Shown here: piece by piece, positions 1 through 27,649 of the stretch | Numbering within the stretch: position 1 is the first letter of the stretch | Layout: each line of letters starts with the position of its first letter | Source of the DNA: a virus | Lineage: Duplodnaviria; Heunggongvirae; Uroviricota; Caudoviricetes | Virus record (IMG/VR): IMGVR_UViG_3300049174_000031 | Reading direction: 5' to 3' (one strand) | DNA length: 27,649 bases | Translations under genes and position numbers: made by a program | Notes under the pieces: generated by a model | Told to the model about the DNA's origin: nothing | What the model saw: the letters and a program-made list of their open reading frames with translations, nothing else | The model's database searches: none

Positions 1-760
1 GATCGTCCTGGCCCGCGTGCAGCACCGCCTGCTCCTGGGTGTTGAACCGATCATGCACGATGTGGCTGTAGCTGACCTTGGAGTAGAAGGCGTCCAGGCG
101 CTGCTGCATATCCTGCAGGGTCACCTCCAAGGTGAACACGATGGGCCGCAGGCCCTGTTTGACCGCGGCGACGGCGGCATTGCACAGGAACATGGTCTTG
201 CCGGTCTTGGCGAAGCCGCCCACGATGGCCAGCTCGCCCGGCCGGATGCGGCCGGTGAACTCGTCAATCATCTGGATGCCGAAGGGCGCGGTGCCCGCCT
301 GGGGCTCATCGAAACGGCCCTCCCAGGACCGACGCTCCTCGACGTTGTGAGCCATGTTGACCCGCGTCAGCCGCGGCGCGATGACCTCGGAGGCGGCGTA
401 GGCGCTGGCATACAGCTCCCGCAGGGCCTTCTCCGGGCTGACCTTGGACTCGGCCCCGGCATCACGCAGCATGGTCTGCAGCTGGTTGGTCAGATAGCGC
501 CGCCGCATCAGCAGCGCCAGCTCGAACACCTCCTCCTCGATGCCCTCGGCCGGGACGTATCCCTTGAACTCCTGGGCCAGCACCCACGGCGTGGGTGCGG
601 AGGCCATCAAGGACTCCTGCCAGTAGTTCACGGTGAACACGAACACCGCCTGGTAGAGCGGGGTGACGAACTGCTCGGGACGCACCCCCATCTCCCACGC
701 CTCGGCGATGTCCGGTGCAGACAGCATTCGTCCCAACAGACGGCGCTCTACATCACTCAT
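1..760 (-). CDS. dnaB: DnaB-like replicative helicase, N-terminal part (runs off the left edge)
   Basis: Not in the ORF track because it is truncated. Hand translation from ATG 760: MSDVERRLLGRML...GIQMIDEFTGRIRPGELAIVGGFAKTGKTMFLCNAA...PIVFTLEVT..DMQQRL, giving the DnaB Walker A and the FTLE motif. Confidence 0.9.
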   Translation of the reverse strand, partial: MSDVERRLLGRMLSAPDIAEAWEMGVRPEQFVTPLYQAVFVFTVNYWQESLMASAPTPWVLAQEFKGYVPAEGIEEEVFELALLMRRRYLTNQLQTMLRDAGAESKVSPEKALRELYASAYAASEVIAPRLTRVNMAHNVEERRSWEGRFDEPQAGTAPFGIQMIDEFTGRIRPGELAIVGGFAKTGKTMFLCNAAVAAVKQGLRPIVFTLEVTLQDMQQRLDAFYSKVSYSHIVHDRFNTQEQAVLHAGQDD

Positions 761-827
761 CCGGGCAGCCTTGACCTATAGCGGAAGTGAAAGGGGTAGT
801 TTACCAGCCCGTTCACCGATCTTAGGG

Positions 828-1406
828 CTACGACACGGGCTCTTCGATGTTCTCTTCCTCGACATTGGCGAAGGCCTTCTCGCCGAACTCGGCCAGCAGG
901 ATCTTGGCCATGATGGCATGCAGATCGTCGTAGCGCAGGTTGCCGCGGCGGTAACAGCTCTTGGCGATCTCGGAGATGATCGGGAGGGTGAAGCGGCGCT
1001 TGCCCATGTTGCCGACGCGCTCGGGCTGGATCGGGGTGCCGTTCTTGTAGGTGAAGATGCTCTTGCGCAAGCCCCAGTACAGCCACTGGTTGCTCTTGCC
1101 AAAAAATTGAGCGGCCTGGGAGGTCGAATAGACCTTCTCCACTCCGCTCATCAGCACGTCGTCATCGAACCTGCGCTCGATGGCCAGCCTCTTGAAGTCC
1201 TCCCACTGGCGGTTGACCTCGGCCAGGGTGTCGGTGGAGGCCTGGGACCACTCGTACTCGGGCCACTCCTGGTCGCGGTAGCCGTTGCGCGGGTCCTCTA
1301 CCTGCAGGCCCCCGTCGGGGGCCTCTGGCCAGTCGTAGGCCACCGCCTCCCCGGCCTCGGCGGCCGGGAGGCTGTCGTCAAATTGGACTGCGGCAGTCTC
1401 GGTCAT
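828..1406 (-). CDS. HTH (MerR/excisionase-like) DNA-binding protein with acidic N-terminus
   Basis: 192 aa; VYSTSQAAQFFGKSNQWLYW...GKRRFTLPII resembles a MerR-type winged HTH. Confidence 0.65.
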   Translation of the reverse strand: MTETAAVQFDDSLPAAEAGEAVAYDWPEAPDGGLQVEDPRNGYRDQEWPEYEWSQASTDTLAEVNRQWEDFKRLAIERRFDDDVLMSGVEKVYSTSQAAQFFGKSNQWLYWGLRKSIFTYKNGTPIQPERVGNMGKRRFTLPIISEIAKSCYRRGNLRYDDLHAIMAKILLAEFGEKAFANVEEENIEEPVS

Positions 1407-1409
1407 GGT

Positions 1410-2075
1410 TCACCCTTCCAGATTCCTGACGTGGAATGACGAAGGGTTGTGACCCACCGAGATGATGCACTGACGCACCACATCCATCAGCTCGGGGGCC
1501 TCGGCCACCAGCTTGATCAGCGCGTCCTGGTCCAGCACGATCTTGGGCTTGACCATCTCCACCGTGAACACCCGATTCTGCTGCTCACCGGAGAGCAGGC
1601 CGCGCAACTTGTTCTCATCGAGCTTGAGCTTGGGCTTGCCGCCCTCGCGGGTGAACTTGCGCTCTGTACCAGGCACCTCGACCTCGCCGGGAGCGTGGTC
1701 GGGATCGTCCACCGCGTTCGCGATGTGATCGGCGGTGATCCGGCCGAAGATACGGGCCCGGCGGGCGTCGTAGCGCAGCTTGATCAGGTCGGCCAGCTCT
1801 TGGAAGGCCAGGTGCTCTTCCAGGTGCCGGGCCAGCTCGGCCTCGTCGCACTCGGTCTCGGTGTCGATGGGGTTGGCCAGCAGCTGTTCGACCAGGCCGC
1901 TGAGTCTCTTGGTCAGCTCGGCCAGGCGAACGATGTCCACCTTGTCCAGGGCCTCGCGTAGCGCCTCACGACGCTGTTCGGATGATGGTTGTTTCTCGGG
2001 CGAGGCCGCGGCGGCCTCTTCGGTCAGGGCCTGCCAGGCGTCGGCTGCGGCCTCCAATTCAGAATCTATCGTCAC
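1410..2075 (-). CDS. hypothetical protein (helical N-terminus)
   Basis: 221-aa ORF that tiles with its neighbours; no motif recognised. Confidence 0.75.
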   Translation of the reverse strand: MTIDSELEAAADAWQALTEEAAAASPEKQPSSEQRREALREALDKVDIVRLAELTKRLSGLVEQLLANPIDTETECDEAELARHLEEHLAFQELADLIKLRYDARRARIFGRITADHIANAVDDPDHAPGEVEVPGTERKFTREGGKPKLKLDENKLRGLLSGEQQNRVFTVEMVKPKIVLDQDALIKLVAEAPELMDVVRQCIISVGHNPSSFHVRNLEG

Positions 2076-2177
2076 ACCTATTACCTCTCGTCGTGTGACT
2101 GATTCTACGACGATTCACCTATAGAAGATGCCCAACAAATCTACTGAGCAAGTCACAAAGATGTAAGAAGCAGCAGG

Positions 2178-2417
2178 TCAGTGGGCGGGAGGCTCCTGCA
2201 TGATGCTGTCGGCTTCGGCCCTGGTAACGCCGGTCGATCCGGCGGTGGCCAGGATGGCACGGGCCAGCTCGACCAGCTCCTGGCGGGTGCCGTAGTAGCG
2301 CAGGTGGGCCTTCTGGTCCACCCCGAAGCGGGCCACGCTCAGTCTCGTCGGGTAGCCGTCGCCCTCGGGCAGCGGAACCCACCAGTCGCGGGGCTCGGGC
2401 AGCTCGGGCTTCTTCAC
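2178..2417 (-). CDS. hypothetical protein, 79 aa
   Basis: GTG start overlaps the upstream TGA (GTGA); VKKPELPEPRDWW...QEPPAH. Confidence 0.7.
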   Translation of the reverse strand: MKKPELPEPRDWWVPLPEGDGYPTRLSVARFGVDQKAHLRYYGTRQELVELARAILATAGSTGVTRAEADSIMQEPPAH

Positions 2418-2689
2418 CGCTCTCCCTTCCGAACAGCGTCCAGCCGCTTGCGCACCTGGACGATGACATCCTGCAGGGTGGCCTTGGCCACCTCGGCCAG
2501 GTCGTTGTAGCGCAGGATCAGCTCCTTCTGATCGGGCACCCCGTTCCACCACACCGCGGCCTCGCTGCCGGGCTTGAGCCAGTCGGTGGCCTGCCCGGCG
2601 GCGTCGTACACGGTCACGGTGGCGTCCATCCGCAGCCGCAGCTCCATGCGCTCCACGCACACGGGTTCGAGGTTCTCGGGGATGCTCAT
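2414..2689 (-). CDS. hypothetical protein, 91 aa
   Basis: ATGA overlap with the upstream gene; MSIPENLEPV...AVRKGER. Confidence 0.75.
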   Translation of the reverse strand: MSIPENLEPVCVERMELRLRMDATVTVYDAAGQATDWLKPGSEAAVWWNGVPDQKELILRYNDLAEVAKATLQDVIVQVRKRLDAVRKGER

Positions 2690-3561
2690 AGGTGCCGTTG
2701 CCGATGCTGGCCGCAGTCGCCGTAGCGGGTGTTCCAGAGCTGGTCCAGCTCGGCCTCCACCTTGGGGTCCAGCGTGGCCGAGGCCCATCCCTCGGGCACC
2801 TGCATGCTGCCCTCCGGGCCGATCCGCAGCCCACCGAAGTCCACCCCGCGACCCTCCTGCAGGGCCGCCTTGGCCTGATCCATGGCGGCGACGGTCTGCA
2901 TCTGGAAGCGGTGACGCTCGTCGGTGGACAACGGCACCGCGCCCTTGTCAATGAGGTCCTGGGGGATGGTCTTCTTGGCCTTCAGGAAGTTCGTCACGAA
3001 CCAGTCGGGCACATCGGTGTCGCTCTGGTCTTTTGGGCCGCCCATGACGAGCACAGGGCCGCAGAGGGGGTCCTCTGTGTTATGGGTGACCTTGTACATC
3101 GCGGTGGCGATGGGATTGCGCGGGCTCTCATAAAGCGCATGCCCGAAGCAGTAGTAGGTCACCGCGCCGGGCTCCGACCAGTCCACGTCGTCGGAGCCCA
3201 CCGCGGCCTGGATCTCCTCCATGCCGAAGATGTCACGCATCTCCCAGTCCCCGTTGGGCTGGATGACCAGGCCCTTGCGCAGCTTGGCCACCTTGTCGCG
3301 GACCTGGTTCCACACACGGGAGTAATCGGCCGCGGAGGCCATGGCAGGCGCAGGCTCGAATGGGATGTCCAACTCATGGGCCAGGTCGAACATCTTGTAC
3401 GCAGTTTTCTGGAACCGGCCGAACCACTCCATCATCTCCGGGTCGGCCTCCATGTCGGCCAGGGAGGAGATGTCGCCGAAGCCCTTCTTCTCGAACTCCT
3501 TCTGGAAACCCAGATGATCGGCATCGACCTCGGCGAACCGAGCGCGGATGTCACTGCTCAT
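2686..3561 (-). CDS. hypothetical protein with a DUF3846-like central domain
   Basis: 291 aa; MEEIQAAVG...NPIAT...PLCGPVLVMG resembles DUF3846 (recalled pattern, not searched). Confidence 0.6.
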   Translation of the reverse strand: MSSDIRARFAEVDADHLGFQKEFEKKGFGDISSLADMEADPEMMEWFGRFQKTAYKMFDLAHELDIPFEPAPAMASAADYSRVWNQVRDKVAKLRKGLVIQPNGDWEMRDIFGMEEIQAAVGSDDVDWSEPGAVTYYCFGHALYESPRNPIATAMYKVTHNTEDPLCGPVLVMGGPKDQSDTDVPDWFVTNFLKAKKTIPQDLIDKGAVPLSTDERHRFQMQTVAAMDQAKAALQEGRGVDFGGLRIGPEGSMQVPEGWASATLDPKVEAELDQLWNTRYGDCGQHRQRHL

Positions 3562-3958
3562 CGGCCGAGACCTCCTGTGCTTTCATCTGCTGCTTGATCT
3601 GCCAGATCATGGCAGCGTCGGCGAACAGGTTCTGCTCGATGGAGGTCATCGAGGCCACGAACTCCTCGCCGTCAGTGATCGGAGCCCAGTGGTGGCACAG
3701 CAGCAACAGCGCCTGGCCGATGAAGCCGATGGTCCAATGCTCGGTGCGCTCTTCGGCCGGGTGCAGGGTCCTGCGCAGCGCCTCGATAGGAGACAGCGGG
3801 CCATCGCCACGCTCCTCGGCCTCCCAGGCGTCCTGCATCGACTCGGCGTGCGCGGCCCAGGTCTGGATGAAGGTCAGGAACCGCGACGAGATGGGGTCAG
3901 GGTCGGCCGCGAACTCGGCGCACTGCAGCTGCCACTCGGACAGATCACGTATCTTCAT
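3551..3958 (-). CDS. hypothetical protein, 135 aa
   Basis: ORF tiles with its neighbours. Confidence 0.75.
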   Translation of the reverse strand: MKIRDLSEWQLQCAEFAADPDPISSRFLTFIQTWAAHAESMQDAWEAEERGDGPLSPIEALRRTLHPAEERTEHWTIGFIGQALLLLCHHWAPITDGEEFVASMTSIEQNLFADAAMIWQIKQQMKAQEVSADEQ

Positions 3959-3959
3959 C

Positions 3960-4160
3960 TCACGCCTCCTTCCAGGGCATTCCGTTGACCAGCACAGTGA
4001 CGGTCTGGGCGCTGGTCACGATGTTGTAGACGGGCCGCGACGGCTCGTCGTTATGCTCACTGACCTCGACCGAGGCGTGGCCCGTAGTGCCCCACGGGAC
4101 GTGCATGATGGGCCATCCGGTAGCGGACTTCACCAGCTGGGGAAAACTCTCGCGGTCCAT
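3960..4160 (-). CDS. hypothetical protein, 66 aa
   Basis: ATG at 4160 overlaps the upstream TGA (TGATG); MDRESFPQLV... Confidence 0.65.
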   Translation of the reverse strand: MDRESFPQLVKSATGWPIMHVPWGTTGHASVEVSEHNDEPSRPVYNIVTSAQTVTVLVNGMPWKEA

Positions 4161-4411
4161 CAGCGCACCGTCCACGGCGACGGGATCGGTGGGTTGGTGG
4201 TGATGACAGGGGGGTACGGCACCGGGGCCCCTGGCTGGCAGATCTGGTGTTGCCAGTCCCAGTTCATGTTGGCCCCGCAGATATCGTCGGCCCTGGCCTG
4301 GGGGCCGAAGGCCCCGGCCAGGATGCCCAGCGCGATCCCCAGGATGACGGCCAGCACATAGAGCCAGCCGTCCAGCCGGGTCATCGGTTCCAGGTCGATA
4401 CGCACGCGCAT
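4160..4411 (-). CDS. small exported or membrane protein
   Basis: TGATG-coupled start; hydrophobic stretch, then AxA site (QARA-DD), two Cys and a Pro-rich tail. Confidence 0.7.
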   Translation of the reverse strand: MRVRIDLEPMTRLDGWLYVLAVILGIALGILAGAFGPQARADDICGANMNWDWQHQICQPGAPVPYPPVITTNPPIPSPWTVR

Positions 4412-4959
4412 CACTTCACCCCCAGGTTGATCGCCGCGGCCTGGATTCCGGCCACCGAGTGGGCGTTGATGATCTGACCCTCGCGCACCCAGCGCAGCGC
4501 CTCGGAGAGGTCGAACCAACGCAGTTCCAGGTCGGCCTCCTCGGCGTGCGCCTCAGGGCGACCCACCCAGTTCAGGCCAGCGGCCAGGAAGATCTGGGTG
4601 CGCTCGTTGGTGAAGCCCGGCGAGGCCGCGATGGTCACCAGTGGCTTCCATATCGTGGCACGGTATCCAACCTCCTCGACCAGCTCGCGCTGTGCGGTTT
4701 CCAGCGGGGTGGCACCCACGGTGTCTAGCAGCCCGGCCGGTAGCTCCCACAGGTACTCGCCCATGGGGTGGCGGTATTGCCGGATCAGCGCCACCTGATC
4801 GCGCTCGTTGAGCGCCACGATGGCCACCGCGCCGTCCTTGATAACCACGTCCCGGCGGGCATTGGTGCCGTCGGGCATGGAGACCTGGTCCTGGCGCACC
4901 GAGAAGATCTTGCCTTGGTAGACAGTCTTGGTGTCCAGCGTTTCGTAAGTAGTTGTCAT
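4411..4959 (-). CDS. nudF: NUDIX hydrolase, ADP-ribose pyrophosphatase (NudF-like)
   Basis: RQYRHP..WELPAGLLD..ETAQRELVEEVG Nudix box, SPGFTNE, and VGRPEAHAEEAD, closely resembling mycobacterial ADPRase as recalled. Confidence 0.88.
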   Translation of the reverse strand: MTTTYETLDTKTVYQGKIFSVRQDQVSMPDGTNARRDVVIKDGAVAIVALNERDQVALIRQYRHPMGEYLWELPAGLLDTVGATPLETAQRELVEEVGYRATIWKPLVTIAASPGFTNERTQIFLAAGLNWVGRPEAHAEEADLELRWFDLSEALRWVREGQIINAHSVAGIQAAAINLGVK

Positions 4960-4978
4960 GATTCTCGATTCCTTTCCA

Positions 4979-5140
4979 TCACTTCCACCCCTCTAAGTCC
5001 CGCGGAAACACCAGCAGGATGGGCCCCCAGTTGAACACCACCACGCGCTCTTTCGAGTCGCGGTGGCGGCTGTCGTCCCAGGAACGCACGAAGTTGCCCA
5101 GGCTGGCCGTCTTGGCCCGCGGCCAGTGCTTGAGGCTCAC
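4979..5140 (-). CDS. hypothetical protein, 53 aa
   Basis: Hand translation: GTG start overlapping the upstream TGA; VSLKHWPRAK...DLEGWK; fills the gap exactly. Confidence 0.6.
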   Translation of the reverse strand: MSLKHWPRAKTASLGNFVRSWDDSRHRDSKERVVVFNWGPILLVFPRDLEGWK

Positions 5141-5466
5141 TTGTCATCCTCGTCGGGGTACTGGTTGAAGAGCGCGTTGAGATCGGCCACGCTGGGGTCG
5201 TAGTCCAGCGCCGCCAGCTCGTCGGGCACCGCGTTGAAGTCGGGCATCTTGGCCAGCCGGTCCACGGCCGAGGAGGCCACGGCCAGCAGCATCTCGTAGG
5301 GAGCCCCGCACAGGCGGCTCACCAGGTCGGGCAGGGCCAGAGCGGCGTCGAACTTGTCACCGTGGCGCTCCTGCTTGCGGCCGAGAGAGGCCCGCCACCT
5401 CTCCACCAGGTCGTCCAGGCCCTCGTTGAGGAAGGCATAGCCCTGGTCAATGTTGTCGATTCCCAT
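5137..5466 (-). CDS. hypothetical protein, 109 aa
   Basis: AGGAGG RBS before ATG 5466; MGIDNIDQGY... Confidence 0.8.
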   Translation of the reverse strand: MGIDNIDQGYAFLNEGLDDLVERWRASLGRKQERHGDKFDAALALPDLVSRLCGAPYEMLLAVASSAVDRLAKMPDFNAVPDELAALDYDPSVADLNALFNQYPDEDDK

Positions 5467-5519
5467 TTCGATCCTCCTGGTTGTGAGATACAGCCTATAG
5501 AACAAGTGAAACAGACAGG

Positions 5520-5759
5520 CTATTCCTTGCCTGCGCCCGCCAGTGCCTCGACACGCAGAGCATCGACCAGCTGGGCCATCTGGTCCAGCAGCGCCGGGAT
5601 GCCCTCGTCGCGGGGGGCCAGTGCCTCGTCCCCGGCGTTGTAGTCGGTGAGCCACTGCCTGATCAGCTTGGACAGGTCGGTGCCCTGGCCCTTGGCCTTC
5701 TCACTGGCCGCGTCCCAGAGCTGCTCTTCGGTGCGGATGTTGCGAACTTTCATGGCCAT
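5520..5759 (-). CDS. ribbon-helix-helix (Arc/MetJ/CopG-like) DNA-binding protein
   Basis: KVRNIRTEEQLWDAASEKAKGQGTDLSKLIRQWL has the RHH strand-helix-helix pattern; AAGGAG RBS. Confidence 0.8.
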   Translation of the reverse strand: MAMKVRNIRTEEQLWDAASEKAKGQGTDLSKLIRQWLTDYNAGDEALAPRDEGIPALLDQMAQLVDALRVEALAGAGKE

Positions 5760-5810
5760 GGTGTGCTCCTTTGGTGCGTAGGTACATGATAAGGATTCGT
5801 GGGGCCGGAA

Positions 5811-5836
5811 GGCCCCCGTGTAGTGACACGGGGGCC
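5811..5836 (-). terminator. GC-rich hairpin after the modification cassette
   Basis: GGCCCCCGTG-6 nt-CACGGGGGCC, 7 nt past the TAA at 5844; only a short U run follows. Confidence 0.55.
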
Positions 5837-5843
5837 CTCGGGA

Positions 5844-6605
5844 TTACGCGGCGGCGGCCAGTTCGGCCGCGATCTCGCGCACGTTGGCGAGCATGGTCGG
5901 CACGTTCTTGGCCGGGCCGAACCGGAAGTAGGTGCCGTCGGCGCTGTCGCAGCCCAGAAAGAGCGCGGCCATGCGCAGGCGCTTGCGGGAGTTCACCCGG
6001 CCCATGTGGACCCACTTGCCGCGGCGCTTGGCCTCCTTGACCAGCGGAGCGCAGGGGACCTCACCCTTGGGGGTGCCGTCGAGCGCGATGCCGAACGGGC
6101 CGATCTTCCAGTCGTCGGACCCGCCGATGAAGATGGCGTCGATGTCGTCCCACGGGACCTCGTCGGAGGTGCAGCCGTCTTGGATGACGAACGCGACCTT
6201 GAAGCCCAGCGCCTTCATCGGGCCGATCCACTTCTTGGCCAGCTCGGCCGTCGCGACGTGGTCACCGACCGGGAAGAACTCGCCCTTGACGTTGGCGAAG
6301 CGGTCGTCCACCACGGGGGAAACGGTGCCGTCCTCGGCCTTGAAGAACCAGTTCAGCACGTCTGGGATCACGACGAACTCGGCCAGGTCGGCGTCCTTCG
6401 CCTGGGCCTGCAGCCAGCTCCACCAGCCCGCCCCGTTCCACGGGATGCCCTTCTTGGCCCGCGACAGGCTGAACACGCCGTTGTCGCCGCACCAGCGCAC
6501 CCGCGGGCGCAGGTTGCCCTGCTCGGGGGTGTCGATGTAGGCGATCTCCCGGCCCGAGTGCATGTGCGGAAGGGCGGTGGCGTTGGGGTTTCCGAAGTAG
6601 ATCAT
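5844..6605 (-). CDS. TGT/DpdA-like TIM-barrel protein (candidate base-exchange enzyme)
   Basis: 253 aa from ATG 6605 (strong RBS). Motifs DNGVF, PDV, QDG, FIGGS, HMGRVNS and DSADGT are collinear with TGT-family DSGGF/QG/GG/HxLG/DxxD; no C-terminal Zn site. Confidence 0.6.
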   Translation of the reverse strand: MIYFGNPNATALPHMHSGREIAYIDTPEQGNLRPRVRWCGDNGVFSLSRAKKGIPWNGAGWWSWLQAQAKDADLAEFVVIPDVLNWFFKAEDGTVSPVVDDRFANVKGEFFPVGDHVATAELAKKWIGPMKALGFKVAFVIQDGCTSDEVPWDDIDAIFIGGSDDWKIGPFGIALDGTPKGEVPCAPLVKEAKRRGKWVHMGRVNSRKRLRMAALFLGCDSADGTYFRFGPAKNVPTMLANVREIAAELAAAA

Positions 6606-6622
6606 GGTGGTCCTCCTGGTTG
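6603..6622 (-). repeat. conserved start-associated 20-mer CAACCAGGAGGACCACCATG (also at 7630-7649, 9786-9805, 18700-18719)
   Basis: Four exact copies at gene starts that follow intergenic gaps; variants before 5466, 8873, 10160, 17484 and 20628. Confidence 0.85.
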
Positions 6623-6650
6623 GGGTGGCTCTTTGTTCGTACATACAGTT

Positions 6651-6712
6651 CAACGAGAACGTCTTACGGTTTGTTCCCGATGTCTTTACGAATAGGTGTG
6701 ATTGTCACCACA
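6651..6712 (-). promoter_or_regulatory. ECF-sigma (SigH/SigE-type) promoter with CRP-like box, copy 1
   Basis: GGAAC (6677-6673), N17, CGTTG (6655-6651); TGTGG-N6-TCACA at 6712-6697, 19 nt upstream of the -35. Confidence 0.75.
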
Positions 6713-6714
6713 CA

Positions 6715-7632
6715 TCACGCGGCCAGCGGGGCCAGCTGGGCCCCGGCCGCGATGGCCTCGGCGACCGAGCCGCCGCCCTGCTTGTAGCCGAAGCCGGTGA
6801 CCTGCTCGACCTCAAGGACGCGCTGGGCCAGCACCGGGTTGTGGCAGGCGGCGATGGCGGCGTCGGCTTTGCTACCGAACACGCAGAAGGCACAGCTCAA
6901 ACGGCTCATGCCCAGGTCGTAGGCCTTGTGGTACGGAGCACCGGAGAGCCGGATCTTCGACCACACCATGGTCTCGGTCCAGTTGTGGATCGGGAGCCAG
7001 GTGTCAACCTGCTTGAGGCTGTTGCTCGCGCCGTGGTCGATCTCGTAGGTGGCCTTCTTGGCGCGGTCAGCGGACTCCTCGCCACGCAGGCCCATGACGT
7101 TGAGAATGCGGACGGGGTGCACGGTCTTGCCGTCGTCCATGACGGCCGGGGCCAGCTCGCGGCCGGTGGCCACAACCTCGTTCTTGAGGGCGGTCATCAG
7201 CACGCGCACCGGGCCGCGCTTGAGGTCGCTGGTGCACCAGCGGTTGCCCGAGGTGGGCCACGCCGGGCTCATCTTCTCGCGCTTGCCCTCGGCGACCTCG
7301 GCCTCGAACTTGGCGGCCTTCTCAAGCACGCGGTCCAGCAGGCCCGAGCCGGGCTTGCGGACGATCTCGAAGCGGGGCACGCCGTAGAAGTCAGCCTGCT
7401 CGCGGGCGATCTCGGCGGTGCCCTCCCACTCCATACCGTCCAGATCGGCGTGCACGGCCACGACGCGGTCCAGAATGCCGAGGCGCTTGGCGATACCAAC
7501 GACCCACTCGACCATGACCTGGGAGTCCTTGCCGCCCGACGTGTTGAGCAGAATCACGTCGTAGTCGGTGAGATTGGGCATACTGCCCGCGGTGACGGTG
7601 GTGAGGTACTGGGCCTGCTTCTTAGTCGCCAT
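6715..7632 (-). CDS. PAPS-reductase/DndC-like PP-loop ATPase
   Basis: 305 aa from ATG 7632; SGGKDS PP-loop, WCTSDLK, GLRGEESADR, RLSCAFC. Confidence 0.88.
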   Translation of the reverse strand: MATKKQAQYLTTVTAGSMPNLTDYDVILLNTSGGKDSQVMVEWVVGIAKRLGILDRVVAVHADLDGMEWEGTAEIAREQADFYGVPRFEIVRKPGSGLLDRVLEKAAKFEAEVAEGKREKMSPAWPTSGNRWCTSDLKRGPVRVLMTALKNEVVATGRELAPAVMDDGKTVHPVRILNVMGLRGEESADRAKKATYEIDHGASNSLKQVDTWLPIHNWTETMVWSKIRLSGAPYHKAYDLGMSRLSCAFCVFGSKADAAIAACHNPVLAQRVLEVEQVTGFGYKQGGGSVAEAIAAGAQLAPLAA

Positions 7633-7670
7633 GGTGGTCCTCCTGGTTGCTCTTTGTCGTACATACGGTT

Positions 7671-7732
7671 CAACGCACTTGTCTTTACGTTTGTTCCCGG
7701 CGTAAAGACAAGTGCGTGTGAACTGCACCACA
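7671..7732 (-). promoter_or_regulatory. ECF-sigma promoter with CRP-like box, copy 2 (contains a 17-bp inverted repeat)
   Basis: GGAAC (7697-7693), N17, CGTTG (7675-7671); TGTGG-N6-TCACA at 7732-7717, again 19 nt upstream; perfect IR at 7673-7689/7701-7717. Confidence 0.75.
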
Positions 7733-7733
7733 A

Positions 7734-14809: not shown

Positions 14810-15036
14810 TTCGCTCCCGCCCTCTTCATCGCCGCGAACACCTCTTCGGGGGTTTCCCGAAGCTCGTAGGTTTTCGAGCCGAGATCCACGCTTGACCCCT
14901 TGATGTCGTGGTGGAAGGTGACCGGCCTGACTGCGGTGATGCTGTCGATCCGCAACCAGACCGATTGATTGTTGATCTGCTGGAACTCAACGAACACCAC
15001 GTCGTCGCGGCCGTACTCCCAGATGTCGGTACTCAT
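14806..15036 (-). CDS. hypothetical protein, 76 aa
   Basis: ATGA overlap; VWLRIDSITAV...ELRETPEEV, a pattern seen in small FlbD-like phage proteins. Confidence 0.7.
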   Translation of the reverse strand: MSTDIWEYGRDDVVFVEFQQINNQSVWLRIDSITAVRPVTFHHDIKGSSVDLGSKTYELRETPEEVFAAMKRAGAK

Positions 15037-15344
15037 TCGTCCTCCCAATCCATGAAGTCCTTGAAGGCCTGCACGCAGGCCGGGCACAGCTCAACGTTCT
15101 CGGTCACGTCATTGGCCATGCCGCCCTCAAGACGCTCGGTGAACCGGATCACCGCCCAGTGGTCCGGGCGGCGCACCCGCGGTGACTTGACGGCCTCGCC
15201 CACTTCCTCGCAGCGGTCGCAGGCCCAGCCGATCTTGCGGATCTCCCGGCTGACACGGCTCTCCCGGAACATCTGGATGAACTTGCGCTCCTGGCGGGTG
15301 AGCTTGTCCCCGGAAATGTTGCCGTGGGTAGGGATGTCGGTCAT
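15033..15344 (-). CDS. Zn-binding hypothetical protein, 103 aa
   Basis: CDRC...CPAC; ATGA overlap. Confidence 0.7.
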   Translation of the reverse strand: MTDIPTHGNISGDKLTRQERKFIQMFRESRVSREIRKIGWACDRCEEVGEAVKSPRVRRPDHWAVIRFTERLEGGMANDVTENVELCPACVQAFKDFMDWEDE

Positions 15345-15664
15345 CCGGCCCCCTTCTCCATCTCCCACAGCTCGACCAGACTGGCCCCGCAATCGTCGCA
15401 ATACTCGTCGTCGGCCGGGACGTGGCCCGCGGTCTCACCCTTCTCTGCCGAGCACTTAGGGCAGGGCTTGCACAGCGGCAGGCCCATCTGGGCGAACTCA
15501 GGATCACGGCAGATGTAGCAATCGTCGCGGTGCACCTCCTTAGTGGAGGTGTGGCCGTCCTTGAGCATCCAGTAGGCCGGGTCGGAGGTTTTCATCTGAG
15601 TGGAGCCGGTGAGACCCAGGCAGGTCCCACCGCACTGTTGCCCACACCAGTGACAGGCGCTCAT
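15341..15664 (-). CDS. Cys-rich hypothetical protein, 107 aa
   Basis: Several CxxC pairs (CHWC, CYIC, CPKC, CDDC). Confidence 0.75.
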   Translation of the reverse strand: MSACHWCGQQCGGTCLGLTGSTQMKTSDPAYWMLKDGHTSTKEVHRDDCYICRDPEFAQMGLPLCKPCPKCSAEKGETAGHVPADDEYCDDCGASLVELWEMEKGAG

Positions 15665-15954
15665 CGCGATCTGCTCCTGTGCCGCCCGGAGTCATGGCCG
15701 AACATGTCGATGACCACGGCCAGTTTCTTCTCCAAGGTGTTGTGCTCGGCGTCCCACTGGTAGCCCATCTTGTCGGCCAGATAGTCCAGCTCGGCGGTGA
15801 TCAGCTCGCCCACCGCGTTGGCCACCATGAGGTTAGCCATCTCCTGCACCTCGGTCTCGTAGGGCCGCTCGGTTTTCATCACGGTGATCAGCGCCTGGAT
15901 GATCTTGAGGTGTTCCGGGGGGCTGAGATCCAGCCCTTTAGTGATCGGCGTCAT
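15661..15954 (-). CDS. hypothetical protein, 97 aa
   Basis: ATGA overlap; MTPITKGLDL... Confidence 0.7.
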   Translation of the reverse strand: MTPITKGLDLSPPEHLKIIQALITVMKTERPYETEVQEMANLMVANAVGELITAELDYLADKMGYQWDAEHNTLEKKLAVVIDMFGHDSGRHRSRSR

Positions 15955-16622
15955 GCGATCTCCTCCAACTGGTGTGGTGCGTCGAGCACGGTGACGATCT
16001 CGTCCAGCGACACCGGGGCGAAGCCCCAGGCATCCAGGCCGACGTGGATCTGTAGGGCCGCTGGGCCCCCGCCGGGGGCCGCGGCGACAGTGACCTTCTC
16101 TGTGGTGTGAGTGTGCCCGTGCAGAATCGGCAACCCCTCGTTGGACAACCGCCACTGGGTGTCGCGGTCCTCGTCGCGATGACGCTCCCCGTCCCCCACG
16201 TAGGGGTAGTGACTCAGCAGCACCTGCTGGGTGGACCCGTCGGGCATGTGGATCTTGCGCCGGGCCGCCATTTGCACGCTCTCGAAGGCACGGAAGTAGC
16301 TCTTCTGGTACTTGTGCGCCTCGCGGTGCATGGGGTGGGCCGGATCGTGGTTGCCCAGGATCAGGTGCTTGACGCCCGGCCGGGCGTCGATCCAATTCAG
16401 CGCCTCGGGCAGATACGCCCTGCTGATGAGCAGATCACCCAGCACCCAGACCAGGTCGCTGGTTTGGACCTTGGAGTCCCAGGCCCGCGCCAGCATGTCG
16501 TCGTGCCAGTCCACCACCTCCTGAGTGACGGCGTGCTTGTCCTCAGGCCAGTCGCCGAACTTGCGCTGGTGGGCCACCGCCCGGTGGCCCAGGTGTAGAT
16601 CTGATGTGAACCAGACGGTCAT
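15951..16622 (-). CDS. calcineurin-like metallophosphoesterase
   Basis: 223 aa from ATG 16622; SDLHLGH, LGD, GNHD, LSHYP, HGHTH. Confidence 0.92.
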   Translation of the reverse strand: MTVWFTSDLHLGHRAVAHQRKFGDWPEDKHAVTQEVVDWHDDMLARAWDSKVQTSDLVWVLGDLLISRAYLPEALNWIDARPGVKHLILGNHDPAHPMHREAHKYQKSYFRAFESVQMAARRKIHMPDGSTQQVLLSHYPYVGDGERHRDEDRDTQWRLSNEGLPILHGHTHTTEKVTVAAAPGGGPAALQIHVGLDAWGFAPVSLDEIVTVLDAPHQLEEIA

Positions 16623-16792
16623 GATGTGTCCTCCTTCCGGCCCAGAAACTCGGCCCTCTTCTTCTTCCACTGCGCGATGAGTTGCTGTCGCTCGGATTCA
16701 CTGAACCCGGCCAGCCGCGGATCGGTGTCGGGATCGTAGTTCGAGCTGGTCTGCAGGAACCTGACGAATTGCATGGCACGTCGCAATCTCAT
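16619..16792 (-). CDS. hypothetical protein, 57 aa
   Basis: Hand translation MRLRRAMQFVRF...GRKEDTS*; ATGA overlaps at both ends. Confidence 0.65.
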   Translation of the reverse strand: MRLRRAMQFVRFLQTSSNYDPDTDPRLAGFSESERQQLIAQWKKKRAEFLGRKEDTS

Positions 16793-17121
16793 AGCTCTTC
16801 CTCCTTCTCGAACTCGTCAGCGATGTAGCGCAGGTTGGCCGGTCGCCAGTCCTGCAGCTCGGGGTCAACCTCCCCGCGGTCCACGCCGTAATTGTGGTAG
16901 CGCTTGGTGGCTTCCACCAGGGTGTCGGCGGCCTCGCGCATGCGCTGGGGCAACCCGGTGTAGTCGGCCGTGTACTGGTACACCCGCTTGCCGTCGGCCG
17001 TGATGGTACGGGTGGTGCCGCACTCACAGGACTGCTCGCGGTGGACGCCGCCCGCGTCGAACGGGCGGCCTTCCGGTGTCCACGCATGGCCGTCCTCGCG
17101 GCACTGGCGCAGGGTTCTCAT
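16789..17121 (-). CDS. hypothetical protein, 110 aa
   Basis: GGAGG RBS; C-x4-H...CEC. Confidence 0.75.
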   Translation of the reverse strand: MRTLRQCREDGHAWTPEGRPFDAGGVHREQSCECGTTRTITADGKRVYQYTADYTGLPQRMREAADTLVEATKRYHNYGVDRGEVDPELQDWRPANLRYIADEFEKEEEL

Positions 17122-17124
17122 GGC

Positions 17125-17484
17125 CTACCTCCGTTTCAGCTCGGGCGTGCGGTGCTGACCCTCCCCGGCCTCGGTCACGAACTCCGCGGAGTCGATCTTG
17201 GTCTCCGAGTCGTAGGTGGGCAGCGCGGCATACCGATCAGTGCTGATGTCGATCATCACCGAGTCGTTATCTTCGGGCCCGATGCGGACCATGGCCCGAA
17301 TGTGCGGCTCCACCAGCTCCCCGGCGATGTGCTCATGGGGCATGGAGAAGGTGATGGGCAGGAACTTCGTCCATTCCAGGTCGGCCAGCTTGTCGGCGTC
17401 GAGTTGGCGGTTGTAGCCGCGCTCATTGCCCGCCTTGGCCGCCTCGATCAGCGCGTCCTTGGTGAAGTAGCGGTAAGTGGTCAT
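17125..17484 (-). CDS. hypothetical protein, 119 aa
   Basis: Preceded by a CAACCAGGAAGGA RBS variant. Confidence 0.75.
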   Translation of the reverse strand: MTTYRYFTKDALIEAAKAGNERGYNRQLDADKLADLEWTKFLPITFSMPHEHIAGELVEPHIRAMVRIGPEDNDSVMIDISTDRYAALPTYDSETKIDSAEFVTEAGEGQHRTPELKRR

Positions 17485-17508
17485 CTCTCGATTCCTTCCT
17501 GGTTGTTT

Positions 17509-17712
17509 CTAGCGGTTCCACCCGCAGGCGGGCGGCTTCTTGGCGTGCTGGCTGCACGCCCAATGCTCGCTGCCGCGGTCGTCGGTGACCTGGGTGGTGG
17601 CGGCACGGAGGCAGCCGACGTTGGCGTTGCCCCAACTACCGGCACGGTCCTGGGCCCAGGTGCGGGCCTCGCAGTAGTGCTCGGCGATGGTGATGTCGCT
17701 GTTGCCGCTCAT
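17509..17712 (-). CDS. hypothetical Cys-containing protein, 67 aa
   Basis: ATGA overlap. Confidence 0.65.
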   Translation of the reverse strand: MSGNSDITIAEHYCEARTWAQDRAGSWGNANVGCLRAATTQVTDDRGSEHWACSQHAKKPPACGWNR

Positions 17713-17927
17713 GATGATCCTTCCGGGTCGTCGTCGCCGACCCAGGTCTTGGCGTGGGCCTTGGCCTCGGCCAGCGAGGGGTAGTAGCCCAGCGCCTCAT
17801 GCGGGTGGGCCCGCCACAGCTCGTACATGGCGTCGATCAGTTGGATGTGCAGCCGGGAGCCGTCGCCCAGATCGGCATACCACTGGCCCATCACGTCAGA
17901 GCGCCAGTCCAGCACGGGGATGCTCAC
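17709..17927 (-). CDS. hypothetical protein, 72 aa
   Basis: GTGA overlap; SLAEAKAHA motif. Confidence 0.7.
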   Translation of the reverse strand: MSIPVLDWRSDVMGQWYADLGDGSRLHIQLIDAMYELWRAHPHEALGYYPSLAEAKAHAKTWVGDDDPEGSS

Positions 17928-18547
17928 AACTGCCTCCCCCGGTGCTGGCCGTCCTCGACCTTGGCCAGCACCACGTCCACCTCGTTGGGCAGCGGCGTCG
18001 AGCGCCCGTCGCCGACCTTGAGCCCGGCCAGGAAGGCGTCGATCCACAGCGCGGTGAGGTGCGCGACGGCCTGGTCGTCATTCTCGGGCTCAGTGGTCTG
18101 GGACAGCCAGCGCATGGAGCGCTGCTGGGCCATGTAGAGCACCGAGCGGTAGTCGAACTGGGCCATGCCGAAGATCTCTTCCAGGTCCACCCCGCTGTCG
18201 GCGTAGCCGTCGTTGGAGCGCACCGCCTCGGCCAGCGCGTAGAAGTGCGGGTGGCTGGGCCGGTCGGGGTGCTTGGGGTCACGCGGCTTGGGTGGCAGCT
18301 TGGCCAGCTCCTCCGGGCTCATCTTGAGCACCTCGGCCATGGACGGGTTGTCCGGGTCCGAGAGCGTGATGTTGTTGCTCTTCAGGAACTCGTAGGGGTC
18401 CTGCCCGGAGTCCATCATGATGTTGGTCAGCGCCGCAGCCGGGCTGACCTTGATCAGCTCTTCGAGCTTGGCGATCTTCTCCGGGTCGGAGAGCTGGCGC
18501 TTGGTCGCCTCGAACAGCTCGTTGATGTTCTCGTCGGAGGTGGTCAT
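17924..18547 (-). CDS. hypothetical protein, about 207 aa
   Basis: ATG 18547 lies 7 nt after AGGAGG and overlaps the upstream TGA. Confidence 0.8.
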   Translation of the reverse strand: MTTSDENINELFEATKRQLSDPEKIAKLEELIKVSPAAALTNIMMDSGQDPYEFLKSNNITLSDPDNPSMAEVLKMSPEELAKLPPKPRDPKHPDRPSHPHFYALAEAVRSNDGYADSGVDLEEIFGMAQFDYRSVLYMAQQRSMRWLSQTTEPENDDQAVAHLTALWIDAFLAGLKVGDGRSTPLPNEVDVVLAKVEDGQHRGRQL

Positions 18548-18702
18548 GCCCATGCCTCCTTGCGCAGCGCCACCCGCAGGGCGGGGCGCTGCGTCTTGCC
18601 GGGATGCTTGACTTCATGCCGCTTATGCGGGCGGCGACGGGCGGCGTTGGCCTGCCCCTGGCGCTTGGCCTGGATGGCCGCGCCGCGACTGACTGTACTC
18701 AT
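18544..18702 (-). CDS. small basic protein, 52 aa
   Basis: Hand translation MSTVSRGAAIQAKRQG...ALRKEAWA*; preceded by CAACCAGGAGGACCACC. Confidence 0.75.
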   Translation of the reverse strand: MSTVSRGAAIQAKRQGQANAARRRPHKRHEVKHPGKTQRPALRVALRKEAWA

Positions 18703-18779
18703 GGTGGTCCTCCTGGTTGGGCGGTGGACCTAGTATAACCAACCCTATAGCGTCTTTAATCCCTGCAGGTCAGAAGGGG

Positions 18780-18879
18780 CGGTGGGGCGTGCAGCTGTGA
18801 CTCGCCCAGTTCAGTCGTGTTGGGGTCCAGATCACGCTTTGGCGGCGTTGCGCACTCCGATTTGACACGCCATCCACCG
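18780..18879. ncRNA. candidate 100-nt structured RNA downstream of rsr
   Basis: Closing helix CGGUGG/CCACCG plus GGCGUG/CACGCC and internal hairpin GACU/AGUC in a non-coding gap; strand not determined. Confidence 0.35.
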
Positions 18880-18888
18880 TCCCGGCCT

Positions 18889-18930
18889 GAAAGGGAAGGG
18901 GAGCCACGGCAGATCGCGACTCCCCTTCCC
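18889..18930 (-). terminator. terminator after rsr
   Basis: 11-bp IR GGGAAGGGGAG/CUCCCCUUCCC followed by UUUC. Confidence 0.75.
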
Positions 18931-18954
18931 AGTCCCCCGAGGGGGGTTGGGGGT

Positions 18955-20628
18955 TTACAGCCGGTCAGCGATGAAGTCGCTGATCAGGGTGGGCACCGCG
19001 GAATCGAACCCGGACACGTCCAGGCTGGAATCATCCCGCGGGTCGGCGATGGTGAACCCGGTCGCCGTCATGCCCACGACCACCTGCTTGACATCATGGC
19101 CAACCTGCTGGCGATACTGCGTCAACGCCTGGAACGGATGGGCCGCGTGGCCCGCCCAGGTCTCATTGTCGGTCAGGATGACAATGCCGTCGTAGTCCCG
19201 CTTGCTCTGCATCGACCACAGCGCCGGGAGGGCGCAGTCGGTCGAGCCGAACGGCAGCCCGGCCACGTACCGGGTCGCGTCATCGAGCCGACGCCGGGGG
19301 CTGATGTCCAGCCGGTCAATCGGGCCCCGCATGGTGTTCAGCACCCCAGAGCCACGGGAGCCGCGGTAGCTGTAGCCGCCGTAGCCGCCCGTGAAGCCGA
19401 CAACCTCGCAGCTGCCCGGCTTCTCGGTGGCCAGGGTGACCAACGCCAGGGCCGCGGAGGCCTCCCGGCAGGTGATCGACAAGTCGCCGATGGAGCTGCC
19501 CATCGACCCGGACACGTCCAGGGCCAGCAGAATGCGCTTATTGGTGGGCTCCACCGCGCCGTAAGCGCTGTAGAACGCCCCGTCGAGCGCGTCCACCAGT
19601 TGGGGGATCGGCGTCCAGGTGCTCTTGCCCCGGAAGCCCTGCCCGGACTGGTAGGTCCGCTGGGCGATCAGCACGTTGATCGGGTGGACCCGACCTCGCT
19701 TCAGCTTCTCCGCGTCACCGAGCTGGATGGCTACATCGGTCACCCAGTTGCCGGGCCCGCCGAACACGTTGGTCAGCCGCGGCAGCTGGCGCATCAGCGC
19801 CGTCTGCGGAATACCCTGCGCGAGCAGCGCCTCCCAGACCTGCGGGGCCTTGAGCGCGGTGTCGGGCAGCATCTCCCAGGTCAGGCCGTGACCACGATTG
19901 ATGATCTCGACCCAGTGCACCTGATTGCTGGCCGCCTTGGCGTCCAGGTAGTCCTGCACGATGGCCAGCTCTGCACAGTCGGCAAAGCCGGGCCCCAGCT
20001 CCTTGCCCGTGATGAAGTCAAAGAGCGCATCACGCTCAGTGCTCTTCGGCCCGTACTGACCCGGCTTGGTCAGCCGCAACAGGTCGCGGTGGGTCCAGTC
20101 CTCGCGGGCCCGGTACTTGGTGACCTGGTAGGCCAGCTTATCCACCGGCTTTTTGAGGTACCAGTCGGCCACCGCCTTGTTCAGCGTCGGCCCGCGCCCG
20201 CGGAACTGCTCCACGTACTTGTTGAACTGGAACACCATGGTGCCGGTGCGGCACACCCGGTGCATGACGGCCATCGCCTTCTGCCGGGTCTCCACGGCCT
20301 CCGCAGAGGCCGCGATGGCCAGCGCGAAGATGGCCTGCTTGTTCTTGGGAGCCCGCCCGGCCTCGCTCACCGCGAGGATGTCGGCGATCATCTCGTCGGG
20401 CTTATTGGCTGCCATCCGAAACACGACCTCGGCGCTCTGGCGAGTCAACTCGGCGGCAGACGTGTAATACGTGTTGCCGTCGGTACCCAGCGTCAGGAAC
20501 CGATGGAAGCGGGCCTCGTCACCGAGCTGGAACACGAAGCCGCCCGCGGTGTTTTTGACCTGATCGGCCCGCGCAGGCTTCGACTGCGGAGTCGAGCGCG
20601 TGTTGATCGAGGTCAGGATGTCAGCCAT
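18955..20628 (-). CDS. rsr: Ro60/Rsr ribonucleoprotein (TROVE + vWA)
   Basis: 557 aa; KNTAGGFVF, RFLTLGT, KYRAREDWTHRDLLRL, MPxTAL-like LPDTAL/IPQTALMRQL, MIDAS DVSGSM, TDCALP, LTDNET. Confidence 0.95.
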   Translation of the reverse strand: MADILTSINTRSTPQSKPARADQVKNTAGGFVFQLGDEARFHRFLTLGTDGNTYYTSAAELTRQSAEVVFRMAANKPDEMIADILAVSEAGRAPKNKQAIFALAIAASAEAVETRQKAMAVMHRVCRTGTMVFQFNKYVEQFRGRGPTLNKAVADWYLKKPVDKLAYQVTKYRAREDWTHRDLLRLTKPGQYGPKSTERDALFDFITGKELGPGFADCAELAIVQDYLDAKAASNQVHWVEIINRGHGLTWEMLPDTALKAPQVWEALLAQGIPQTALMRQLPRLTNVFGGPGNWVTDVAIQLGDAEKLKRGRVHPINVLIAQRTYQSGQGFRGKSTWTPIPQLVDALDGAFYSAYGAVEPTNKRILLALDVSGSMGSSIGDLSITCREASAALALVTLATEKPGSCEVVGFTGGYGGYSYRGSRGSGVLNTMRGPIDRLDISPRRRLDDATRYVAGLPFGSTDCALPALWSMQSKRDYDGIVILTDNETWAGHAAHPFQALTQYRQQVGHDVKQVVVGMTATGFTIADPRDDSSLDVSGFDSAVPTLISDFIADRL

Positions 20629-20668
20629 ATCTTCTTCTCCTTCTGGTTGTGGTTATTCAGTTGTTCAG

Positions 20669-20807
20669 AGGAACGGGCGGGATGGTGCAAACCGGCGTTT
20701 GAGGCAGGATTCCAACCTGCGACCTCCACCGTGTGGGTGGCGCTCTAGCACTGAGCTACTCCGATAATTTTGGAATCGGATAACCGATTCGCGTTCAGCT
20801 CGTTCCT
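20669..20807 (-). ncRNA. Y-RNA-like unit F: scaffold plus tRNA-Val-like domain in canonical order
   Basis: Terminal stem AGGAACG/CGUUCCU; scaffold AGCUGAA..UCGGUUA..CCGG..CCCGCC; D arm UAGCUCAG..AGAGC, CCACC-CACAC-GGUGG, T arm GCAGG-UUGGAAU-CCUGC. Confidence 0.75.
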
Positions 20808-20821
20808 ATGAAGTTGTTTCC

Positions 20822-20945
20822 AGGGCATGGGCGGGGCGTGCCGACCGGCTGCGGCAACTCTGACCCGTTTGCCTTGCACTCCCCAGAGCTGCGGGGAGAG
20901 GTCGTTACTGGTAGCTGATAACCGATTGACTTCAGCTCATGCCCT
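20822..20945 (-). ncRNA. Y-RNA-like unit E: scaffold plus non-tRNA insert
   Basis: Terminal stem AGGGCAUG/CAUGCCCU; same scaffold; no T or D loop. Confidence 0.7.
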
Positions 20946-20955
20946 ATGAAGTTGT

Positions 20956-21100
20956 GAGGGTGCGGGCGGGGGGTTGCAGACCGGAGACCCTTTCGGGCGC
21001 TTGCTCTACCGACCTGAGCTACAGGGCCGAAGCCCTGACGGGATTTGAACCCGCGACCTAGCGATTCACAGTTAACCGATCCACGTCAGCTCGCACCGTC
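20956..21100 (-). ncRNA. YrlA-like Y RNA unit D (circularly permuted tRNA mimic)
   Basis: T arm GCGGG-UUCAAAU-CCCGU, acceptor stem closed by UUCG, D arm UAGCUCAGGUCGGUAGAGC, anticodon stem CGCU/AGCG opening into the scaffold. Confidence 0.85.
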
Positions 21101-21110
21101 TTGAGTTGTC

Positions 21111-21253
21111 ATGGAGGGTGTGGGCGGGGGAGTGCAAACCGACGTTTAGTGACTTAGGCCGCTCGTCCACGGGCCGAAGCCCGGCGGGATTTGAACCCGC
21201 GTCCCTCTTTTGCAGAAAGTTAACCGACTTGCGTTCAGCTCACACCGCTCCAT
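21111..21253 (-). ncRNA. YrlA-like Y RNA unit C
   Basis: Hairpin CUUU-CUGCAAA-AGAG, T arm GCGGG-UUCAAAU-CCCGC, CGGGC-UUCG-GCCCG, D-like arm GAC-GAGCGGCCUAA-GUC. Confidence 0.8.
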
Positions 21254-21266
21254 GTTGAGTTGTCAG

Positions 21267-21396
21267 GTGGGGATGCGGGCAGGGGAGCGCCGACCGGGTA
21301 GCCCCGAAGGGCAATCAGAGACCAAGGCCTCTGACAGGACTCGAACCTGTAATAACCATTTGATAACCGATCATGCTTTCAGCTCGCATCCACCAC
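21267..21396 (-). ncRNA. YrlA-like Y RNA unit B
   Basis: T arm ACAGG-UUCGAGU-CCUGU, CAGAG/CUCUG closed acceptor-like stem, GCCC-UUCG-GGGC in place of the D arm. Confidence 0.8.
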
Positions 21397-21419
21397 ACTG
21401 TTCAGTTCTAAGCCAGGGT

Positions 21420-21489
21420 GAGTCGGGCGGGTTGGCGAGCACCGGGGTAATCATCCCAATTGATAACCGATGCCCATTCAGCTCGACTC
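21420..21489 (-). ncRNA. minimal Y-RNA-like unit A (scaffold only)
   Basis: GAGUCG/CGACUC stem, AGCUGAA, UGGGCAUCGG/CCGGUGCUCG, short apical loop; about 70 nt. Confidence 0.7.
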
Positions 21490-21548
21490 CCAAGCAGGAG
21501 TTCCAGAGTAGGCGGGCCGCTATAACTTTGCAATAGGTTTTCCCGAAG

Positions 21549-24500
21549 TCACTTCAGATAGTTCGGAGCAAACGTCCCGCCGTAGCAGTAGGAGTGCGGT
21601 GAAAGGATCACTGCCTGCACAGAGAACTCGCTGACCGGCTCGGTGCAGCTAACTACAGCCAGGCCAGCGTAGCGCAGCGGGGTCACGTCGTGCAGGAAGT
21701 CCACGCCGACGGTGCCCAGGCACACGTAGTAGCGGATCTGGGCCACGTCGCACCACAGATCGTTCAGGAACACCTCGTCGGGGTCGTCGCCCGTGCAGAC
21801 GAACTCCACGGTGTACTCCTGGTCCTCGGAGTCCGGGATCTCGATGAAGTGCGTGACGTACTCGTACCAGTAGCCCACCACCGGGGTGAAGGTCTCCTGG
21901 TGGATGTAGACGCCGTCGCTGATCCGACGCAGCCGCAGGATGATCTGGTTGTTGTTGGGGTAGGGCTTGTAGAAGATACAGCCGATGCGGAACAGACCGT
22001 TGGCGACGAAGTTGGTTTGCTGGCGCACCTTGACACCCGCCTCGGCGGCCCCGCCGACCCGGCTGAAGTGCAGTACCCGTTTGCCCTGGAACGTCCTGTC
22101 CGGGTCCACCGAGATGGCCACCACCGCTCGCGGGGTGCCCCAGACGATGCGCGGGTCGGCCCACTCGGCGAAGGTGTCACTCCACATGCCCGCCGGGAGC
22201 AGGTCGGGGATCAGCGTGGTGTAGTACGCCAGCGCGGTGTTGGAGATGTTGGTGTCGTTGGGGTCCTGCCGTGCCCACATGTCGTCGGAGCGCACCAGCC
22301 CGGTGTCGGTGAAGGTGCAGGTGAGCTTGGCGAAGGAGGAGGTGGTCTTGAAGCTGCGGAACACCTTGCCCCAGGTCTGGTCGGGGGTGTTGATCTCCAC
22401 GGTGTCGAACCAGACGGTGCCCGCGGTGGCATCGGAGGTGACCACCAGGGCCAGCCGCACATAGTTGGCCCCGGCCGGGACGGTGAACCCGTTGCCGTCG
22501 GCCGTGTTGGCGCTGATCTGCTCCCACACGTTGCCCACTGTGTCCGGGGGCGTGCTGGCGGGCCAGGGATTGTGGGTCAGGCTCACGGTCTCGGTGGAGA
22601 TCGGGGTGGTGTCCTCGTAGTTCAGGTTGTCGGCGGCCTTGTAGAAGTAAAGGGCCTGCAGCTGGATGGCCGGGCTGTTGGCCGTGGCGGCCAGCCCGGC
22701 CCAGCTGACCCACACGCTGGCGTCGAGGTGTGCTCCCGGCGAGGCGTCCATCGGATTCGACACCAGGACCTGCGGGCCCCCGTCGGGGGCCGCTGCAGCG
22801 GTGCCCAGGTACCAGTGCCCCAGATCGCCGTCCCAGGCCCACCTGCCGTCGTCCGGTCGCCAGTTGTTGATGTCGGTGTCGAAGTTGTGATTGACGAGCT
22901 TGTACTCGCGGCTGGCGGTGGTGATCGGCCCGGATTCCAGCGCGGTGATGTTGTTGGGGTGCCAGCCCTGAGTGTCGTTGTAGCGGCTGAAGGTGAAAAC
23001 GTCGGGGTCCTGGTAATCGACGTAGTAGGTGGAGAAAGGTTGGACTTCTCTGAGCCCGGCGAAGTAGGCCACCGCGGCGTCCCTGGTCACCGTTTTCACG
23101 TCGTAGCGGTGCACGCAGGTGGTCGAGAAGCGCAGCCTGGTCTCGGTAACCGACTTGCGGTGGGTGATCACGTCGGTCAGCGCGGTCAGCCCGTTCATCA
23201 CGGTGGCGGGCAGCCGCAGGTTGCCACCGGGGAACACCCACCAGTCGCTGCCCATCCGGGGCAGGGTGGACGGCACCAGCGCCTTGGCCAGCAGCGGGGT
23301 GAAGGAGTCGGCCGGGTTGGAGCCGTTGGTGACCGGCACCATCGAGGAGGCTGCCAGCGAGGAGGACCCGGCCTGCACCACCGGGGCACTGGTGGCCACG
23401 CTGATGGTCTGGGCGGCCAGGATGCTGGGCGACAGCGGGGAGCGCCGAAAGATCCACGGGCTGGACACCTCGGTGCGGGTCTGCGCGGTCAGGCTGGTGT
23501 TGACGGTGTTGGGCAGGGTGGTGGTGTTGTAGCCCGGCCCGGCCGTCACTGTCATCGGGGTCACCGTCTGCCCGTAGATCGAGTTGATCGCGTTGTTGAC
23601 GGTCTGCGGGTTGAGCCAGTTGACACTACCCAGGCCGCTCAGTAGCACATCGGCCCCCAGGCTCAGCAGCCCCGGCACCCCGGTTTTCTTGGGCCCCGCG
23701 ACGGTGATGTCCTGGCTCACACTCACCGGGTAGATCTGGTAGGAGGTCTGGATACCCGCGTCGTAGACCGGGTAGGGCTCCTCGGTCAACCCGCTGAACT
23801 CCAACTGCAGGTACTTGGCGCTGATCTGCTGGGGGAAGTACAGCTTGCCCTTCTGGGTCATGTAGTCGCGCCAGATCGGGGTCCAGGTTTTCTCGGAGAA
23901 GTTGGAGGCGTGCGATCCTCCGGTGCCGTGCTCCTGCATGGTCCAGGCCGCCGCGTAGATAGCATTGTCCAGGCTGGTGGACGGGACGTTGCCGTAGGCG
24001 TCGGGCATCACCGGATCGGGGCTGACGTAGACCTTGGGGTTGGCCATGAAGCTGGGCAGGGCGGGGGCCCAGTTTTCCAGCTTGACCACATGGGCGGTGA
24101 ACAGCCCGCGGAAGTCGTGGAAGCCGATGGTGCCGTCCAGGGTCATCTGGGTGGGCAGCGCGGGCGACGGCGAGGTCAGGGTGCCCAGCACGGTGCCGTT
24201 GGGGATGGTCACCTCAATGAACACCGTGGACGGCGAGTAGCCCCAGCCCACCATGATGCGCAGCGGCACGTACTGCTGCGGCAGCGGGGACAGCGGGCAG
24301 GTGAACAGCGGCAGGGTGGTGGTGCCGTCGGTCAGTTCCAGGCAGATCTCGGCCGCGCCCACGTCGTAGAAGATCTTGGGGTAGTACAGCCCGACGGTGG
24401 ACGTGGTGGGGATGACCTCGAACAGCACCGGATTCTGCGGCGGCCCACCGGCCTCTCCACCGGCCACGGTGGTGGTCACTGTGACGGTGGTCCCTGAAGG

Positions 24501-25751
24501 TGTCAGCCCGGCCGCGTTGGGAGTCAACTCGGTCAGGGCCTGCCCGCCCAGGTTGTTGGTGAAGGTCAACGTCCAGGGCCCACCGGCCAGTCCGTTCACC
24601 ACAACATTGCCGATGCCGATGGCGGGCATCGCGGTCAGGATGGTCTGCAGTCCCGAGGCGGTGGAGTCGAAGGGGATGTCGGCACTGGTCTCCCCGCCGA
24701 AGCTCAGCGTGAAGTGGCCCCCGGTGGGGGCCCCGGTGATCTCGACAACCTGCTCGGCGTCGGAGAAGCCCGCGCCGAAGTCGGGAGCCCACTCGATGCC
24801 GATCCAGGTGTCCTGGGACACCAGCGGTCCCCAGACCATGCCGAACTCGTAGTCGGAGGTGCCGGTGTCGGCCGAGGTGTCCCAGCGGCCCTTGCCCTGC
24901 TCCCACTGGGTGTTCTCGTCCAGGGTCGAGACCGCGGTGACCGGGGAGAGCTTGCGGGTGCCCACCGAGTCGTCGTTGGAGTAGTAGAGGTTCAGCGCCT
25001 GGCCGGTGTAGACGGGGTCGATGTAGAGCGTGTCCATCAGCGACGGGGTGCCGTCGTTGTGGCGCACGTCGAGGTAGAGGCTCACCACCGCGGCCGGGTC
25101 GGGCATCGGCATCGAGCGCCAGTAGGTGATCGGGGCGTTGTCGATGGCCTTCGCGGCATCCCAGTCCTTGATGTAGGACGTGAAGGTGTTGCCGATGGGG
25201 TCCTGGGCCGGTTCGATGCCCTGCGTGCCGTCGCTACGGGTGTAGATGTTGCGGCGTATCAACCCGTTTCGCATGCCCACCACGTAGGGCTGATTGCCCA
25301 CCAGCGGGTCGTAGGTGCGGGTGAAGCGCCACTGCAGCGCCTTGGCCACGAAGGGATAGCAGTAGAAGTGCGCGGTGTACCAGGCCTGGGCCTGGGAGAT
25401 GGACAGGTTCAGGGTGACCGGCACCCGACTCTCATCGAGGACCTGCCGCCAGTTGTTGAGCCGGTCGAGGTACCACAGCTCGACATAGCAGCTCACCCTC
25501 AGCGCGTCGAAGCCGATCTCCGAAACACTGAGCGGCAGTTTGAAATTGACCGTCAGCACATCGGTCAGTGGCTTGGACTGGGCAGTGGAGCTGGGAGTGC
25601 GCGGCTGGGAGAACCACATCCGCAGGGCGGGAGGCTGGACCACCTGTGGAGTGTTGGGCTGATTCTGGCAGTTGCCGATCACCTGCTGGATCAGGTTGTA
25701 CAGCGCCAGCGGGATGCAGAAGTCAACGTACATACCGTCGATGGCGGCCAT
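21549..25751 (-). CDS. large minor tail / baseplate-associated structural protein, about 1400 aa
   Basis: Start MAAIDG at 25751 (TGATG overlap). Thr/Pro/Gly-rich and beta-rich; contains the actinophage tail Ig-like module TGGHFTLSFGGETSADIPFD..GGPWTLTF and a CBM-like LVNHNFDT..W segment. Confidence 0.75.
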   Translation of the reverse strand: MAAIDGMYVDFCIPLALYNLIQQVIGNCQNQPNTPQVVQPPALRMWFSQPRTPSSTAQSKPLTDVLTVNFKLPLSVSEIGFDALRVSCYVELWYLDRLNNWRQVLDESRVPVTLNLSISQAQAWYTAHFYCYPFVAKALQWRFTRTYDPLVGNQPYVVGMRNGLIRRNIYTRSDGTQGIEPAQDPIGNTFTSYIKDWDAAKAIDNAPITYWRSMPMPDPAAVVSLYLDVRHNDGTPSLMDTLYIDPVYTGQALNLYYSNDDSVGTRKLSPVTAVSTLDENTQWEQGKGRWDTSADTGTSDYEFGMVWGPLVSQDTWIGIEWAPDFGAGFSDAEQVVEITGAPTGGHFTLSFGGETSADIPFDSTASGLQTILTAMPAIGIGNVVVNGLAGGPWTLTFTNNLGGQALTELTPNAAGLTPSGTTVTVTTTVAGGEAGGPPQNPVLFEVIPTTSTVGLYYPKIFYDVGAAEICLELTDGTTTLPLFTCPLSPLPQQYVPLRIMVGWGYSPSTVFIEVTIPNGTVLGTLTSPSPALPTQMTLDGTIGFHDFRGLFTAHVVKLENWAPALPSFMANPKVYVSPDPVMPDAYGNVPSTSLDNAIYAAAWTMQEHGTGGSHASNFSEKTWTPIWRDYMTQKGKLYFPQQISAKYLQLEFSGLTEEPYPVYDAGIQTSYQIYPVSVSQDITVAGPKKTGVPGLLSLGADVLLSGLGSVNWLNPQTVNNAINSIYGQTVTPMTVTAGPGYNTTTLPNTVNTSLTAQTRTEVSSPWIFRRSPLSPSILAAQTISVATSAPVVQAGSSSLAASSMVPVTNGSNPADSFTPLLAKALVPSTLPRMGSDWWVFPGGNLRLPATVMNGLTALTDVITHRKSVTETRLRFSTTCVHRYDVKTVTRDAAVAYFAGLREVQPFSTYYVDYQDPDVFTFSRYNDTQGWHPNNITALESGPITTASREYKLVNHNFDTDINNWRPDDGRWAWDGDLGHWYLGTAAAAPDGGPQVLVSNPMDASPGAHLDASVWVSWAGLAATANSPAIQLQALYFYKAADNLNYEDTTPISTETVSLTHNPWPASTPPDTVGNVWEQISANTADGNGFTVPAGANYVRLALVVTSDATAGTVWFDTVEINTPDQTWGKVFRSFKTTSSFAKLTCTFTDTGLVRSDDMWARQDPNDTNISNTALAYYTTLIPDLLPAGMWSDTFAEWADPRIVWGTPRAVVAISVDPDRTFQGKRVLHFSRVGGAAEAGVKVRQQTNFVANGLFRIGCIFYKPYPNNNQIILRLRRISDGVYIHQETFTPVVGYWYEYVTHFIEIPDSEDQEYTVEFVCTGDDPDEVFLNDLWCDVAQIRYYVCLGTVGVDFLHDVTPLRYAGLAVVSCTEPVSEFSVQAVILSPHSYCYGGTFAPNYLK

Positions 25752-27130
25752 CAGCTGGTCCTCACAAAGTTGATCGGGTCTCGGGGCTCGGGTGTCAGCA
25801 GCCCGCTGCGGTCGGCGCGGCGACGGCAGATGTTGGTGCTGACCGTGGACTCCTTGGCCGGTGGGTAGTAGGCGATGGCGTAGTCGGGGTAGAACACCAT
25901 CGCGGCCGAGGCGGTGGCCTGCACCGGCAGCTGGTAGCCGGTGGGAGTGGTCTTGCCGCCCAGCGCCAGCACCTCGGACACCTTGTGGGTGATATAGGCC
26001 AGTTGGTTGACCCACGGGAAGATGTAACGGCTGCCGTCGGCATTGATCGCTGGGGGCGTCTGGGGGTGCACGCCCCATTTGCCTCCGGGAAAGTTCTCCT
26101 CGCAATCGGCCTTCTCGAACGGCGTGACCGGGGTGTAGTGCCCGGTCTGGTCGAACACCTGGTAGTTGATCTCGGTGCGGTAGGTGCTCATCGGGTCGGG
26201 GGCCGAGGCGTCGATGGTGCCGTAGGTGACCGAGTCGATGGGGGAGCGCTTACCCCCGCCCACCAGGTAAAAGTACCCAAATTCCGCGCTTATGTTAAAC
26301 GCGGTATAGGGAGCCAGGGTGGGGTCCTTCTGCGCATCGAAGAGCCAGGTCTCGGTCGGCAGCAGGTCGATGGGCAACATCTCGGGCGGCGGCAGCTGGT
26401 CGAGCATCGGGGTGGCGGTGACCATCCGCTGCACCTCGTAGTAGCAGGAGTCGGCCGCCGCGGCGTTGACCGGCTGCGGGCTGGCCACTGCCAGCCCGTT
26501 GGCGTTGATGGTGTAGATGACATCCAGCGGGCCGATCTTGTCCAGCATGTCCCGGCACAGCCGGATCTCCTCGGGGGCCAGGCTGCTCTTGTGCGGCCGG
26601 ATCACCACCTCGTTGCGGGCCGGGTGCGGAGCCCGGCCCAGATCGTCGCTGATGCCGAAGTTGTCCTTGTAGCGCCACACCTCGTACAGATCGCAGTCCA
26701 CCCCGAGCGCGGCCTGGATGGTCATGCGGATGCCGTTGGGCGTGCCGCCCATCGTGCAGGCCTGGAAGAACTGGGTGAGCCGCTGGCGGTACCAGGAATC
26801 CTTGATGCGGATTGCATCCCACTGGTCACTGGTGAGCTGGTCCAGCATCCCGTTCCAGGGATAACTCTCGGCCGGGGAGCGGGCCAGGAACTGGATCTTG
26901 CCGAAGATGAAGTCGATCTCATTGAAGTACACCGTCTGCAGTGCCCCGCCGAGCCGGGCCAGGAACACCTGGTTGACCAGTGAGCCCGCCCCGGTGGTGC
27001 CGCACAGCGCGTCCACGAACTTGTACAGGAAGGTGTCCGGGGTCGCGGTGTAGACGTACTCATCGAAGTGGGCCAGCCGGGCCTCGGTGGAGCGCGGTGG
27101 GATGAGTGGGAACGGGTTCTGGTTAGCCAT
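25751..27130 (-). CDS. baseplate wedge (P2 gpI-like) structural protein
   Basis: 459 aa downstream of a baseplate-J-like gene; YRQRL..FFQACTMGGTPNGIRM..AALGVDCDLYE. Confidence 0.6.
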   Translation of the reverse strand: MANQNPFPLIPPRSTEARLAHFDEYVYTATPDTFLYKFVDALCGTTGAGSLVNQVFLARLGGALQTVYFNEIDFIFGKIQFLARSPAESYPWNGMLDQLTSDQWDAIRIKDSWYRQRLTQFFQACTMGGTPNGIRMTIQAALGVDCDLYEVWRYKDNFGISDDLGRAPHPARNEVVIRPHKSSLAPEEIRLCRDMLDKIGPLDVIYTINANGLAVASPQPVNAAAADSCYYEVQRMVTATPMLDQLPPPEMLPIDLLPTETWLFDAQKDPTLAPYTAFNISAEFGYFYLVGGGKRSPIDSVTYGTIDASAPDPMSTYRTEINYQVFDQTGHYTPVTPFEKADCEENFPGGKWGVHPQTPPAINADGSRYIFPWVNQLAYITHKVSEVLALGGKTTPTGYQLPVQATASAAMVFYPDYAIAYYPPAKESTVSTNICRRRADRSGLLTPEPRDPINFVRTS

Positions 27131-27236
27131 GGTGGCACCCCTCTCCGATGAGAACGACCAGGGCCATGGAGAACGCGGCCAGGGCCAGGCCGAAGGCGGC
27201 CAGGGCGATGATGGTGGCGACCCAGTCGTGGTTCAT
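27123..27236 (-). CDS. 37-aa membrane peptide
   Basis: ATGA overlap; MNHDWVATIIALAAFGLALAAFSMALVVLIGEGCHHG. Confidence 0.55.
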   Translation of the reverse strand: MNHDWVATIIALAAFGLALAAFSMALVVLIGEGCHHG

Positions 27237-27649
27237 GGTGTGGCAACCCTTCGCAGTATCACACCCTGGTAGACCCCGATTTGGTTGTCGGCCAGCTTGA
27301 AGTCGGCGATCTCGGTGACCGCGGGGTTGGGGTCTGCGGAGTTGGCGAAGATCTGGATGCCGTAGTTGATCGTGTCCTCGTCGCTGGTGGTGACCTTCAC
27401 GTCCACCACGCCCAGCGTCTGCTGGACGTACATACAGATGGTGCCCAACTTGATAGGGGCCCCGAACGGCATCTGGTTCCACCACTGCTGCATGCGCTGG
27501 ATGATGTTCGAGTTGACCACGACCACCGAGTAGGCGCGGTCGTACTCCACCGACAGGCAGGGCTGGATGTAGGCGAACCGGCCCTGGTGCACCAGCACGT
27601 CCGACGTGATCTGCTTGGCCGGGGTGATCAATGCGTTGAGCAGCTCGGG
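27233..27649 (-). CDS. baseplate J-like protein, C-terminal part (runs off the right edge)
   Basis: Open frame to the window edge; IIQRMQQWWNQMPFGAPIKLGTI..VQQTLGVVDVKV resembles the baseplate J C-terminus. Confidence 0.6.
   Translation of the reverse strand, partial: PELLNALITPAKQITSDVLVHQGRFAYIQPCLSVEYDRAYSVVVVNSNIIQRMQQWWNQMPFGAPIKLGTICMYVQQTLGVVDVKVTTSDEDTINYGIQIFANSADPNPAVTEIADFKLADNQIGVYQGVILRRVATP

What the first reader, a model, noticed from the sequence alone, without database searches (positions are those of the whole stretch)
20659..21491. Tandem array of six Y-RNA-like genes: one constant Ro60-tether scaffold, six different cargo domains
Seen directly: six units of 70-145 nt, each with its own terminal stem (different sequence, pairing retained) and the same core, 5'-AGCUGA(A)..UCGGUUA-[insert]-(C/U)CGG..CC(C/U)GCC-3'. 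The core can form a bulged helix like a Ro60-binding site. The inserts differ: none (A), T arm with closed acceptor and a UUCG hairpin (B), permuted tRNA with an extra anticodon hairpin (C), classic YrlA permutation (D), non-tRNA fold (E), canonical-order tRNA (F). The array ends 40 nt before rsr. Established: bacterial and some phage rsr genes have adjacent YrlA tRNA mimics, and Y RNA tethers Rsr to effectors such as PNPase. What looks new is the number of units and the plug-in diversity, suggesting that one protein forms six RNPs with different targets or partners.
Basis: partly seen in the sequence, partly recalled or inferred. Interest (0 to 1): 0.88.

Follow-up and report, generated by a model that had tools for sequence, protein, structure and literature searches.

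The report
Six-unit Y RNA array beside phage Ro60
An actinobacterial phage carries six different small Y-type RNA genes on one shared protein-binding scaffold just upstream of its Ro60 (Rsr) gene; the array is real, but arrays of three to seven units are common in related phages, so it is a good example of a poorly described pattern and not a one-off.

Summary
On the minus strand, 21494 to 20664, lie six tandem units. A covariance model of the scaffold finds all six (44-67 bits) and nothing else in the window. All 96 scaffold base-pair cells pair, and six pairs show compensatory changes. The array ends 36 nt before an intact rsr gene (TROVE + vWA).

The scaffold belongs to the same family as the Rsr-bound YrlA/YrlB of Mycobacterium smegmatis and the YrlA of phage ET08 (Chen 2014). 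Unit D hits Rfam YrlA at 50 bits, which is below threshold, as are the YrlA matches in the comparison phage loci, ET08 included.

The novelty claim is weaker than stated. The same model finds six units in two GenBank phages (prophiGD43A-5, Mareelih) and in a 75%-identical IMG/VR relative. In 79 IMG/VR Rsr loci it finds up to seven units, with three the commonest count. This scan has already reported such arrays many times on other DNA (326 notes, up to nine units). I found no paper describing them, but two key reviews were not readable.

Units A-D are conserved in three relatives. E and F are lineage-specific. F is a rare non-permuted tRNA-like cargo, seen in one other phage. E has no supported fold. 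That the six units form distinct particles with different partners is untested.

The parts
21505..21533 (-). Promoter-like block TTGCAA-17 nt-TACTCT, 10 nt upstream of unit A. It lies just after the stop codon (21549-21551) of the minor tail protein gene.
   Evidence: The block AAAACCT(A/G)TTG...TA(C/A)(T/C)CT is conserved in the relatives L011 and L042. The tool's sigma-70 scan does not call it, so this is inference from conservation plus the actinobacterial TANNNT -10 form.
21414..21494 (-). Unit A: scaffold plus a short hairpin with a GGGAUGA loop (minimal Y RNA).
   Evidence: R2 67.3 bits. Orthologues are present in L011 and L042. The same loop motif occurs in a Farewell unit and an ET08 unit.
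21266..21395 (-). Unit B: scaffold plus a T arm, a 7-bp closed acceptor-like stem, and a UUCG hairpin where YrlA has its D arm.
   Evidence: R2 58.0 bits. It is 82% identical to L011 unit B, and the acceptor-like stem is replaced by a different paired sequence. A similar T-arm-only unit occurs in prophiGD43A-5, in genome G114, and as YrlB in M. smegmatis (Chen 2014).
21111..21251 (-). Unit C: a YrlA-type permuted tRNA-like module. In order: V-position hairpin, T arm, closed acceptor-like stem, and a long D-like arm.
   Evidence: R2 58.3 bits and a partial Rfam YrlA match of 18.5 bits. In three relatives the T stem and acceptor-like stem keep pairing through double changes, and the hairpin loop UUUCUGCAAAAG is invariant.
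20953..21102 (-). Unit D: classic YrlA-type tRNA mimic (T arm, closed acceptor stem, canonical D arm), plus an extra GAAA-loop hairpin absent from relatives.
   Evidence: Rfam YrlA RF02553 matches 20975-21082 over the full model at 50 bits, E 5.8e-10 in the local search, against a gathering score of 69. R2 52.6 bits. Stems covary with L011 and L042.
20818..20948 (-). Unit E: intact scaffold with a 69-nt insert of unknown fold. One robust hairpin is present (CUCCCC...GGGGAG).
   Evidence: R2 44.1 bits. The insert has no similar sequence in any fetched locus and is no more stable than shuffles, z = 0.07. Its scaffold arms are most like those of unit F and of L011's last unit.
20664..20811 (-). 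Unit F: scaffold plus a hairpin, then a tRNA-like domain in canonical order (D arm, anticodon-like arm with a 5-nt loop, T arm), joined through a 3-bp remnant of acceptor stem.
   Evidence: R2 58.5 bits. Rfam tRNA matches 20696-20765 at 39.5 bits, gathering score 29, but ARAGORN does not call it. Of the 33 surveyed long units that have a recognisable T arm, F is the only one whose T arm lies late in the unit, after the D and anticodon-like arms. A homologous unit with compensated stems lies at L078 682-831.
20637..20641 (-). Shine-Dalgarno AGGAG, 8 nt before the rsr start codon.
   Evidence: Read from the sequence. CCAGAAGGAGAAGA is conserved in L011.
18955..20628 (-). rsr: Ro60 orthologue, 557 aa.
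   Evidence: Pfam TROVE and vWA_Ro60. PHROG 850 RNA-binding protein, 1.5e-88. PDB 2NVO (D. radiodurans Rsr) 1.7e-92 and 1YVP (Xenopus Ro60) 2.5e-87.
21549..25751 (-). Context: minor tail protein gene that ends just before the array's promoter-like block.
   Evidence: PHROG 2840 minor tail protein, E = 0. The gene upstream of it is DUF7297 / virion structural protein.

Best explanation
The region is an operon of six Y RNA genes followed by rsr.

A conserved promoter-like block just after the tail genes probably drives one transcript through the six units and into rsr. No terminator-like site lies between them. Host RNases would then cut this precursor in the short A/C-rich spacers, which carry the recurring motif ACAACU.

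Each released RNA closes with its own 6-8 bp terminal stem. Above the stem sits the constant bulged helix: 5' box GAGCUGAA facing the C-rich 3' box CC(C/U)GCCC, then a variable 3-bp step, then UCGG/CCGG. This helix is the binding site for the phage Rsr ring.

The distal end differs by unit:
- A: a mini-hairpin.
- B, C, D: three variants of the permuted tRNA-like YrlA module.
- F: a non-permuted tRNA-like module.
- E: an insert of unknown fold.

By analogy with Deinococcus, Salmonella and Thermus phage phiLo, the distal module would dock a second factor, such as host PNPase or a tRNA-recognising enzyme, onto Rsr. The phage would thereby re-aim host RNA decay or tRNA metabolism during infection.

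Shown here: the units, their scaffold structure, family membership, conservation in relatives, and linkage and co-orientation with rsr.
Inferred: transcription, processing, Rsr binding, and any partner.
For: - Six scaffold copies where none is expected by chance, and six model hits only there.
- Scaffold pairing with compensatory changes. Within the window, 96/96 cells pair. Over 23 units from 9 sources, 95.6% pair against 31-42% when slid, 11 of 16 pairs show double changes, and 0 of 500 shuffles reach the observed score.
- Unit D matches Rfam YrlA over the full model at 50 bits. The YrlA matches in the eight comparison phage loci that have one score 35-52 bits, and ET08's scores 37.4.
- The M. 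smegmatis YrlA and YrlB northern probes printed in Chen 2014 map onto the scaffold's 3' box and onto the UUACC/UAUC start of the cargo in units found by the same model. Those RNAs co-precipitate with Rsr and come from one precursor (PMC4201824).
- Whole-record searches of three phage records give hits only next to rsr. All 179 hits in 79 IMG/VR loci are on the rsr strand.
- Units A-D and the promoter-like block are conserved in two relatives, with covarying cargo stems.
- rsr is intact.
- A phage Ro60 has been shown to bind two upstream Y-like RNAs and host PNPase (PMC12135203).
Against: - No expression, processing or binding data exist for this phage.
- No unit reaches the Rfam YrlA gathering score.
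- The Rsr-site motif differs from the published consensus at position 3 (U for C) in all six units.
- The sigma-70 scan finds no promoter.
- E's cargo shows no sign of a selected fold, and neither E nor F has an orthologue in the two closest relatives. They could be recent, neutral or decaying copies.
- The covariation counts use alignments fitted to the model.
Confidence: 0.78

Rival explanations
1. Only part of the array works. Units A-D are the functional Y RNAs. E and F are recent duplicates of the rsr-proximal minimal unit that picked up junk or a stray tRNA fragment, and are neutral or decaying.
For: - E and F have no orthologues in L011 or L042, whose rsr-proximal units are minimal or degenerate.
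- The scaffold arms of E and F are each other's best match, and both follow the same spacer ACAACUUCAUAGG.
- E's insert is no more stable than shuffled sequence and matches nothing.
- L042's last unit is visibly degenerate.
Against: - Both scaffolds are fully intact: all 16 pairs are kept, at 44 and 58 bits.
- F's module recurs in a phage whose Rsr is only 51% identical. Its anticodon-like and T stems are compensated there, which argues for selection.
Confidence: 0.12
2. The scaffold is a processing and stabilising cassette for tRNA-like cargo, and not an Rsr site. The closing stems and internal loops would be handles for host RNases or another protein that release and protect the cargo RNAs. 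Linkage to rsr would then reflect a shared pathway only.
For: - In Gordonia phages Mareelih and GMA2, units are interleaved with genuine tRNA genes downstream of rsr.
- M. smegmatis YrlA is cut by RNase P and receives CCA (PMC4201824).
- Spacers share a recurring motif.
Against: - Minimal units carry no tRNA-like cargo yet keep the scaffold best. They score highest.
- The scaffold is never found away from rsr in whole phage records.
- Its 5' box corresponds to the motif that Rsr protects in Deinococcus Yrn1 (PMC4201824).
Confidence: 0.05
3. The array acts mainly in cis as a long structured leader. Rsr would bind the unprocessed transcript to set its own translation or mRNA stability.
For: No terminator-like site lies between the array and rsr, and the last unit ends 36 nt before the start codon and 22 nt before its Shine-Dalgarno.
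Against: - Six different cargo modules, conserved with covariation, are not needed for autoregulation.
- In M. smegmatis the homologous RNAs are processed to discrete species.
- In Mareelih most units lie downstream of rsr.
- This role could coexist with the main explanation.
Confidence: 0.05

Closest known systems
YrlA / YrlB of Mycobacterium smegmatis and YrlA of mycobacteriophage ET08 (Chen et al. 2014, PMC4201824; Rfam RF02553)
   Same: - Same scaffold family. Model R2 finds ET08's published YrlA plus two flanking units, and finds a YrlA+YrlB-like pair in an actinobacterial genome that matches the M. smegmatis probes.
- Encoded just 5' of rsr on the same strand.
- Permuted tRNA-like cargo (T arm, closed acceptor stem, D arm), plus a T-arm-only partner.
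- Two RNAs processed from one precursor.
   Different: - Six units here, against the two described.
- Position 3 of the Rsr-site motif is U, not C.
- One unit carries a tRNA-like domain in canonical order, and one carries a non-tRNA insert.
- The paper reported only the best YrlA hit per genome, so it did not catalogue arrays.
Unannotated arrays in public phage genomes: Mycobacterium phage prophiGD43A-5 (MW584167), Gordonia phage Mareelih (OP820470), IMG/VR UViG_3300047160_003616
   Same: Six scaffold units each, with mixed cargo types, next to rsr. The IMG/VR contig has orthologues of units A-D in the same order, and the same promoter-like block.
   Different: - The rsr-proximal units differ. 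They are minimal in the IMG/VR relative.
- Mareelih splits its units, two upstream and four among tRNA genes downstream.
- Some units are annotated there as tRNAs or covered by small hypothetical ORFs.
Thermus phage phiLo Ro60 with Yrl1 and Yrl2 (PMC12135203)
   Same: A phage Ro60 with Y-like RNAs encoded directly upstream. Binding to the RNAs and assembly with host PNPase were shown in vitro. This is the functional model borrowed here.
   Different: Two simple hairpin RNAs with a CGAA motif, no tRNA-like cargo, a different lineage, and no array.
Deinococcus radiodurans Yrn1/Yrn2 with Rsr and PNPase (RYPER)
   Same: Several small RNAs upstream of rsr. A bulged terminal helix binds Rsr, and the distal module tethers an exoribonuclease.
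   Different: Both strands of the metazoan-type Ro site are kept there, and the tRNA-like features are arranged differently. No partner is known for the phage RNAs.

Membership tests
YrlA (Rfam RF02553) | Scores at or above the Rfam gathering threshold (69 bits) | tested here: not met
   Unit D scores 50 bits and unit C 18.5 bits. The YrlA matches in eight comparison phage loci, ET08's published one among them, also fail, at 35-52 bits. The threshold therefore does not discriminate in this lineage.
YrlA (Rfam RF02553) | Permuted tRNA-like module: T arm 5' of a closed acceptor-like stem, followed by a D arm | tested here: met
   D has GCGGG-UUCAAAU-CCCGU, then a UUCG-capped stem, then a standard D arm GUAGCUCAGG..GGUAGAGC. 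C is the same with a longer D-like arm. B lacks the D arm. A, E and F do not fit.
YrlA (Rfam RF02553) | Encoded within 4 kb of rsr on the same strand (criterion of Chen 2014) | tested here: met
   All six units lie 36-866 nt upstream of rsr on the minus strand.
YrlA (Rfam RF02553) | 5'-strand motif GNCGAAN0-1G (putative Rsr site) | tested here: inconclusive
   Five units have GCUGAA(N0-1)G and unit D has GCUGACG, so position 3 is U, not C. That position is C, U or A in related phages, as expected of a bulged base.
Y RNA (Ro60-bound small RNA) | 5' and 3' ends pair into a stem that carries a conserved bulged helix | tested here: met
   16-bp scaffold with internal loops. 100% of cells pair in the six units, and 95.6% in 23 units, with compensatory changes.
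Y RNA (Ro60-bound small RNA) | Physically bound and stabilised by Ro60/Rsr | not testable with these tools
   Indirect only. The same scaffold family includes M. smegmatis YrlA and YrlB, which co-precipitate with Rsr (PMC4201824).
tRNA (considered for unit F) | Cloverleaf with 7-bp acceptor stem and 7-nt anticodon loop | tested here: not met
   Rfam tRNA 39.5 bits (gathering score 29), but three acceptor pairs are flagged as non-standard and the anticodon loop is 5 nt. ARAGORN makes no call. It is a tRNA-like domain, not a decoding tRNA.

The most novel reading that the evidence does not exclude
The array would be a modular adaptor kit. One phage Rsr ring is loaded with six interchangeable RNAs, each aiming it at a different host partner or substrate class. 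Cargo modules would be gained, lost and swapped at the rsr-proximal end of the array as hosts change. Unit F would be an 'orthogonal' tRNA body whose altered elbow (C19 with G56) and shortened anticodon loop let it engage some tRNA-binding factors while escaping others.
Probability: 0.2. Interest if true: 0.7.

Novelty: new variant of a known kind. Interest (0 to 1): 0.4.

Why it matters
Bacterial and phage Y RNAs have been described as one or two RNAs per rsr gene, and the role of their tRNA-like end is still open. This locus and its relatives show that actinophage Rsr usually comes with a battery of RNAs on one scaffold. Their cargo ends evolve quickly at the rsr-proximal end. That gives a natural set of matched RNAs (same protein handle, different cargo) for asking what the cargo binds. 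It also suggests that current annotation mislabels or misses many of these genes: Rfam YrlA fell below threshold for every phage unit tested here, and some units appear to be annotated as tRNAs or small ORFs. The value lies in the class more than in this example. The window's array is near the top of the size range, but it is neither the largest nor unique.

Tried and rejected
- Rfam at gathering thresholds finds only unit F's tRNA-like domain and an unrelated suppressor tRNA.
- blastn of the array against 50,697 phage records finds nothing. No Rsr in that collection is 60% identical or more.
- The exact 5' pattern is absent from ten other phage loci, so a structure model was needed.
- Model R1, built from 8 minimal units, missed unit E. 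With filters off it scored the long units poorly. The iterated model R2 fixed this.
- No whole genome is held for the window.
- The Rsr search of bacterial genomes gave only distant loci. A scan of 151 Actinomycetota genomes with R2 found one genome with two units, but the filters were strict, so this is not a real census.
- The sigma-70 and terminator scan gave no promoter, and only one terminator-like site, inside rsr, which is probably chance.
- I considered reading C's first hairpin as a retained Cys anticodon arm. Its loop is invariant in three relatives, but it sits at YrlA's V-arm position, so I leave it as a V-position hairpin with a conserved loop.
- I considered unit D's CUGUGAA as a His anticodon loop. 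It is not conserved in the relatives (CAGUUAA), so I rejected it.
- I considered the C19-G56 swap in unit F as proof of an L-shaped fold. The homologous L078 unit has the ordinary UUCGAGU T loop and no clear GG in its D loop, so it stays a lead only.
- The reviews by Sim and Wolin (2018), Boccitto and Wolin (2019) and Sim et al. (2020) could not be read. I therefore cannot exclude that arrays are mentioned there.

Full report
**What is there**

The feature lies on the minus strand. Reading 21560 down to 20600 shows six consecutive units. Each unit has four parts:
- a unit-specific 5' stem strand;
- the box GAGCUGA(A), then 3-9 nt, then UCGGUUA;
- an insert of about 25 to 90 nt;
- then CCGG, GC, CC(C/U)GCCC and the complementary 3' stem strand.

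The pattern GAGCTGA-N3-9-TCGGTTA occurs six times in the window, all in this region. None is expected in 100 dinucleotide-preserving shuffles.

The array ends 36 nt before the ATG of a 557-aa ORF (18955-20628, minus). That ORF has Pfam TROVE and Ro60-vWA domains. It matches the solved structures of Deinococcus Rsr and Xenopus Ro60 at E of about 1e-90.

Upstream lie a minor tail protein gene and a virion structural protein gene. Earlier notes of this scan place the window in a large actinophage.

**Structure of the scaffold**

I aligned eight short units from this window, an IMG/VR relative and three GenBank phages. RNAalifold gave a 16-bp structure:
- a terminal stem;
- a one-base gap, then a GC/GC step;
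- an internal loop, UGAA facing C-rich bases;
- a variable 3-bp step;
- UCGG/CCGG.

From this I built model R1 and iterated to R2 on 23 units.

On those 23 units, 95.6% of pair cells are standard pairs, against 31-42% when the 3' partner is slid by 1-3 columns. Eleven of 16 pairs show changes on both sides, and no shuffle in 500 reaches the observed covariation score.

On the six window units alone, all 96 cells pair and six pairs have double changes. Both alignments were fitted to the model, which favours it. The slid controls and the terminal-stem substitutions visible by eye point the same way.

R2 finds the six units at 44-67 bits and nothing else in the window at E<=0.01.

**What family it is**

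- Rfam YrlA matches unit D over the whole model at 50 bits. This is below the gathering score of 69.
- That shortfall is usual here. Eight of the ten comparison phage loci had a YrlA match, at 35-52 bits. ET08, which Chen et al. 2014 used as a representative, scores 37.4.
- The conserved 5' box reads GCUGAA(N)G in five units. This is the published putative Rsr-site motif GNCGAAN0-1G with U at position 3. That position is C in ET08 and Farewell and A in prophiGD43A-5, as expected of a bulged base.
- The northern probes for M. smegmatis YrlA and YrlB printed in that paper map, in RNA sense, onto the 3' box plus closing stem and onto the start of the cargo of units found by R2. These include a two-unit locus in an actinobacterial genome that looks orthologous to the M. 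smegmatis pair.
- Those M. smegmatis RNAs co-precipitate with Rsr and are cut from one precursor (PMC4201824).

So the window's units belong to a scaffold family with experimentally Rsr-bound members. Binding here remains an inference.

**The cargo ends**

- A carries a 4-bp hairpin with a GGGAUGA loop. The loop recurs in units of Farewell and ET08, so it is a small conserved module, not an empty unit.
- B has a T arm and a 7-bp closed acceptor-like stem. A UUCG hairpin sits where YrlA has its D arm.
- C and D have a T arm, a closed acceptor-like stem and a D arm, in the permuted YrlA order. C also has a hairpin at YrlA's V-arm position, and its loop is invariant in three relatives. D's supposed anticodon-like sequence is not conserved.
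- F is different. After a hairpin it has a D arm, an anticodon-like arm with a 5-nt loop, and a T arm, in canonical tRNA order. These are joined to the scaffold through a 3-bp remnant of acceptor stem. Rfam tRNA scores it 39.5 bits, but ARAGORN does not call it.
- I surveyed 37 long units from many loci. Of the 33 with a recognisable T arm, F is the only one with the T arm late in the unit. A wider pattern search found one homologue, in IMG/VR contig UViG_3300047160_018504. It has the same layout, with compensated anticodon-like and T stems.
- F's T loop is UUGGAAU and its D loop AGUGCUA. This would swap the G19-C56 tertiary pair to C19-G56. The homologue does not show this swap, so it is only a lead.
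- E's 69-nt insert matches nothing in about 125 loci and folds no better than shuffled sequence, z = 0.07.

**Relatives and evolution**

Two close relatives were found:
- IMG/VR UViG_3300047160_003616 (Rsr 75% identical);
- a 2.2-kb soil metagenome contig (82% identical over the Rsr N-terminus).

Both have the same promoter-like block and orthologues of A, B, C and D in order. The cargo stems are kept through double changes.

Their rsr-proximal units differ. They are two minimal units in the first relative. In the second they are one minimal unit, one degenerate unit and a scaffold-less stretch.

The window's E and F are each other's best match in the scaffold arms, and both follow the same spacer. 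This suggests duplication of the last unit followed by acquisition of different inserts. That is an inference with modest support.

**How common arrays are**

Model R2 finds the following:
- six units directly upstream of rsr in Mycobacterium phage prophiGD43A-5;
- six around rsr in Gordonia phage Mareelih;
- three in ET08;
- two each in Farewell and Phabba.

Whole-record searches of prophiGD43A-5, Mareelih and the IMG/VR relative give no hits away from rsr.

In 79 further IMG/VR Rsr loci there are 179 hits, all on the rsr strand. I tallied them by hand:

| Units per locus | 0 | 1 | 2 | 3 | 4 | 5 | 6 | 7 |
|---|---|---|---|---|---|---|---|---|
| Number of loci | 13 | 18 | 12 | 20 | 8 | 5 | 1 | 2 |

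These are lower bounds, because of the 2.5-kb flanks, cut contigs and the E<=0.001 limit. Six units is therefore high but not exceptional.

This scan has also reported phage Ro60 genes with arrays of four to nine Y-like RNAs on other DNA many times: 326 notes in at least 294 genomes.

I found no paper describing such arrays. Chen 2014 reported only the best YrlA hit per genome. Two reviews that might mention arrays are not held.

**How it probably works**

A conserved TTGCAA-17-TACTCT block, 10 nt before unit A, and the absence of any terminator-like site before rsr suggest one transcript covering the six units and rsr. The spacers share ACAACU-type motifs, which may be cleavage sites.

Released RNAs would bind Rsr through the constant helix and present their cargo to a second factor. 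In Deinococcus and Salmonella that factor is PNPase, and a Thermus phage Ro60 assembles with its two Y-like RNAs and host PNPase in vitro (PMC12135203). tRNA-like cargoes could instead, or also, engage tRNA-processing and modification enzymes, as shown for Salmonella and M. smegmatis YrlA.

Which partner each unit recruits, and whether E and F are functional, cannot be decided from sequence.

**Verdict**

The claim of unusual number and diversity is not upheld against public sequence, though the pattern appears undescribed in the literature I could read. I rate it a new variant of a known kind, of moderate interest. Most of the value lies in the class as a whole and in the rare non-permuted tRNA-like cargo of unit F.

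Noticed in passing
L005 1747-1825 (MW584167 26001-26079); L003 5227-5315 (OP820470 88231-88319): Features annotated as tRNA-Thr(tgt) in prophiGD43A-5 and tRNA-Leu(gag) in Mareelih overlap YrlA-type Y RNA units. Rfam YrlA scores them 39 and 52 bits, and R2 also hits them. They are probably misannotated tRNA mimics.
   Followed up: partly
L002 2297-2470 (ET08 gp219): A 57-aa hypothetical protein is annotated across two of ET08's three Y RNA units (2191-2347 and 2369-2451). It is probably a spurious ORF. The window's plus-strand ORF 21210-21536 overlaps the array in the same way.
   Followed up: no
L006 4991-5047 (Gordonia phage GMA2): A Pistol ribozyme match scores 56.8 bits, above the gathering score of 34.5. 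It lies directly after tRNA-Trp, in the tRNA/Y-RNA cluster downstream of rsr.
   Followed up: no
L042 1297-1385: Between units C and D of this close relative lies an 89-nt stretch without the scaffold. It contains a T-arm-like hairpin (GCAGUUCGACUCUGC). It may be a remnant or a free-standing tRNA-like piece.
   Followed up: no
window 20950-20965, 20812-20826, 20650-20665, 21252-21265, 21103-21110: The spacers between units share ACAACU(C/U)(A/C)A. The 13-nt string ACAACUUCAUAGG precedes both E and F, and a near copy precedes the last unit in both relatives. This may be a processing signal, or a trace of duplication.
   Followed up: partly
window 13205-13277 and 13339-13713 (minus strand): An amber-suppressor-type tRNA (anticodon CUA; Rfam tRNA 49 bits) lies next to a PTH2-like peptidyl-tRNA hydrolase gene. 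The phage therefore invests in tRNA biology beyond the Y RNAs.
   Followed up: no
L003 4887-5532 (Mareelih); L006 4683-4910 (GMA2): In these Gordonia phages, Y RNA units sit downstream of rsr, interleaved with a tmRNA and genuine tRNA genes. They probably share the tRNA processing machinery.
   Followed up: partly
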